Part shown: one piece after another, positions 1 through 56,750 of the stretch
How the letters are laid out: each line of letters opens with the position of its first letter
Numbering within the stretch: the first letter of the stretch is position 1
Assembly: GCA_018648825.1 (NCBI GenBank)
Contig: JABGQL010000034.1
Coordinates: 1 to 56,750 of the forward strand
DNA length: 56,750 bases
Reading direction: 5' to 3'
Source: Gammaproteobacteria bacterium
GTDB lineage: Bacteria > Pseudomonadota > Gammaproteobacteria > GCF-002020875
Notes under the pieces: generated by a model
Told to the model about the DNA's origin: nothing
Databases searched by the model: none
What the model saw: the letters and a program-made list of their open reading frames with translations, nothing else
Position numbers and translations under genes: made by a program

Positions 1-161
1 ACTTATTGTGTCGCGCAATGGAAAATACCCCGCTCTAAAAACGCGGAAACTTCAGATTTAAAGACGGAATTGAGGTGACTTCAGAGAACCAGATGGCCGC
101 CTAATTTGATGCCCCAAACACCAGATTTGACAATAACTCGGTTACGGCGGGCGATAGACAG

Positions 162-1364
162 ATGATTGCAGCAGAGATTTCAGAAAATCCGATTGATAAG
201 AGATCTGTTTACATCGCAGCAGGCCTGATTTCTGGCTGCGGGGCACTGACATTTAACGTGATGCCCATACTTGTCGGAGCAATGGCTGATGCATTCCAAC
301 TGAGTAAAACTGAGCTGGGGGACATCGTTGCCAGTTTTAGCATCGGTTTCACCCTGATTGCGATTGCTGCACTTTTTTGGGTGCATAAAGTCAATTGGAG
401 AATAGCTTCCATTGCGGCTGTAGCACTATCCGTGGCTGCTCTGGCAGCGATGACACTAATTAGCACTGTACAAGCACTCTCTCTACTCACACTGCTGGTT
501 GGCGTTGGCATGGGGGCTCTCTACGCCCTAGTGATGGCAATTCTCAGCGGCAGTAACCAACCGGACCGTGCCTTTGGTTTGAAGTTGGGACTGGAGACTC
601 TACCCGGAGCCATTCTTCTTTTTCTACTCCCCGTTACCATAGCACCGACCTTCGGCTTCGATGGTATTGTGCTTACCATGGCTGCAACAGCTCTTCTTTT
701 AGGCACAGCTAGCTTTTTTCTGCCAACACAGAGTGCCAATAGCCACCATATACAAAGCTCAATCAACCAACAAGACCTATGGCTTACCATATTAGCCTTG
801 GGTGCCAGCCTACTATTCTTTACCGGCATAGCCGCCTCTTGGGCCTTCCTTGAACTGCTCGCCAAAACTCAATCCCTACCCACTGAGGATGTCGGCACTA
901 TTCTGGCTATTGCATTTATTATTTGCGGTGTAGGTGGTTTTGTCGCCGCTGCTATCGGCGACCGCTATGGACGAATTCTCCCTGTAGCTGGGATCATATT
1001 GAGCAACTGTGTGGGCCTTTGGATACTGAGTATTTTCACCAGCTCCATAGAATATGCCATTGGCACTTCATTATTTCTCTTTAGCGTCAACTTTGCACTG
1101 GCATATACCTTTGGGTTGACCGCAGAGGTAGACAGCAGTGGGGTCATGATTGTGCTCTCTGCCGCCATATTATCCATAGGGAGTATAATTGGCCCAGCCA
1201 CTGCTGGACGATTGGTAGAGTCTATGGGCTATGACGCAATGCTACTATTTTCTGCAGGCTGCGCAATCGCCTCACTCTTACTCTACCTCTTCGTCTACCG
1301 CATCCATTGTAGAGCCAGTCCACGAAGTCTTAGAGTAGAGGCAACTAACAATCAAAAGTGTTGA
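162..1364 (+). CDS. Multi-pass membrane transporter, probably major facilitator superfamily (substrate unknown)
   Basis: 400-aa ORF made almost entirely of hydrophobic Gly/Ala-rich helices (about 12), with a central loop. No family-specific motif recognised. Confidence 0.55.
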   Translation: MIAAEISENPIDKRSVYIAAGLISGCGALTFNVMPILVGAMADAFQLSKTELGDIVASFSIGFTLIAIAALFWVHKVNWRIASIAAVALSVAALAAMTLISTVQALSLLTLLVGVGMGALYALVMAILSGSNQPDRAFGLKLGLETLPGAILLFLLPVTIAPTFGFDGIVLTMAATALLLGTASFFLPTQSANSHHIQSSINQQDLWLTILALGASLLFFTGIAASWAFLELLAKTQSLPTEDVGTILAIAFIICGVGGFVAAAIGDRYGRILPVAGIILSNCVGLWILSIFTSSIEYAIGTSLFLFSVNFALAYTFGLTAEVDSSGVMIVLSAAILSIGSIIGPATAGRLVESMGYDAMLLFSAGCAIASLLLYLFVYRIHCRASPRSLRVEATNNQKC

Positions 1365-2317
1365 AAACCACTCCCCACTGGTTTCCACGCTCCACTCCAT
1401 GACACCCCCCCCCCCGACTGAACCTCACCCACTACGCTCATCTTGCAGTTCATTGCCCTCAACTGCTGCCTCACCCCCTCGACTAACTCCGCAGGCAGCG
1501 TAAAACAGAGTTCGTAATCATCTCCTGCAGTCAGCGCTAAATTAAGCTGCTGATCTGTTGTGAGGTGAGAGAGGGCGGGGTGTACGGGGATCGCCTCAAG
1601 ATCAAGCTCCGCCCCCACCCCGCTACGCTCTGTAATATGGCCCAAATCAGCCAGCAGCCCATCCGAGAGATCAATCATCGCGGTAGCATGCTCCCGCAAC
1701 AGCAGCCCAACCTCGATTCGGGGGGTAGGTCGCTCAAGGTGATGGCGGATCGCTATCGCCTCTTCTCCCTGTTGCAGCTGCTGCAGCGCATAGCCTGCTG
1801 CACCCAAGGTTTCAGTTACGCAAATTTGCTCCCCCAGCTCTGCTCCTGCTCGTGTAATAGCCTTACCACGAGGGACGATGCCGTGGACTTGCAGAGTTAG
1901 GGTTAGAGGGCCACGCGTGGTATCACCACCCACCAGATCAACCTTGTGCTGCTGTGCCAGCGCAAACAGCCCCTCTGAAAATGGTTTGAGCCATTCGGGG
2001 TTGCTCTCAGGTAGTGTCAGCGCCAATGTCGCCCAACGCGGCTCAGCCCCCATTGCGGCAAGGTCACTCAGATTGACGGCGAGCAGTTTGTGGCCAAGTG
2101 CAGCCGGATCGACATCGGGGAAGAAATGCACCCCTTCCACCATGGTATCAATAGAGACAACCAGCTGATGATCACTCGGCAACTGTAATAGTGCCGCATC
2201 ATCCCCGATACCGAGCACGGTATCGGAGTGATAACTAGGGTGGCCCGAGAAGTACTCTCGGATCAGGGTAAATTCAGCCGCGTTTTTTCTGTTGCTTCTG
2301 CTGCTTCTGCTGCTCAT
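1352..2317 (-). CDS. thiL: Thiamine-monophosphate kinase
   Basis: AEFTLIREYF, LGIGDDAALL, VNLSDLAAMGA, GGDTTRGP, DLSDGL and GDDYEL motifs resemble E. coli ThiL, and the gene sits just downstream of nusB. The only ATG before the conserved N-terminus is at 2317. The ORF-track start at 2353 is a TTG inside nusB. Confidence 0.85.
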   Translation of the reverse strand: MSSRSSRSNRKNAAEFTLIREYFSGHPSYHSDTVLGIGDDAALLQLPSDHQLVVSIDTMVEGVHFFPDVDPAALGHKLLAVNLSDLAAMGAEPRWATLALTLPESNPEWLKPFSEGLFALAQQHKVDLVGGDTTRGPLTLTLQVHGIVPRGKAITRAGAELGEQICVTETLGAAGYALQQLQQGEEAIAIRHHLERPTPRIEVGLLLREHATAMIDLSDGLLADLGHITERSGVGAELDLEAIPVHPALSHLTTDQQLNLALTAGDDYELCFTLPAELVEGVRQQLRAMNCKMSVVGEVQSGGGVSWSGAWKPVGSGFQHF

Positions 2318-2738
2318 GAGCGGCAAACTCCACGGCACGCGCCTCGCGTGCAACCTTATCTAGCGCAGCATTAATGAACTGATGACTCTTGGCTGAACCA
2401 AAGGTCTTAGAGAGGTTAATATACTCATTGAGCACAACCCGATAGGGCACCTCCGGCATATAGAGCAGTTCGTACCCACCCAGACGCAGTAGCGCCTTCT
2501 CTACGGGATCGACCTGATCAATCTCTCGACTGAGGTGAGGCGAAAGGGCTTGATCGACGGCAATCGCTTCATCAATCAAGCCACCGACGATTTTCTCAAA
2601 CAGTTCACCGTCAGCCCTCTCCAGAATGCCCTCTTCACGGAACTGGCTAACAATCTCGGGCGCTGGCTGCGCCGAAATTGACCATTGATAAAGCGCCTGT
2701 ACTGCAGCGCGACGAGACCTAGAACGTTCTTTAGACAC
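2274..2738 (-). CDS. nusB: Transcription antitermination factor NusB with a short Q/K-rich C-terminal tail
   Basis: RRAAVQALYQW..., LLRLGGYELLY and FINAALDKV motifs; ribH-nusB-thiL synteny. The tail HEQQKQQKQQKKRG is encoded by a CAG/AAG repeat. Confidence 0.9.
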   Translation of the reverse strand: MSKERSRSRRAAVQALYQWSISAQPAPEIVSQFREEGILERADGELFEKIVGGLIDEAIAVDQALSPHLSREIDQVDPVEKALLRLGGYELLYMPEVPYRVVLNEYINLSKTFGSAKSHQFINAALDKVAREARAVEFAAHEQQKQQKQQKKRG

Positions 2739-2747
2739 GAAGTAGAC

Positions 2748-3224
2748 TTATAGCTGCTTCAGCAGGTTGACCATCTCAATCGCAGACATCGCAGCTTCTG
2801 CACCTTTATTGCCCGCCTTGGTACCAGAACGCTCAATCGCCTGTTCAATCGTATCTACCGTCAACAGACCGAAAGTAACCGGAACACTGCTCTCCAGCGA
2901 TACCTGTGCCAACCCTTTAGTCGCCTCTCCGGCAACAAAATCAAAGTGTGGAGTGCCACCACGAATCACTGCACCGATAGCGATAATCGCATCATAATTA
3001 CCCTCTACCATACGTTGTGCCGCAATCGGCATCTCGAAAGCACCAGGCACACGCACCACATGGATATCTTCTGTCTTGGCACCATTACGGACCAGCGCAT
3101 CAATTGCACCATCCAGCAGGCTCTCAACAACGAAGCTGTTGAAACGGGCTACTACAATACCAAAACGTCCACCCTCTACATTCAGGTTGGCCTCGGTTAC
3201 TTTTACGTCGTTGTTCATTTCCAT
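2748..3224 (-). CDS. ribH: 6,7-dimethyl-8-ribityllumazine synthase
   Basis: [35 protein letters not shown] and [12 protein letters not shown] motifs. Confidence 0.95.
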
Positions 3225-3263
3225 CTTCCTCGCGGTTATTTTTTCTGTAATCGGCTCAGTATA

Positions 3264-4367
3264 CTAATACGAGACGTTTTCTGTAACCTCTAGCCCAAAG
3301 CCGGAGAGTGCATGCATCTTTCTTGGGGTACCCAGTACTTTCATCTTACGTACACCAAGGTCGAGTAGAATCTGTGCACCAACACCAAAGTCGCGCAGCT
3401 CTCCACTGTCCTTCTTCTGTGGTGTCGCCGCTGCCCCCTCTTTATGGTTGCGAATGCGTTGAATCAGGTCACTGCTGTCATCCTCTTTACGCAGTAGCAG
3501 CAGCACCCCGTTCTCCTCTTCGGCAATACGGCTCATATCTCGGTCTAGAGTGCGACCACACCCCTCACCCTCTACAGAGAAGAGGTCACATAGGGTATCC
3601 AGCATATGAACACGTACCAGCACAGACTGCTCTGGATCAATATCCCCCTTCACCAGCGCCAGATGGACCTCACCACCAATCGCCTCGCGATAGGCCTTAA
3701 CGTGGAATGCACCATACTGGGTCTCCAGATCACTCTCTGCTTCAGCCTCTACTGTCTTCTCATTACGGATGCGATACTCAATCAGGTCCGCCACGGTACC
3801 TAGCTTTAGTCCGTGCTCTTCAGCAAAGGTCTCCAGATCAGGGCGGCGTGCCATGGTGCCATCTTCGTTGAGGATCTCAACAATCATCGAGGCGGGTTGC
3901 AACCCGGCCAGACGAGCCAAATCACAACCGGCTTCGGTATGGCCTGCGCGGGTCAGTACACCGCCCGGCTGGGCCATCAACGGAAAGATGTGGCCCGGCA
4001 TCACGATATCTTCCGGACTTGCATCTGCCGCTGTTGCCGCTTTGACGGTTATGGCACGATCTGCAGCAGAGATCCCTGTAGTGACACCTGACGAGGCCTC
4101 AATAGAGACCGTAAAGTTGGTGCCATGCAGGTCGCTATTACCATCCACCATCAACGGTAGATTAAGCTGTTCGCAACGGTTGCGGGTCAGGGTGAGACAG
4201 ATCAAGCCACGGCCATAGCGGGCCATAAAGTTGACATCCTCAGGGGTCACTTTATCGGCCGCCATGATCAAGTCACCCTCATTCTCACGGTCTTCATCAT
4301 CCATCAACACCACCATCTTACCTTGACGGATATCTTCAATAATCTCTTCTGGGCTGTTCAATTCCAT
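3264..4367 (-). CDS. ribBA: Bifunctional 3,4-dihydroxy-2-butanone-4-phosphate synthase / GTP cyclohydrolase II-like protein
   Basis: DDEDRENEGDL, RYGRGLICL, TRAGHTEA and GTVADLIEYR (DHBP synthase half), followed by a cyclohydrolase II-like C-terminal half. Confidence 0.93.
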   Translation of the reverse strand: MELNSPEEIIEDIRQGKMVVLMDDEDRENEGDLIMAADKVTPEDVNFMARYGRGLICLTLTRNRCEQLNLPLMVDGNSDLHGTNFTVSIEASSGVTTGISAADRAITVKAATAADASPEDIVMPGHIFPLMAQPGGVLTRAGHTEAGCDLARLAGLQPASMIVEILNEDGTMARRPDLETFAEEHGLKLGTVADLIEYRIRNEKTVEAEAESDLETQYGAFHVKAYREAIGGEVHLALVKGDIDPEQSVLVRVHMLDTLCDLFSVEGEGCGRTLDRDMSRIAEEENGVLLLLRKEDDSSDLIQRIRNHKEGAAATPQKKDSGELRDFGVGAQILLDLGVRKMKVLGTPRKMHALSGFGLEVTENVSY

Positions 4368-4373
4368 TCTTTT

Positions 4374-5036
4374 CTATCTTCCTAAAAATCCATTTTCCGC
4401 AAGGAACTCCATGCTGATGCCTTGAGTATCCGGTTCGGCGGCGCGATCTCCCAACATCATCCGCTCTAGATAGCGGGCAATGAGATCGACTTCGAGGTTA
4501 ATTTTGGTACCCACCATAAACTCATCCATGGTGGTCTCTTGTAGAGTGTGGGGGACAATATTGAGATCAAAAACTGCGCCGTTGACACCATTCACGGTGA
4601 GGCTGATGCCATTGACAGTAATCGACCCCTTCTCTGCAATATAGCGAGCCAGCTCATCGGGTGCCTTGATTTTGAACTGTACCGAACGACCATCATCGGC
4701 TCGGCTGATCACCTCTCCTACGCCATCGACATGACCACTCACCAGATGACCGCCCAGACGGGTGGTTGGGGTCAGCGCCTTCTCTAAGTTCACGACAGAA
4801 CCCGCTTTCAAGGTTGCAAAGGCGGTACGGGCGAAGGTCTCACCTGAGACATCAGCAACAAAGCCATTTCCCGGCAGCTCTACAGCAGTCAGGCAGACCC
4901 CATTGACCGCAATACTGTCGCCGAGTTGCACATCTCCTAAGTCGAGCTTTCCGGTCTCTACAGCCACCTTTGCATCGTTCCCTTTGGGTTCGATACGACT
5001 GATTTTGCCGATTGATTCAATAATTCCTGTAAACAT
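4374..5036 (-). CDS. ribE: Riboflavin synthase (alpha chain)
   Basis: MFTGIIESIGKI start, internal duplicated barrel (GDSIAVNGVCLT / GSITVNGISLTV). Start trimmed to the MFTGII Met. Confidence 0.92.
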   Translation of the reverse strand: MFTGIIESIGKISRIEPKGNDAKVAVETGKLDLGDVQLGDSIAVNGVCLTAVELPGNGFVADVSGETFARTAFATLKAGSVVNLEKALTPTTRLGGHLVSGHVDGVGEVISRADDGRSVQFKIKAPDELARYIAEKGSITVNGISLTVNGVNGAVFDLNIVPHTLQETTMDEFMVGTKINLEVDLIARYLERMMLGDRAAEPDTQGISMEFLAENGFLGR

Positions 5037-5064
5037 GGGCGCGAATGTTACCACAAACGCCGCA

Positions 5065-7254
5065 TCACTCGATACGGAAGCTCTCTACCATCTTGATTAG
5101 CTGTTGTGAGTTCTGTGCCATATTCTGTGTAGAGGCTGAAGACTCCTCTACCATTGCAGCATTCTGCTGGTTCACGCTTTCTAGGTTAGAGACCGCTTGG
5201 TTCACCTGCCCTACATCCCGCTGCTGCTGATGCCCAACCTCACTAATTTGCGCAACCAGATCAGTCAATTGGTTAATCGCTTGGTGAATCTGTTGCAATG
5301 ACTTACCAGAACGGTTCACCTGTGCACTACCACTTTCAACACGGCTCACACTCTCTTCAATCAGCCCTTTCACCTCACTCGCCGCCTCGGAGGAGCGGTG
5401 CGCCAAATTGCGTACCTCTCCCGCAACCACGGCAAAGCCCTTACCTTGTTCTCCTGCACGGGCGGCCTCAACCGCCGCATTCAGTGCCAATAGATTCGTC
5501 TGGAAGGCGATAGAATCAATCACACCAATAATATCGGCAATACGACCACTGGAGTCTCGAATCCCCTCCATCGCCTCAATCGCCTGCTTAACAATCGTAT
5601 CCCCCTCTCCTGCCAGCTCGCTAGCCTCTTTAGACAGCGTACTCGCCTGATCGAGATGTCCCTGGCTCTGCTGAATACTCTGGTTCATCCCCTCCATATT
5701 CGCGGTTGTCTCTGACAGCGCCTGTGACTGCATAGCAATGCGTTCGGAGAGCGCCCCATTGCCACTGACCATATCGTTAGCCCCCAGCTCAACCTCAGCC
5801 GCAACCCCTCGTACCTGTTTCACCATATCGTGCAAATTATCGACGGTGTCATTGATTGAGTTCTTTAAGGTTAAGAAGTCGCCCTTATACTCACCCACCA
5901 TTCGCTGCGTCAAATCACCGTTAGAGACCTCAGGCAACACCTGTTCAACCTCTTGCAGTGGGGCCTGTAGTACATCCAGCATGCTGTTAATGCCATCCCC
6001 AAGCTCATGCAGATACCCTTCATAGCTGGTGGTATCGAGACGCTGCTGAATATCACCCTGCACTGCGGCATCAATCAGGCCTTGAATATCATTCTGGATA
6101 TTGTGCATCTCAGTCTTGTCGTGCCACTCTGCAATGGTACCTAAACGTTCGCCCGTCTCATTAAAGACCGGGATAAAAATTTGTTGAAGGATGCGCCCAG
6201 CCACCGTTACGGTCGATGTATGACCATTGACATCCATATCATCTAGGATCTTCTGGATGGCAGCAGGGTCACGGTGAAAATTATGGATATTCCCTCCCAC
6301 CAACTCATCCACGGAGAAGCTGGGGAGGACCTCACGAATCATCGACTCACGCTCCCGAAAGAAGCCTTCAACCGCCTTATTGAGATAGAGGATCTCCCCT
6401 TTAGGCCCGGCCAACATCACGTTGCTGGTGACATTATCCAGTGCCACCTTCAATTTTAGCGCCTCATTTTTCTCTGAAACAATCTTCCCAAACAGGTTCT
6501 GCTGCATATGATCGAGCGCGTTGATCAGGTCTACTGCCTCATTCTTCTGCTCAGTATGATGGTCAATGACTGTGGAAAAATCACCGCTGGCAATACGCCG
6601 TGCCGCCTCTACCGCAATACGCAGTGGAGCTGTGATCCCCCGTGAGATAAACAGTGAGATGGCAATCGCGATGGCCATACCAATCACAAACAGCAGTGCA
6701 ATATTGAGGAAGGTGCGTGGCCCAATCTCTTCCAGAGAGTCAACACGGAACAGTACCCGCAGCTCACCCCCATTATCCAATCCTGAGAGAGGCACAACCA
6801 TATAGAGCCGGTAGGGGTCATAACTCCAGTGACTCTTCTCTTCCGTAGCGCCTGTGAACTGCTCAAACAGACCTAAATCCTCCCCCACCATCTCTCCTCG
6901 TTGGAACTGGTGCTGTATCTCACGTGGCGGCTGTTTCGGGGAGAACGGAGTCGCCTCACGCGCTTCACTCATCCCCTTCATCTCCAGCCAGAGCAGGTCC
7001 GGATTGGCCTCATACAGCGCCTTGGCATCAGCAGAACGTAGCTTCATGATGTTGGCACCATTAATTGAGCGGGTCGCCAAACCTACCACGGGCTCTAGTG
7101 AGATACGCGCCTTCTCATATAGGTGCTCCCGTTCGCTATCCACACTGCTGCTATATTGGCTGACTGCCATAATGATCAATGCAATGGCACTCGGCAAGAT
7201 TGCAACCAACAGAATCGACCCACGAATAGAGTGGGGCAGTAGTGACTTCAGCAA
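5065..7254 (-). CDS. Membrane-bound methyl-accepting chemotaxis protein: 2 TM + HAMP + PAS (Aer2-like signature) + HAMP(s) + MA domain
   Basis: Signalling hairpin [40 protein letters not shown] segment with NIHNFHRDP ... TIAEWHDKTE. TTG start preceded by AAGAGGA. Confidence 0.85.
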   Translation of the reverse strand: MLKSLLPHSIRGSILLVAILPSAIALIIMAVSQYSSSVDSEREHLYEKARISLEPVVGLATRSINGANIMKLRSADAKALYEANPDLLWLEMKGMSEAREATPFSPKQPPREIQHQFQRGEMVGEDLGLFEQFTGATEEKSHWSYDPYRLYMVVPLSGLDNGGELRVLFRVDSLEEIGPRTFLNIALLFVIGMAIAIAISLFISRGITAPLRIAVEAARRIASGDFSTVIDHHTEQKNEAVDLINALDHMQQNLFGKIVSEKNEALKLKVALDNVTSNVMLAGPKGEILYLNKAVEGFFRERESMIREVLPSFSVDELVGGNIHNFHRDPAAIQKILDDMDVNGHTSTVTVAGRILQQIFIPVFNETGERLGTIAEWHDKTEMHNIQNDIQGLIDAAVQGDIQQRLDTTSYEGYLHELGDGINSMLDVLQAPLQEVEQVLPEVSNGDLTQRMVGEYKGDFLTLKNSINDTVDNLHDMVKQVRGVAAEVELGANDMVSGNGALSERIAMQSQALSETTANMEGMNQSIQQSQGHLDQASTLSKEASELAGEGDTIVKQAIEAMEGIRDSSGRIADIIGVIDSIAFQTNLLALNAAVEAARAGEQGKGFAVVAGEVRNLAHRSSEAASEVKGLIEESVSRVESGSAQVNRSGKSLQQIHQAINQLTDLVAQISEVGHQQQRDVGQVNQAVSNLESVNQQNAAMVEESSASTQNMAQNSQQLIKMVESFRIE

Positions 7255-7327
7255 TGTCTTTATCCTCTTAAAGATACAGCAACAACAAGCAATGGCAGGC
7301 TACCTATAGCCAATCCGACTTGAACTC

Positions 7328-7828
7328 TTATTTTGCAGTACCGCACTGCCCATTGAGACAGAACGCCTCATAACCGGTATGGCAGACAATACAGGTCTCC
7401 TCACTCAGCTGGGGCATGGCATTGGTCAGATTCTTTCCATCTTCACCATAGGTACGATAGACCGGCAGACCATTGCTGTAGCCGGTAAACATGATCGCTT
7501 TAAGGTCGATCAGGTGCAGTGCCATCTGTGGTCCATCACTAAAGTGGCCGTCACGTTTCTGATAGTTTGACTCAGAGCCCGGAGCAACCAAGATATTGAC
7601 CTTGCCTGGCCCCCCTTCACGCAGTGCACAGTAGGTGGCAACCGTCTCCTGGTAGATCGGCGGCAGTGATGAGACATCCGCCTCACAACCTGGCAACGCA
7701 CCAATCCCTGTTAGTGTGGTGTTAACCCCTTTCCATTCACTCCAGTTCGCAGGAAACTCAAAGGCTATCGCTCCTGAGGAGAGGGTAGCAAGTGAAGCGG
7801 TGAATAGCATGGCAATGGTTTTTTTCAT
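7328..7828 (-). CDS. Secreted c-type heme protein, cytochrome P460 / cytochrome c'-beta family-like
   Basis: Sec signal peptide and a single CIVCH heme-c motif near the C-terminus. FPANWSEWKGV and the RDGHFSDGPQMALHL blocks resemble my recollection of NYREWV... / GEFRDGTVTVKE / CAACH in Nitrosomonas P460. Confidence 0.55.
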   Translation of the reverse strand: MKKTIAMLFTASLATLSSGAIAFEFPANWSEWKGVNTTLTGIGALPGCEADVSSLPPIYQETVATYCALREGGPGKVNILVAPGSESNYQKRDGHFSDGPQMALHLIDLKAIMFTGYSNGLPVYRTYGEDGKNLTNAMPQLSEETCIVCHTGYEAFCLNGQCGTAK

Positions 7829-7900
7829 TGGGGAATTCCTTAATTGTCAGAATGTCATTTGAGTATACAAGCGGGTTTCACCTTCGTCTATCTAGAGGTA

Positions 7901-8070
7901 CCCTAGGAACCTGTCCGAGATATAGAGAACCTACTGCAAATCCCATAAAAGCCATAATCTGAGCCTATCGAATTCGTTAAATAGCGACACTATTCGCCTC
8001 ATTCAATAGGCTCACCTTATAATTTTTCTGTGATTTTCGCTACGGCTTCTATTCTCGGACAAGCTCCTAG
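7901..8070. repeat. ~170-bp imperfect palindromic intergenic element (arms 7901-7973 and 8001-8070)
   Basis: Arm cores CTAGGAACCTGTCCGAGA and, in reverse complement, CTAGGAGCTTGTCCGAGA match 16/18. By hand alignment about 76% complementarity continues over roughly 70 nt per arm, ending in GAGCCTAT(C/T)GAAT. Confidence 0.7.
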
Positions 8071-8072
8071 AC

Positions 8073-8579
8073 TCATTTGGGCAACTCAAAACAGAGTTCA
8101 TCAGGCAGCATTTTCTGAATCTCTCTGCGCAATAATGCTTCATCAATCGGTTTACGCAACAGGCTGAAACCTTCTCCAATCTGCTCTTCAAGGAGTTCAT
8201 TTTTGTAGTCACTATATGCCGTAAAGAAAATAATTGGCAGATTTGGATTCTGCTCACGCAGCCCCAAGGCGGTCTCCAATCCATCAATTCCGGGGGGCAT
8301 CCGCATATCCAGCAGAACTAAATCAAAGGGGGTGCCTGCTGCGGCCATCTCCCCAAAAACCCGTAAGGCATCTAACCCTTGGCTTACAGTAACCGCTCTA
8401 CAGTGGCTAGGGGCGTGCTCTTGTAGAGGGTCTTCGCCCTCCAACAAGGAGAACATCTCATCTAGCTCTTGATCAGTATCCTGCTCTTCTGGCGTAGCGG
8501 GTAAACCCAGCGCCAGCCGATAGTAGTCGATAACTCTTGGATCATCATCAGCAATCAGCAGATGTGGCTCTCTATGCAT
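8073..8579 (-). CDS. Stand-alone receiver (CheY-like) response regulator with an acidic insertion after beta1
   Basis: LLIADDDP, LVLLDMRMPPGIDG, IIFFTAYSD and LRKP receiver motifs, with no output domain. The ATG at 8579 overlaps the kinase stop by 8 nt. The longer ORF-track start was rejected. Confidence 0.8.
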   Translation of the reverse strand: MHREPHLLIADDDPRVIDYYRLALGLPATPEEQDTDQELDEMFSLLEGEDPLQEHAPSHCRAVTVSQGLDALRVFGEMAAAGTPFDLVLLDMRMPPGIDGLETALGLREQNPNLPIIFFTAYSDYKNELLEEQIGEGFSLLRKPIDEALLRREIQKMLPDELCFELPK

Positions 8580-9894
8580 TTTTATCAACTTTAATCGGTA
8601 GTTCAACAACCATAATCGCCCCCTGATTCTCCCCATCGCTCTCTGCGTAGAGCTCTCCATTGAGATGATGCACAAAATTGATGGCAGAATGCAAGCCATA
8701 ACCACTGCCTGTCACTTTGTTGGTCTGTCCAAACTGGAAAATCTGCTCCAGACGCTCCTTAGCGATACCACACCCATTGTCACTAATGGTTAATACAAAA
8801 CGCCCCCCATCCTCACTCTCTGGAATCAGAATTCGGGTAGAGAGTTCAATACGCCCCTGATGAGAGTATTGGTGACGAATCCGTTCACCAATCGCCTCCA
8901 TGCTATTTTTGATGAAGTTCATCACCATCTGAATCATCGGATTTCTGGGCAACTCTACCCGCCGCAGTTCTGGATCAAGCGTCTGCACCACCTCAATGCC
9001 AAACTTATCGACCCGGTCATGAATCAAGCTCAAGGTATCACTCAACATGCCACTAAAATCAAAACGGGTGATATGGGTATCTGGACGCGCTGCTCTCTGC
9101 TGAAGCTGAATAATCTCTCCAATATGGTGTATACCCAATTCTAGCTTATTCAGGTACTGCATCATCTTCTCTTCACTGCGCAATCCCCCGAGAATTTTCA
9201 CCCCCGCCTGTAACACTTGCGTATCACGTTGAATCTGAGCCTCAAGCTGCTCAGCAGTATGGTGTGGCTGCTGACAACTCTCCTGAGCCTTTAACAACCC
9301 TTTTTCAAGGCGTTCAATCTGGGATGGAATACGCCCTAAGTGCATCAATGAACCATGCATTCCGGTCACAATATTACCGATATTGTGCAGAATCGAGGCG
9401 CTCATCTCTGCAATACCCGCCTGAAAAGCTGCGTACTGTTGTGCCTCATCCCCTTTGATACGGTCACTGATATCAATCACCACCATCAAGGTTTCATGCC
9501 CTAAATCCTCACTATGGACCTCAACCAGCGGCACAAATTGCACCAATGCAGTAGCCACCCCCTCTTGGCGATGAATTTCATGTTGAATACGCCCTTCGGG
9601 GTGTGATCGTAAGGGGAGCCTCAAGGCATCTCCATATGGGTCGATAGCACTCCCTTCAGGGTTCTCCCCAAACAGCTCATGAAAACTGGGGTTAATCGAG
9701 ATAACCTGCTCATCGTCATAGAGCATCATCGCCACCGGAAGCGCCTGAATTAAATTAGAGAAACGGTGATTTTCTTGCTGTAACAGCTGGTTAGTCTCAT
9801 ACAGCTCCAAACTCTTCTGTTCTAGCAGTCGCTCTGCCTCTTTACGCGCAATGCGCAATGCGCTCACGCTTGAATCGCCGTTCCAGCAGTGCAA
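8572..9894 (-). CDS. H-NOX-associated cytoplasmic sensor histidine kinase (HnoK-like); original 5' end out of frame
   Basis: H-box SASILHNIGNIV, N-box MNFIKNSMEAI, G1 DNGCGI and G2 GSGYGLH, directly downstream of the H-NOX gene. The ORF begins at TTG 9894 (GGAG sits 7 nt upstream). The ancestral ATG appears to be at 9916 in another frame. Confidence 0.8.
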   Translation of the reverse strand: MHCWNGDSSVSALRIARKEAERLLEQKSLELYETNQLLQQENHRFSNLIQALPVAMMLYDDEQVISINPSFHELFGENPEGSAIDPYGDALRLPLRSHPEGRIQHEIHRQEGVATALVQFVPLVEVHSEDLGHETLMVVIDISDRIKGDEAQQYAAFQAGIAEMSASILHNIGNIVTGMHGSLMHLGRIPSQIERLEKGLLKAQESCQQPHHTAEQLEAQIQRDTQVLQAGVKILGGLRSEEKMMQYLNKLELGIHHIGEIIQLQQRAARPDTHITRFDFSGMLSDTLSLIHDRVDKFGIEVVQTLDPELRRVELPRNPMIQMVMNFIKNSMEAIGERIRHQYSHQGRIELSTRILIPESEDGGRFVLTISDNGCGIAKERLEQIFQFGQTNKVTGSGYGLHSAINFVHHLNGELYAESDGENQGAIMVVELPIKVDKNA

Positions 9895-9916
9895 TCTGTT
9901 TCTCCAGCGCCTCCAT
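9842..9916 (-). other. Orphaned original 5' end of the kinase gene (24 codons, MEALEKQIALLERRFKRERIAHCA*)
   Basis: ATG 9916 is preceded by AAGGGGGA. The frame runs into TAA at 9842-9844 only because of the 7-bp duplication. Removing one copy fuses it in frame to ...RIARKEAERLLEQKS... Confidence 0.7.
9850..9863. repeat. 7-bp tandem duplication AATGCGC AATGCGC (GCGCATT x2 on the coding strand)
   Basis: Read directly: cgcgc-aatgcgc-aatgcgc-tcac. Confidence 0.95.
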
Positions 9917-9937
9917 TCAGCTATCCCCCTTTAAGCA

Positions 9938-10486
9938 TTACAGTTGACTGGTAATGGTAAAACGCATGTGGTTACCGATACCGTTTGAGAGGTCCACTTC
10001 TTCAACCGATAGCTGCTCCCCAAAGTAGATGGCGCTCCCCTGGATCAGCCCTTTTGCCAGTGCTGAAAAGGGGCGCTTTGACTGGTACTCCATCATCAGT
10101 TGATTACCCGTTCGCTGGGTTTTAAAACGGGGCAGCTCTGCCTCGGGATAGAGTTTAAGTACCTCAACATGGATGTGGTTATCGACACTCTCCAAAAAAT
10201 CCAGCGTACTCTCGGCCTTTTCAAAGAAGCTAGGATAGATCTCGGCAAAGCGCCCGGCTAGATGGGTACCAAAGGTGGTAACCAGTTCATTCATCTCTAC
10301 ACCTGAAGCCTTGGAAAGCTCTGTCACCAGCTCTACCAACTCTAGATGGTCATAAACCCCTACACTGGTATAGCTCCCACCAGAGTCTAGTTTTGCAGAG
10401 GCCGCCTCGATAATATCGTCGGCCATTTGGGGAGAGAACTCCTCCTCCACCATCTCAATAAATTCTGAAAAAACAATTCCTTTCAT
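9938..10486 (-). CDS. H-NOX (heme nitric oxide/oxygen binding) sensor protein
   Basis: MKGIVFSEFIEMVEEEF start, a His in VDNHIHVEV, and the Y-x-S-x-R heme-propionate motif (YQSKR). Size is about 182 aa. Start trimmed to MKGIVF. Confidence 0.85.
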   Translation of the reverse strand: MKGIVFSEFIEMVEEEFSPQMADDIIEAASAKLDSGGSYTSVGVYDHLELVELVTELSKASGVEMNELVTTFGTHLAGRFAEIYPSFFEKAESTLDFLESVDNHIHVEVLKLYPEAELPRFKTQRTGNQLMMEYQSKRPFSALAKGLIQGSAIYFGEQLSVEEVDLSNGIGNHMRFTITSQL

Positions 10487-10503
10487 GCTGACACCCAATA
10501 GCA

Positions 10504-10526
10504 GATAATAGTAATTGACTATTATC
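10504..10526. promoter_or_regulatory. Perfect 9-5-9 palindrome GATAATAGT-AATTG-ACTATTATC upstream of the H-NOX gene (candidate operator)
   Basis: Read directly. It lies in the AT-rich 55-bp ribD/H-NOX spacer and overlaps a weak TTAATT-N16-TATTAT promoter-like arrangement on the minus strand. Confidence 0.4.
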
Positions 10527-10541
10527 AATTAATATAAAGCA

Positions 10542-11651
10542 TTACACGCTACAGAACCTTGCGGTAATACGCAAGTCATCTCCCAACTGGCGCAACTCAT
10601 CAATCTTTAGCGCGACCTTCTGCTCCATACTTTTTAACGGTAATGTAAAGAGCGCACGCCCCTCACTCCCCATTAACAGAGGAGCGGTATAGATAACCAG
10701 CTCATCGGCCAACTGCTGTTCAACAAAGGCGCCTGCCAAGGTGGCCCCCGCCTCAACATGGAGCTCATTAACCTCCAACTCAGCCAACTTTCCCAACAAC
10801 TCGCTGAGGTCCAACCCCTGCTCTGTCGAAGGTAGCTGCAGCACTCTGACTTGAGGGTGCTGTAACCAACCTTGAGGAGCGACAGCCCCCTCCGCAATCA
10901 CCATCAGCACTGGGCTCTCTATCGTAAAAAGCTTTGCCGTTGCGGGTGTCTTCGCCTGAGGATCTAAAATCACTCTTAATGGTGGTTTAAACGACTGCTC
11001 CAAATCACGTACATTGAGTGAAGGGTCATCCGCCAACACCGTCCCCACTCCGCTCAAGATGGCCGAGCTGCGTGCTCGCAATCGCTGCACATCATGACGT
11101 GCGGCAGCACCGGTAATCCACTGACTCTCTCCCGAGGCCATGGCTGTACGCCCATCTAAACTCTGCGCCATCTTCACCCGTACATAGGGGCGACTATAGC
11201 GCATGCGCTGTAAAAAACCGGGGTTGACCTGCTCCGTCCCCTCCGGCATCAGACCACTGACAACCTCAATACCCGCTGCCTGCAGCTTACGAATACCGTT
11301 GCCGGATACAGCAGGGTTGGGGTCTTGCAGTGCAATCACTACACGCACAACTCCCGCCGCAATCAGAGCCTCACTACAAGGGGGGGTTTTACCGTGGTGA
11401 CTACAGGGCTCTAGGGTAACGTAGGCGGTTGCCCCCACAGCCCGCTCACCAGCCGCTTGTAGCGCATGAATCTCGGCATGAGGACCACCTGCCTCAATAT
11501 GATACCCCTCACCCACAACATCTCCCTGCTTGACCAGCACACACCCCACCCGAGGGTTGGGATTGGTAGTAAAGAGTCCTTTTGCAGCCAGCCGATGGGC
11601 CTGTGCCATCCAGCAATGGTCTTCAGCGGAGAATGGCGTTATCTCTCCCAT
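10542..11651 (-). CDS. ribD: Bifunctional diaminohydroxyphosphoribosylaminopyrimidine deaminase / 5-amino-6-(5-phosphoribosylamino)uracil reductase
   Basis: HAEI.AL, TLEPCSHHGKTPPC (CDA zinc motif) and a reductase half. The start overlaps the nrdR stop (TAATG). Confidence 0.95.
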   Translation of the reverse strand: MGEITPFSAEDHCWMAQAHRLAAKGLFTTNPNPRVGCVLVKQGDVVGEGYHIEAGGPHAEIHALQAAGERAVGATAYVTLEPCSHHGKTPPCSEALIAAGVVRVVIALQDPNPAVSGNGIRKLQAAGIEVVSGLMPEGTEQVNPGFLQRMRYSRPYVRVKMAQSLDGRTAMASGESQWITGAAARHDVQRLRARSSAILSGVGTVLADDPSLNVRDLEQSFKPPLRVILDPQAKTPATAKLFTIESPVLMVIAEGAVAPQGWLQHPQVRVLQLPSTEQGLDLSELLGKLAELEVNELHVEAGATLAGAFVEQQLADELVIYTAPLLMGSEGRALFTLPLKSMEQKVALKIDELRQLGDDLRITARFCSV

Positions 11652-12181
11652 TAACTCTGTCCATCACTATAGGGGTCACCATTTTCACCAGTCAGCAGCT
11701 GAAGCTGACTATTATTACGCCCCAAACGGGTATCCTGCTCCATCCGCTCCACCATTTCACGAAAGGCATTCACATCCTGAAAGCTACGGTAGACCGAGGC
11801 AAAACGGATATAGGCAACCTCATCCAGATTACGCAACTCATCCATCACCCACTCACCCAACTCACGAGCAGGGACTTCTCGCTCTCCTGTCGCATGAAGA
11901 CGATGGCGAATACGCTCAATGGCCGCATCAATATATTCCGTCTCAACCGGCCGTTTCTCCAGCGCACGCAGAAAACCACGGCGCAGACGACTCTCATCAT
12001 AGGGCTGGCGATTGCCATCACTCTTGATAATTCTTGGAGTGACCAGATCGACCATCTCAAAGGTGGTAAAGCGCTCGCTACAGGCCTGACACTCACGCCG
12101 TCTGCGCACTTGCTCTCCCTCTCCAACCAGTCGGGAATCTACAACGCGGGTATCTTCCGCTTTACAGAATGGACATCGCAT
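11651..12181 (-). CDS. nrdR: Transcriptional repressor NrdR
   Basis: [17 protein letters not shown] zinc ribbon plus ATP-cone (RFASVYRSF). Start trimmed to MRCPFC. Confidence 0.95.
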
Positions 12182-12279
12182 TAGCGTATAGCGCCTTGGC
12201 GATATTGTGATTGCAGCACGCTGCAAGAAGACACCTGTGTGCAGTCGAGCGCAATCACAACATCACTAACCCTTTTCAT

Positions 12280-13533
12280 CTATTTATAGACAGGGAACTG
12301 AGCACAAAGTGCAACCACCTGCGCCTTAATGGTTTCAATGTTGGCGCTATTGTTGACATCATCCATCACATCGCACATCCAGCCTGCCAGCGTGATGGAC
12401 TCTGCCTCACCAAAGCCACGGGTGGTGATCGCTGGGGTACCAACACGGATACCACTGGTGACGAAGGGTGACTGTGGGTCATTGGGTACTGCATTTTTGT
12501 TAACGGTGATGTTGGCTGCACCCAGTGCGGCGTCTGCCTCTTTGCCGGTAATACCCTTCTTGATCAGATCAACCAAAAAGAGGTGGTTGTCAGTGCCACC
12601 GGAGACCACGTTGTAATCTCGCTCCAAGAAGACTTTAGCCATTGCATCAGCATTGACCTTAACTTGGTGCTGGTAACTCTTGAACTCTGGCTCCAGCGCC
12701 TCTTTGAAGGCGACTGCCTTAGCGGCAATCACATGCATCAACGGACCACCTTGGGTTCCGGGGAAAACCACGGAGTTGAGTTTCTTCTCAAGATCGGGGT
12801 TAGATTTTGCCAGAATGATACCGCCACGAGGGCCACGTAGTGTCTTATGCGTGGTTGTGGTGGTGACATCCGCAATCTGGACGGGATTGGGGTACTCACC
12901 TGCGGCAATCAAACCCGCAACATGGGCCATATCAACAAACAGGTAGGCGCCCACCTCATCTGCGATATCACGGAAACGCTGCCAATCGATCTCTCTAGAG
13001 TAGGCGGAGAAACCGGCAACAATCATCTTCGGCTTGTGCTCACGCGCTAGAGTCTCAACCTCCTCATAATCCAGCAATCCGGTCTCATTATTCAGACCAT
13101 ACTGTACCGCCTTGTAGATCTTGCCAGAGAAGTTAGGTTTAGCGCCATGCGTCAGGTGGCCACCGGCATCCAGACTCATCCCCAGTACGGTATCACCCGG
13201 CAGGCAGAGTGCCTGATAAACCGCTGCATTGGCCTGCGAACCAGAGTGTGGCTGTACATTGGCATAATCAGCACCAAACAGCTCTTTAGCACGGTCAATC
13301 GCCAGCTGCTCCGCAATATCTACATACTCACAGCCGCCATAGTAGCGCTTACTGGGGTACCCTTCGGCATACTTATTGGTCAACTGTGAACCCTGCGCCT
13401 CCATGACACGGGGGCTGGTGTAGTTTTCAGAGGCGATCAGCTCAATATGCTCCTCCTGTCTGCGCTCTTCACTCTGCATTGCACTCCACAGCGCATCATC
13501 ATATCCAGCAATTGTCTGATCTTTTGAAAACAT
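12280..13533 (-). CDS. glyA: Serine hydroxymethyltransferase
   Basis: [15 protein letters not shown] and [14 protein letters not shown] (PLP lysine motif). Confidence 0.97.
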
Positions 13534-13720
13534 TGGGGGTTCCTCTTACACAATCTATAGTTAAAGTTGCGTGCTATTTTACCATAGCAAATTCCTCCTC
13601 AAGCAATCGATAGCACGATCAAAGCAGAGCATCATGACAGGACGATAAATCACTCGGTAGAGTTGTTTTTTGCCATTAATAGGGGAGATTTGTAACAAAA
13701 CTGTAACAATTTGCCAGACA

Positions 13721-13735
13721 TTAAGTATTACTTAA
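13721..13735. promoter_or_regulatory. 15-bp perfect palindrome TTAAGTATTACTTAA, plus a direct repeat TGTAACAA-N3-TGTAACAA at 13691-13709 (candidate operators)
   Basis: Read directly in the divergent glyA / XRE-regulator intergenic region. Confidence 0.3.
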
Positions 13736-13816
13736 TTGTTTTTGCTTGTAATTGCACATAGAGTGCCTAGACTTTTTACGCAGAGGAGCGAAAAACCCAA
13801 TGTCAAGCATTCAGCC

Positions 13817-14152
13817 ATGCGTGAGCCACAAGTAGTTTTTGGCACACGCCTTAAGCAAGCAAGACAGCAGTCTGGACTATCCCAAAAGCAGCTGGGGCTA
13901 GAGATCGGTATCGATCCAGCAACAGCCAGCCCACGGGTAAACCAGTATGAGAACAACCGTCACCGTCCAGGTGACCAGACCATCTCAAAACTAGCTGACG
14001 CGCTAAAGGTCCCAATTGCCTTCTTCTATGCCGAGGATGATGGGCTGGCACAGCTCATTCTGCTGTGTGTGCAGCTAGATAAAGAGCAGCAGCGCGTTTT
14101 GGCAGACTACATCAAAGAGAAGTACGGTGTTGGGTACTGCCTTTCAATATAA
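13817..14152 (+). CDS. XRE-family helix-turn-helix transcriptional regulator
   Basis: FGTRLKQARQQSGLSQKQLGLEIGI...VNQYENNRHRP is a classic Cro/C1 HTH. Start trimmed to the ATG at 13817. Confidence 0.7.
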   Translation: MREPQVVFGTRLKQARQQSGLSQKQLGLEIGIDPATASPRVNQYENNRHRPGDQTISKLADALKVPIAFFYAEDDGLAQLILLCVQLDKEQQRVLADYIKEKYGVGYCLSI

Positions 14153-14192
14153 ACCAGATAGAATCAATGCATCACCGAGGGAGGGGGAAACT

Positions 14193-14528
14193 ATGGGAGA
14201 GCGGGTTAAATTACCATCTAAAAAAGAGGAGATTCAAGAGATCTCCTCTGCACTACATGCAATCAGCCACCCTACACGGCTGAAGATTCTCTGTTTTCTG
14301 GGCGATGAGGAGAGGATCGTCAATGAAATTCTGGAGCATGCGGGGAGCACACAGAGCAATATCTCTCAACACATTGAGGTCTTGCGCAAAGCAGGGATCA
14401 TCCACTCTAGACGCGCCCATAATCGCGTCTACTGTTCGGTTAAAACCACAGACCTACTACCTATTATTACCAAGATTCGTGAACTCTTCTGTGATACAGA
14501 GGAAGAGCTGGCTTTGGGGTATCTCTAA
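14193..14528 (+). CDS. ArsR/SmtB-family winged-helix transcriptional regulator
   Basis: LHAISHPTRLKILCFL ... STQSNISQHIEVLRKAGII. The ATG at 14193 is preceded by GAGGGGGAAA. Confidence 0.8.
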   Translation: MGERVKLPSKKEEIQEISSALHAISHPTRLKILCFLGDEERIVNEILEHAGSTQSNISQHIEVLRKAGIIHSRRAHNRVYCSVKTTDLLPIITKIRELFCDTEEELALGYL

Positions 14529-14538
14529 GAGGAGATCT

Positions 14539-15165
14539 CTAAGAGCGCTTCTGCCACTCGCCAAAGAAGAAGCTCTTGAGCCACACCTTCAGCTCCCCTA
14601 CCATGCCCGACTCTACAGAGGGCGATGAAGCTGTTGTGACACTGCTGACCTGTTCGGCACGCTGCTGACGATAGGCTTTCCACCCCTGATCCGCCACTGA
14701 AGTGACGGGGATAGGCTCCTCCTCATCCAGTGGATCATCACCCACCGCTTCTGTCTCGACGGCTGCTGGCGCAGGCTGTTGTGGTGCTACAGGAGGTGCA
14801 GTCGGTGCTTGGGTAGTCTGGTACTCCAACAAGCGCAGCAGTCTACGATTATCCTCACGCAGATCATCCAGCTCATCTCTCAACTCGTGAATCATCCCCC
14901 GCAAGTCCGTCAGTTCTCGCGCCGTGATATAGGGGTCTCCTCCCGGTGCAGCACTCTGGCTCTGTGTTACCTCAGTCGGCTCAGCCAAAGAGGGGGAGTC
15001 ATTAAAGTTGATCTCATCAAAAACACGCAGCAGTTCTGAAGTTTCAACCCGGCGTTTACCATCCTTTCCTACCATGTAGGCGAGATCACCACGGCTGAAC
15101 ATCCGGTAAATGCTCGAACGGCTCTTACCAGTGAGTTCACACACCTCTTTGATACTGTGTAGCAT
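14539..15165 (-). CDS. Excisionase/MerR-like HTH protein with coiled-coil and Pro/Ala-rich linker (function unknown)
   Basis: N-terminus IKEVCELTGKSRSSIYRMFSRGDL resembles the excisionase-type HTH. The middle LRDELDDLREDNRRLLRLL is a coiled coil, and the C-terminus is low complexity. Confidence 0.5.
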   Translation of the reverse strand: MLHSIKEVCELTGKSRSSIYRMFSRGDLAYMVGKDGKRRVETSELLRVFDEINFNDSPSLAEPTEVTQSQSAAPGGDPYITARELTDLRGMIHELRDELDDLREDNRRLLRLLEYQTTQAPTAPPVAPQQPAPAAVETEAVGDDPLDEEEPIPVTSVADQGWKAYRQQRAEQVSSVTTASSPSVESGMVGELKVWLKSFFFGEWQKRS

Positions 15166-15239
15166 CGCTCTAAATTATTTTCAATTCCCCAAGACAGCTT
15201 GATGATACACCCTGAGACAGCGCTTGTCTGCTAAGCAGA

Positions 15240-15824
15240 TCATCCACTTCGCACCACCTCTCCACTATACAAGTCACGGATCTCACTCGGCTGTGCGACA
15301 CCACCTGTCCCACCCCATAAAATGGTATCCAGTTGATTCCCGAATGCTTTCTTGACCATCACTCCACTGCGCTGCGCAGGGTGACCTGCCCGATTGGCAC
15401 TGGTTGAGACCAGAGCTCCGTCCACTGTTTCACACAGCTGTACCACCGGAGCAAAATGGGTAATTCTCACTGCAATCCGCTTATGCTCTCCGGTAATCCA
15501 CCACGGAGCCTGCTTTGAGGCGGGTACCAACCAGGTGGTTGGGCGTGACTGCTGTTGTGAAATTTTTTTCAGATCTTGTGAATGTCTCAGCGCAATCCAT
15601 GGCTCCAACTGTTCTCCATCGGAGGCGATCAGGATCAACCCTTTGGCCGGGTCGCGTTGCTTAAGCCGCAACAGCCGCAATACCGCCTCCTCATTGGCAG
15701 GGTCACAACCCAACCCATAGACCGACTCAGTGGGATAGGCAAAAACCCCTCCCGCGGCGAATAGTCGGGAAAATCGCCGCAACTGCCAGTGTGTGTACTG
15801 AGGCGTATACTGTTTATGTAACAT
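15240..15824 (-). CDS. tsaC: L-threonylcarbamoyladenylate synthase (YrdC/TsaC type)
   Basis: VFAYPTESVYGLGCDP, RLLRLKQRDPAKGLILI and STSAN motifs. Start uncertain (15824 or 15848). Confidence 0.85.
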   Translation of the reverse strand: MLHKQYTPQYTHWQLRRFSRLFAAGGVFAYPTESVYGLGCDPANEEAVLRLLRLKQRDPAKGLILIASDGEQLEPWIALRHSQDLKKISQQQSRPTTWLVPASKQAPWWITGEHKRIAVRITHFAPVVQLCETVDGALVSTSANRAGHPAQRSGVMVKKAFGNQLDTILWGGTGGVAQPSEIRDLYSGEVVRSG

Positions 15825-15836
15825 AATGTAATAGTT

Positions 15837-17588
15837 GTGTTTTTTCAAAATCTCTACGATAAGATCCGCTCATCTTCATTTTATGAGATCAAAGCCTTGA
15901 CCCTCTATACCCGTCTTACCCTCTCTCTTGGCACTCTTCTAATCTTGCTAGCGACATCAGCCTCACTCGCCGCCCCTCGCATCACACTGAATCAACTACA
16001 GCTGCACAACGAGCCTCCAGCAACCCTACCTACACTCTCCGGCAAACATTACGCCACCTTTGCGCTAGAGTTTGAGCAACAAGTACCGCTCCCCAACCTA
16101 TTCACCCTCAACGACGGCCAAAAGCTGATTCTTGACCTCCCTGAAACAGACAATAGGGCAGCACCCCCTTCACTGAAACAGGGGGGGATCATAGAGAATC
16201 TCACCATTGCCAACAACCACCACGCCACACGAATCCTATTTGATCTGCTACGCCCCCTCTCATATCAACTACACCAGAGTGAGAACACCCTTTATCTCAC
16301 ACTGTTTGAACCCAGAACAGCAAGCCAAACAGCCTCCCCAAAAATTACACGGATCAACCTCTCACTGGAGCAAGAGCCCCTTTCCAGTGCACTACAAAAG
16401 ATCGCACAAGATGCGGGACAAAACCTGATCCTCAACGGCGAGATTACAGGCACCACCTCCATCCAGTTACAGCAGGTCCACTGGAGAGCAGCCTTTGAAC
16501 TGCTGATTCAACAGCACCAGCTACAGCTGGAGGAGAGAGATGGCGTTCTTCTGGTCAGCCCACCCATACCAGAACCTTCTACCCCCGCAACAACAGCGAT
16601 ACCTGCTCTACCTGCCTCCCTGAAGACCGAACTGATCCCTCTCCACTACGCCGATGCTGCCGACCTGAAACAGACACTGGAGAGTAACCAGAAAAACCCA
16701 CTACTCTCCGAGCATGGGGTACTGGGGATTGACGAACGCACCAACACCCTATTGATTCAGGATGAGGCGGAACGAATGGAGCAGATCCGCACCCTGATTA
16801 AGCAGCTTGATACCCCCTCCAAACAGGTGCTAATCGAGTCTCGCATTGTAATCGCCGCCAACGACTTTAGTAGCGAATTGGGCGCACGTCTCGGTGTCTC
16901 TCATCTGGAAGCGACTCAACAGCAGTGGGGATTCTCCCTCTCCGGCAGCAGTGAAGCCGCCAATAGCGCACTCTCCGGCACTACCCCCGTACTAGACCAG
17001 CGGCTCTCCGTTAACCTCCCCGTTGCCGCTGCTGCGGGACGGGTTGGTTTAACACTGGCAAAACTCTCCACAGGGAGCCTCATCGATCTCGAACTCTCTG
17101 CCGCACAGCTGGAGGGGAAGACCGAAATTGTCGCCACCCCGCGCATCATCACCTCTAACGGCTACGAGGCATCCATTCAGCAGGGTGTACAGATCCCCTA
17201 TCGCTCCGACACCCTGAGCGGCGGCACCGATGTAAGCTTCAAAGATGCGGTGATGGAACTGAAGGTGACCCCGCAAATCACCCCAGATCACCAAATTATC
17301 CTCACCTTACAGGTAAAAAAGGATGCCGTAGGCGGTATTCTCTGCAACAATTGCGAACCAAGCGTAGATACCCGCGAAGTGAAGACTCGGGTTATGATAG
17401 GCGATGGAGAGACGCTGGTGATCGGCGGCATCTATGAGGAGCGCAAAACCGGTGCTGAAAATCGGATTCCTCTGCTGGCTGATCTACCCATTATCGGTCC
17501 CCTGTTCAAAAACAGGCGTGAGACCGATGGGCAGGGGGAGTTACTGATCTTTATTACACCCTCGATTCTCCAACCACCAACGGGATAA
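15837..17588 (+). CDS. pilQ: Type IV pilus secretin PilQ (short form, single AMIN domain)
   Basis: Secretin C-terminal domain (TPRIITSNGYEASIQQG..., GETLVIGGIY, IPLLADLPIIGPLFK, ELLIFITP). pilQ-aroK-aroB synteny. Start codon uncertain (GTG at 15837 or an internal TTG). Confidence 0.85.
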   Translation: MFFQNLYDKIRSSSFYEIKALTLYTRLTLSLGTLLILLATSASLAAPRITLNQLQLHNEPPATLPTLSGKHYATFALEFEQQVPLPNLFTLNDGQKLILDLPETDNRAAPPSLKQGGIIENLTIANNHHATRILFDLLRPLSYQLHQSENTLYLTLFEPRTASQTASPKITRINLSLEQEPLSSALQKIAQDAGQNLILNGEITGTTSIQLQQVHWRAAFELLIQQHQLQLEERDGVLLVSPPIPEPSTPATTAIPALPASLKTELIPLHYADAADLKQTLESNQKNPLLSEHGVLGIDERTNTLLIQDEAERMEQIRTLIKQLDTPSKQVLIESRIVIAANDFSSELGARLGVSHLEATQQQWGFSLSGSSEAANSALSGTTPVLDQRLSVNLPVAAAAGRVGLTLAKLSTGSLIDLELSAAQLEGKTEIVATPRIITSNGYEASIQQGVQIPYRSDTLSGGTDVSFKDAVMELKVTPQITPDHQIILTLQVKKDAVGGILCNNCEPSVDTREVKTRVMIGDGETLVIGGIYEERKTGAENRIPLLADLPIIGPLFKNRRETDGQGELLIFITPSILQPPTG

Positions 17589-17606
17589 ACAAGGCAGTGA
17601 ACTGAA

Positions 17607-18131
17607 TTGAGCAGAATTAGACAGAACATCTTTCTAGTGGGGCTGATGGGAGCAGGAAAATCAACCATCGGTAAACGGCTGGCCGAGAGCTTGGGAAAAG
17701 AGTTTCTCGACAGCGATCATGAGATTGAGGCACGTACGGGGGTATCCATCCCTACCATCTTTGATATTGAGGGGGAGTCTGGCTTTCGCAACCGCGAGAG
17801 CAATGTCATCGATGAGCTGAGTCAAAGCAAGGACATCGTCTTGGCAACCGGAGGCGGCGCGATACTACGCCCCGAAAACCGCTCTCACCTTGCCGCACGA
17901 GGGTTGGTGATCTACCTCTGCGCCACCGCAGAGCAGCTTCACAAGCGCACCCGCCATGACCGTAACCGCCCCCTGCTACAGAATAAAGACCCTCTCAGTA
18001 CGCTACAGGCACTACTGGACGAACGTGATCCACTCTACCGTGAGGTCGCCGATCTGGTGGTAGAGACCGATGACCGCTCTGTACAGCAGGCGATCCCTGA
18101 GCTGATTGAGAAGATAGAGAAACTGGCATGA
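17607..18131 (+). CDS. aroK: Shikimate kinase
   Basis: [16 protein letters not shown] Walker A, DSD, GGG. Confidence 0.95.
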
Positions 18132-19225
18132 GCACAGAGAGACCACATACCCTGAATGTTGATCTGGGTGAGCGCAGCTACCCCATCCATATTGGCAGCA
18201 ACCTGTTGGGTGACCCACAGTGGGTGAGCGAGCATGTACACGGCACCCAAGTGATGATTGTCACCAACGAGACCATCGCCCCACTCTACCTAGAGCAGAC
18301 CCGTAAGGCATTTGAGGGGTTTCAGGTAGAGACCGTAATCCTTCCCGATGGCGAACAGTACAAAAATCTAGAGGTATGGAACCAAATCTTTGATGCCCTG
18401 CTCTCCAAACGCTTTGATCGCAAATGCACACTGGTTGCACTCGGCGGCGGGGTCATTGGCGACATCACCGGCTATGCCGCAGCCAGCTATCAGCGCGGGG
18501 TCCACTTTATCCAGATCCCCACCACACTACTGGCACAAGTCGACTCCTCTGTTGGGGGCAAGACTGGGGTCAACCACCCGCTTGGCAAGAACATGATTGG
18601 TGCCTTCCACCAGCCACAGTGTGTATTGGCCGATACCAGCACCCTGAATACACTGGATGACCGACAGCTGAGCGCCGGAATTGCCGAGGTGGTGAAATAT
18701 GGACTGATCCGCGACCCCGATTTTTTCAGCTGGCTGGAGCAGAATATGGCGCAGCTAATCGAGCGTGATCCCACGGCTCTTGCCTACGCCGTCCAGCGCT
18801 CTTGTGAAAATAAGGCTGAGGTGGTTGCTGCCGATGAGCTAGAAGCGGGACAACGCGCCCTACTCAACTCCGGCCACACCTTCGGTCATGCGATTGAGGC
18901 AGGCATGGGTTACGGGGCTTGGCTACATGGTGAGGCCGTGGCTGCTGGGATGATGATGGCCTCTGACCTCTCGATGCGTGAGGGGTGGATAGAGGCGAGC
19001 GATGTAGAGCGGCTACAAAAACTGCTACAACAGGCAAATCTCCCTGTGGCGGGTCCACCCGATCTCTCTGCAGAGCGCTACCTCGATATTATGTCGGTCG
19101 ATAAGAAGGCAGAGGCCGGGCAGATCCGTTTTGTACTGCAGAAGGCGATTGGCGATGCCATCGTCACCGACCAGTTCTCACCGCAGAAGCTACAAGAGAC
19201 ACTCTCTCACTGCCGCCAACCCTAA
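18128..19225 (+). CDS. aroB: 3-dehydroquinate synthase
   Basis: [30 protein letters not shown] and GHTFGHAIE. Overlaps the aroK stop. Confidence 0.95.
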
Positions 19226-19237
19226 TCCAGACCCACC

Positions 19238-20389
19238 ATGGCCGATCCCTGTAACCTGATCCACTACGCTGCGCACGACAGCTCTACCCGGGGGCGCATC
19301 CATAATGAAGCATCCCCCCGTTACCGTAGCGCCTTCCAGCGCGACCGTGATCGCATCGTCCACTCTACCGCCTTTCGTCGACTAGAGTACAAGACCCAGG
19401 TCTTCGTCAACCACGAGGGCGACCTCTACCGCACCCGCCTTACCCATAGCGTAGAGGTGGCACAGATCAGCCGCTCCATCGCTCGCACCCTGCGCCTGAA
19501 TGAGGATCTAACCGAGGCTATTGCACTGGCACATGACCTCGGCCACACCCCATTCGGCCATGCAGGACAAGATGCACTCAACCACTGTATGCAACCCTAC
19601 GGCGGCTTTGAGCACAACTTCCAGTCACTACGGGTGGTGGACCATCTAGAGGAGAAGTACGCCCAGTTTGCTGGACTCAATCTTACCTTTGAATCACGCG
19701 AAGGGATCCTTAAGCACTGTAGCCTCGCCAATGCCAAAACCGTCGGGGCCGTGGGCGAACGCTTCCTCAACAAGGGACAGCCCAGCCTAGAGGCACAGTT
19801 AGTCAACCTCGCCGATCAGATCGCCTACAACAACCATGATGTGGATGATGGGCTGCGCGCAGGGCTGATCAACATAGAGCAGCTACAAGAGATCCAACTG
19901 TTTGAGGAGCAGTATGCCGTGGTACGCTCACAGTATCCCAAACTGAGTCAGCGCCGTACCATCCATGAGGTGGTACGGCGCATGATCAACCGACTGGTGA
20001 TCGATCTGGTAGAGACCAGCACCCAGCTCATCACTACAGCCAATCCAGCTGATATAGAGGCGGTTCGCCAGCAACCACAGCCACTAATTCAATTTAGTGA
20101 GAAGCAGCATGAACTCAACCAAAAACTGAAACAGTTCCTGCGTGAAAAACTCTACCGCCACTACCGAGTAATGCGCATGAGCCGCAAGGCCGAGCAGATC
20201 ATCACTCAACTGTTTAACGCCTTTATGGAGGAGCCTCGCATCCTTCCTGATGAACAGTATGAACTGCTGATGGCACAGCGCGAGCCAGAACGTCCTCGAA
20301 TCATCGCCGACTATATCGCCGGGATGACCGACCGCTATGCGCTCTCTGAGCATCAGAAGATCTTTAGCCCCCCCACCCCTACGGTGTAG
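19238..20389 (+). CDS. dGTPase-like HD-domain triphosphohydrolase
   Basis: [40 protein letters not shown] and [11 protein letters not shown]. Confidence 0.85.
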
Positions 20390-20399
20390 GCTGCCCTGT

Positions 20400-21287
20400 A
20401 TGTCGCCTCCACCATTCGAGCGCATTCTCCAACAGCTGGCTACCCACCTTAGTCGCCCTATTCAATACCAGAGCCAGCAGAGGCTCTATGGTGGTGATAT
20501 CAACCAGAGTTTCCTGCTCAAGACAGCAAGCAATGAACGCCTCTTTATCAAGCTCAACAAAACCAGTCGTCTCTCCATGTTTGAGGCAGAGGCAGCCGCA
20601 CTACAGGAGATGGCTCACTCCAACACCATTCGTGTACCTACCCCACTGTTAGCGAATAGTGAGGGCAGCTATGCCTTTCTTGTGATGGAGTATATTGAGA
20701 TGGGTGGCTCCACACAAAAATCTGAGGAGACACTCGGTCAACAGCTGGCCGCCATGCACCAAGTCACTCGCCCCCACTTTGGATGGAACCGTGACAACAC
20801 CATCGGCTCTACCCCACAACTCAATACCGAAAGCAGTGACTGGACTAAATTTTGGCGTGATCAGCGGCTGGCACCACAGCTACGTTGGGCCAGCAGCAAA
20901 GGGGCTAGCAGCACTCTCCTCAACCAAGGGGAAGAGCTACTCAATGCACTGGATACACTACTGGCAGACCATACCCCCACCCCCTCACTACTCCACGGCG
21001 ACCTTTGGGGGGGCAACTGGTCTACCACCCAAAGCGGTGAACCAATCCTCTATGACCCCGCCCTCTACTATGGGGACCGTGAAACCGATCTCGCAATGAC
21101 GGAGCTATTTGGTGGTTTTTCACAAAACTTCTATGATGCCTACAATGAGACGTGGCCTCTGAATGAGGGCTACAAGTGGCGCAAGCAACTCTACAACCTC
21201 TATCACATCCTCAACCATTTCAATCTGTTTGGCGGCGGATATGGTCGACAGGCAACGCAGATGATCACCTCTCTACTGCATCGATAA
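20400..21287 (+). CDS. Fructosamine/ketosamine kinase family protein
   Basis: GGDIN.SF, F.KLN..., FEAEA..L, LLHGDLWGGN and DPA.YYGDRE.DLAM. Start trimmed to the ATG at 20400, after the upstream stop. Confidence 0.8.
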   Translation: MSPPPFERILQQLATHLSRPIQYQSQQRLYGGDINQSFLLKTASNERLFIKLNKTSRLSMFEAEAAALQEMAHSNTIRVPTPLLANSEGSYAFLVMEYIEMGGSTQKSEETLGQQLAAMHQVTRPHFGWNRDNTIGSTPQLNTESSDWTKFWRDQRLAPQLRWASSKGASSTLLNQGEELLNALDTLLADHTPTPSLLHGDLWGGNWSTTQSGEPILYDPALYYGDRETDLAMTELFGGFSQNFYDAYNETWPLNEGYKWRKQLYNLYHILNHFNLFGGGYGRQATQMITSLLHR

Positions 21288-21495
21288 TCCCCTTTGCACA
21301 CTGTTGCTGTTAATTTCTTATCCGGTCATTCAAAACCTCAACTGGTAATCAACCGCTTATTACTCCGATAATCACGTCACTCTTGTTGTGGTTATGGTCT
21401 TGCCTATTGAGCCACCTCAAGAATTTATCGATCAATGATGAACCAGAAGACGCAGCAACCACTGCTTGCCAGATCTGGTTCCAGAATGGACATAG

Positions 21496-22143
<648 letters not shown>

Positions 22144-22177
22144 GAGACGCCGTAAGGTTTAACCAACCTCACACAAA

Positions 22178-22210
22178 GGCCGGGCCGCTTTCAGCAGCCC
22201 GGCCTTTTTT
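22178..22210 (+). terminator. Rho-independent terminator of adk
   Basis: GGCCGGGC-loop-GCCCGGCC followed by TTTTTT. Confidence 0.8.
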
Positions 22211-22398
22211 ATGCCCACAAGAGCATGCGAAAAATAATTTTATAACGCATAGAAAAACAGTGTTTTATTATTCAACAAATCTCTTGTAGAATGCTTTCCA
22301 GTTGCTGAGGGAGGAGACCACAACAGGTAGCCCGAAGCCCAAGTTTGAAATAATAGATTTTCTAACCGAAACAAAATTACACTTTTAAGGATTCAATC

Positions 22399-22728
22399 AT
22401 GAAAAAAATTATCGCTACTATCGCTCTTGTCGCTTTCGCTTCTAGTGCTTCTGCTTTCTTCGGTGGTTCAGACAACAACCAGTCTGGTTACGGTACTGGT
22501 GCTGCTGACGGCGCTATGGATGGAAAGGGCCGCGGCGCTGCTAAGGGCAAGGGCGACGCAGAGGGTAACTTCAGCATGACGGTAAACGCTTCTGGTAAGG
22601 GCTCTTCTGACATGCAGGCTGATATGGACGCTGCTAACAACACCCGTATGAACGGCACTTCTGACCTGCGCACTGAGAACAGCCCAGCTCATTACCCAAT
22701 GGCTCCAATGGCACCTGCTGCTCAATAA
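22399..22728 (+). CDS. Small secreted Gly/Ala/Asp/Asn-rich low-complexity protein, paralog A
   Basis: Sec signal MKKIIATIALVAFASSASA, AAGGA SD, own terminator, high-expression-type codon usage. No homolog recognised with certainty. Confidence 0.7.
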   Translation: MKKIIATIALVAFASSASAFFGGSDNNQSGYGTGAADGAMDGKGRGAAKGKGDAEGNFSMTVNASGKGSSDMQADMDAANNTRMNGTSDLRTENSPAHYPMAPMAPAAQ

Positions 22729-22771
22729 GCACTCTGGTTTAGCCAAAAGAGAGATTGCTCTCTGATGAAAA

Positions 22772-22801
22772 GCCTCGGTATCTTTCGGTATCGGGGCTTT
22801 T
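22772..22801 (+). terminator. Probable intrinsic terminator after paralog A
   Basis: GCCTCGGTATC-TTTC-GGTATCGGGGC (with G-U pairs) followed by TTTT. Confidence 0.5.
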
Positions 22802-22999
22802 CAATGTCTGAACAGAACCAAATCAAGATAAGAATATATTTATAGCCAATAGAAATAAAGAATTTCAATATTCAACAACTTTCTTATATAATGCTTTTCA
22901 GTTGCTGAGGGAGGAGACCACAAATAGGTAGCCCTAAGCCCCAGTTTAAAATAATAGATTTTCTAACCGAAACAAAATTACACTTTTAAGGATTCAATC

Positions 23000-23329
23000 A
23001 TGAAAAAAATTATCGCTACTATCGCTCTTGTCGCTTTCGCTTCTAGTGCTTCTGCTTTCTTCGGTGGTTCAGACAACAACCAGTCTGGTTACGGTACTGG
23101 TGCTGCTGACGGCGCTATGGACGGAAAGGGTCGCGGCGCTGCTAAGGGCAAGGGTAATGCAGAGGGTGACTTCAGCATGACTATCAACGCTTCTGGTAAG
23201 GGTTCTTCTGACATGCAGGCCGATATGGACGCTGCTAACAACACTCGCATGACTGGCAACTCTGATCTGCGCACTGAGAACCGCCCTGGGTACTACCCAA
23301 TGGCTCCTGCTGCTCCAGTAGCTCGGTAA
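23000..23329 (+). CDS. Small secreted Gly/Ala/Asp/Asn-rich low-complexity protein, paralog B
   Basis: Residues 1-52 are identical to paralog A and the C-terminal half is diverged (GNAEGD vs GDAEGN; the C-terminal tail also differs). Confidence 0.7.
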   Translation: MKKIIATIALVAFASSASAFFGGSDNNQSGYGTGAADGAMDGKGRGAAKGKGNAEGDFSMTINASGKGSSDMQADMDAANNTRMTGNSDLRTENRPGYYPMAPAAPVAR

Positions 23330-23343
23330 GAGAACACGCTTAC

Positions 23344-23383
23344 AAAAAAAGCCCCGCACTCTTTTGAGTGCGGGGCTTTTTTA
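23344..23383. terminator. Bidirectional intrinsic terminator between paralog B (+) and hemE (-)
   Basis: AAAAAAA-GCCCCGCACT-CTTTTG-AGTGCGGGGC-TTTTTT. Confidence 0.85.
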
Positions 23384-23394
23384 TGTACTACAAC

Positions 23395-24462
23395 TTAATC
23401 TTGGTGATATTGACCACTCAACTCATGCACCGCCTCGACAAAGACACCCGCATTCTCTGGGTCAACAAACTGGTGAATACCATGCCCCAGATTAAAGATA
23501 TGGCCTGAACCAGTGCCATAACGCTGCAGAATGGTCGCCACCTCTTGGCGAATCCGCTCTGGCGTACCATAGAGTACCGCAGGGTCCATATTGCCTTGTA
23601 GCGCAACACGATCCCCAACACGGGCACGTGCATCACCAATATCTACCGTCCAGTCCAGCCCCAGCGCATCACAACCGGTATCGGCCATCGACTCCAGCCA
23701 GAGGCCACCACCCTTGGTAAAGAGGATCACAGGGACCTTACGCCCATCATTTTCACGGGTGAGGCCATCCACAATCTGCTGCATATAGTGCAGTGAGAAC
23801 TCTTTGTAGGCCTCATGAGAGAGCGCTCCACCCCAGCTATCAAATACCATCACCGCCTGTGCACCTGCAGCAATCTGTGCATTGAGATAGGAGGTGACGG
23901 ATCGCGCTGTGATATCCAGAATTTTATGCAGCGAAGCGGGGTCTGAATACATCATCCCCTTGGTGATAGCGTACTCCTTGCTCGATTTACCTTCGACCAT
24001 GTAGGTTGCAAGGGTCCATGGGCTACCCGCAAAACCGATCAGCGGTACCCGGCCATTCAGCTCACGACGAATGGTGCGTACTGCATCCATCACATACTTC
24101 AGCTCACCCTCTGGATCAGGGACAAACAATTTTTCAATATCTGCAGGGGTACGCAGTGGGCGCTCAAAGTTAGGCCCTTCACCCTCGGCAAAGTAGAGTC
24201 CCAACCCCATCGCATCCGGTACCGTCAAGATATCAGAAAAGAGGATCGCCGCATCCAGCGGGAAACGCTCCAGTGGCTGAATAGTCACCTCACACGCCAA
24301 TTCAGGATTCTTACAGAGATCCATAAAGCTACCGGCTTGGGCGCGGGTTGCCTTGTACTCAGGCAAGTAACGCCCCGCCTGCCGCATCATCCACACCGGG
24401 GTTACATCTACCGGCTCGTTCATCAGGGCGCGTAAAAAGCGATCATTCTTCAGTGCTGACAT
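23395..24462 (-). CDS. hemE: Uroporphyrinogen decarboxylase
   Basis: [25 protein letters not shown] and FNLGHGI. Confidence 0.97.
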
Positions 24463-24544
24463 GGTTCCTCCAAGATAGTTTCTGTCCTTGTTTTATGAAA
24501 AGTGGCTCAAAATAGATGGCCTCTTCCCCTTTGAGCGGGAAGAT

Positions 24545-24598
24545 GGGGAGGGTTAGGTGCCTACTTTAGGCACCTAACCCCCTCCCTAACCCTCCCCC
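24545..24598. repeat. Strong hairpin (13-bp perfect stem GGGTTAGGTGCCT/AGGCACCTAACCC) adjoining a C-tract block that reads GGGGGAGGGTTAGGGAGGGGG on the minus strand
   Basis: Read directly. It is flanked by two smaller hairpins (CTTCCC/GGGAAG and CCCTCC/GGAGGG). Confidence 0.7.
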
Positions 24599-24662
24599 TG
24601 ATAGGAGGAGGGAACTCAAAGCCATAAAATTAGAGCTGCCTCTCATTATATGGACGGGGATT

Positions 24663-25457
24663 TTACTCTACTTTGATAGCTGAGGGGTGGCGTAGACGCA
24701 GCCGATATCCACGTTTTCGTGGCACCAGCCACCCTTGCAGGGTAATCACCTTCCCCTGTAGCGCCTCAAGATCCAATTGCCCCTCAAAATAGGGTAGATC
24801 AGAGTGCTTAATCTGTGCAGAAACATCCTGCTCCATATCAAGCCAGAGCCACTCGTTACTCCAATCAACTCGCTTGACCCGCCCTCTGATACGTTGAAAA
24901 CCACCATGGTGAATTTGGCCCAATGGTTGTGGTTGATAGGCTGAATGACCCCAAACCCCATGCCCTGCTTCACGCGCCTGCTGTTGCGCTCCCACATAGC
25001 AATCACTATTCCAGAGGTTGGGGGGGACTACAATGGCAAACGCCAACCCCTCTTCGATCAGAGTTGCGGCAATATCCTCTCCCTGTGGAGTAAAGCCGTA
25101 GGCCAGCACCCTTCCATAGCGATCACGCTGCTCTGTTGCCCCCTTCAGTACTATTTTCGGTGGAACGCCCAATAACGCCCTCAGGCGCTGCGTGGCCCGC
25201 TTCGCCAGTGGCTCTGCAGGACGCTGACCACGCCCCACCTCCGGCGTATTGAACCCTACCAACCGCACCTTCTCGCCACCCACGGTATGTACCGTATCAC
25301 CATCATAAATTTTTTCAATCGAGTGTGGCTGCAACTGTCCCTGCTCTGGCACAAGACAAACTGCATTGAGCGCACCTGAGAAGAGCAGCACATAAAAAAA
25401 GGCACCTCGAAGAGATGCCTTTTTGAGCGGTTGCCTCAACAGTTGAGACAGACGCAA
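24663..25457 (-). CDS. Secreted thermonuclease (SNase-like) family protein with a C-terminal extension
   Basis: Signal peptide. IYDGDTVHTV..EKVRLVGFNTPE and RDRYGRVLAY are typical of the staphylococcal nuclease fold. Confidence 0.8.
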   Translation of the reverse strand: MRLSQLLRQPLKKASLRGAFFYVLLFSGALNAVCLVPEQGQLQPHSIEKIYDGDTVHTVGGEKVRLVGFNTPEVGRGQRPAEPLAKRATQRLRALLGVPPKIVLKGATEQRDRYGRVLAYGFTPQGEDIAATLIEEGLAFAIVVPPNLWNSDCYVGAQQQAREAGHGVWGHSAYQPQPLGQIHHGGFQRIRGRVKRVDWSNEWLWLDMEQDVSAQIKHSDLPYFEGQLDLEALQGKVITLQGWLVPRKRGYRLRLRHPSAIKVE

Positions 25458-25459
25458 GA

Positions 25460-25666
25460 TTACATGCTTCCGTATTTCTGACGGAACTTATCTACACGAC
25501 CCGCTGTATCCACAATTTTCTGCTTACCTGTGAAGAAGGGGTGACAACGAGAGCAAACGTCAAGATGTAGGCTGTCGTCAGACATGGTGGAGTTGGTCTT
25601 GAACTCGAAGCCGCAGCTGCAGGTTACATTGACTTCAGTGTACTCAGGATGAATTCCGCTTTTCAT
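25460..25666 (-). CDS. rpmE: 50S ribosomal protein L31
   Basis: MKSGIHPEY..., C..C...C..CHPF.TGKQ. Confidence 0.97.
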
Positions 25667-25808
25667 AACGCTTTCTCGATTTAATCTTAATGAATCTTTA
25701 AAAATTTCTTATGCTTGACCACAAGGGTCAAAATCAGGACGCGCAATTATACTCAAAATCACGCAGCCTGCAACCTTTTATCCCATAATAATCAGCAACA
25801 GCCCCTCT

Positions 25809-27485
25809 CTAACGCTTCATTGCGTCGAAGAAGTCCCCATTACTCTTGGTTGCACGCAACCTTTCCAATACAAACTCCATCGCTGCCAGCTCATCCATAG
25901 GATGAAGCACTTTGCGCAGCAGCCAGATCTTCTGCATCTCGTCCTCTTTCGTCAGCAGCTCTTCACGACGTGTGCCGGAGCGGTTGATGTTGATTGCAGG
26001 GAAGACACGCTTCTCAGCAATACGGCGATCCAGATGCAGCTCCATATTACCGGTACCCTTGAACTCTTCGTAGATGACATCATCCATTCTGGAACCGGTT
26101 TCGATCAGCGCCGTAGCGATGATGGTCAAACTACCCCCCTCTTCAATGTTACGTGCCGCACCGAAGAAACGCTTGGGGCGATGCAGTGCATTAGCATCGA
26201 CACCACCCGTCAACACCTTGCCCGATGAAGGAGCTACGGTATTGTAAGCACGTGCCAAACGGGTAATCGAGTCAAGTAGAATGACCACATCCTTCTTGTG
26301 CTCTACCATGCGCTTGGCCTTCTCGATCACCATTTCGGCAACCTGTACATGGCGTGACGCAGGCTCATCAAAGGTACTGGAGACCACTTCGCCCTTCACA
26401 GAGCGCTGCATCTCAGTCACCTCCTCCGGGCGCTCATCGATCAACAATACGATCATCGAAACCTCAGGATGGTTGTACTCAATCGCCTTGGCTATATTCT
26501 GAATGATAACCGTCTTACCCGCCTTAGGTGGAGAGACGATCAGGCCACGCTGCCCCTTACCAATCGGGGAGGCCAGATCGATCAGACGCGCTGTCAAATC
26601 TTCCGTACTGCCGTTACCACGCTCCATGGTGAGGCGATCATTGGCGTGCAGCGGGGTCAGATTCTCAAACAGCGTCTTGTGCTTACTCTTCTCTGGTGCC
26701 TCTTCATTGATGCTATCGACACGATGCAGTGCAAAGTAGCGCTCTCCCTTCTTAGGCGAGCGCACAGTACCGGTAACGGTATCACCATTACGGATACCAA
26801 AACGGCGAATTTGGTTGGGAGAGACATAGACATCATCTGGCCCAGCCAGATAGGAGTCATCCGCAGAGCGCAAGAAACCATAGCCATCCGGTAGAACCTC
26901 TAACACGCCACCCGCAAGAATAATGTCGCCCTGTCGCGCCAGTGCCTTGAGCAGGTTAAACACCAGATCCTGCTTACGCTGACGGTTCTGCAAGTTGATG
27001 TTGTTAGCGTTGGCAATCTCATGCAACTCAGGAACACTCTTAAGCTTGAGGTCCGTCAGATTCATGGTCTGAGGTTCGCGCTTTGGCCCCTCATCCTGCT
27101 GCTCTTCTGACTTACTATTCTGATGCTGGTTCTGCTGCCCCTGATTTTGATTCTGGTTCTGCCTCTGTTTCTGCTTTTGGTTATGTTTTTGTTTCTGGTT
27201 CTGGTTTTGGTTCTGACCATCCTCCTGTTTTTTCGGACCACTCTTGCGTGAGAGCGTACGCTTCTTACGTGCAGGGCGCTTGGCTGCTGGTGCTGCGGCT
27301 TCGGACTCTGCTGAAGGCTCAGCGGCGGTTACAGAAGGTTCCGCAACTGCAGTAGACTCTGCTTGCGCGGCTGGTGCGGCTTCTGCAACAGCAGGCTCTA
27401 CACTCTTCTGCTCAGTGGTTTCAGGCGCAGCGGCTTTTGCAGGTGCGATCTCGTCAGTAGACGGTTCTTGTGTTGATGTTGTCAT
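25809..27485 (-). CDS. rho: Transcription termination factor Rho with ~140-aa N-terminal low-complexity extension
   Basis: From MNLTDLK (ATG 27065) the protein matches my recollection of E. coli Rho almost residue for residue ([42 protein letters not shown]). The frame stays open 154 codons further upstream. The start could be 27485 (ATG), 27530 (TTG) or 27065. Confidence 0.9.
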
Positions 27486-27576
27486 TGATAGAAAAAAAAG
27501 GGGGAAAACAGAAAAAGAGTGGCTACCCAAGAGGTTTCAGAACTGAAGCGGGCTACCAGAAAATAAAGGGGGACTC

Positions 27577-27616
27577 AAAAACTAAACGAGATGGCCCAAC
27601 CCTTGGTTGGGCCATC
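27577..27616 (-). terminator. Intrinsic terminator of trxA
   Basis: Minus strand reads GATGGCCCAACC-AAG-GGTTGGGCCATC followed by TCGTTTAGTTTTT. Confidence 0.7.
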
Positions 27617-27630
27617 TACAGAACAGAATC

Positions 27631-27957
27631 TTATAGATTCTCCTCAAGGAAGGCAGAGAGCTGTGATTTATTCACTGCACCTACTTTGGTTGCCTCAACC
27701 GCGCCCTCTTTATAGAGCATCAGGGTTGGGATACCGCGAATACCAAATTTAGGTGGCGTATTTGGGTTCTCATCAATATTGAGTTTCGCCACCTTCACAC
27801 GCCCTGCATATTCGCCAGCGATCTCTTCCAGTACAGGGCCGATCATCTTGCAGGGGCCACACCACTCTGCCCAGAAATCTACCAATACTGGCAACTCAGC
27901 GGCCAATACCTCATCGTCGAAACTGTCATCGGTGATATAGACGATATCGTCACTCAT
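27631..27957 (-). CDS. trxA: Thioredoxin 1
   Basis: [12 protein letters not shown] and GIRGIPTL; 108 aa; rhlB/trxA/rho synteny. Confidence 0.95.
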
Positions 27958-28252
27958 GGTTCACGCTCTCCTTAAAAGGGAAATTTTTCAGGGCAGATAT
28001 CGAACTGATATGGGCCTGACATTTTGGCAACAGACTAAAGCCTGCTGCAACATTTTGTAACTTTAAAATTCAGATCTGTCACCTTATCAACGCTATTACT
28101 TTGTAACTCAGATATAGTGGAGTCAAACCAGCAGAACGCTGAAGAGGGGATTAGATTTCTGTTTATTTCAGCTTAATCACCGTAACAATGCAAGCCTTTT
28201 ATTTATACAGATTGTTAAGGCTGGATCAAACTTTCTGTTATCCTCCGTTTTC

Positions 28253-29572
28253 ATGAGCTTAGAACAAGAAAACACAGACAAACAATCACACCTCTCTGAC
28301 ACCCCCTTCTCCTCTCTGGAGCTCTCACCCGAGCTCGCTCGTGGTGTTGAAGCGTGCGGATTTGAGTTCTGCACCCCCATTCAAGCAGACACTCTGCCGC
28401 TGGCACTACAGGGAAAAGACATCGCTGGTCAAGCACAGACCGGTACTGGAAAATCAGCCGCCTTCCTGTTGGCAACGATGGATCGACTGATCAGACACTC
28501 TCCTCCCGGATGGAAAAAGCTCAACCAGCCACGCGCGCTAATCCTCGCCCCCACCCGCGAACTGGCAATACAGATTCATCACGATGCAGAACAGCTGGGC
28601 CGCTTCACCGAACTCAAGCTGGGCCTCGCCTATGGCGGCACCGGCTATGATTCACAGCGCAAAGCGATTGAAGAGGGGCTGGACATTCTAATCGGCACCC
28701 CTGGCCGCATCATCGACTACTTCAAGCAGCACGTCTTCGACCTCAAAGCCGCTGAAGTGGTAGTGATGGATGAGGCCGACCGCATGTTTGACCTTGGCTT
28801 CATTAAAGACATTCGTTATCTGATGAACCGCTGCCCCAAACCAGAGAAGCGTCAGAGCATGCTCTTCTCCGCCACCCTCTCCTTCCGGGTGATGGAGCTG
28901 GCCTACGATCAGATGAACAAACCGGAAGAGATCAAGATTGAACCAGAGAAGGTAACCGCAGCCAAAATCAACGAGATCATCTACTACCCCGCGAATAACG
29001 AAAAGATCCCACTACTGATCGGGTTAATGAAGACCCTTGAGCCACACCGTAGCATCGTCTTCGTCAACACCAAATATGAGGCCGACAAGGTATGGAGCTT
29101 CCTCGAAGGAAATGGCTACCCTGCTGCAGTACTCTCCGGTGATGTACCCCAGAAGAAGCGCCAACAGCTGTTAGAAAAATTCCAACAGGGCGAAGTATCC
29201 GTATTGGTTGCCACCGATGTAGCCGCACGCGGGATACATGTCCCTGAGGTGAGTCATGTCTTCAACTATGATCTACCTCAGGACTGTGAAGACTACGTAC
29301 ACCGCATCGGTCGTACTGCTCGCGCAGGTGCCAGCGGTGATGCCGTCAGCCTCGCCTGTGAGAAATACTCTTTCTCACTACCTGAGATTGAGACCTATAT
29401 CGACCACAAAATCCCCGTTGGTAGCATCTCCAACAGCCTGTTGGCTGAGCTTAAACCCCCTGTGAAGCGCCCAACGCGAGATCGTGGCGGCAAGCCGGGG
29501 AATCGTAAACCCAACAATGGACGGCATGGAAAACCTCATTCAGGACACCGTAATGGACAGCGCAGACGTTAA
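28253..29572 (+). CDS. rhlB: DEAD-box ATP-dependent RNA helicase RhlB
   Basis: Q-motif F..L.L, AQTGTGKS, DEAD, SAT and HRIGRTARAG, with a basic R/K-rich tail. Confidence 0.9.
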   Translation: MSLEQENTDKQSHLSDTPFSSLELSPELARGVEACGFEFCTPIQADTLPLALQGKDIAGQAQTGTGKSAAFLLATMDRLIRHSPPGWKKLNQPRALILAPTRELAIQIHHDAEQLGRFTELKLGLAYGGTGYDSQRKAIEEGLDILIGTPGRIIDYFKQHVFDLKAAEVVVMDEADRMFDLGFIKDIRYLMNRCPKPEKRQSMLFSATLSFRVMELAYDQMNKPEEIKIEPEKVTAAKINEIIYYPANNEKIPLLIGLMKTLEPHRSIVFVNTKYEADKVWSFLEGNGYPAAVLSGDVPQKKRQQLLEKFQQGEVSVLVATDVAARGIHVPEVSHVFNYDLPQDCEDYVHRIGRTARAGASGDAVSLACEKYSFSLPEIETYIDHKIPVGSISNSLLAELKPPVKRPTRDRGGKPGNRKPNNGRHGKPHSGHRNGQRRR

Positions 29573-29611
29573 CTCCGCTTCAAATCGGTAAAGAGCAACA
29601 AACCAAAAGCG

Positions 29612-31507
29612 CTAGTTCTCGCCTTTCAAAGAGGACAACGTACGCTTCTTCAGGTGAATCCGTAACAGTGAAAGCGCAGCCGGAGTAACGCCAGAGATAC
29701 GTCCCGCCATCCCCAGTGTCGCTGGGCGCTGACGCGAAAGCTTCTCTTGTATCTCAATAGAGAGCCCAGAGACCTGACTGTAATCTAGCCCCTCTGGCAG
29801 CTTCATCTCTTGGTGGCGACGGTTCTTTTCAATCTCTTGCTGCTGACGCTCGATATAGCCAGCATACTTGGCCTGTATCTCTACCTGCTCCACCACGCTC
29901 TCAGGCAGCTGTAGATCTTCTACCACCTCCAGCGTCATCAGTTCCCGATAACGGACATCAGGACGTGCCAACAGATCCATTAAGCTATGCTCTCGGCGCA
30001 TCGGTTTACCCAACACACGCTCTGCCTCTGTGTCACTCATCGACTGTGGGCGCAGCCACTGCTGTTTCAGTCGCTGCTGCTCTGCATGGATCGCATCTCG
30101 TTTACTTTGAAAGGCTCCCCAGCGTGGATCATCGACCAATCCTAAATTCCGCCCCTGCTCAGTGAGGCGCAGATCGGCATTGTCTTCTCGCAATAGCAGT
30201 CGATACTCGGCACGACTGGTAAACATGCGGTAGGGCTCTTTGGTCCCTCGGGTAATCAGATCATCAATCATCACCCCGATATAGCTCTCATCCCGCTTCG
30301 GTGACCACGCCTCCTGCTCCTGTACTCTACGTGCGGCATTACACCCCGCAATCAACCCTTGTGCTGCTGCCTCTTCATACCCCGTGGTGCCATTGATCTG
30401 CCCAGCAAAGAAGAGTCCCTGTAGCGCATGGGTCTCTAACGAGGGCTTAAGGTCTCGTGGGTCAAAAAAGTCATACTCAATGGCGTAGCCGGGGCGGGTG
30501 ATATGGGCCTGCTCAAACCCCTTGATGGAGCGCACCAAATTGATCTGCACATCAAACGGCAGGCTGGTAGAGATCCCGTTGGGGTAGATCTCATGAGTGG
30601 TTAGCCCCTCTGGCTCAACAAAGATCTGGTGCGAATCACGCTCTGCGAAGCGGACGACTTTATCCTCCACCGAAGGGCAGTAGCGCGGCCCCACCCCCTC
30701 AATGACACCGCTATACATTGGCGAACGGTCAAGCCCACCACGAATCACTTCATGGGTCTGTTCATTGGTGTAGGTGATCCAGCACGGCAGCTGCTGCGGG
30801 TGTTGCGCACGATCACCGAGATAGGAGAAGACGGGGGTAGGGTCATCACCCGGCTGCTTCTTCAACTGACTGTAGTCGATGCTACGCCCATCAATCCGCG
30901 GCGGGGTACCGGTCTTCAGTCGCTCGACACGAAACGGCAGCTCTCGCAGACGATCGGCCAAACGAATCGAGGGTGGATCACCCATGCGCCCACCAGAGGA
31001 TTGAGACAGCCCCACATGAATAATGCCGTTGAGAAAGGTCCCTGCAGTCAGCACTACGCTCTTGGTCTGAATACGGATACCCGATTGCGTCACCACACCC
31101 GTAACTCGCTCACCCTCTACCATCAAATCATCTGCGGACTGCTGAAAAAGTGTGAGATTGGGCTGATTCTCTAACTGGGTACGCACCGCCTGTTTGTAGA
31201 GCTGACGATCAGCCTGTGCACGGGTCGCCTGTACCGCCGCCCCTTTACTGCTATTGAGGATACGAAACTGGATACCGGCTTGATCAGTCGCATGAGCCAT
31301 AAACCCACCCAGCGCATCGACCTCTTTGACCAGATGCCCCTTACCAATCCCACCAATGGCAGGATTGCAGCTCATCTGCCCTAGGGTTTCGATATTGTGG
31401 GTCAATAACAGTGTGCGTACCCCCATACGCGCGGATGCCAGTGCAGCCTCGGTGCCTGCATGCCCCCCGCCTATAACGATAACGTCAAATGTTTCTGGAT
31501 ACTCCAT
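29612..31507 (-). CDS. mnmG: tRNA uridine 5-carboxymethylaminomethyl modification enzyme MnmG (GidA)
   Basis: [23 protein letters not shown] and [19 protein letters not shown]. Confidence 0.97.
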
Positions 31508-31516
31508 GGCGGGGCA

Positions 31517-32317
31517 TTATACGCCGTCACCGTAACGAATTTGGTACCAGATCATTCCACCCCACTCGTGCAGGAAGCTGACATTGCCTTTGAGTGAGCC
31601 TGAACTGGGCCGCCACTGCCCCAACCCTTGATCGATCACGCTTCGGGTGGTGAATTTGGTGGGTGCCGCTACCACGGTTAGCCCCTCCACCTCTGGGGAT
31701 TGCTGAAACACGCGCAGTGAACGTGGCATGTGCGAGGCGTGTGTCACCAGCAACATCAACCTCACCCCCTTCTGTTTTAGGATGGGTGGTACAAACTGGG
31801 CATGCTCCCAAGTGTTTACACTCTGCCTCTCCTGCCAGACATCACTGACACCGAAGTCTTGCCACAGGCTATCTGCCATCAATTGGGACTCTGGCACCTC
31901 CTCATCGAGTGGCGTACCTCCAGTCACCAGCAGTGGAAACCCTGTCTTCTTATGCAACCAAGCCCCATAGCGCAGCCGCTCCAAGGTTGATCGCCCCACC
32001 ACATCGCCGCCAAATTCCGGGGCGGCGGTATAACGCCCACCGCCAAGCACCACAATCGCAGCCAGCTCATCTTCATCAATCAGCGGAACCTCAGACAGTG
32101 GCGGCACCACCTCCAATGCGGTGGCAAGTCGATAGTTGAGCCATGGGGTACTCAAGAGATAGAGCATCACCGTAGCAACCAACACCAAAAACCAGGCAAA
32201 ACGGCGCAACCACCCCGCCAACAGCAATGCCAACACCATCAATAATAAAATGCCTCCGGGGGGCATCAACCAGGATTCAATCAGCCGGATTGTTTCAATC
32301 ATCATCTGTGCAATCAT
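31517..32317 (-). CDS. DUF218 (YdcF/ElyC/SanA-like) membrane-anchored protein
   Basis: N-terminal TM helices, IVVLGGG and LVTHASHMPRS motifs. Confidence 0.7.
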   Translation of the reverse strand: MIAQMMIETIRLIESWLMPPGGILLLMVLALLLAGWLRRFAWFLVLVATVMLYLLSTPWLNYRLATALEVVPPLSEVPLIDEDELAAIVVLGGGRYTAAPEFGGDVVGRSTLERLRYGAWLHKKTGFPLLVTGGTPLDEEVPESQLMADSLWQDFGVSDVWQERQSVNTWEHAQFVPPILKQKGVRLMLLVTHASHMPRSLRVFQQSPEVEGLTVVAAPTKFTTRSVIDQGLGQWRPSSGSLKGNVSFLHEWGGMIWYQIRYGDGV

Positions 32318-32440
32318 ACCGCTCTGAAATACAGTGTTTCGTCATTTTTATGCCCTTCCCATCCAGGCGGCGCGATTGTATAATACAATCTTTCAATAGA
32401 CCACTTGATTACTAATCAAGAGAACATGACCAACCATTTT

Positions 32441-33226
32441 ATGAATAAAACCATAACTGCCGCTCTACTGCTGAGCCTCTCCGCCCCAATGACCAGCGCA
32501 TGGGCTGTCGAAACACTGGACCCTGTGGTGGTTATTGCCTCTCCTGAAGCAGAGCTTGAATCAGACCCGCTAGAAAATTACAACCGAGCCATATTCGAAT
32601 TTAATGAGTCTTTTGATAACAACTTAATGAAGCCCGTTGCGGAGGGGTATCGTGAGATCATGCCAGACCCCGCCGAACGCGGTGTCAGCAACTTCTTCAG
32701 CAATCTGCGCGAACCATTCAACATCCTCAACAACTTGCTACAGTTTAAGCTGGAGGATGCAGTTTCTGATACGGTTCGTTTCGGCATCAACACCACAATC
32801 GGCATCTTCGGTATCTTTGATGTTGCCTCTGAGGCGGGCATTCCTAAACACAATGAAGATTTAGGACAGACCCTAGCCGTATGGGGGGTGGATAGCGGCC
32901 CCTATTTTGTGCTGCCACTGTTTGGCCCCAGCACAATGCGTGACACCGCAGGCATCGCCAGTGAGATGTGGATCGGCAACACCGTAGAGGTGGGCAATAC
33001 CCAACTCTTCAACCCCACCGGAGAGATCACCCCAGCCAACGCGGAGAATGCAACCATTGCGACCAAGATGGTCAGTAAACGCGCCGACCTACTGGAAGAG
33101 AAAGAGATGGCCGATGCCGCCAGCTTTGACAACTACGCCTTTATCCGCGATGCCTATCTGCAGAAGCGCGAGAGCCTGATCTTTGATGGCAATGTGCCAC
33201 TGCAAGAGCTACCCGCTGACTTCTAA
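32441..33226 (+). CDS. mlaA: MlaA/VacJ family outer-membrane lipid asymmetry protein
   Basis: DPLE..NR..F.FN...D, N.LQ, R...N...G..G..DVA and GPY.VLP..GPST.RD. No obvious lipobox Cys in the signal region. Start trimmed to MNKTIT. Confidence 0.8.
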   Translation: MNKTITAALLLSLSAPMTSAWAVETLDPVVVIASPEAELESDPLENYNRAIFEFNESFDNNLMKPVAEGYREIMPDPAERGVSNFFSNLREPFNILNNLLQFKLEDAVSDTVRFGINTTIGIFGIFDVASEAGIPKHNEDLGQTLAVWGVDSGPYFVLPLFGPSTMRDTAGIASEMWIGNTVEVGNTQLFNPTGEITPANAENATIATKMVSKRADLLEEKEMADAASFDNYAFIRDAYLQKRESLIFDGNVPLQELPADF

Positions 33227-33238
33227 ATAGCCCGTACA

Positions 33239-33895
33239 ATGGAGCCCGATCACTGGCACCTGCGCTGGCAGCAGGGGCGTACCGGTTTTCACACCGGAGA
33301 GCCCAACCCTTGGCTGGAGCGCTTCTACCCTGAGCTGGGGCTAAACAGCGGCGATACAGTACTGCTTCCGCTCTGCGGTAAGGCGGTCGATCTGGTTTGG
33401 CTGGCCCAACACAAGCACAATGTACTCGGTGTCGAGCTGAGTGAGATCGCCCTGCAACACTTCTTTGAAGAGCAGCAACTGGCAGCAGTCCGCAGCCAGC
33501 AGCCTCCATTTACCCAATGGGAGAGCGGCCCCATCACGCTATTGGAGGGGGACTTCTTCGACCTTGCCCCGCAGCAGACTGTCGACTGTCGAGCCGTATT
33601 TGACCGTGCCGCGCTGGTCGCCCTGCCTGCAGAGATGCGACAACGCTATGTGGCGCATCTCGCCACGCTGCTCAGTAGTGGAACAACCATTCTGCTGGTC
33701 ACCACCGACTATCCACAACAAGAGAAGACCCCACCTCCATTCGCTGTAAGTGACACGGAGGTACAACAGCTCTATCGAGACGCATTTGAGGTGGAGCAGC
33801 TACACAGTGAAGACCTTAGCCACTCACAAGATCCACTCTCCAAGCGGGGCGTGACTGCGCTGATAGAGAATATCTACCGTATAACCCGGCAATAA
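33239..33895 (+). CDS. tpm: Thiopurine S-methyltransferase
   Basis: W..RW..G...FH, VLLPLCGK..DL.WL, GVELSE.A and FDRAALVALP. Confidence 0.85.
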   Translation: MEPDHWHLRWQQGRTGFHTGEPNPWLERFYPELGLNSGDTVLLPLCGKAVDLVWLAQHKHNVLGVELSEIALQHFFEEQQLAAVRSQQPPFTQWESGPITLLEGDFFDLAPQQTVDCRAVFDRAALVALPAEMRQRYVAHLATLLSSGTTILLVTTDYPQQEKTPPPFAVSDTEVQQLYRDAFEVEQLHSEDLSHSQDPLSKRGVTALIENIYRITRQ

Positions 33896-33906
33896 CCACC
33901 CCTTGG

Positions 33907-34158
33907 CTACCCCTTATTAGAGGCGGCGTGGTAGTTGGCAACCATCCGCTCCAGCTGGCTAGCAGGAATAAACTGCTGCCACTCTTCAACAGGAATATTG
34001 TTCATCGCGGTTGCAGAGAAGCCACCACACTGATCACACTCAAAGAAGAAGACATGCTTGCCTTGGCAACCAGTATCCAGCGCTGAATCGTCCAGCACCA
34101 AGGTACCTTGAGCGCACTTAGGGCACGCCAGTGAAAAGGGTTGTGAGGGGAAGCTCAT
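33907..34158 (-). CDS. Small Cys-rich (zinc-ribbon-like) hypothetical protein
   Basis: CPKC ... ECDQCGG. The start overlaps the upstream GNAT stop (ATGA), suggesting translational coupling. Confidence 0.4.
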   Translation of the reverse strand: MSFPSQPFSLACPKCAQGTLVLDDSALDTGCQGKHVFFFECDQCGGFSATAMNNIPVEEWQQFIPASQLERMVANYHAASNKG

Positions 34159-34646
34159 GCAGCTACCTCGCTGGGCTCAGGCTTGAAGTTAATCTCATAG
34201 TAGCGGGTACCAGGGTTGGGGTTGTTTCGATAGTCCGGGATCTGATAAAAACCGATCTTCTCATACAACTCTTGCGCTGCCCCCATACTCGGAATGGAGT
34301 CGAGCCGCATCTTTTGGTAACCCGCCTTCTCCGCCTCAATCAGCAGAGTCATCACCAACCCTCTCCCAATACCGCTTCCACGAAAACGGGGGGAGACATA
34401 GAGCCGTTTCATTTCACAGATCCCATCTTCCAGAGGATGAAAGGCGACACAGCCTGCTGGGTTTTGATCTTGGTGCGCCAATAGCATGACCCCTTTGGGG
34501 GGGCCATAGTGATGCTCTAGCTGTTGAAACTCAGCCTCCACATTCAACAGTGCAGGGTCATTGGGACGGCTATCGATATATTCACGCAGCAGCACTCTCA
34601 CCGCTGCAAAATGTACTTCAGAGTCTATAGATTGAATCTTGATCAT
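34155..34646 (-). CDS. GNAT-family N-acetyltransferase
   Basis: RLYVSPRFRGSGIGRGLV (acetyl-CoA binding Q/R-x-x-G-x-G/A motif). Confidence 0.8.
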   Translation of the reverse strand: MIKIQSIDSEVHFAAVRVLLREYIDSRPNDPALLNVEAEFQQLEHHYGPPKGVMLLAHQDQNPAGCVAFHPLEDGICEMKRLYVSPRFRGSGIGRGLVMTLLIEAEKAGYQKMRLDSIPSMGAAQELYEKIGFYQIPDYRNNPNPGTRYYEINFKPEPSEVAA

Positions 34647-34649
34647 ACG

Positions 34650-34997
34650 CTATAGAATATCCAAGACCTGCTCAGGAGGGCGACCCACTGCTGCTCTATC
34701 TCCATTTACCACAATCGGGCGCTCAATCACCTTAGGGTTGGCAACCATCTTCTCAATCTGCTCAGCTCGACTTAAACCCGCCTGATCTAGCCCAGACTCT
34801 TTGTACTCTGCCTCTTTCTTACGCATCAACGCCTCTGGCTCCAGACCCAGCATAGTCAAAATCTGATCCAACTCCGCTACGGTTGGTGGCACCTCCAAAT
34901 ACTTTACAATCTCAGGTTGGATCTCTCTGCCCTCAATCAACTCCAGTGTCTGGCGTGATTTGGAACAGCGGGGGTTGTGGTAGATCTTTACGCTCAT
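34650..34997 (-). CDS. arsC: Arsenate reductase (glutaredoxin-coupled ArsC family)
   Basis: IYHNPRCSKSRQTL ... ERPIVV ... RPPEQVLDIL matches my recollection of E. coli ArsC along its length. Start is 34997 or 35009. Confidence 0.8.
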   Translation of the reverse strand: MSVKIYHNPRCSKSRQTLELIEGREIQPEIVKYLEVPPTVAELDQILTMLGLEPEALMRKKEAEYKESGLDQAGLSRAEQIEKMVANPKVIERPIVVNGDRAAVGRPPEQVLDIL

Positions 34998-35110
34998 CTT
35001 CTCTTTCATCCTTAAAAACCATGCAATCGTGTCAAGAATACAGAATTCCGACTGATAAAAAAACCCCCCAACTAAGCTGGGGGTTAGATGCCAACAGTTA
35101 TTCCCGCCCG

Positions 35111-36373
35111 CTATTTACCTGCATTAGTAAACTCAGGATAGGCCTCCATACCACACTCTGCATAGTCGGCTCCCGCAGCCTCCTCCTCTTCACTGATGCG
35201 GATACCCATAAACATCTTGATCACCATCCAAACCACTAGGCTCGCACCAAATACCCAGCCGAAGATGACACCCGCCCCCACCAGCTGCCCAATAAAGGTT
35301 GCTCCACTGTTGGTCACCGGCACCATCATCAAGCCAAAGAGACCGACCACACCGTGGACCGAGATTGCACCCACCGGATCATCAATACGCAGCTTATCCA
35401 AGGTCACGATGGAGAAGACCACCAATACACCCGCAACCATGCCAATAAGTGTTGCCATCATCGGGGTAGGGGTCGATGGCTCTGCAGTAATGGCAACCAG
35501 CCCTGCCAGCGCACCATTCAGCGTCATCGTCAGGTCCGCCTTACCAAACATGATCCGCGCTACAACTAATGCGATAAATGCACCACCAGCCGCCGCCGCA
35601 TTGGTATTAAGGAATACCATCGCAACCGAGTGTGCACTGGCAATATCCCCTAGCTTAAGCACCGAGCCCCCATTAAACCCAAACCACCCCATCCACAGGA
35701 TAAAGGTACCAAGCGTTGCCAGTGGCAAATTGGCACCCGGAATAGCACGTACTGAACCATCCTTGCCATACTTACCCTTACGTGGCCCCAATAGCAGCAC
35801 ACCTGCCAGCGCCGCAGAGGCACCTGCCATATGCACAATACCTGAACCTGCAAAGTCACTAAACTCCAGCGTAAAGAGACCAAATACCGCCTTACCCCCC
35901 CAAGTCCAAGAGCCCTCTAACGGGTAGATCACAGCGGTCATCACTACCGCAAAGGCGAGGAAGGCCCAAAGCTTCATACGCTCGGCCACAGCGCCCGAGA
36001 CAATCGACATTGCCGTAGCCACAAACACCACTTGGAAGAAGAAGTCCGATGCCCCAGAGTAGACTGACTCACCATGAAAGCCTTTTTCTGCTGAGGCCTT
36101 CAGTGCATCTTCCACCAATGTTTCACTACCCGTGATACCACTGAGGAAGTAACCACCACCGTACATCAGCTCATACCCTACCAACAGATACATGATGCAG
36201 GAGATCGCAAATAGGCTCACATTTTTGGTTAGGATCTCCGTAGTATTTTTAGAGCGTACCAACCCCGCCTCCAACATCGCAAAGCCTGCCGCCATCCACA
36301 TCACCAGTGCACCAGACACCAGAAAGTAGAAGGTATCCATCGCATACTGCAGTTCATAAATTTGATTTTCCAT
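35111..36373 (-). CDS. amtB: Ammonium transporter
   Basis: DFAGSGIVHM, FGFNGGS and VHGVVG motifs; downstream of glnK. The ATG at 36373 is preceded by AAGGA. Confidence 0.92.
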   Translation of the reverse strand: MENQIYELQYAMDTFYFLVSGALVMWMAAGFAMLEAGLVRSKNTTEILTKNVSLFAISCIMYLLVGYELMYGGGYFLSGITGSETLVEDALKASAEKGFHGESVYSGASDFFFQVVFVATAMSIVSGAVAERMKLWAFLAFAVVMTAVIYPLEGSWTWGGKAVFGLFTLEFSDFAGSGIVHMAGASAALAGVLLLGPRKGKYGKDGSVRAIPGANLPLATLGTFILWMGWFGFNGGSVLKLGDIASAHSVAMVFLNTNAAAAGGAFIALVVARIMFGKADLTMTLNGALAGLVAITAEPSTPTPMMATLIGMVAGVLVVFSIVTLDKLRIDDPVGAISVHGVVGLFGLMMVPVTNSGATFIGQLVGAGVIFGWVFGASLVVWMVIKMFMGIRISEEEEAAGADYAECGMEAYPEFTNAGK

Positions 36374-36391
36374 CTGATTTTCCTTGTTTAG

Positions 36392-36591
36392 GGAGCCTCT
36401 GAACAAGTCAGGGTAATTTAAATCGCGTCCATAGCGTTCAAGATCAAGGCGAAGATCGCAGCCAATACCCCAGGGTACCCTCTCTTGCGCAAGCGCAATT
36501 CACCTTGTAGTCAGCTATTAGTAAGATTTTCAACGAAGATATTGGACGCTATGGGCGTTAGGCATTTACACATGACTTATTCAGGGGCTCC
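36392..36591. repeat. ~200-nt inverted-repeat element filling the glnK-amtB spacer
   Basis: Outer arms 36392-36410 and 36573-36591 are complementary at 17/19. Inner arms CCATAGCG (36429-36436) and CGCTATGG (36547-36554) are complementary at 8/8. Confidence 0.65.
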
Positions 36592-36942
<351 letters not shown>

Positions 36943-36969
36943 TTATTGATACTCAGTACCAACCTCTAG

Positions 36970-36985
36970 AGCAACACCTATGCCA
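36970..36985 (-). promoter_or_regulatory. Sigma-54 promoter of glnK (TGGCAT-N5-TTGCT)
   Basis: The minus strand reads TGGCATAGGTGTTGCT about 40 nt upstream of the glnK ATG. It matches the TGGCAC-N5-TTGCW consensus. Confidence 0.65.
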
Positions 36986-37060
36986 TACTTATAAAATGAT
37001 TATTATTCAGTTAGATAGGCGATTATCGAACAATAAAATCGCCAGATAAGGAGATATTCA

Positions 37061-37109
37061 TGCACCAACAATGCACATAAAAATAGAGATAACGCACGAT
37101 TACAGTGCG
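37061..37109. promoter_or_regulatory. Two NtrC-type enhancer palindromes (TGCACCAACAATGCA and CGCACGATTACAGTGCG)
   Basis: Both resemble TGCACC-N5-GGTGCA-type sites and lie about 80-125 bp upstream of the sigma-54 promoter. Confidence 0.45.
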
Positions 37110-37120
37110 CCACAAATCAG

Positions 37121-38164
37121 TTATTTTTGCTTCATGACCCGACCAGCCACCTTGATCCCTTTTTCAGCCATCTTCTGATCAATCTTCTGGCCCACCTCTA
37201 CAGCCTCTTGCTTATCGCTATAAGCACCCACACGAATTCTATACAGTGTTCTTCCAACCAGCTGCTGCTTCTTCACAAACACCGCCCTGAATCCCGCCTT
37301 TTTCATCGCGCCCAGTAGCGCATACGCCTCTTTTTTACCATCTTCATGGTAAGTCGCCACCTGAACTACCCAACCCGGTGCCTTTTTCCCCAGCAGTGAG
37401 GTCGATTTTTTCTCTTTTTTCTTCACCTTCACTTTGGGAATAGGGGCAGCCACCTGCTGCGGCTGACTCAACACCTCAAGCCCCTTCAAGGCCGCTCGAT
37501 TAGCAGGGTCCTGAAGCAATACCTCTCCATATTTTCCCCGTGCAGCCTCGATATCCCCTCTCTTTTTCAACCTTTGCGCTTCATTAATCAGCTGCTTAAG
37601 ATACTGCTCTGCAGCCTTGGCCTGATCCAGATCAGCGAATACTTGCCGCATCGCTATCACTCTCTGCCGCAGCGCCTGAAACTCAGTTTGCCTCAGAGCA
37701 GACTCCCCTTTAAGCGCTCGATACTCTTCCATCTGCTGTTCTGCTTGCTGCAGTCCTCCTTTATCCAACGAGCGCTCAATCCCCAGCAGCAGAGTCTTCA
37801 ATTTTTCCTTCTTTTCTGCTCGTTCTCGCTTTGCCTGCTCTTTTTTCGCCTTTTTCTTTGCAACTTCAGCCTTTCTCTTCTCAACCCGCTGTTGCTGCAA
37901 TTTTTGCACTCGCAGCTTCTCCTCAGCCTTTCGTGCCAGTTTTGCTTTTTCCTCAGCTTCACGTTTCCAACGAGCCCGCTCTACACGCTCTGCCTGCTTT
38001 TGCTCGATCTGTTGCTGTTGACTCGGTTCAACCACCGGCTTCTGTTCAACAACGGCTGGCTGAGGGGGGACTATCTGTTCTCTCTGCTGCTGACAGCCTG
38101 TCGCCAACAACCAAAACGAAGCAACCAGTAAAAGGGGCTTTAGCACTCTATTTTTCATATCCAT
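37121..38164 (-). CDS. SPOR-domain lipoprotein with long K/E/Q-rich coiled coil
   Basis: Lipobox LLATGC, charged repeat region, and a C-terminal GWVVQVATY...YRIRVGAY SPOR signature. Confidence 0.75.
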   Translation of the reverse strand: MDMKNRVLKPLLLVASFWLLATGCQQQREQIVPPQPAVVEQKPVVEPSQQQQIEQKQAERVERARWKREAEEKAKLARKAEEKLRVQKLQQQRVEKRKAEVAKKKAKKEQAKRERAEKKEKLKTLLLGIERSLDKGGLQQAEQQMEEYRALKGESALRQTEFQALRQRVIAMRQVFADLDQAKAAEQYLKQLINEAQRLKKRGDIEAARGKYGEVLLQDPANRAALKGLEVLSQPQQVAAPIPKVKVKKKEKKSTSLLGKKAPGWVVQVATYHEDGKKEAYALLGAMKKAGFRAVFVKKQQLVGRTLYRIRVGAYSDKQEAVEVGQKIDQKMAEKGIKVAGRVMKQK

Positions 38165-38214
38165 AATGTTGATCTTACACGTGACTCTATTGCATATCGA
38201 ATTTTACAATACCC

Positions 38215-38232
38215 CTAGGAGCCTGTCCGAGA
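38215..38232. repeat. Third copy of the 18-nt core CTAGGAGCCTGTCCGAGA
   Basis: Matches the arm cores of the 7901-8070 palindrome at 17/18 each. Confidence 0.7.
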
Positions 38233-38289
38233 GTTCTTTAGGGCACCCTCCACAAATCTTGCATATTCACAAAAAACATAAAATAACTC

Positions 38290-38317
38290 TTGATTTCTAA
38301 TATTAGAATATTATAAT
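38290..38317 (+). promoter_or_regulatory. Sigma-70-like promoter TTGATT-N16-TATAAT
   Basis: Read directly. It lies upstream of the three-hairpin unit. Confidence 0.5.
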
Positions 38318-38323
38318 AATGCG

Positions 38324-38433
38324 AATCAACCAAGTGTACTAGAGAGCACTCGGTTGATGAAATAACCATACTCCTCCTTTGATGGTTATTATTTTGCCAC
38401 GGCACCATAAGGATATGGACCGTGGCTTTTTTT
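38324..38433 (+). ncRNA. Candidate ~110-nt sRNA or cis-acting leader (three hairpins, last one an intrinsic terminator)
   Basis: SL1 is 38325-38336 / 38347-38358 (11/12 bp). SL2 is AATAACCAT / ATGGTTATT with loop ACTCCTCCTTTG. SL3 is GCCACGG...CCGTGGC followed by T7. Confidence 0.4.
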
Positions 38434-38484
38434 ACCACACAAACATTAGCATTATCTAATATTATTTATAAAAAGGATTTTATC

Positions 38485-38754
38485 ATGAATAAACATCTCA
38501 CAGCCGCCATTGTAGGCACACTACTTACGACCTCTGCTTTAGCCAGCCAAGAGAGCAACCACTACCAGAGCTACTTTGAACCCACCTCCGTACAACATCT
38601 GTTGAGTGAAACCAAACTCTATAATGAAGAGAATGGTTACTGGGAGCACGCTCAAATCATGAATGTTGAGCTGGTTCGCCATCTCACCGCCATTGAGAAA
38701 GAGCAACAGCAAGCCGTTGCAATACAAAATGAAGAGTACGGCTACTGGCAGTAA
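38485..38754 (+). CDS. Small secreted protein of unknown function with a repeated GYW motif
   Basis: AAAAGGA SD and signal peptide MNKHLTAAIVGTLLTTSALA. EENGYWE and NEEYGYWQ occur twice. Confidence 0.55.
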   Translation: MNKHLTAAIVGTLLTTSALASQESNHYQSYFEPTSVQHLLSETKLYNEENGYWEHAQIMNVELVRHLTAIEKEQQQAVAIQNEEYGYWQ

Positions 38755-38804
38755 AAGTGCGCAGCCTCAACCCTCCCAGCAAGGGGAGGGTGCTGTGCCA
38801 CATA

Positions 38805-39158
38805 CTATTTTAGATTGCGCTCAATAAAGTCTCGAACAAAGGGTTCTGGCTGCGCACTCTGAAAGCGCTCCACCTCTTCACCATCTATAAAAGCGAGCAC
38901 CGTTGGAAAGCCACGCGCCCCATAACGGCCCGCAATCTTCATATTCTCATCCTCTGCCTCCAGCTTGGCGAGCAGAAACTCCCCTTGATACTCTGAGGAG
39001 AGACGATCCAGAATCGGCTCCAGTACTCGGCAAGGGCCACACCACTCTGCACTGATATCGAGTATAACCAACCGTTTTGAGGACTCCTCAATCACCGCTT
39101 GGTCAAAATTCTCAACATCCACCTCAAACTGGTGGTGCTCTATTGCTGGCAAATTCAT
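38805..39158 (-). CDS. Thioredoxin-family protein
   Basis: ISAEWCGPCR active site and GFPTVL. Confidence 0.85.
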   Translation of the reverse strand: MNLPAIEHHQFEVDVENFDQAVIEESSKRLVILDISAEWCGPCRVLEPILDRLSSEYQGEFLLAKLEAEDENMKIAGRYGARGFPTVLAFIDGEEVERFQSAQPEPFVRDFIERNLK

Positions 39159-39167
39159 CGATAGAAT

Positions 39168-40988
39168 CTAGAAAGTCTCTTCCAACGCATCACGATGGGC
39201 AGCCTCACGATCCTTTGCCTCCGGAGTGAGCAGCAGACAATACTGCGCATCAAACTCATCTCCATCTAGGCGGTGGTAGATGAAATCGATCGCCATATTC
39301 TCATCCGGATGAATATTCTCTGCACCAATATGGGCAAACAGTCCAGTACGGTGCATCACCTGATGGATCTGACGCTTCAGGCCACTGAAGACCAAGGTAA
39401 TGTGATTCTCTTTCAGACGCGAGACCAGCTGATGCAGCATCTCTTCACCCGAGGCGTCCAAAGTGTTGATCGCATCACTAACCACCAACATGTATCGCAC
39501 ATCTGGGCGCTCACACAGCGCTTCCAAAATTGCCTCCTCGAAATAGGAGACGTTGGCAAAATAGAGAGAACCATCAAAACGCAATACAATAATACGCTTA
39601 TCCTGCGGCAAGTCATGAACACCAATATCACGCAGAGTGCCATCGGCATAACGACCAAGAATTGCAACACGGGGCTTCATCGTAGAGTAGAGGTAGAGAC
39701 CCAGCGCCAGCAGTGCACCAATCATGATCCCCTTATCCAGATGCGGAGCAAAACCCAATGTCGCCACAAAGGTAACCACCGAGGCCACACCATCATGTTT
39801 GTTGGCGATCCAGGCATGCTTAAAGGCCCTGAAGTTGATCAGCCCGATCACCGCCATCATGATCACAGCTGCCAGTACCGCCTTGGGGAGATGGTAGAGC
39901 AGCGGAGTTAAGAACAACAATGTAATCAACACCAACACCGCCGTATAGACCGAAGACATACCGGTACGGGCGCCCGCATTGAGGTTTACCGCTGAACGGG
40001 AGAAAGAGCCACTGGCGGGGTAGGACATTGAGAAACTACCCACAATATTACCCAACCCTTGACCGATCAGCTCCTGATTAGGGTCTACCTTATCCTTGGT
40101 CTTTGCGGCCATCGCCTTGGCGATAGAGATCGCCTCCATAAAGCCTACCAGCGAGATCACAATCGCACTGGTAAAGAGGATGCCCAACACTTCCAAATTG
40201 ATACTGGGTGCGGTGATGGTTGGCAATCCTTGCGGGATCTCACCCACTACAGCGCCTCCCATACCCTGATAACCCAACACAACACTCAATACAGTAGTGA
40301 TCACTACTGCCAGCAATACCCCAGGCAGTTTGGGGAAGAACTTTTTGGTCCCCATCATAATCACAAAGGCGAGCACGCCCATCGCCAGCGTCTGCCAATG
40401 AGTATCACCCACCTGCTGCAATACGCCCCAGATATCACCGAGGAAGAAGTCACTACGACCTTTACCCACACCAAAAATCTTATTGAGCTGAGAGAGCCCA
40501 ATCACCATCGCCGCTGCATTGGTAAAACCGACAATCACCGGATGGGAGAGGAAGTTAACCACAACCCCCAGCTTCAGCACTCCTAGCGAGAGCTGGAACA
40601 GCCCCACCAGCAACGCCAACATCACCGCTAATGGCACATAAAACTCAATCAACTGCTCTTGAGTCATCGCATCGATACTATCCACCCCGATAGAGGGGAG
40701 CTGACTCTGTAGTGCGGTACCCACTGCCACTGCGGTCAACAGTGAGACCACCGCCACCGGACCGGTACCAAGCTGTTTGGACGACCCCCACAAGGCTGCG
40801 ACCATCACCGGAAGAAATGCTGCATAGAGACCGAAATAGGGGGGAAGCCCTGCCAATTGTGCGTAGGCCATCGATTGTGGAATGAGAACCAGAGCAACGG
40901 TAATACCTGCAATCAGGTCGGCTCGAATGGTCTCTCCATCCATAGGAAACCAGTTCAGAAAGGGGAGGAAGCGTTTAACCATATCCAT
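39168..40988 (-). CDS. SulP-family anion transporter with C-terminal STAS domain
   Basis: Multi-TM core (AYAQLAGLPP.FGLY) and a STAS segment (VLRFDGSLYFANV). Confidence 0.9.
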   Translation of the reverse strand: MDMVKRFLPFLNWFPMDGETIRADLIAGITVALVLIPQSMAYAQLAGLPPYFGLYAAFLPVMVAALWGSSKQLGTGPVAVVSLLTAVAVGTALQSQLPSIGVDSIDAMTQEQLIEFYVPLAVMLALLVGLFQLSLGVLKLGVVVNFLSHPVIVGFTNAAAMVIGLSQLNKIFGVGKGRSDFFLGDIWGVLQQVGDTHWQTLAMGVLAFVIMMGTKKFFPKLPGVLLAVVITTVLSVVLGYQGMGGAVVGEIPQGLPTITAPSINLEVLGILFTSAIVISLVGFMEAISIAKAMAAKTKDKVDPNQELIGQGLGNIVGSFSMSYPASGSFSRSAVNLNAGARTGMSSVYTAVLVLITLLFLTPLLYHLPKAVLAAVIMMAVIGLINFRAFKHAWIANKHDGVASVVTFVATLGFAPHLDKGIMIGALLALGLYLYSTMKPRVAILGRYADGTLRDIGVHDLPQDKRIIVLRFDGSLYFANVSYFEEAILEALCERPDVRYMLVVSDAINTLDASGEEMLHQLVSRLKENHITLVFSGLKRQIHQVMHRTGLFAHIGAENIHPDENMAIDFIYHRLDGDEFDAQYCLLLTPEAKDREAAHRDALEETF

Positions 40989-41240
40989 AAATTAATTACC
41001 ATTCAATAAGTTACACAATTACCACGCAAATAAGAAGCTTCTGTATACAGACGACACAAAAAAGAACACCTCTCGGAATGGGGCCGGATTGTACTTAATA
41101 ATCACTTATTATTCAAGAGCATAATAGAACTTCAAAGAGCACTGATGCTATTCACCAAAAGTGACTTTATTATATTAAGGGCACTTCCTAGATTGGACAG
41201 ATATAGACAAACAGCCCCCATCAGCGTCATCATAGCCCCC

Positions 41241-42638
41241 ATGAGACCACGCCACACCGTATCGACAAGAGCCGCGACACTCCTCACCACACTGTTGCTA
41301 ATAGGGGGTTGCGCACATCAATCTCCCCCTCTGGTTACCCCCCTGCCTACACCTATCTCTACGCCACAACAGTGGCATGCTTTGACCACAGAGCCGATTA
41401 CTGCGTCCAGCGAACAGGGGTGGCTACTCCCTTTTAATAGCCCTCAACTAGAAGCCCTAATCAATCAGGCGCTGCAACATAACTACAGCACCGAGCGTGC
41501 GCGACTCCATCTACAGAGCGCTCGGCAACAATCCACACTCAGCCGCCAAGCACTACGCCCCACAACTCAGGGCAAGATCAGTAGCGGGCGTAGCCGTACC
41601 CAGAGTTCAGGAACCACTCTACACAGCAGCAGCCATGGGTTGGAGCTATCCACAACTTGGGAGGCCGATCTGTGGCAGCGTCTCTCTGATCAGCAGCAGG
41701 CGACCTTGACGCGTGAAGAGGCATCATCCATCGACCTTAAGGCCGCTCGTCTCTCCCTCACCGCAGAGGTGACACGAAACTGGTTCTCTGCGATTGAGTC
41801 CAAGCAGCTGATGCTGCTCTCTGAAGAGCGGCTGGAGCAGTATCGCAAAGCCGCATCCATCATCAAACAGCACTACAGCAGTGGCATTACCGACGCACTG
41901 GATCTGCACCTTGCACGTAGCGAGGTGGCGATTGCAGAAGAGCGCCTAGCCAGCCAACAGCTAGAGCAGGAGAGGATCTTGCGTAAACTGGAGACGCTAC
42001 TCGGACATTACCCCGCTGCAGAGTTAGAGGTCACCAACACACTCCCCCTTATAACCACCCCCATTCCTGCCGGACTTCCCTCTGCACTCCTAGAACGCCG
42101 CCCCGACATTGAGGCCAGCCACAAACGGCTACAGGCTGCGGGACTAGAGCGCACCATCGCTGCCAAAAACAGGCTCCCCACTCTATCTCTCACCGCCAAG
42201 GGCGGCACCACCAGCAGTGAGCTCAACAACCTATTAGACTGGGACTATCTATTCTGGAACCTACTCGGCAACCTTACCCAGCCCCTATTCCAGCAAGAGC
42301 GGCTAGAGGCCGAAGAGCAGTTGAAACAGATTGCACAACAGCAAGCAGCGGTCGATTATGCAGAGACCATTCTGCAAGCCTTTCAGGAGGTAGAAAATGG
42401 CTTAGCGGCTGACCACTACCACCAACTTCGTGCAGCAGCACTTGAGCGGGCTGCCAAAGAGTCGCAACAGGCCGCAACGTTGGCACTCTCTCGTTACCAA
42501 GGGGGATTGGTCGATATTCTTACCCTGCTGGATGCACAACAGCGCGCCTATGACCGAAAAAGCGCCCACCTACAGGCGATTGCAGCGCGTATCGACAACC
42601 GTATTCAGCTTCATCTGGCACTGGGAGGCAGTTATTAA
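41241..42638 (+). CDS. RND efflux outer-membrane factor lipoprotein (NodT family)
   Basis: Lipobox LLIGGC, two OEP repeats, and LP.LSL....G motifs. Start trimmed to the ATG at 41241. Confidence 0.85.
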   Translation: MRPRHTVSTRAATLLTTLLLIGGCAHQSPPLVTPLPTPISTPQQWHALTTEPITASSEQGWLLPFNSPQLEALINQALQHNYSTERARLHLQSARQQSTLSRQALRPTTQGKISSGRSRTQSSGTTLHSSSHGLELSTTWEADLWQRLSDQQQATLTREEASSIDLKAARLSLTAEVTRNWFSAIESKQLMLLSEERLEQYRKAASIIKQHYSSGITDALDLHLARSEVAIAEERLASQQLEQERILRKLETLLGHYPAAELEVTNTLPLITTPIPAGLPSALLERRPDIEASHKRLQAAGLERTIAAKNRLPTLSLTAKGGTTSSELNNLLDWDYLFWNLLGNLTQPLFQQERLEAEEQLKQIAQQQAAVDYAETILQAFQEVENGLAADHYHQLRAAALERAAKESQQAATLALSRYQGGLVDILTLLDAQQRAYDRKSAHLQAIAARIDNRIQLHLALGGSY

Positions 42639-42649
42639 GGGGCCTTAGA

Positions 42650-44356
42650 TCAAAACATCTCAATATCAAGGCCATCGAAAGAGCCTTTTGAGTGGTCACT
42701 ACCACTTCCCTTATCACTCTCTTCCACTGCACCTTCATCATCAGCTTGTACAGAGAGTGAAAAAGCCCCCATCTCTGTCACTAGCTCCGCAACCGCTCCT
42801 TGAATGGCCTGGCTGGCAACCCTAACCTCCTGCACCATATTACGGTTCTGCTGGTTAGAGCCGCTTAACTGTTCTAGATCTCGATTAACCTGCTCAACCT
42901 CCTCTAGCTGTTTGCCCCCAGCATCAGAGATGGCCTGCACCGATGTAGTCATCTCTGCCACATCTGATGAGATTTTACTAAACACCGTTCCTGTCGCCTC
43001 AACACACTGTCGCCCCACCTCGACCTCACTCACGCTGCTTTCAACCAGCTTTTTAATCTCCCGCGCCGAATCTGCGGAGCGTTGTGCCAAACTACGTACC
43101 TCACCTGCAACCACTGCAAAACCGCGCCCCTGCTCACCCGCTCTTGCAGCCTCAACTGCGGCATTCAGCGCTAACAGGTTAGTCTGAAATGCAATGCTGT
43201 CAATTACACCAACAATGTCAGATATCTTCTGGCTGGAGTCGCTAATCCCGCGCATAGAGTGCACCGCCTCTTGCATAGTAGACTCTCCGGCCACCGCATC
43301 TTCCCGTAGCTGATCCGCCAACAGCCGGGTGTTCCGTATGTTTTCACGGCCTTTTTTAAACTCCGAGACCATCCTTGATACCGCTTCAGCAATACGTTCA
43401 CTACTCTCACTCTGGTCGGCAATATGTGACTTAAGTGCTGAATTTCTGCCCGCAATCATCACACTGTGCCGGTCGATATCACGGGTTGCAGCCCTTGCCT
43501 TGTGCAGTATCTTGTTCAAGTTGTGGACCATGCCATTTAATGAGAGCTTCAGGTTCTTATATTTTCCTGCATAACTCCCTTCCATCTGCTGAGTAAGATC
43601 GCCCTGCTCAATAAGCGGCAGTACACGTAACAGCTCCTGAATCGGTTCCCGTACCGTCTCGACTACTTGGTTGATACTGGTCCCCATAAACTGCATAAAA
43701 CCGGAAAATTCATCAATATCCAAGGTACTCCCTAGGTCCCCATAGAGAATATCTCCCACTACATCCTCCAGCTTGCGCTCCATTGCCCGCTGACCCGTAT
43801 AATCCTCCCACTGTAAAACATAGCTGATACTGCCATCTGGCAACTGAACAGGATCAATACTCACCTGTATAACCAGAGCCCCAACATAGAGAGTCTCTTT
43901 TTCTCCGGGCTGAATGGTCTCTAACTCAACATATTCACTAAAGGAGAAGGTAGATAGTGGCTCTTGCACATCAAACCTCGGCTGCTTTTCCAGAATATCT
44001 TCAGCAGCATCATTTAACCATTGCAACATCGATGTGTTGGCAAACAGCGGCTGAAACAGCTCATTGAACATAACCAAAGGTACGCTCATCTGATTCATTG
44101 CATGCAGATAGAGTGCACTCTCTTTGAACTGCTGCTTCATCTGCATCTGGCTAGAGCCGATACGACGATGCCCATCCAGTACAGCACGGATTACATACTG
44201 TTCACTAGACTCCCCCCTGCCGCACTCAATCTCCGTAATCTCTTCAATACTTTTTCTCAGCTTGTTACGTTGGTTATGGCTTCGCCACAACAGGGTAAAA
44301 GCGAATAGCGACAGAACTGCACTAAGGATGAACAGGGAAAAATAGGGCGTATTCAT
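42650..44356 (-). CDS. Methyl-accepting chemotaxis protein (1 N-terminal TM, PAS-like, HAMP, MA)
   Basis: [40 protein letters not shown]-like segment ending in [10 protein letters not shown] but lacking the FHxxP His. Confidence 0.85.
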
Positions 44357-44392
44357 AAAGCGTATTAATGGTAAATATAGCGTTGACAGCCG

Positions 44393-46492
44393 TTATATAT
44401 AGTCACTAAACTCCCGATCTTCATTCAAAATATGGCCTATCCAGATCTCCTTTAAGTACTGATAGGCCTGTACAGGGTGGAGTGTATATTGATAGTCAAC
44501 CAGCTGCTGAATGCCTCGACGGACTAACTCATGCTTATCATGATGCTCCTTACTGTATAGATACTGCGCATCATTAAGCACCATCTCTTCAGAAAGCAGA
44601 TGAAACTCTGCATACTCCTGCATCTCATTGAGAATCGACTGCAGCTGCGCCTCTGCATTCCCATGCTCTATTGCTGCAACCAGACGGTTAATAATTTTAA
44701 AGAGCATTTGATGCTGCTGATCAATCTCCTTGTGACCGATACCAAAGCGCTCCGCACTCCACTCAATTACACTCACCTCTGACTGCGAAGAGTGAGCCAA
44801 ATCGGGCTGATGCTGAAGGTCCTGTTGCAGAAAGCCTACAAAGGCAGAGAGGGAGAGCGGCTTACTGTAGTAAAACCCCTGAATCAGATTCACTCCACAT
44901 TTTAACAATATCCTTCTCTGTTGCTGCTCCTCAACCCCCTCAACCACCATCTCAATATTCATCATGTTAGCCATCTCACTCAAGGCCTGAATGATGGTTT
45001 GACTGGGCGAATTATCTGCGAGGTCCGTAATAAAGGATCGATCCAGCTTCAGAATATCCACCTCAAATAGCCGCAGATAACTGAGCGAGGAGTACCCTGT
45101 CCCAAAGTCATCCAACGCGACCTTTATCCCCAGTTTACGAAATTGATTGAGGACCTTCTTACCTTGGGCCAAATCTTTCATCAGCTCACTCTCTGTCAGC
45201 TCAATACAGAGTTTGGATGGAGAGATTTGATAATACTCCAGCCGATCTGCAACAAAATCGAATAGCCCCTCATCCTTTAGGTCACTCGCCGAAAGATTGA
45301 CCGAGAAATAACTCAGCACAAGATTATGCTGCTCTTGTAGTGCCTGATACTGCTGTAGTGCACGCTCCAGCACCATCTGGCTGATCGCCCCAATCCACCC
45401 CTCTGCCTCAGCAATGGGAATAAAGCGCGAGGGAGGCACCAGACCCAACACCTCTGAGTTCCAGCGTAACAGCACCTCGGCAGAGACCACTTGCCTGCTG
45501 AACACGGCCACCTGAGGCTGCCAAACCAACTCAAACGCCTCACCACTCTCCTCAAAAATGGCTTGGTACAGCAACGCCTTGAGTGAAAGCACCCCCTCCT
45601 CTGGCTGCTGCTCAGGCAGCTCCATCTCCGCCTCTTTCAACAGTGCAGCAGCACTCTTCTCCCCCTTCCACCCAACCACCACCCCCAGCTTTATCTGATC
45701 AAAGCAGCGCTCTTCACAACATTTGATATCGGAGAGTATCAACTCAATATCTCCCTGATCTCTAATCAGGTCTAGCATCACCAAGAAGCTATGATGACTA
45801 TTACGCAACATATTTTTGTGGCCCACCAGCTCACTCAAGCTTGAGGTCATCTCCCGCAACCATTCGTGGCTCTGCTGCAACGTCTCATAAGGACTCTGGA
45901 GACGCAGGATACCCACACCGGTAGCCAATTTTTGGCTATTGATAATCGCCTGCTCCAGACGGTCCATAAAGATCATCTTGCTGGGTAGCTCAGTCACGCT
46001 ATCCACCAGAGAGAGCTGCTGTCCCTTGAACTGTTTCTGCAGGTTCATAGCCTGCAGTAGCAGCTGATTCTCACTCTCCAGCTTTTTATGGTAGACCTTG
46101 AGTTGGAGCAGGTTATGAATACGCAATAACAGCGTATCTAGGTCGATCGGTTTAGTAACCAGATCCCACGCCCCCTGAGATAGCGCCTGTTCAGGCAGTT
46201 GGGTCTGCGTCTCTCCTGTAACCATCAACACCGCAGGGCGCTCATACAGTGGAACTTGAGATAGGTTCTGTAGCACCTCAATCCCACTCATCTCCGGCAT
46301 ACATTGATCCAGTAACAATAGATCAAAGTCCAACTCTTTTAATAACTCCAGTGCAGAGAGCGGATTATTGAGTGAGGTTATATTTTTATAACCGGCATAA
46401 CCCAGACTTTTTGTAAGCACCCCAACAAACACTGGGTCATCATCCACGACCAAGATGTTGCTCTCTTGCAGATTAATCTCTTCCGACATCAT
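44393..46492 (-). CDS. Response regulator: REC + degenerate GGDEF + EAL c-di-GMP phosphodiesterase + C-terminal hemerythrin-like domain
   Basis: - REC: VVDDDP, LLLLDQCMP, TKP.
- GGDEF-like start D.VTELPSK..FMDRL, but NSHHSF replaces GGDEF.
- EAL motifs ELTE, N, DDFGTGYSS, KLD, EGVE and QG are all present.
- The C-terminus carries the IDQQHQ..., H...EE, HDKH and GHILNED hemerythrin pattern. Confidence 0.8.
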   Translation of the reverse strand: MMSEEINLQESNILVVDDDPVFVGVLTKSLGYAGYKNITSLNNPLSALELLKELDFDLLLLDQCMPEMSGIEVLQNLSQVPLYERPAVLMVTGETQTQLPEQALSQGAWDLVTKPIDLDTLLLRIHNLLQLKVYHKKLESENQLLLQAMNLQKQFKGQQLSLVDSVTELPSKMIFMDRLEQAIINSQKLATGVGILRLQSPYETLQQSHEWLREMTSSLSELVGHKNMLRNSHHSFLVMLDLIRDQGDIELILSDIKCCEERCFDQIKLGVVVGWKGEKSAAALLKEAEMELPEQQPEEGVLSLKALLYQAIFEESGEAFELVWQPQVAVFSRQVVSAEVLLRWNSEVLGLVPPSRFIPIAEAEGWIGAISQMVLERALQQYQALQEQHNLVLSYFSVNLSASDLKDEGLFDFVADRLEYYQISPSKLCIELTESELMKDLAQGKKVLNQFRKLGIKVALDDFGTGYSSLSYLRLFEVDILKLDRSFITDLADNSPSQTIIQALSEMANMMNIEMVVEGVEEQQQRRILLKCGVNLIQGFYYSKPLSLSAFVGFLQQDLQHQPDLAHSSQSEVSVIEWSAERFGIGHKEIDQQHQMLFKIINRLVAAIEHGNAEAQLQSILNEMQEYAEFHLLSEEMVLNDAQYLYSKEHHDKHELVRRGIQQLVDYQYTLHPVQAYQYLKEIWIGHILNEDREFSDYI

Positions 46493-46960
46493 TACCCCTC
46501 CCCACACTGGGCACGTTGAACAGTGCCTTTCAGACTGGCCCTAGAGACCAGGACTTGACCCGCAGCAATCGGGGTCCTTACCTTATATAGAGCAATCGAT
46601 TGGTTATTTTTCACGCTTCTTCCTCCGCAACTGGATCAGCCAACAATCCATTGCATCTTTAACAAAATACGAACGATCTGTTAAAGGTTCTAAGAGGAGT
46701 TATGAAGAGGAACCCCCGTTCTTCTTCTTCTTCAAAATCCGTTCCAAAATAGCGCTAAATCCACAGAAATCATATTCTTGAGTATTTCTTAGGATTTAAC
46801 TTTCTCCAGTGTGACTGATCCATCAGAAAAATTCAATAACCCCTAGTAGCTACCACTAAGATATACGATACGCTTTCCACACTCATAACTCCGCTCTCTC
46901 TCCCCTTTTGTTAGTATGGATGGAATTTACAGCCTCTATATACTGTCGCATACTCTCTCA

Positions 46961-48118
46961 ATGAACAGATTTTTACGCATACTTCTTCCCGTTATCGTGC
47001 TCGGAAGCAGCATTGCCTTCGGCAAGATGCTGATTGCAACAGCACCAGAAACAGAGCGTAAGCCCCCAAAACCGGTACTACCACTGGTTGAGGTGATAGA
47101 GGTCAGCCCCATTGATTACCCCATCCAACTGCAGAGCCGAGGCACCATCACACCTCAGACACAGGGGGAGCTGGTTGCAGAGATTGCCGGACGCATCACC
47201 GCAACCTCTCCTCACTTCAAGGCGGGTGGCAGCTTCAAGGCGGGGGAGAGACTGATCACCCTCGACCCCACCGACTACCACTATGCAGTCACTATAGCCG
47301 AGGCTGAACAGGCGCAAGCTAACCTAACTCTAGAGAAGAGCCGTGCCGAAGCTGCACAGGCTGAGGCCAACTGGAAGCGGATGAAACTCTCTGCCAAACC
47401 TACGGCACTCACCCTGCACCGCCCCCAGCTGGCACAGGCTGAGGCTGCGCTGGCTGCAGCCAGTGCCAAACTTAAACAGACGAAGCGTGAGTTAACCCGC
47501 ACCCAAATTGTGGCCCCTTATAGTGGACGGCTACTGGAGAAGCGGGTCGACTTGGGGCAGTTTGTCACCCGGGGTGCACCACTGGCAACACTCTATGCTA
47601 CCGATCTGGCAGAGGTACGCCTGCCGATCACCGATCGACAATCCCGTTTTCTTACCCTTCCGGAGTCTGGCATACAGTCCAGGGTGACACTCTCCACCAC
47701 CCATAGCGATCTCCAATGGCAAGGGAGACTGGTGCGCAGTGAGGCAGCCATCGACAGTCGTACACAACAGCTCTACGTAGTGGCCCAGATTGAGAACCCC
47801 TACGCCACGCGTATAGATGGCACAGGTGCGCTGCGTATTGGGCAGTTTGTTCATGCCGAGATTGAGGGCAAGACGCTACAGCAGGTCTATCGAGTACCCC
47901 GCGTTGCGGTACGCAATGGTGATGAGGTGTTGACTGTGGATGACGACAACCAGATCCGCCACCGCACCCTGACCACCATCTGGCAACAGACCGACCAGCT
48001 AATCGTCTCTGCTGGAGTGGAGCCAGGTGACCGTATTGTTACCACCGCACTCCCCTATGCCCCCGAAGGGATGCAGGTCAAAGTCAGCAAAGCAGAGAGC
48101 AGCTTGGCCAAACCATGA
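46961..48118 (+). CDS. RND efflux periplasmic adaptor (membrane fusion protein)
   Basis: N-terminal anchor, coiled-coil hairpin (AEAEQAQANL...AQAEAALAAASAKLKQ) and a beta-barrel C-terminus. The stop overlaps the RND pump start. Confidence 0.85.
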   Translation: MNRFLRILLPVIVLGSSIAFGKMLIATAPETERKPPKPVLPLVEVIEVSPIDYPIQLQSRGTITPQTQGELVAEIAGRITATSPHFKAGGSFKAGERLITLDPTDYHYAVTIAEAEQAQANLTLEKSRAEAAQAEANWKRMKLSAKPTALTLHRPQLAQAEAALAAASAKLKQTKRELTRTQIVAPYSGRLLEKRVDLGQFVTRGAPLATLYATDLAEVRLPITDRQSRFLTLPESGIQSRVTLSTTHSDLQWQGRLVRSEAAIDSRTQQLYVVAQIENPYATRIDGTGALRIGQFVHAEIEGKTLQQVYRVPRVAVRNGDEVLTVDDDNQIRHRTLTTIWQQTDQLIVSAGVEPGDRIVTTALPYAPEGMQVKVSKAESSLAKP

Positions 48119-51100
48119 ACAATCAAGGAGTAATCTCTTGGTTTGCGCGTAATGAGGTTGCGGCCAATCTACTGATGGCTTTTATTGTATTGCTGGGTCT
48201 CTGGACCCTTTCAGAGCGCGTGATCCTAGAGGTCTTCCCCGCCTTTGAGCGAGATCAAATCAATATCGCAGCCAGCTACCGCGGTGCAAGCCCCGCTGAA
48301 ATTGAGAAGGCGGTGCTGTTTCGTATCGAGGATGCGGTGGCTGGACTGGATGGCATCACCGATCTCTACGCTACCGCCTTTGAGGATGCCGGGGTGGTGA
48401 TGATCGAGACGGAGAGCGGTCGCGCCCGTGAGCTACTGGAGGATATCAAGGGCAAGGTGGATGCAATCAGCACCTTCCCCGAGGATGTCGAACGCCCCAC
48501 CTATGCGGTACAGCAGTTCCGTCGACAAGCGATCAGTGTGGTGGTCTCAGGTAACCTCTCAGAGCGTGAGCTACACCAGCTGGGGGATAAGGTGCTGGAT
48601 GACCTCATCGCACTGCCTGAGGTGAATCTGGCAGAACGTGCCGGAGTGCGCCCACTGGAGATGCAGATTGAGGTGGATGAGTTGACACTGGCCCGTCACA
48701 ATCTCACCTTCGACGAGGTGGTACAGGCGATCAGCAACCACTCTGCAGATATTCCTGCCGGAACGCTGAAGAGCCACAACAGCGAGATCGTACTACGTAC
48801 ACAGGGCCAGCTCTATGCAGGACGGGAGTTTTCCGAGATTCCTATTCGCGCCTACCCCGATGGTAGCCAGCTGACGCTGGGTGAACTGGCAACGGTACAC
48901 GACGGCTTTGAAGAGAACCCTCTCTTCTCTGAGTTTAATGGCAAGCCAGCGGTGATGATTGATGTCTATCGAAGCGGACAGCAGAGTGTGCTCGATGTGA
49001 GCCGTGCGGTACGTAACTATATCGATAAGAGCCACACCAGCATGCCGCAAGGGATCAAGCTCGGTTACTGGCGTGACCGCGCTCGCATCGTACAGCTGCG
49101 CCTCAACACACTAATCAATAGCGCATGGCAAGGCGGGCTATTGGTCTTTCTCTGTCTAACCCTATTCCTGCGGCTCTCGGTCGCCTTCTGGGTCTGTGTT
49201 GGCATACCCATCAGTTTTCTCGGTGCACTGGCACTGCTACCCGAGGTGGGGATCTCCCTCAACATCATCAGCCTCTTCGCCTTTATCCTAGTACTCGGCA
49301 TTGTGGTGGATGATGCCATCATCACCGGAGAGAATATCTACGCCCATCTACAACGGGCAGAGTCCTCTCTGGAGGCCGCCATTCAGGGGACCCGTGAGGT
49401 GGCTGTGCCTGTCACTTTTGGGCTGCTGACTACACTTGCCGCCTTCCTCCCGCTATTCTTTATTGAGGGGCGACGCGGCTCACTGTTTGCCCAGATCCCG
49501 ATGGTCATTGTACCGGTACTGGTCTTCTCCTGGATCGAATCCAAGCTCATCCTCCCTGCCCACTTGCGCCATATCCGCATGCGCAGCCAAAACACTCCCG
49601 GCCTATTGACACGCATGCAGCAGGGGGTCGCCGATGGGCTGGAGCGCGGCATTGTGCGCTTCTATCAGCCGCTACTGCAGCGTGCACTACATAACCGTTA
49701 CCTTACGGTGGCCCTGTTTATCGGCATCACCATCATCATCATCAGCTATGTCGCCAGTGGTCGCTATGGGTTTAGCTTCTTCCCTCGTGTAGCCACCGAG
49801 ACCGCCCGTGCCACGCTGGTGATGCAGCCCGGTACACCCGCCCATATCACCGAGGGACATATTCGTCGGATGGAGGCGGCTGCACGCAAACTGCAACTGA
49901 AACATACCGACCCTGCGACAGGCAGCTCTATCATCCACAACGTACTGATCAGTGTTGGTTGGAAAGCAGGCAACATGCACAAACGCGATGCTGCTGGACA
50001 ATCCGAGTTGGGGCAGGTGAGTCTGGAGCTGATCCCACCGGAAGAGCGCACACTACCGGTGACAACCAAACAGCTGGTTAAACAGTGGCGCAACGCCATC
50101 GGCACCATTCCCGGATCACAAGAGCTGAACTACCGCGCAGAGATTGGGCGTGGGGGTAATCCAATTGATGTGCAGTTGACTGGCGATGACTTCCCTATGC
50201 TGGGGGTTGCCGCCGCTCGTGTGCGCCAGCGGCTGGCAGAGTATCCGGGGCTATTTGATATTCAGGATAACTTTGAGAACGGCAAACCCGAAGTACGGCT
50301 AACACTGAAGGCAGAGGCCGAGAAGCTTGGAATCACAACACAAGAGTTGGGACGACAGGTACGACAAGCCTTCTTTGGTGCAGAGGTACAGCGCATACAG
50401 CGCGGGCGTGATGATGTACGGGTGATTGTGCGCTACCCCAAAGAGCAGCGCAGTTCACTCGATACACTGGAGACCATGCGCCTGCGTACGGCCGATGGTT
50501 TTGAGGTGCCAATTGGTAATGTGGCCGAGTTTACCCATGGGCGCTCTTTCTCTGAGATCTCTCGCATTGACCGTAAACGGGCGATCAACGTCACTGCGGA
50601 TCTGGATAAGAAGAAGGTCGACACCAACCAGATTCGTCGCGATCTGGAGCCATTTCTTATGGAGTTGGAACAGGAGTATCCCGGCCTTAAGAGCAGTCTG
50701 GAGGGGGAGCTGAAAGAGCAGGATCGCTCCTTCGGCAGCCTCTTCTACGGCACCTTACTCGCCTTCGCGGCAATCTACGCCCTGCTCGCCATCCCACTAC
50801 GCTCCTGGAGCCAACCTGTACTGGTGATGCTGGTGATCCCCTTTAGTATTGTTGGCGCACTGTTGGGCCATATGGCGTTGGGGCTCAACCTCAGCATCGT
50901 CAGCATTATGGGGATGTTGGCACTGGGTGGCGTGGTGGTGAACGACAGCCTGATTCTGGTGGAGTGGATCAATCGTAAGGTACACAGTGGAATGAGTATC
51001 CATGATGCAGTCCGTAGTGCCGGCGTGGCCCGCTTCCGCCCTATCCTACTCACCTCACTCACCACCTTCTTTGGGCTGACCCCGCTGATTTTGGAGAAGA

Positions 51101-51249
51101 GTACACAGGCACAGTTTCTGATCCCGATGGCGGTATCACTGGGGTTTGGTATTCTCTATGCGACACTGATCAGCTTGATTCTGATTCCTGCGGGGTATCT
51201 GATCCTTCAGGATTTATTGGGGTCATCCTCTTCGCCAAAGAGGCCATAA
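48115..51249 (+). CDS. RND-family efflux permease (AcrB/AcrD/AcrF superfamily)
   Basis: 1044 aa, 12-TM pseudo-repeat architecture, GIVVDDAII and VVNDSLILVE motifs. Confidence 0.93.
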   Translation: MNNQGVISWFARNEVAANLLMAFIVLLGLWTLSERVILEVFPAFERDQINIAASYRGASPAEIEKAVLFRIEDAVAGLDGITDLYATAFEDAGVVMIETESGRARELLEDIKGKVDAISTFPEDVERPTYAVQQFRRQAISVVVSGNLSERELHQLGDKVLDDLIALPEVNLAERAGVRPLEMQIEVDELTLARHNLTFDEVVQAISNHSADIPAGTLKSHNSEIVLRTQGQLYAGREFSEIPIRAYPDGSQLTLGELATVHDGFEENPLFSEFNGKPAVMIDVYRSGQQSVLDVSRAVRNYIDKSHTSMPQGIKLGYWRDRARIVQLRLNTLINSAWQGGLLVFLCLTLFLRLSVAFWVCVGIPISFLGALALLPEVGISLNIISLFAFILVLGIVVDDAIITGENIYAHLQRAESSLEAAIQGTREVAVPVTFGLLTTLAAFLPLFFIEGRRGSLFAQIPMVIVPVLVFSWIESKLILPAHLRHIRMRSQNTPGLLTRMQQGVADGLERGIVRFYQPLLQRALHNRYLTVALFIGITIIIISYVASGRYGFSFFPRVATETARATLVMQPGTPAHITEGHIRRMEAAARKLQLKHTDPATGSSIIHNVLISVGWKAGNMHKRDAAGQSELGQVSLELIPPEERTLPVTTKQLVKQWRNAIGTIPGSQELNYRAEIGRGGNPIDVQLTGDDFPMLGVAAARVRQRLAEYPGLFDIQDNFENGKPEVRLTLKAEAEKLGITTQELGRQVRQAFFGAEVQRIQRGRDDVRVIVRYPKEQRSSLDTLETMRLRTADGFEVPIGNVAEFTHGRSFSEISRIDRKRAINVTADLDKKKVDTNQIRRDLEPFLMELEQEYPGLKSSLEGELKEQDRSFGSLFYGTLLAFAAIYALLAIPLRSWSQPVLVMLVIPFSIVGALLGHMALGLNLSIVSIMGMLALGGVVVNDSLILVEWINRKVHSGMSIHDAVRSAGVARFRPILLTSLTTFFGLTPLILEKSTQAQFLIPMAVSLGFGILYATLISLILIPAGYLILQDLLGSSSSPKRP

Positions 51250-51250
51250 A

Positions 51251-51757
51251 CTACCCACCATACACTGCGGACAAAATCGGCTCAGTTAAGGCCTTACGCA
51301 ATGTAACAGGAGGGGCATCTCCTCTGAACAGATAGCTGCGTGGTGTCTCACCATACCATGTTGGATCAATTTCAAAACGTAGTCGATCAACATTAGAGTC
51401 CGCAAAAATCCAGTTATCCAGCTCAAGCAATCTATATTGATTCAACAACTGTATTATCGACTCACGATCTTGGTAATCATCAACTGCAACCAGAATGAAC
51501 TTATAATTGGGACTGTTACCTTTGATATCTGCAATCAGCTCCAGCTCTTCCAGACAAGGGGGGCAGTCTACAGACCAAAGTACCACAACAAAATCATTGC
51601 CCCGATTTCCCTCTATGATGCTCTGGTAACTACCCTTTACAAAAGGTTGAATGTGGTTGGCAATAGCATGTTCCGCATATCCAAGAAATACTATAAAAAA
51701 CAGCATAAATAAAAACCCACGCTTCAAACAGATACTATTTTTCCACATTGAGATCAC
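51251..51757 (-). CDS. Thioredoxin-fold protein with CPPC motif (TlpA/redoxin-like), membrane-anchored or secreted
   Basis: N-terminal hydrophobic segment and VVLWSVDCPPCLEE. Overlaps the upstream BNR gene by 23 nt. Confidence 0.6.
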   Translation of the reverse strand: MISMWKNSICLKRGFLFMLFFIVFLGYAEHAIANHIQPFVKGSYQSIIEGNRGNDFVVVLWSVDCPPCLEELELIADIKGNSPNYKFILVAVDDYQDRESIIQLLNQYRLLELDNWIFADSNVDRLRFEIDPTWYGETPRSYLFRGDAPPVTLRKALTEPILSAVYGG

Positions 51758-52976
51758 CTAAAGGTATCAGCTGAAATCCGCTATGGTCTGTTTTAAAAAA
51801 GAGATAAGGGGTATTCTCATATTGCAACAGCTGTGGATAGTCTACATTTCCTGACAAAGTAGCAACTTTAGTTGGTACTCCCCAGCTCTCTCCTCGATCT
51901 CCAGAGCGGTTAATCATCATATTCACCTGCTCCCCATCAAACTCTTTCCATGCCAGATAAATGCTGTTATCGAGCGCCAACACGTTTGGGTGAGATGCCC
52001 GCTGACTGTAATTACCAAAGTTATAAGGTACAGAAAAAGTCTCACCCTTATCTGTTGAAAATGCATAGAACAGCCCATGCTTCTCCTCGGCATTATTAAA
52101 CCAGACCGCATGATAAGTTCCATCCTCAACACGGATATCTGGCCCATGGTGTGGGCAACCATCAATTTTCCACTGCTCATGGGTTGCCCGCTGCGGTACA
52201 CTGAACTGGCTGTTACTGGTAAAACTTGTGATCGCATGGTCTCGAATATTGTCCCCGTAGATATTCCTCCACATCACAACTGGCAGCTGATTTTCATCAA
52301 GGTCCATGGTGACACGGCAGCATTCGCAGCTATGGTCAATGATCTTTATATTGGGCTGGAAGTTGAGTTCATCAGGGTTACGCCAACTGTAATAGATAGC
52401 AGCACCCCTGTATTTTCCACCACTGGCTCGCACCCTTTCTCGGTCACGCTTATCAACCCATGCCAGATAGACATGACCATCGTCTGAGACCTGCATGGTA
52501 TCAAAGCGGTGTCCAATCAGGTCCCGATTATCATTGACGGTAACTGGGGTAGTGAAGTTCACTCCATAATCACTGGAACTACTAAATCGCACATTACCGG
52601 TATATTTTTTCTCCAGTGCCGTGGTCCATGAGATATAGATCCCCTCACCTTTATCAAAGGCGATCTTAGGTCGATTCTCACCCCTTGCGGAGATATTTTC
52701 TGGTACTGGATTGATTGATATGGGTTGTGAATAGCTCACTCCCTTATCATCTGAGTAGTTGACATAGATATGTCCACCAAATGCCCAAGCAGACCATAGA
52801 CGGCCTCTTGAATCAAACTTTGCGCTGGGGGCTTGTGCACATTGTAGAGTGGGGAAGTTGCATACTGTTTCTGCTGTATGCTCTGAATGATCTCCTGCCG
52901 CCAAGGCCGCAAATGGAAATAGGATCAGCAGTAGTTTAGAGCAGAAGCGTTGTACTGTTGTTATATAGATATTCAC
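51735..52976 (-). CDS. Secreted BNR/Asp-box beta-propeller (sialidase-fold) protein with Cys/His motifs
   Basis: Signal peptide. Four Asp-boxes (SDDKGVSY, SSDYGVNF, STDKGETF, SGDRGESW). Also HSCECCR and DGCPHHGP. Confidence 0.65.
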   Translation of the reverse strand: MNIYITTVQRFCSKLLLILFPFAALAAGDHSEHTAETVCNFPTLQCAQAPSAKFDSRGRLWSAWAFGGHIYVNYSDDKGVSYSQPISINPVPENISARGENRPKIAFDKGEGIYISWTTALEKKYTGNVRFSSSSDYGVNFTTPVTVNDNRDLIGHRFDTMQVSDDGHVYLAWVDKRDRERVRASGGKYRGAAIYYSWRNPDELNFQPNIKIIDHSCECCRVTMDLDENQLPVVMWRNIYGDNIRDHAITSFTSNSQFSVPQRATHEQWKIDGCPHHGPDIRVEDGTYHAVWFNNAEEKHGLFYAFSTDKGETFSVPYNFGNYSQRASHPNVLALDNSIYLAWKEFDGEQVNMMINRSGDRGESWGVPTKVATLSGNVDYPQLLQYENTPYLFFKTDHSGFQLIPLGDLNVEK

Positions 52977-53071
52977 GGTATCACCTCAATATCTTGCATA
53001 GTTGGTTTGTTAATCCAAGGCTAGATTATGGCAATCCAGCCCCGGAGATTGATCATTGCAGGAATATTCCG

Positions 53072-55138
53072 TTATTTAAACTTGTACTCCAGACCAACAA
53101 ACAATTGACGGGGTGCCGCAGGGGTATATTTCTCTTTACCATAGCTATAGCTGGCACTCTCTGCATAGATTTTATCCGTAAGGTTATTGATCTTTGCAAA
53201 CAGGCTTAAATCACCCTCAGGTTTATAGGATAATTTAAGGTGGCCCACATCATAACCTTCATAAGAGACCGTATGAGAATCATCCATCCAATACTCACCT
53301 ACATGCTCCCACTCCAACATGGCTGTTAATTTATTGAGCTGCTTAGGAGTATATGTCAGGCGTAGATTCATCGTATGATTAGGCGCAGCAGCTTGTTCAT
53401 TATCACCATAAGAGGTGTCATTTTTATAATGATGTTTTGAGTAACTGTATGCCAACTTACTCTTAAACTGCTCTGAAATTCTGGATAAAAGTGACAATTC
53501 AACACCCTTATGAACAGAGCTATCTCCATTTACATAGTACCTGTCTCCATTACCATTCTCTCGACGAACAATCGTATCTTTAATTGTCATATGATAGATT
53601 GAACCCCCTATTTCATGTTGAGCAGTTGCTATCTTATAGCCCACCTCATAGCTGTCCGTTTTTTCAGGATCCAGAGTAAATGCAATATTATCTGTCGTCA
53701 GAGAGTAGAGGCGTGATGCGGAGGGAATTCTAAAACCATTGGCATAACGTACATAAATTAACTCGTTTTCATCAAGTTTATAGGAAAGATCCAACTTAGG
53801 ACTTAAGTGACGAAAATCTGGATCATTATTATCAGCTGCTCTTGAGTAGCTGGAGGCCGCATACTGGCCATCTGCTAGGTTGTTAGTATAATCAAAACCA
53901 CTGGCATCATAACGAAGTCCGCCTGCCAACTGTAATTTTCTTGTTATATCATGCTCAACCCGTGCATAGGGTGCAATCGAATAGAAATCAACATCATAAT
54001 CATAGATACTGCCAGCAGCCACTGAGCTCCCCCACCCTGATGGCGTATAGTTAAATAACTGAACATACTCTTTACTAGCCTGTGTATACTCAACGTCCAG
54101 CCCAGTAATATAACGAAAATCACCTTTATCAATATCAGCCTTCAGCATTATTCCCAGAGATTTCTCTTTTGAATCATTCTGAGGAAGGTTATTTTCCCAA
54201 GTGGTCGTATAACGATTACGTGTATTTCTCAAATAACCAATGGTACTAATCTGAGTATCATCACTGTAATCATGGCGCCACTCTGTTCCCAAGCGAAGGA
54301 AATCAAACTTCCGTTTCATATCAACTAAGCTTAGGCTGGACTCAACATCACCCACATAAGTCGGATTACTATTCAGTTGAGCAAGGCCAATCAAACTACC
54401 CGCCATTTCAGCAACTGACTTATTAAACGAAAAAGTGGTATTTAACTCATTTCGATCATCAACATCATATACATGCTTAAAGGTAAGCTCATCTCTAGTA
54501 TGCGCAGTATGATCACGCCAGCCATCACTATCTGCATGAGATGCATCCACAGCGACACCAGTATCTGGTTGAATCTGACTACCACCAGAGGCCGTCAGAC
54601 GTTTAAATCCATCACTTCCCGCTTCAACCTTTACTGAGTAGACTTCCTTTTCCGGGACATCCTTTGAAAGTACATTGATAGTACCTGCCACGGAATCAGA
54701 ACCATACAGCGCAGTGCCTGTTCCCTTCAATACCTCTGTGGTACCGGATGAAGAGTAGTTGGTATAGGCAAGTCCATTATGGTTAAAGAATCCAGGTGAT
54801 TGAACAGGAATACCATCTTGCAGGAATAGATAGTATGCCGCAGTATTTTCCGGCATACGAATACTGGTCTTATGCCCAATGGTTGATCCAGTCTGGGTAA
54901 CACGAACCCCCGCAATGGAACTAAACAGCTCTCTCTGTAATATTGGAGCATCCAGCTCAATTTCATCCTGATCTTTTACGCCAATATTTGCCGCAACATC
55001 GGTATTGATCTGCTCTACACGGGTTGCGGTTACCGTTACTGTGTTCATTACCGAACCACTTTCTCCCATGCTTTCTGCAAATGCAGTATGTCCATATATG
55101 GCAGTCAGGATTGCTAAACTAATTGATGTTCTTTTCAT
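53072..55138 (-). CDS. TonB-dependent outer-membrane receptor
   Basis: Signal peptide, TonB-box-like VTVTATR, plug (VLKGTGTALYGSDSVAGTINV) and a beta-barrel ending ...FVGLEYKFK. Confidence 0.9.
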   Translation of the reverse strand: MKRTSISLAILTAIYGHTAFAESMGESGSVMNTVTVTATRVEQINTDVAANIGVKDQDEIELDAPILQRELFSSIAGVRVTQTGSTIGHKTSIRMPENTAAYYLFLQDGIPVQSPGFFNHNGLAYTNYSSSGTTEVLKGTGTALYGSDSVAGTINVLSKDVPEKEVYSVKVEAGSDGFKRLTASGGSQIQPDTGVAVDASHADSDGWRDHTAHTRDELTFKHVYDVDDRNELNTTFSFNKSVAEMAGSLIGLAQLNSNPTYVGDVESSLSLVDMKRKFDFLRLGTEWRHDYSDDTQISTIGYLRNTRNRYTTTWENNLPQNDSKEKSLGIMLKADIDKGDFRYITGLDVEYTQASKEYVQLFNYTPSGWGSSVAAGSIYDYDVDFYSIAPYARVEHDITRKLQLAGGLRYDASGFDYTNNLADGQYAASSYSRAADNNDPDFRHLSPKLDLSYKLDENELIYVRYANGFRIPSASRLYSLTTDNIAFTLDPEKTDSYEVGYKIATAQHEIGGSIYHMTIKDTIVRRENGNGDRYYVNGDSSVHKGVELSLLSRISEQFKSKLAYSYSKHHYKNDTSYGDNEQAAAPNHTMNLRLTYTPKQLNKLTAMLEWEHVGEYWMDDSHTVSYEGYDVGHLKLSYKPEGDLSLFAKINNLTDKIYAESASYSYGKEKYTPAAPRQLFVGLEYKFK

Positions 55139-55186
55139 TACTTTTCCTTGATTAAATAATATGATTAGAAATATCTCAATGACTCC

Positions 55187-55621
55187 TTATTGAGATGAAC
55201 TGGGAGATTGGGTGGCAAATGCCAAGCGGGTGATCCCACTGGCACGTACTATTGAAAGGAGCTGTGCAACTGACTGGTAATCCGTCTCTGCATCCGCACC
55301 AATTCGTACCACTAGCTCTGGGCTCTCTTCTTTAGAGGTACGTAACTGCGTCATCAGTTGAGCACTATCAGTAGCGGTACCTTGATAGAAGAGCTGCCCC
55401 TCATCATCTAGGGTTAGATCAATCACTACCGGATCACTATCAGCCTCAGCAATGGCCTTGGGCAGATCTACACGAATCGATTGTGAGAACACTGGCGCTA
55501 CGATGATAAAGATCACCAACAGCACTAGCATCACATCGACCAAGGGGGTGACATTAATCTCAGAGAGTGGCGTTTCGTGGTCACCACTATTAAGAGATGC
55601 GGCCATTGCTCCCTCCTTCAC
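55187..55621 (-). CDS. exbD: Biopolymer transport protein ExbD/TolR
   Basis: EINVTPLVDVMLVLLVIF and a periplasmic domain. Overlaps exbB. Confidence 0.85.
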   Translation of the reverse strand: MKEGAMAASLNSGDHETPLSEINVTPLVDVMLVLLVIFIIVAPVFSQSIRVDLPKAIAEADSDPVVIDLTLDDEGQLFYQGTATDSAQLMTQLRTSKEESPELVVRIGADAETDYQSVAQLLSIVRASGITRLAFATQSPSSSQ

Positions 55622-56258
55622 TGAAGAGGATCACATCACACATCTCTCGTAGATTGCCTGCGGTCATGCTGCTAATACGGCGTAGCCAACGGACCAACAG
55701 GTTGTACGCTGCAGCTGCTGGAATTGCCGCAAACAGCCCTACTGCAGTGGCTACCAGCGCCTCAGAGACAGGGCCTGCAACCATATCCATGCTCAACATT
55801 GCACTCCCACCCAGAGATTGAAGGGCATGCATAATGCCCCAAACCGTACCCAGTAGACCGATAAAGGGGGCCGAGTTTCCAATAATGGCCAACACGATCA
55901 GTCCATTTTCCAGATCAACCCGTCGCTCATCTAGAAACTGGGCGGCGCGCGTCTCTAACTCAATTTTCCGTTGTCCACGATCCTCGCTATGCTGTTGGGT
56001 AGCATAACGTGCGAGAAACGGGTAACTAATAGATTGTAGAGGCAGCAGCTCAACAAGCGTGGAGGCGCACATCCCTTCATCACGCATCAACAACTGACGC
56101 ACCTGTTTCTCTCTTTTGAGCACGGAGCGATAGTGGCTGATCTTATAGACAATCACACTCCACCCCCCCACAGAGAGGCTAATCAGTGTGATAAAGACCG
56201 CACGAATCACCAGATCAGAGTCACTCCACCAGTTTGTCCATAATGAACCTTCCATCAC
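55590..56258 (-). CDS. exbB: MotA/TolQ/ExbB proton channel protein
   Basis: Three TM helices and IGNSAPFIGLLGTVWGI...AL. Confidence 0.85.
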   Translation of the reverse strand: MMEGSLWTNWWSDSDLVIRAVFITLISLSVGGWSVIVYKISHYRSVLKREKQVRQLLMRDEGMCASTLVELLPLQSISYPFLARYATQQHSEDRGQRKIELETRAAQFLDERRVDLENGLIVLAIIGNSAPFIGLLGTVWGIMHALQSLGGSAMLSMDMVAGPVSEALVATAVGLFAAIPAAAAYNLLVRWLRRISSMTAGNLREMCDVILFSEGGSNGRIS

Positions 56259-56312
56259 CGCTTTACTCCTTTTATTAACATCTGTTGTCCATCTCTCTTC
56301 TTCATCTTATTT

Positions 56313-56750
<438 letters not shown>

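Follow-up and report, generated by a model that had tools for sequence, protein, structure and literature searches.

Three kinds of predicted heme-based sensor are encoded inside a riboflavin biosynthesis operon, which raises the question of whether they form one signaling system and whether their position there has a function. In the 56,750-nt stretch of DNA analyzed here (the window), the gap between ribD and ribE is filled by five co-oriented minus-strand genes over about 5.4 kb. This block almost certainly consists of two unrelated, independent heme-sensor cassettes lying side by side, one encoding an H-NOX protein, a kinase, and a receiver (cassette 1) and the other a heme-c protein and a chemoreceptor, MCP (cassette 2). 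The genes and their flanks are as follows.

10542–11651, minus strand: ribD (Pfam dCMP_cyt_deam_1 and RibD_C), the upstream flank of the insertion
9938–10486, minus strand: stand-alone H-NOX heme sensor of 182 aa (Pfam HNOB), cassette 1
8572–9894, minus strand: cytoplasmic PAS-histidine kinase (Pfam PAS_8 and HATPase_c), cassette 1
8073–8579, minus strand: receiver-only response regulator of 168 aa (Pfam Response_reg, 2.4e-13), cassette 1
7328–7828, minus strand: predicted periplasmic heme-c protein of 166 aa (hydrophobic N-terminus, CxxCH, remote P460/c'-beta profile matches), cassette 2
5065–7254, minus strand: transmembrane MCP of 729 aa (Pfam HAMP, HAMP_2, and MCPsignal), cassette 2
4374–5036, minus strand: ribE, riboflavin synthase (Pfam Lum_binding, 9e-50), the downstream flank

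Downstream of ribE lie ribBA, ribH, nusB, and thiL, and the ribE start (MFTGII) is kept in relatives. The spacers at the ends of the block measure 55 nt (ribD/H-NOX) and 28 nt (MCP/ribE). The source is an uncultured marine bacterium, and its closest relatives carry the NCBI label Piscirickettsiaceae. Four independent assemblies from one population (L007–L010) have an arrangement identical to that of the window, and three further lineages (L011/L012, L016, and L019) show the five-gene order at about 75–80% protein identity, so the arrangement is not an assembly artefact. The first-pass annotation, which had described five co-oriented genes interrupting the rib operon with these junction lengths, is thus borne out by the gene coordinates and by recurrence. 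Its domain calls for the H-NOX protein, the histidine kinase, and the receiver-only regulator are supported by Pfam matches, and homology supports the three modules that it predicted to bind heme, namely the H-NOX protein, the P460/c'-beta-like heme protein, and the Aer2-type PAS.

The H-NOX protein matched HNOB at 1.7e-37 (129 bits against a cut-off of 25.5) and, as its top PDB match, 6OCV at 1.7e-39; the proximal His (IHVEV) and the YxSxR motif (YQSKR) are kept. The kinase gave no HisKA match in the Pfam search, and SASILHNIGN was picked out by inspection as a candidate H-box. Its start codon is uncertain, so that its length is about 431–445 aa; gene calls in other assemblies are 431 or 445 aa. 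The kinase and receiver genes share 8 nt at the kinase stop. The receiver residues DDD, D, T, and K are visible in the sequence, and the protein contains an acidic insertion of about 45 aa. By analogy with characterized H-NOX/HnoK pairs, ligand-bound H-NOX would tune both the autophosphorylation of the kinase and its phosphotransfer to the receiver, and cassette 1 would be a cytoplasmic NO-type two-component module. H-NOX homologues with at least 70% identity are all located in the ribD–ribE gap; those with 60% identity or less lie beside hybrid HisKA kinases, and none of these is near rib genes. Cassette 1 is therefore lineage-specific, occupying the ribD–ribE gap in every recovered lineage of a narrow clade. 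The 55-nt spacer upstream of it holds a further feature.

10512–10531, minus strand: palindrome TAATTGA-N6-TCAATTA

A similar element (AATTGA-N6-7-TCAATT) is also present in the corresponding spacers of L011, L013, and L019, which otherwise diverge. The palindrome may serve cassette 1 as an operator or promoter element.

The first protein of cassette 2 has a signal-peptide-like, hydrophobic N-terminus and one CxxCH (CIVCH at 146–150). Its family shares four more conserved Cys, giving six Cys positions in total, and these features together fit a periplasmic c-type heme protein. The first-pass annotation had called it P460-like. The window protein itself had no Pfam match, PF11845 included, and the call survives as remote homology. 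PF16694 was matched collinearly, at sub-threshold scores, by 33 of the 45 family members, the best relative reaching 26.9 bits against a threshold of 27 bits. When a profile of divergent members was searched against PDB, the top 11 matches were all P460/c'-beta chains. Across the two sets of profile matches, E values were 0.004–0.3, sub-threshold but consistent. Foldseek with a confident AF2 model (pLDDT 82.8) returned no P460 and no significant PDB match. From these profile searches, the protein is presumed to be a remote cytochrome P460/c'-beta relative. No invariant or near-invariant lysine was found in the family, so the P460 heme cross-link is not conserved.

The MCP runs in the order TM1, ectodomain, TM2, HAMP, Aer2-type PAS, di-HAMP, and signaling domain, with two TM-like segments within residues 8–35 and 177–211. 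Two of its regions bear on the argument.

6700–7158, minus strand: periplasmic domain of the MCP, about aa 33–185, unannotated and specific to MCPs neighboring the heme protein
6100–6471, minus strand: Aer2-type PAS-heme domain, about aa 262–385 of the MCP (PDB matches to Aer2 PAS)

The ectodomain had no sequence match in Pfam or PDB. The full MCP contains no Cys and hence no CxxCH, so the ectodomain cannot itself carry heme c. The PAS matched P. aeruginosa Aer2 structures (3VOL at 9.4e-23, 4HI4 at 7.7e-20, and 6CEQ at 8e-11), with the His of FH and the Trp of EW aligned with those of Aer2, in agreement with its initial assignment as an Aer2-type PAS chemoreceptor. Residues 262–727 matched the NCBIfam model of Vibrio Aer2 at 4e-134.

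The two genes of cassette 2 occur together far beyond this clade. The pair was present in all four contexts examined first (a gammaproteobacterial relative, Magnetococcus, Sulfurimonas, and Nitrospira). We then counted outward from heme-protein loci to their neighbors, not from ectodomain-bearing MCPs, at 69 reference-genome loci in Gamma- and Betaproteobacteria, Campylobacterota, Nitrospinota, Nitrospirales, and others; an MCP gene with the same ectodomain directly adjoins the heme-protein gene on the same strand in 63 of them. Of the six exceptions, two lie at contig ends. At L018 and L063 the heme-protein gene has no MCP, and at L038 the MCP is divergently oriented and lacks the common ectodomain. 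Near the pair outside this clade, neither H-NOX nor rib genes were found at the 69 loci. The ectodomain is homologous across phyla, and the cytoplasmic parts vary (plain HAMP, CZB, or Aer2-PAS). Pairwise identities of the heme protein follow those of the ectodomain (r = 0.78; partial r, 0.45) better than those of the signaling domain (r = 0.74; partial r, 0.27), a modest mirror-tree correlation that is confounded by shared descent. The heme-protein/MCP pair is a recurrent two-gene unit across many phyla and appears to be previously undescribed.

What this unit does can be approached through its composition. We consider it somewhat better than an even chance that the two proteins form a co-receptor, with the heme protein partnering the MCP ectodomain. 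The heme protein would be the ligand- or redox-sensing subunit, with NO, CO, or the periplasmic redox state as candidate signals, and would dock on the cysteine-free periplasmic domain to control CheA. Cassette 2 would then mirror, in the periplasm, the way in which an H-NOX protein acts on its partner. The MCP of this clade, and of no other, has also gained the Aer2-type PAS-heme/di-HAMP region, which may provide a second, cytoplasmic gas input. Heme binding, the ligand, and the physical contact between the two proteins are all predicted here.

Alternatively, the heme-c protein could be an enzyme or detoxifier, oxidizing NH2OH or NO or scavenging NO like cytochrome c', with the MCP ectodomain independently sensing the same substrate or product. 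Known P460 and c'-beta proteins act as enzymes or bind NO, the MCP is missing from a few loci, adjacency by itself also fits an enzyme-plus-receptor arrangement, and the carriers are mostly chemolithoautotrophs of redox and nitrogen-cycling gradients (Nitrospinota, Nitrospirales, Sulfurimonas, Gallionella, and Thiobacillus). However, the P460 heme cross-link defines hydroxylamine-oxidizing enzymes, and it is this feature that the family has not conserved. Strict pairing with one ectodomain across phyla is more typical of a receptor and co-receptor, and conserved metabolic neighbors are absent at the loci. The family is also tiny (1.84 billion proteins yielded 50 representatives at 50% identity) and highly conserved (mean identity, 60%), while the ectodomain diverges (33%). 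We regard the enzyme explanation as doubtful.

It is likewise unlikely that the heme-c protein, reduced or oxidized by respiratory cytochromes, reports the periplasmic electron-transport or redox state rather than a diffusible gas, as an energy-taxis device. An exported c-type heme protein, as predicted, would suit this role, and the carriers are, overwhelmingly, chemolithoautotrophs and microaerophiles that live in gradients. One pair (L001) lies near cytochrome bc1 genes, and stand-alone heme-Cache proteins have been reported to be redox- rather than NO-sensing (PMC12889525). Against it, linkage to respiratory genes is not conserved across loci, and c'-beta relatives usually bind gases at a five-coordinate heme. 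This explanation differs from the co-receptor mechanism only in the signal, and sequence by itself cannot separate the two.

The relation between the cassettes was evaluated from the gap itself, using two boundary features.

7829–8072, minus strand: 244-nt inter-cassette spacer, marking the cassette boundary
5037–5064, minus strand: ribE leader (window compared with L011, L016, L019, L013, L015, and L087)

The 244 nt between the cassettes contrast with the 8-nt overlap within cassette 1. The spacer contains a sigma-70-like site at 7890–7862 (TAGACG-17-TATACT, 9/12 matches), which is weak evidence because such sites in the region number no more than expected by chance. Only the H-NOX–kinase–receiver triad lies between ribD and ribE in L013/L014, L015, and L087, and in these three-gene relatives the receiver gene passes directly to ribE. 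About 22 nt before the ATG of ribE (GTGRTAC-YAT-CCGCGCCC) are conserved with either the MCP or the receiver gene upstream, and this comparison places the right-hand edge of the cassette-2 insertion at the ribE leader. In one genome (GCA_964344735.1) the rib operon (L015) contains the triad, and the pair is found on a different contig (L001), flanked by an FAD oxidase gene and sspB. Cassette 2 is very probably a mobile two-gene unit that, in a subset of the clade, entered the gap between the receiver gene and the conserved ribE leader.

The five genes had initially been read as one coupled system; their order is indeed kept in four lineages, but the triad-only lineages and the pair found elsewhere or alone show the genes partly scattered among relatives. 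It is therefore highly unlikely that they form one integrated NO/O2/CO system whose place in the rib operon ties flavin supply to gas or redox stress: co-orientation, short junctions, and three sensor types that could plausibly bind the same gases would suit it, but the pair stands without H-NOX or rib genes in other phyla, none of the H-NOX homologues from beyond the clade lies near rib genes, the cassettes are separated by a spacer with a promoter-like site, and an Rfam scan of the entire window found no FMN riboswitch or other element. Nothing was found in support of the flavin/NO link proposed at first. A sequence scan found no convincing terminator between the block and the rib genes, and the block may therefore be co-transcribed with the riboflavin genes and to some extent regulated together with them. 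The rib-operon position is most likely a tolerated insertion site and not a functional coupling.

Among known systems, cassette 1 most resembles the H-NOX/HnoK pairs of Shewanella oneidensis and Vibrio cholerae, in which the gene just upstream of that for a cytoplasmic histidine kinase likewise encodes a stand-alone H-NOX protein. The window protein retains the heme His and YxSxR, its highest-ranking PDB matches are entries for 'Heme NO binding' or NO-binding heme sensors (6OCV, 6BDE, 2KII, and 4U99), and a REC-EAL protein resembling HnoB is encoded elsewhere in the window. In contrast, the window kinase has PAS_8 in place of a Pfam HisKA match, the nearest outgroup H-NOX genes are paired with hybrid HisKA kinases, the regulator is receiver-only with its acidic insertion, and the operon lies between ribD and ribE; a literature search found no paper joining H-NOX with ribD.

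Cytochrome P460/c'-beta proteins (PF16694; 2JE2, 6HIH, and 7EAD) are likewise small exported proteins of about 140 mature residues, with a collinear N-terminal FP..W..W, central block ('vnP...ypdGt'), and single C-terminal CxxCH. The heme-c protein differs in scoring below the Pfam threshold, in lacking the conserved cross-link lysine and a P460 hit for its AF2 model in Foldseek, in two additional conserved Cys pairs, and in the tie of its gene to a chemoreceptor instead of nitrogen-oxide metabolism.

Periplasmic c-type heme also serves as an NO/redox cofactor feeding MCPs or kinases in sCache_heme (DUF3365/Tll0287) covalent heme-c extracytoplasmic sensors (PMC12889525) and in the Geobacter heme-c PAS MCPs GSU0582/GSU0935 (PMC8396549), and stand-alone forms are known. 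Their heme is within the receptor's own Cache or PAS domain. The window ectodomain, by contrast, is devoid of Cys, and the heme is expected on a second polypeptide, which belongs to a different, P460-like lineage and does not match PF11845. The docking proposed for cassette 2 follows the logic of MBP-Tar, LuxP-LuxQ, and TorT-TorS, in which a separate periplasmic binding protein docks on a transmembrane ectodomain, and the LuxPQ and TorTS genes are also adjacent. Here, however, a c-type heme protein takes the place of the Venus-flytrap solute-binding protein, and the interaction is deduced solely from conserved adjacency and co-variation. Finally, Aer2 receptors (P. aeruginosa PA0176 and V. cholerae VCA1092) share the PAS with proximal His and distal Trp, followed by di-HAMP and the signaling domain. 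Compared with them, the window MCP scores 449 bits against an equivalog cut-off of 1200, carries two TM segments and an ectodomain of about 150 aa, and is paired with an exported heme protein.

The minus-strand run of glyA, nrdR, ribD, five signalling genes, ribE, ribBA, ribH, nusB and thiL is unbroken in the window; without the insertion the genes usually run nrdR-ribD-ribE-ribBA-ribH-nusB-thiL, as in Pseudomonas aeruginosa. The ORF listing and Pfam scans confirmed the first-pass annotation, which had placed five genes between ribD and ribE, and the junctions are as it gave them, 55 nt from the ribD stop to the H-NOX ATG (10486) and 28 nt from the MCP stop (5065) to the ribE ATG (5036). The same arrangement was found in four independently assembled metagenome contigs from the window's own population (L007-L010), each with an identical heme protein, so the block is real and not an assembly artefact. 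GC content is 0.47-0.54 throughout, and composition is uniform. In one of these contigs (L007, 17725-18972), a Transposase_mut gene lies just past the MFS gene that follows thiL; each of the other assemblies listed stops just short of this position. The features discussed here are as follows.

4374-5036, minus strand: ribE
5037-5058: conserved leader of about 22 nt immediately 5' of the ribE ATG, GTGRTACYATCCGCGCCC
5065-7254, minus strand: MCP, 729 aa, with HAMP at residues 202-254, PAS at about 262-385 (by Aer2 match), HAMP_2 at 413-474 and MCPsignal at 539-694 (Pfam)
7328-7828, minus strand: heme-c protein, 166 aa (gene 4)
8073-8579, minus strand: receiver-only regulator
8572-9894, minus strand: histidine kinase
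9938-10486, minus strand: H-NOX protein (gene 1)
10512-10531: palindrome TAATTGA-N6-TCAATTA in the ribD/H-NOX spacer
10542-11651, minus strand: ribD
42650-44356, minus strand: second MCP, 568 aa
44393-46507, minus strand: REC-EAL-hemerythrin protein, 704 aa

The contexts of close relatives, MAGs labelled "uncultured Piscirickettsiaceae" by NCBI (one relative carries RuBisCO), decide that the block consists of two cassettes: an H-NOX–kinase–receiver triad and a heme-protein/MCP pair. All five genes fill the ribD-ribE gap in the window and in the relatives L011/L012, L016 and L019, and the triad alone fills it in L013/L014, L015 and L087; the two most distant lineages by ribE identity (83% and 73%) are among those with three genes. 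In the genome of L015 (GCA_964344735.1), the pair lies on a separate contig, flanked by a FAD-linked oxidase gene and sspB (L001). The first-pass annotation had read the five genes as a single system with a possible link to flavin supply. Their co-occurrence in several lineages would suit that reading, but the three-gene relatives and the separately located pair argue against a single system, and the flavin link is unsupported; what stands of that interpretation is the presence of three heme-type modules. A CheY-like role for the receiver as a link between the cassettes was likewise set aside because three-gene relatives retain the receiver with no MCP nearby. As judged from identities rather than a tree, the simplest history would start with the triad in place and bring in the pair afterwards, together with one more loss or independent gain. 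H-NOX homologues of 60% identity or less sit with hybrid HisKA kinases and never near rib genes, so the rib-embedded triad is a narrow, clade-specific feature, and its placement in the rib operon is a clade-specific curiosity. The ribD–ribE junction appears to tolerate successive signalling-cassette insertions within one clade; the placement matters less than the pair itself and serves as a caution that physical clustering need not mean functional coupling.

The right-hand insertion boundary is fixed by the ribE leader, which is kept in all lineages whatever gene precedes it (L011, L013, L015, L016, L019 and L087). This leader contains no obvious Shine-Dalgarno sequence and may act in translational control or coupling; the L013 version is able to form a GCGGATG/CATCCGC hairpin. 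The left boundary of the heme-protein/MCP pair is the 244-nt spacer between the receiver and heme-protein genes, which contains a sigma-70-like site of a kind not above chance in this region. Promoter and terminator scans of the block region gave counts not above shuffled expectation, and an Rfam search of the entire 56.7 kb (1-56750) gave no family at gathering score and no FMN riboswitch near the rib genes. The palindrome in the ribD/H-NOX spacer recurs as AATTGA-N6-7-TCAATT in the spacers of L011, L013 and L019, which are otherwise divergent, and may serve the H-NOX cassette as an operator or promoter element.

The heme-protein/MCP pair is a widely conserved unit. The first four contexts, from a gammaproteobacterial relative, Magnetococcus, Sulfurimonas and Nitrospira salsa, each had an MCP beside the heme-protein gene and no H-NOX. 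A scan of heme-protein loci, using one genome per species, gave 69 loci spanning Gamma- and Betaproteobacteria, Campylobacterota, Nitrospinota, Nitrospirales, Deltaproteobacteria-labelled MAGs, Halobacteriovoraceae and Cloacimonadota. In 63 of them, the immediate neighbour of the heme-protein gene is an MCP gene on the same strand, whose product has an N-terminal domain recognised by an HMM built from the window MCP ectodomain (the periplasmic domain, about residues 33-185); the MCP gene is usually downstream of the heme-protein gene and upstream in several Nitrospinota/Nitrospirales loci. Cultivable carriers include Sulfurimonas sp. CS5 (L064, NZ_CP180409.1 around 1.094 Mb), Magnetococcus sp. 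PR-3 and Sedimenticola thiotaurini. The six exceptions are two contig ends, one truncated unidentified transmembrane sensor, one divergently oriented MCP lacking the shared ectodomain (L038, a Cloacimonadota MAG, 3685-6483) and two loci with no MCP. These last two are in a Chromatiaceae MAG (L063, 3334-5383), where the heme protein is a variant (CSACH), and in a Piscirickettsiaceae MAG (L018, 5905-6474), which carries an 83%-identical orphan copy. In a Helicobacteraceae MAG (L075, 5986-10189), a single heme-protein gene precedes a tandem of two MCPs, both with the family-specific ectodomain, and at locus L046 the start of a second such gene is seen at the contig end. The paired MCPs differ in their cytoplasmic parts: 49 of 52 are plain receptors, about 500-580 aa long, that of Magnetococcus has an extra CZB domain, and the Aer2 PAS/di-HAMP module occurs only in the Piscirickettsiaceae versions (730-750 aa). 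Pairwise identities of heme protein and ectodomain correlate with r 0.78 (partial r 0.45 controlling for the signalling domain), compared with a partial r of 0.27 for heme protein and signalling domain; this co-variation is suggestive, not decisive.

The N-terminus of the heme protein is hydrophobic and ends in AIA; the protein has one CIVCH, at 146-150, and four further cysteines. It gave no Pfam, NCBIfam or PDB sequence match, with no hit to PF16694 (Cytochrome_P460) even at E 10, and a PDB search with a profile of its close homologues also returned nothing. The homologues form a small, tightly conserved family of 121 clusters at 90% identity, all unnamed; at 50% identity, a set of 1.84 billion proteins yielded only 50 representatives. 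A 1320-aa protein (P0279) that matched the heme-protein profile was rejected as a fusion, being an Ig-repeat protein. Sub-threshold matches to PF16694 were obtained for 33 of 45 family members, and these are collinear and include the C-terminal CxxCH; relatives score 13-26.9 bits against a gathering cut-off of 27. When a profile of the most divergent members (A3) was searched against the PDB, the top 11 matches were all P460 or cytochrome c'-beta structures (7EAD, 6HIH, 6W6N, 8GAR, 2JE2 and others; E 0.004-0.3). This profile support for P460/c'-beta kinship is weak but specific. An AF2 model of the apo protein, without heme, reached a pLDDT of 82.8, and Foldseek of this model against the PDB gave no match better than E about 1, so fold identity with P460/c'-beta is not claimed. 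Among the 45 homologues, no lysine falls in an invariant or at least 90% conserved column, and the heme-lysine cross-link that defines P460 proper is therefore not expected. An sCache_heme (DUF3365/Tll0287) assignment was also rejected, as neither the heme protein nor the ectodomain matched PF11845 at E 10 or below. We conclude from these sequence comparisons that gene 4 probably falls within the P460 superfamily, in a distant and c'-beta-like branch, and is not a P460 enzyme. The initial P460-like call thus survives as remote collinear homology, but not as a match at the PF16694 gathering score or as a protein with the conserved lysine.

The MCP has two TM-like segments enclosing a periplasmic loop of about 150 aa, followed by HAMP, PAS, HAMP_2 and the signalling domain. 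Its PAS matches the heme-binding PAS of P. aeruginosa Aer2 (3VOL at 9.4e-23, also 4HI4 and 6CEQ), with the heme histidine (FH) and the ligand-stabilising tryptophan (EW) aligned, and residues 262-727 match the NCBI Vibrio Aer2 model at 4e-134 (449 bits against an equivalog cut-off of 1200). With the di-HAMP and signalling domain also present, the Aer2-type PAS predicted at first pass in a transmembrane chemoreceptor was borne out. The ectodomain gave no Pfam or PDB match and shows the invariant motifs GxN.M.L, G.S, PP and NGG. It has no cysteine at all and is incapable of binding heme c. Single-sequence AF2 gave a helix-then-beta topology that is unreliable at its pLDDT of 46; it hints at a PAS/Cache-like fold, not reliably.

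In the other cassette, H-NOX matches Pfam HNOB (PF07700) at 129.3 bits against a cut-off of 25.5, over profile positions 1-162 of 163, and its best PDB match is 6OCV (1.7e-39). In the alignments to 6OCV and 6BDE, both the proximal heme histidine (IHVEV) and the propionate-binding YxSxR motif (YQSKR) are matched. By these features gene 1 is a bona fide H-NOX, as first called. H-NOX/kinase operons are established systems, and the HnoK-like kinase proposed earlier is indeed encoded directly 3' of H-NOX, about 45-70 nt from its stop depending on the start codon. The kinase is cytoplasmic, with PAS_8 and a competent HATPase_c domain (2.4e-14) in which N, G1 and G2 boxes are visible; Pfam HisKA gave no match, and the candidate H-box SASILHNIGN was found by inspection only. 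The start of the receiver gene overlaps the kinase stop by 8 nt, and the receiver carries a strongly acidic insertion of about 45 residues (PATPEEQDTDQELDEMFSLLEGEDPLQEH...) shortly past the DDD pocket; its orthologues are of similar length (166-170 aa). By analogy with established H-NOX/kinase pairs, H-NOX with its ligand bound would be expected to change how active the kinase is toward the receiver. The REC-EAL-hemerythrin protein, whose REC-EAL part resembles HnoB, is a possible further phosphotransfer target. It adjoins the second MCP, which has HAMP_2 and MCPsignal, aligns with the Aer2 model over that model's C-terminal half (2e-82) and has no detected sensor domain; the two may be another O2/NO/iron-type sensing pair within the window. 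A distant H-NOX homologue (59% identity; L086, 469-4281) lies near a multi-PAS protein of 1270 aa that includes a Tll0287-like (heme-c Cache) domain, so different heme sensor types co-occur in other genomes too.

From gene content, homology and distribution, we infer a mechanism in which the exported heme-c protein would serve the MCP as its sensing subunit. Binding of a small ligand, for which c'-beta suggests NO or CO, or a shift in redox state would alter the heme protein's contact with the MCP ectodomain and thereby CheA control; physical docking is proposed from the adjacency in 63/69 loci and the co-variation (r 0.78). In the window clade only, the same MCP might also read a cytoplasmic gas signal through the Aer2-type PAS-heme. 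Beside the single five-gene system, the rival readings are a pure redox or energy-taxis role for the pair, which would differ from this mechanism in the signal only, and an enzyme or scavenger role for the heme-c protein. The latter would fit the catalysis and NO scavenging associated with the P460/c'-beta fold, and is to be weighed against the lack of a conserved lysine and the recurrent adjacent MCP. In its full form, the sensing-subunit proposal is one we consider evenly balanced between right and wrong: a c'-beta/P460-like exported cytochrome and an unannotated MCP ectodomain would form a phylum-spanning class of two-subunit chemoreceptor, with the free heme protein sensing NO/CO or redox, a periplasmic counterpart to signalling by H-NOX and its partners. 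Such receptors would let chemolithoautotrophs that live in gradients (Sulfurimonas, Nitrospina, Nitrospira, Gallionella, Magnetococcus and the Thiomicrospira group) take up positions at redox interfaces, and the window organism would add the Aer2 PAS-heme for dual-compartment gas sensing.

The most interesting outcome is thus the heme-protein/MCP cassette, which lay outside the framing of the first-pass annotation. Should the heme protein prove to be the sensing subunit, chemotaxis would gain a new input mechanism, with a free periplasmic c-type cytochrome in the role of co-receptor, and a function could be given to a conserved family annotated as hypothetical and to a new MCP ectodomain. Such a role would also open a way to learn how uncultured sulfur, iron and nitrite oxidisers locate oxic–anoxic interfaces, extend the P460/c'-beta fold beyond catalysis and NO scavenging into signalling, and provide an Aer2-type receptor with genuine periplasmic input. 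Literature searches for P460 with chemotaxis or methyl-accepting returned co-mentions in passing only, P460 with chemoreceptor returned none, and H-NOX together with ribD returned no paper. The cassette is apparently undescribed, although its kind, heme-based and partner-mediated chemoreception, is already known. Aer2 receptors are established. Aer2-like receptors are described as having no periplasmic domain (PMC7184735); the window MCP differs in its two TM segments and its ectodomain of about 150 aa. In the heme-c PAS MCPs of Geobacter (PMC8396549) and in sCache_heme/DUF3365 (PMC12889525), the covalent heme-c sensor lies within the receptor's own ectodomain, whereas in the window the heme would be carried by a separate, P460-like polypeptide.

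Follow-up and report, generated by a model that had tools for sequence, protein, structure and literature searches.

A probable N-terminal extension of Rho with disordered composition and opposing charge blocks in a gammaproteobacterium

The rho gene in the window, the 56,750-nt stretch of contig JABGQL010000034.1 analysed here, probably starts at ATG 27485, the 420 nt ahead of the canonical start being coding, and would encode a 558-aa Rho with a disordered, electrostatic arm. This arm of 140 residues would precede a Rho that is otherwise ordinary, being composed of an N-terminal helix bundle, an OB RNA-binding domain and an ATPase. A preliminary description had pointed to such an extension upstream of MNLTDLK (ATG 27065), and the open frame together with comparative codon evidence bears it out. 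Since Rho sets transcription boundaries genome-wide, any further regulatory arm on it could alter the transcriptome as a whole. Atypical Rho proteins with N-terminal disordered initial regions have already been catalogued, and the Rho of the window therefore adds an example to this class and no new mechanism.

According to the list of open reading frames, rho lies within the window in its conserved gammaproteobacterial context, with trxA upstream, rpmE downstream and a divergent rhlB-like helicase gene:
25809-27485, minus strand: rho, long form, 558 aa plus stop (MTTSTQEPS...DAMKR), from the ORF list and translation
27631-27957, minus strand: trxA (thioredoxin), upstream of rho, an ORF with WCGPCK; Pfam Thioredoxin on the equivalent called gene
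25460-25666: rpmE (L31), downstream of rho, an ORF
28253-29572: rhlB-like DEAD-box helicase gene, divergent from rho, an ORF
Genome comparison found one rho copy in G000, and the Rho core is 69-78% identical to Rho from other Gammaproteobacteria. An identical long-form protein is called on 52 public contigs, and the long form has been picked by gene callers from several sources; the locus recurs on more than 90 public contigs (JGI, ENA and Logan). This Rho is the only one of its host, an uncultured marine gammaproteobacterium, whose rho locus is not high-GC.

The extension is delimited by two Met codons in one frame:
27483-27485, minus strand: start ATG of the long form, invariant and followed by conserved MT(T/E)(S/P/A)TQE
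27066-27485, minus strand: N-terminal extension ('initial region'), 140 aa, open in 8/8 long-form congeners
27063-27065, minus strand: canonical Rho Met codon (M141), kept inside the long form, the Met being invariant in all long and short forms
Canonical Rho (MNLTDLK) would begin with the ATG at 27065-27063 on the minus strand, and the nearest in-frame stop upstream of it is TGA 27539-27537, so that 157 sense codons precede it; the preliminary description was right that the frame stays open but had counted 154. The only in-frame ATG, GTG or TTG codons of this stretch are TTG 27530 and ATG 27485, followed by ATG 27065 itself. The mRNA strand of the extension region contains ~11% T, and for this reason an open frame in one genome is only mildly unlikely; the probability that a shuffled sequence stays open is 0.0085 for the window species and 0.0085-0.075 across the eight long-form species.

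This chance openness (~1-8% of shuffles of the T-poor sequence), the ORFs of 59-100 aa that also occur in several other frames and on the opposite strand, the lack of a Shine-Dalgarno (SD) sequence before ATG 27485 and the C-rich, G-poor, rut-like character of the leader would all suit a region that is untranslated, for example a long attenuator with an autoregulatory role as in E. coli rho. Rho would then be made from ATG 27065 (~47 kDa), and the open frame would be a by-product of T-poor, low-complexity RNA. The comparative data already contradict this reading, which we consider extremely improbable. Among the sense frames, frame 0 alone is free of stops in 8/8 long-form species, the other two having 1-11 stops each; every indel between species is in frame, the changes in the basic motif described below are synonymous only, the junction with the Rho core shows third-position wobble, and the ATG is kept at a conserved leader distance. 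Lack of amino-acid conservation of the upstream frame in relatives had been named beforehand as grounds for giving up the extension, and the comparison of related Rho N-termini found the frame conserved at that level.

Comparative evidence thus shows a predicted translation of the extension from ATG 27485 as part of the Rho protein, because the frame is open, the ATG and the MTTSTQE that it begins are kept (the Thr codons wobbling between ACA, ACT and ACC), variation in the basic motif and the junction is synonymous or at third positions, and the leader distance matches. From the trxA stop to the extension ATG there are 128-148 nt in the long forms, and from the trxA stop to the MNL ATG 137-175 nt in the short forms. 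The leaders of the two forms are homologous, judging from their alignment, and the following elements were recognised in the window:
27486-27630, minus strand: trxA-rho leader, 145 nt, from the leader alignment of 13 congeners (long and short forms)
27589-27617, minus strand: trxA terminator hairpin, from a terminator scan
27524-27542, minus strand: conserved box TTCTGAAAnnTCTnTGGGTA, from the leader alignment
27491-27519, minus strand: pyrimidine-rich tract adjoining ATG 27485, C/G ratio 2.0-2.6
TTG 27530, the start in some JGI gene calls (P0005-P0007), was rejected, as it lies inside the conserved leader box and is unconserved, and in G009 an in-frame stop intervenes. The preliminary description had left the start undecided; the invariance of ATG 27485 in 8 species, at a conserved leader distance, argues for this codon, and rho would be annotated from it instead of from TTG 27530 or ATG 27065. 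The mRNA of the extension was also considered as an autoregulatory rut-like site and rejected, its C/G ratio being 0.7-1.6 and high only in the leader before the ATG. A sigma-70 promoter scan of the leader found none, and an Rfam scan of 26950-27700 found no known leader RNA, isrG being at chance level (12.7 bits, where the gathering score is 100).

SD-like sequences (GGAG, GAGG or AGGA) were sought ahead of ATG 27485 and ATG 27065 and, in agreement with the preliminary description, none was found at the right spacing. Their absence is uninformative because a strict SD precedes the first ATG in only ~10/35 long ORFs of the window and is likewise absent from the short-form rho genes of congeners; the latter fact means that a missing SD is no argument against ATG 27485. 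Both ATG codons could be used, in which case hexamers would mix long and short protomers, and their number of arms would be tunable. The invariance of the canonical Met across all long forms, the equal lack of an SD at both starts and initiation of the short-form congeners at the same ATG, in a similar A/C-rich, SD-less context, are consistent with two isoforms. The 27 nt ahead of ATG 27065 evolve in a codon-like manner, with third-position wobble, unlike a conserved initiation region, and the internal Met may persist simply through helix 1 packing; two isoforms are therefore regarded as unlikely.

Within the extension, the three parts named in the preliminary description (acidic, basic and Q/N/K) were all found, the last with exactly the bounds given there, and a junction linker completes it:
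27282-27485, minus strand: acidic Ala/Glu/Pro/Thr-rich block, aa 1-68, by composition (net charge -10, 41/68 A, P or E)
27243-27281, minus strand: conserved 13-residue basic motif, aa 69-81, an identical peptide in G004, P0003 and P0004 and a variant in G009
27117-27215, minus strand: Q/N/K tract, aa 91-123, 33 aa, a degenerate (CAGAAC)n hexamer repeat
27066-27116, minus strand: junction linker, aa 124-140, ending in conserved GPKREPxT, from residue invariance and codon-position variation
The basic block runs on to aa 90 (nt 27216), and residues 69-90 have a net charge of +8 and include an 18-residue basic stretch. The acidic first half is present in 7/9 long forms, being weaker in P0003 and reduced in L006, and the acidic-then-basic charge order is found again in 8/9. 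Over the 13 codons of the basic motif, the window and G004 differ by 8 synonymous and 0 non-synonymous changes, one of them CGC to AGA, both Arg codons. In the junction, K135, R136, E137, P138 and T140 are invariant in the congener alignment, and the third positions of its codons are variable in 11/11, first positions in 5 and second positions in 5. The composition of the extension as a whole is that of a predicted disordered region.

For the arm as a whole, pairwise comparisons give dN/dS values of 0.2-0.67 (dS being saturated), so that most of it appears to be weakly constrained. Judged from codon and residue variation, purifying selection acts on three motifs, namely MTTSTQE at the N-terminus, the basic peptide and GPKREPxT at the junction; outside them, sequence and length drift freely. 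A translated arm without function, grown by repeat slippage and tolerated as harmless, would account for the hypervariable length and sequence, the dN/dS of up to 0.67 in some pairs, the Q/N tract as a slippage product with population polymorphism, and the absence of the arm from half of the genus. It would not account for the clear purifying selection on the three motifs, for the order of charge blocks kept in most long forms, or for the lack of any frameshift or stop in the long-form species, and such a neutral appendage is distinctly unlikely.

In the long form, Pfam matches above the curated cut-offs were obtained for PF07498 (Rho_N, aa 145-186, 42.1 bits), PF07497 (Rho_RNA_bind, aa 192-265, 110.9 bits) and PF00006 (ATP-synt_ab, aa 300-503, 98.8 bits), which is the order expected of the Rho family: Rho_N helix bundle, OB RNA-binding domain and RecA-type ATPase. 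A Pfam domain was sought in aa 1-140 and none was found. Type 2a Rho proteins have, by definition, more than 25 aa before Rho_N; an insertion exceeding 25 aa between this domain and the RNA-binding one would place them in Type 2b or 2c instead (PMC11347177). Because 144 residues precede Rho_N, which starts at aa 145, and 5 residues (aa 187-191) separate it from Rho_RNA_bind, the long form is, by its predicted domain positions, a Type 2a atypical Rho with an 'initial region'; the translation that this type implies is indicated by the comparative codon evidence. The extra region is wholly N-terminal and is not an insertion between helix bundle and OB fold of the kind known from Actinobacteria, Bacteroides and Clostridium. 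In residue counts it can be set beside the published APA, QN and RxR motifs, with 41/68 A, P or E, 25/33 Q or N and a K/R patch. AlphaFold2 with an 8-sequence alignment gave a mean pLDDT of 42 and a pTM of 0.34 and modelled even the Rho core poorly, and this result speaks neither for nor against disorder. The low-confidence helix that this poor model shows at aa 96-114 carries no weight.

Type 2a Rho occurs in ~8% of Pseudomonadota, including Xanthomonadales, and initial regions with APA, QN and RxR motifs have been described for this phylum (Moreira et al. 2024, NAR, PMC11347177). Like the Rho of the window, those of Xanthomonas oryzae and X. campestris have more than 25 residues before Rho_N, lack an insertion between Rho_N and the RNA-binding domain, belong to gammaproteobacterial hosts and carry Ala/Pro-rich, Q/N-rich and basic stretches. 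Type 2a initial regions are predicted to be disordered, as the extension would be by its composition. In X. oryzae the initial region adds 214 aa and contains a QN stretch of 95 aa for which prion-like behaviour is predicted (PMC11347177); the window extension, likened to it here by description, also holds a QN-rich stretch but is shorter in both respects (140 aa, with a tract of 33 aa).

The Q/N/K tract consists of 25/33 Q or N, 5 K/R (15%) and 2 H, with no residue of the set FILMVWY. Tandem Repeats Finder reported a period of 6 with 10.8 copies at 27151-27215, and a repeat of this kind, (CAGAAC)n, is predicted to be slippage-prone. A length polymorphism of one unit (6 nt) is the sole difference from contigs L107 and L108, and public assemblies hold the two main repeat alleles in roughly equal numbers. 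A comparable Q/N tract was sought in the congeners and not found. These comparisons show a recent, species-specific expansion of a variable spacer by hexamer repeats.

The classic cutoff for prion-like regions, proposed by Michelitsch and Weissman in 2000, is reportedly 30 Q/N per 80 residues. The densest 80-aa window of the long form (residues 91-170) has 36 Q/N and thus exceeds it, but 30 of its residues belong to the folded helix bundle and 20 (25%) are charged. The tract does not fit the other features looked for, namely low charge, some hydrophobic or aromatic residues and a core of ~60 aa. Only the window species reaches at least 30 Q/N; the four other long forms scored have 14-24 per 80 aa, and what the arm does across species must therefore be something other than Q/N prion propensity. 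The preliminary description had called the tract prion-like, a label that a stretch of 33 aa with 15% K/R, no hydrophobic residues and no conservation hardly sustains.

A heritable or reversible amyloid-like aggregation nucleated by the Q/N tract could inactivate Rho and make termination switchable genome-wide, a behaviour demonstrated for the Clostridium botulinum Rho insertion. Besides the Q/N density, the naturally polymorphic repeat length and the occasional prediction of QN motifs in other Rho additional regions as prion-like, including that of X. oryzae (PMC11347177), would be in keeping with this. Because the tract is lysine-rich and short, such a prion-like switch is weakly supported, and the dependence of its best window on helix-bundle residues and the low scores of the other long forms weigh against it too. 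In Bacteroides thetaiotaomicron, RNA-driven phase separation took more than the prion-like subdomain of Rho, whose conserved motif restrains condensation (PMC13269538). B. fragilis Rho, which has a QN motif, showed no aggregation in the conditions examined (PMC11347177). We consider the switch highly improbable and the idea of 'switchable genome-wide termination' speculation. The C. botulinum insertion, in the account of the primary studies given by PMC11347177 (Pallares 2015; Yuan & Hochschild 2017), is internal, Asn-rich, ~70 aa long and amyloid-forming by experiment. On that account it shares with the window tract a polar, amide-rich, low-complexity character and a place in the N-terminal part of Rho, but the tract is N-terminal, 33 aa long, Gln/Lys-rich, unconserved and known from sequence alone. 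Very unlikely as well is a role of the (CAGAAC)n copy number as a tuning knob of condensation or aggregation and of heritable termination strength, possibly combined with dual initiation at 27485 and 27065. With each repeat step affecting the only Rho of the cell, sub-populations of a strain would show heritable differences in how strongly they terminate transcription across the genome, and with dual initiation the choice of start would decide how many arms a hexamer carries.

Most likely the arm serves RNA binding or condensation as an electrostatic module, a function assigned by analogy to non-homologous disordered regions (IDRs) that are inserted elsewhere, between helix bundle and OB fold. 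One layout of the arm is kept across the long-form species of the genus: MTTSTQE tag, acidic block, short basic motif, variable polar spacer and GPKREPxT junction. The acidic block may be autoinhibitory by folding back onto the basic motif, or it may pair with the basic blocks that other hexamers carry; the arm would thereby adjust how Rho captures RNA and possibly also its RNA-dependent condensation, as the IDR of B. thetaiotaomicron Rho does. The Q/N/K tract would most likely serve as a polar, cationic spacer or modulator rather than as an amyloid-forming prion core.

A parallel for this module is that IDR (Krypotou et al. 2023 Science; 2026 EMBO J, PMC13269538), a region of ~270 aa with KE-rich (176 aa), conserved (30 aa) and prion-like (68 aa) subdomains. 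Its composition and short charged motifs are conserved, its length and overall sequence are not; RNA is bound by its positive motifs, which also promote condensation, and its negative ones are autoinhibitory (PMC13269538). The window arm resembles it in its variable length (65-140 aa) with conserved charged motifs of opposite sign (basic motif and acidic block), in having positive beside negative motifs and an N/Q-rich stretch, and in its predicted position near the primary RNA-binding site. It differs in that the B. thetaiotaomicron IDR is a non-homologous insertion between helix bundle and OB fold; RNA-dependent condensation that heightens termination, and control by ppGpp, would be putative for the window arm. 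In Actinobacteria (M. tuberculosis, M. luteus) a disordered Arg/Lys region adds RNA affinity and, in M. tuberculosis, governs recruitment to Rut sites (PMC13650167). There the main element is an insertion after the helix bundle, associated with structured Rut sites and high-GC genomes, and the rho locus of the window is not high-GC; the initial region of M. tuberculosis Rho is short, 35 aa (PMC11347177).

Within the genus, the frame is open in 8/15 species, with extensions of 65, 84, 98, 99, 100, 100, 105 and 140 aa, all in frame. The Rho cores of congeners with and without the arm are 89-93% identical to that of the window, and since seven congeners with such cores go without it, the arm appears dispensable in that background. 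The extension was sought in 14 class-level and 2 same-family outgroup genomes and was absent from all, and any extension was present in only ~6/150 among the class-level matches listed. The expectation in the preliminary description that such a region would be atypical for gammaproteobacterial Rho is thus supported by these genomes, but initial regions were already described in Xanthomonadales (PMC11347177). Both other genera of the family and 7/15 congeners have the short form, which argues for an origin of the arm independent of that in Xanthomonas. Overall, 2 changes in arm presence are needed on the tree; the short form of G008 sits among the long forms with support of 86/80, and its leader, compared with a view to a deletion of the arm there, aligns about equally well with long-form and short-clade leaders. 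Rho type is usually uniform within a genus (PMC11347177), whereas arm presence varies within this one. The genus is thus a natural experiment, with similar Rho cores with (8 species) and without (7) the arm; as the arm moreover reduces to three short conserved, easily mutated motifs, heterologous expression makes the role of a Rho initial region experimentally tractable. Genome sizes are 2.2-3.1 Mb in the 8 arm-bearing species and 1.5-2.0 Mb in the 7 armless ones.

The rho gene lies on the minus strand of the window, with its canonical N-terminus (MNLTDLK) beginning at ATG 27065. Upstream of this codon the frame is open for 157 codons, rather than the 154 of the preliminary description, to TGA 27539-27537, and the only in-frame ATG, GTG or TTG codons are TTG 27530, ATG 27485 and ATG 27065 itself. 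Translation from ATG 27485 gives a protein of 558 aa with the following layout:

aa 1-68, acidic Ala/Glu/Pro-rich segment, net charge -10
aa 69-90, basic segment, net charge +8
aa 91-123 (nt 27117-27215), Q/N/K tract; 25 of 33 residues Q or N, five K/R, no hydrophobic residues
aa 124-140, linker terminating in EGPKREPQT
aa 145-186, Rho_N (Pfam)
aa 192-265, Rho_RNA_bind (Pfam)
aa 300-503, ATPase domain (Pfam)

The segment coordinates and composition agree with those first described. The Pfam positions place about 140 residues ahead of an otherwise standard Rho, and the helix bundle is followed by the OB fold without any inserted region. This rho is the only copy in G000, a long-form species of the genus.

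A single genome is insufficient to decide whether this arm is translated. The mRNA strand contains only 11% T over the extension, 0.85% of shuffled extensions remain open for the window species, rising to 7.5% where the congeneric extension is shortest, and ORFs of 59-100 aa also occur in the other frames of the region. The cross-species comparison, covering all 17 species of the family (three genera in the taxonomy used, 15 species in the genus of the window), is decisive. N-terminal Rho extensions of 65-140 aa are present in 8 of the 15 species (G000, G001, G002, G004, G005, G009, G013 and G014), while the remaining seven and both other genera have a stop 2-32 codons 5' of MNL or MHL. Among the long forms, frame 0 is stop-free in eight of eight, the other two sense frames containing 1-11 stops each, and the extension always starts with an invariant ATG followed by MT(T/E)(S/P/A)TQE, in which codon 2 differs at the third position only (ACA, ACT, ACC). 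It ends in GPKREPxT, again in eight of eight, and the variable positions of this junction comprise 11 of 11 third, five first and five second codon positions. A basic peptide of 13 residues is identical in four species or clusters; between the window and G004 its 13 codons show eight synonymous and no non-synonymous differences, including CGC to AGA with Arg retained. Judged from these substitutions, the extension is under purifying selection at the protein level, which implies that ribosomes read the frame upstream of ATG 27065, and the alternative that it forms an untranslated leader is practically refuted. The canonical Met never varies, which is compatible with initiation at both ATG 27485 and ATG 27065, but such dual initiation is considered unlikely.

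The extension ATG of long forms lies 128-148 nt past the trxA stop, a spacing similar to the 137-175 nt between that stop and the MNL ATG of short forms; the MNL ATG of long forms would be 330-565 nt away. The leaders of both forms are homologous, and up to the start codon they contain, in the window:

27589-27617, minus strand, trxA terminator hairpin (terminator scan)
27524-27542, minus strand, box TTCTGAAAnnTCTnTGGGTA, conserved in long- and short-form congeners about 40-80 nt 5' of the rho start
27491-27519, minus strand, pyrimidine (C/U-rich) tract following the box and extending to the start codon, C/G ratio 2.0-2.6

The box and the C/U tract may serve as a promoter element or, alternatively, in autoregulation as a rut-like part of the leader; the trxA-rho leader has no Rfam match and no sigma-70 consensus match. 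TTG 27530 was rejected as a start codon, being located within the conserved box but itself unconserved, with an intervening stop in G009. The preliminary description found no convincing Shine-Dalgarno sequence at the candidate starts. None precedes the long-form ATG, but the short-form ATG of congeners lacks one as well, so that an SD-less start characterises rho throughout this lineage and is no argument against ATG 27485. Short-form congeners (rho starts L007-L020) and several class-level relatives likewise have rho without a recognisable Shine-Dalgarno sequence, initiating from A/C-rich leaders, e.g. caaccaaaccataATG. In public gene calls, the 558-aa protein is found on 52 contigs and a 560-aa protein on 42.

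The central part of the arm is hypervariable among congeners, in length as well as in sequence, and whole-arm pairwise dN/dS is 0.2-0.67, with dS saturated. The order of charge blocks, acidic, basic and then an approximately neutral linker, is clear in seven of nine long forms, weaker in the related public sequence P0003 and reduced at locus L006. What the sequences show is that the arm is translated, that three of its peptide motifs are conserved, and that the succession of acidic and then basic blocks is conserved too, the conserved core lying outside the Q/N tract.

The Q/N tract is confined to the window species, which has 36 Q/N per 80 aa and is the only one above 30, compared with 14-24 in the four other long forms scored. 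Elsewhere the same position is occupied by different short polar runs; G014 has N7 there, and P0003 a run of N and S. The coding DNA is a degenerate hexamer repeat of about 11 copies (sense unit CAGAAC, 27151-27215) and the fastest-changing site of the rho locus. Two loci from other samples with the 560-aa allele (L107 and L108) differ from the window over about 2.5 kb, from trxA to rpmE, solely by one extra 6-nt unit at ~27213, and further alleles exist, including a third arrangement (P0007). Species specificity, the hexamer repeat and the 6-nt length polymorphism together identify the tract as a young slippage product in a variable spacer. A prion-type switch operated by this tract is very unlikely, since the tract is short, lysine-rich, devoid of hydrophobic residues and unconserved. 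The initial observation is confirmed, and its interpretation holds in part: the arm is real and disordered by composition, but the emphasis on prion behaviour is unsupported, as is the suggested novelty.

Moreira et al. (2024), who classified Rho across 2730 genomes, defined Type 2a as having more than 25 aa before Rho_N, named 'initial regions' and found in 18.7% of Rho sequences; in 85 of 1045 Pseudomonadota the only Rho is of Type 2, and Xanthomonadales initial regions contain repeated APA and QN motifs (PMC11347177). By its Pfam domain positions the window Rho belongs to Type 2a, unlike the insertion-domain proteins of Actinobacteria, Bacteroides and C. botulinum. Our own sampling revealed unrelated short initial regions of ~40-70 aa in several other gammaproteobacterial lineages (loci L026, L038, L045 and L058, and L102-L106 in genomes G181, G203, G166, G223 and G272), Steroidobacteraceae MAGs among them, so that initial regions are a rare but recurrent feature of the class. 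These are R/N/G- or K-rich (basic, N-rich) and then acidic, e.g. ...GNQGRNRSKGQRHGNRERDGNR...DDVFDADESEIISPAEL...MSLTDLK, and look like independent origins of a basic-plus-acidic architecture. Some apparently begin at a GTG near or overlapping trxA.

In B. thetaiotaomicron, the intrinsically disordered region (IDR) of Rho acts via complex coacervation, in which condensation is driven by positive motifs that bind RNA, autoinhibition comes from negative motifs, and an N/Q-rich subdomain modulates but is insufficient by itself (PMC13269538). Its conservation pattern is the same as that of the arm. The disordered domain of M. tuberculosis Rho is needed for Rut-site recruitment (PMC13650167). By analogy with these two proteins, the basic motif may add RNA affinity at the hexamer crown and the acidic block may gate it, the Q/N/K tract being a putative polar, cationic spacer or modulator. 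The arm is of modest interest because it is present or absent within one genus, because motif-level conservation makes experiments easy, and because a polymorphic coding hexamer repeat resides inside an essential global regulator.

In the rho-core tree the long forms cluster, six short-form species form a separate clade, one further short form, G008, falls inside the long-form group with moderate support (86/80), and all outgroups are short; two changes are required. The simplest history would be that the arm was gained at the base of the genus or within it and lost once or twice afterwards. In a search for a deletion scar, the G008 leader proved about equally alignable with leaders of long forms and of the short clade. 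Assembly sizes separate the forms perfectly, at 2.2-3.1 Mb for the eight long-form and 1.5-2.0 Mb for the seven short-form species (G008, 2.0 Mb), a pattern confounded by phylogeny and MAG completeness but suggesting that the arm was lost as genomes were streamlined. A contig of the congeneric MAG G012 (C13, CALEHW010000013.1) is publicly labelled 'uncultured Methylophaga sp.'; Rho of the cultured Methylophaga muralis is of the short form and only 73% identical, and the genus name given at NCBI is probably imprecise.

Directly downstream of rpmE, a 264-aa ORF (24663-25457, minus strand), whose equivalent called gene matches Pfam SNase (staphylococcal nuclease-like), begins at a TTG and is hydrophobic at its N-terminus, suggesting that it may encode a secreted or membrane thermonuclease.
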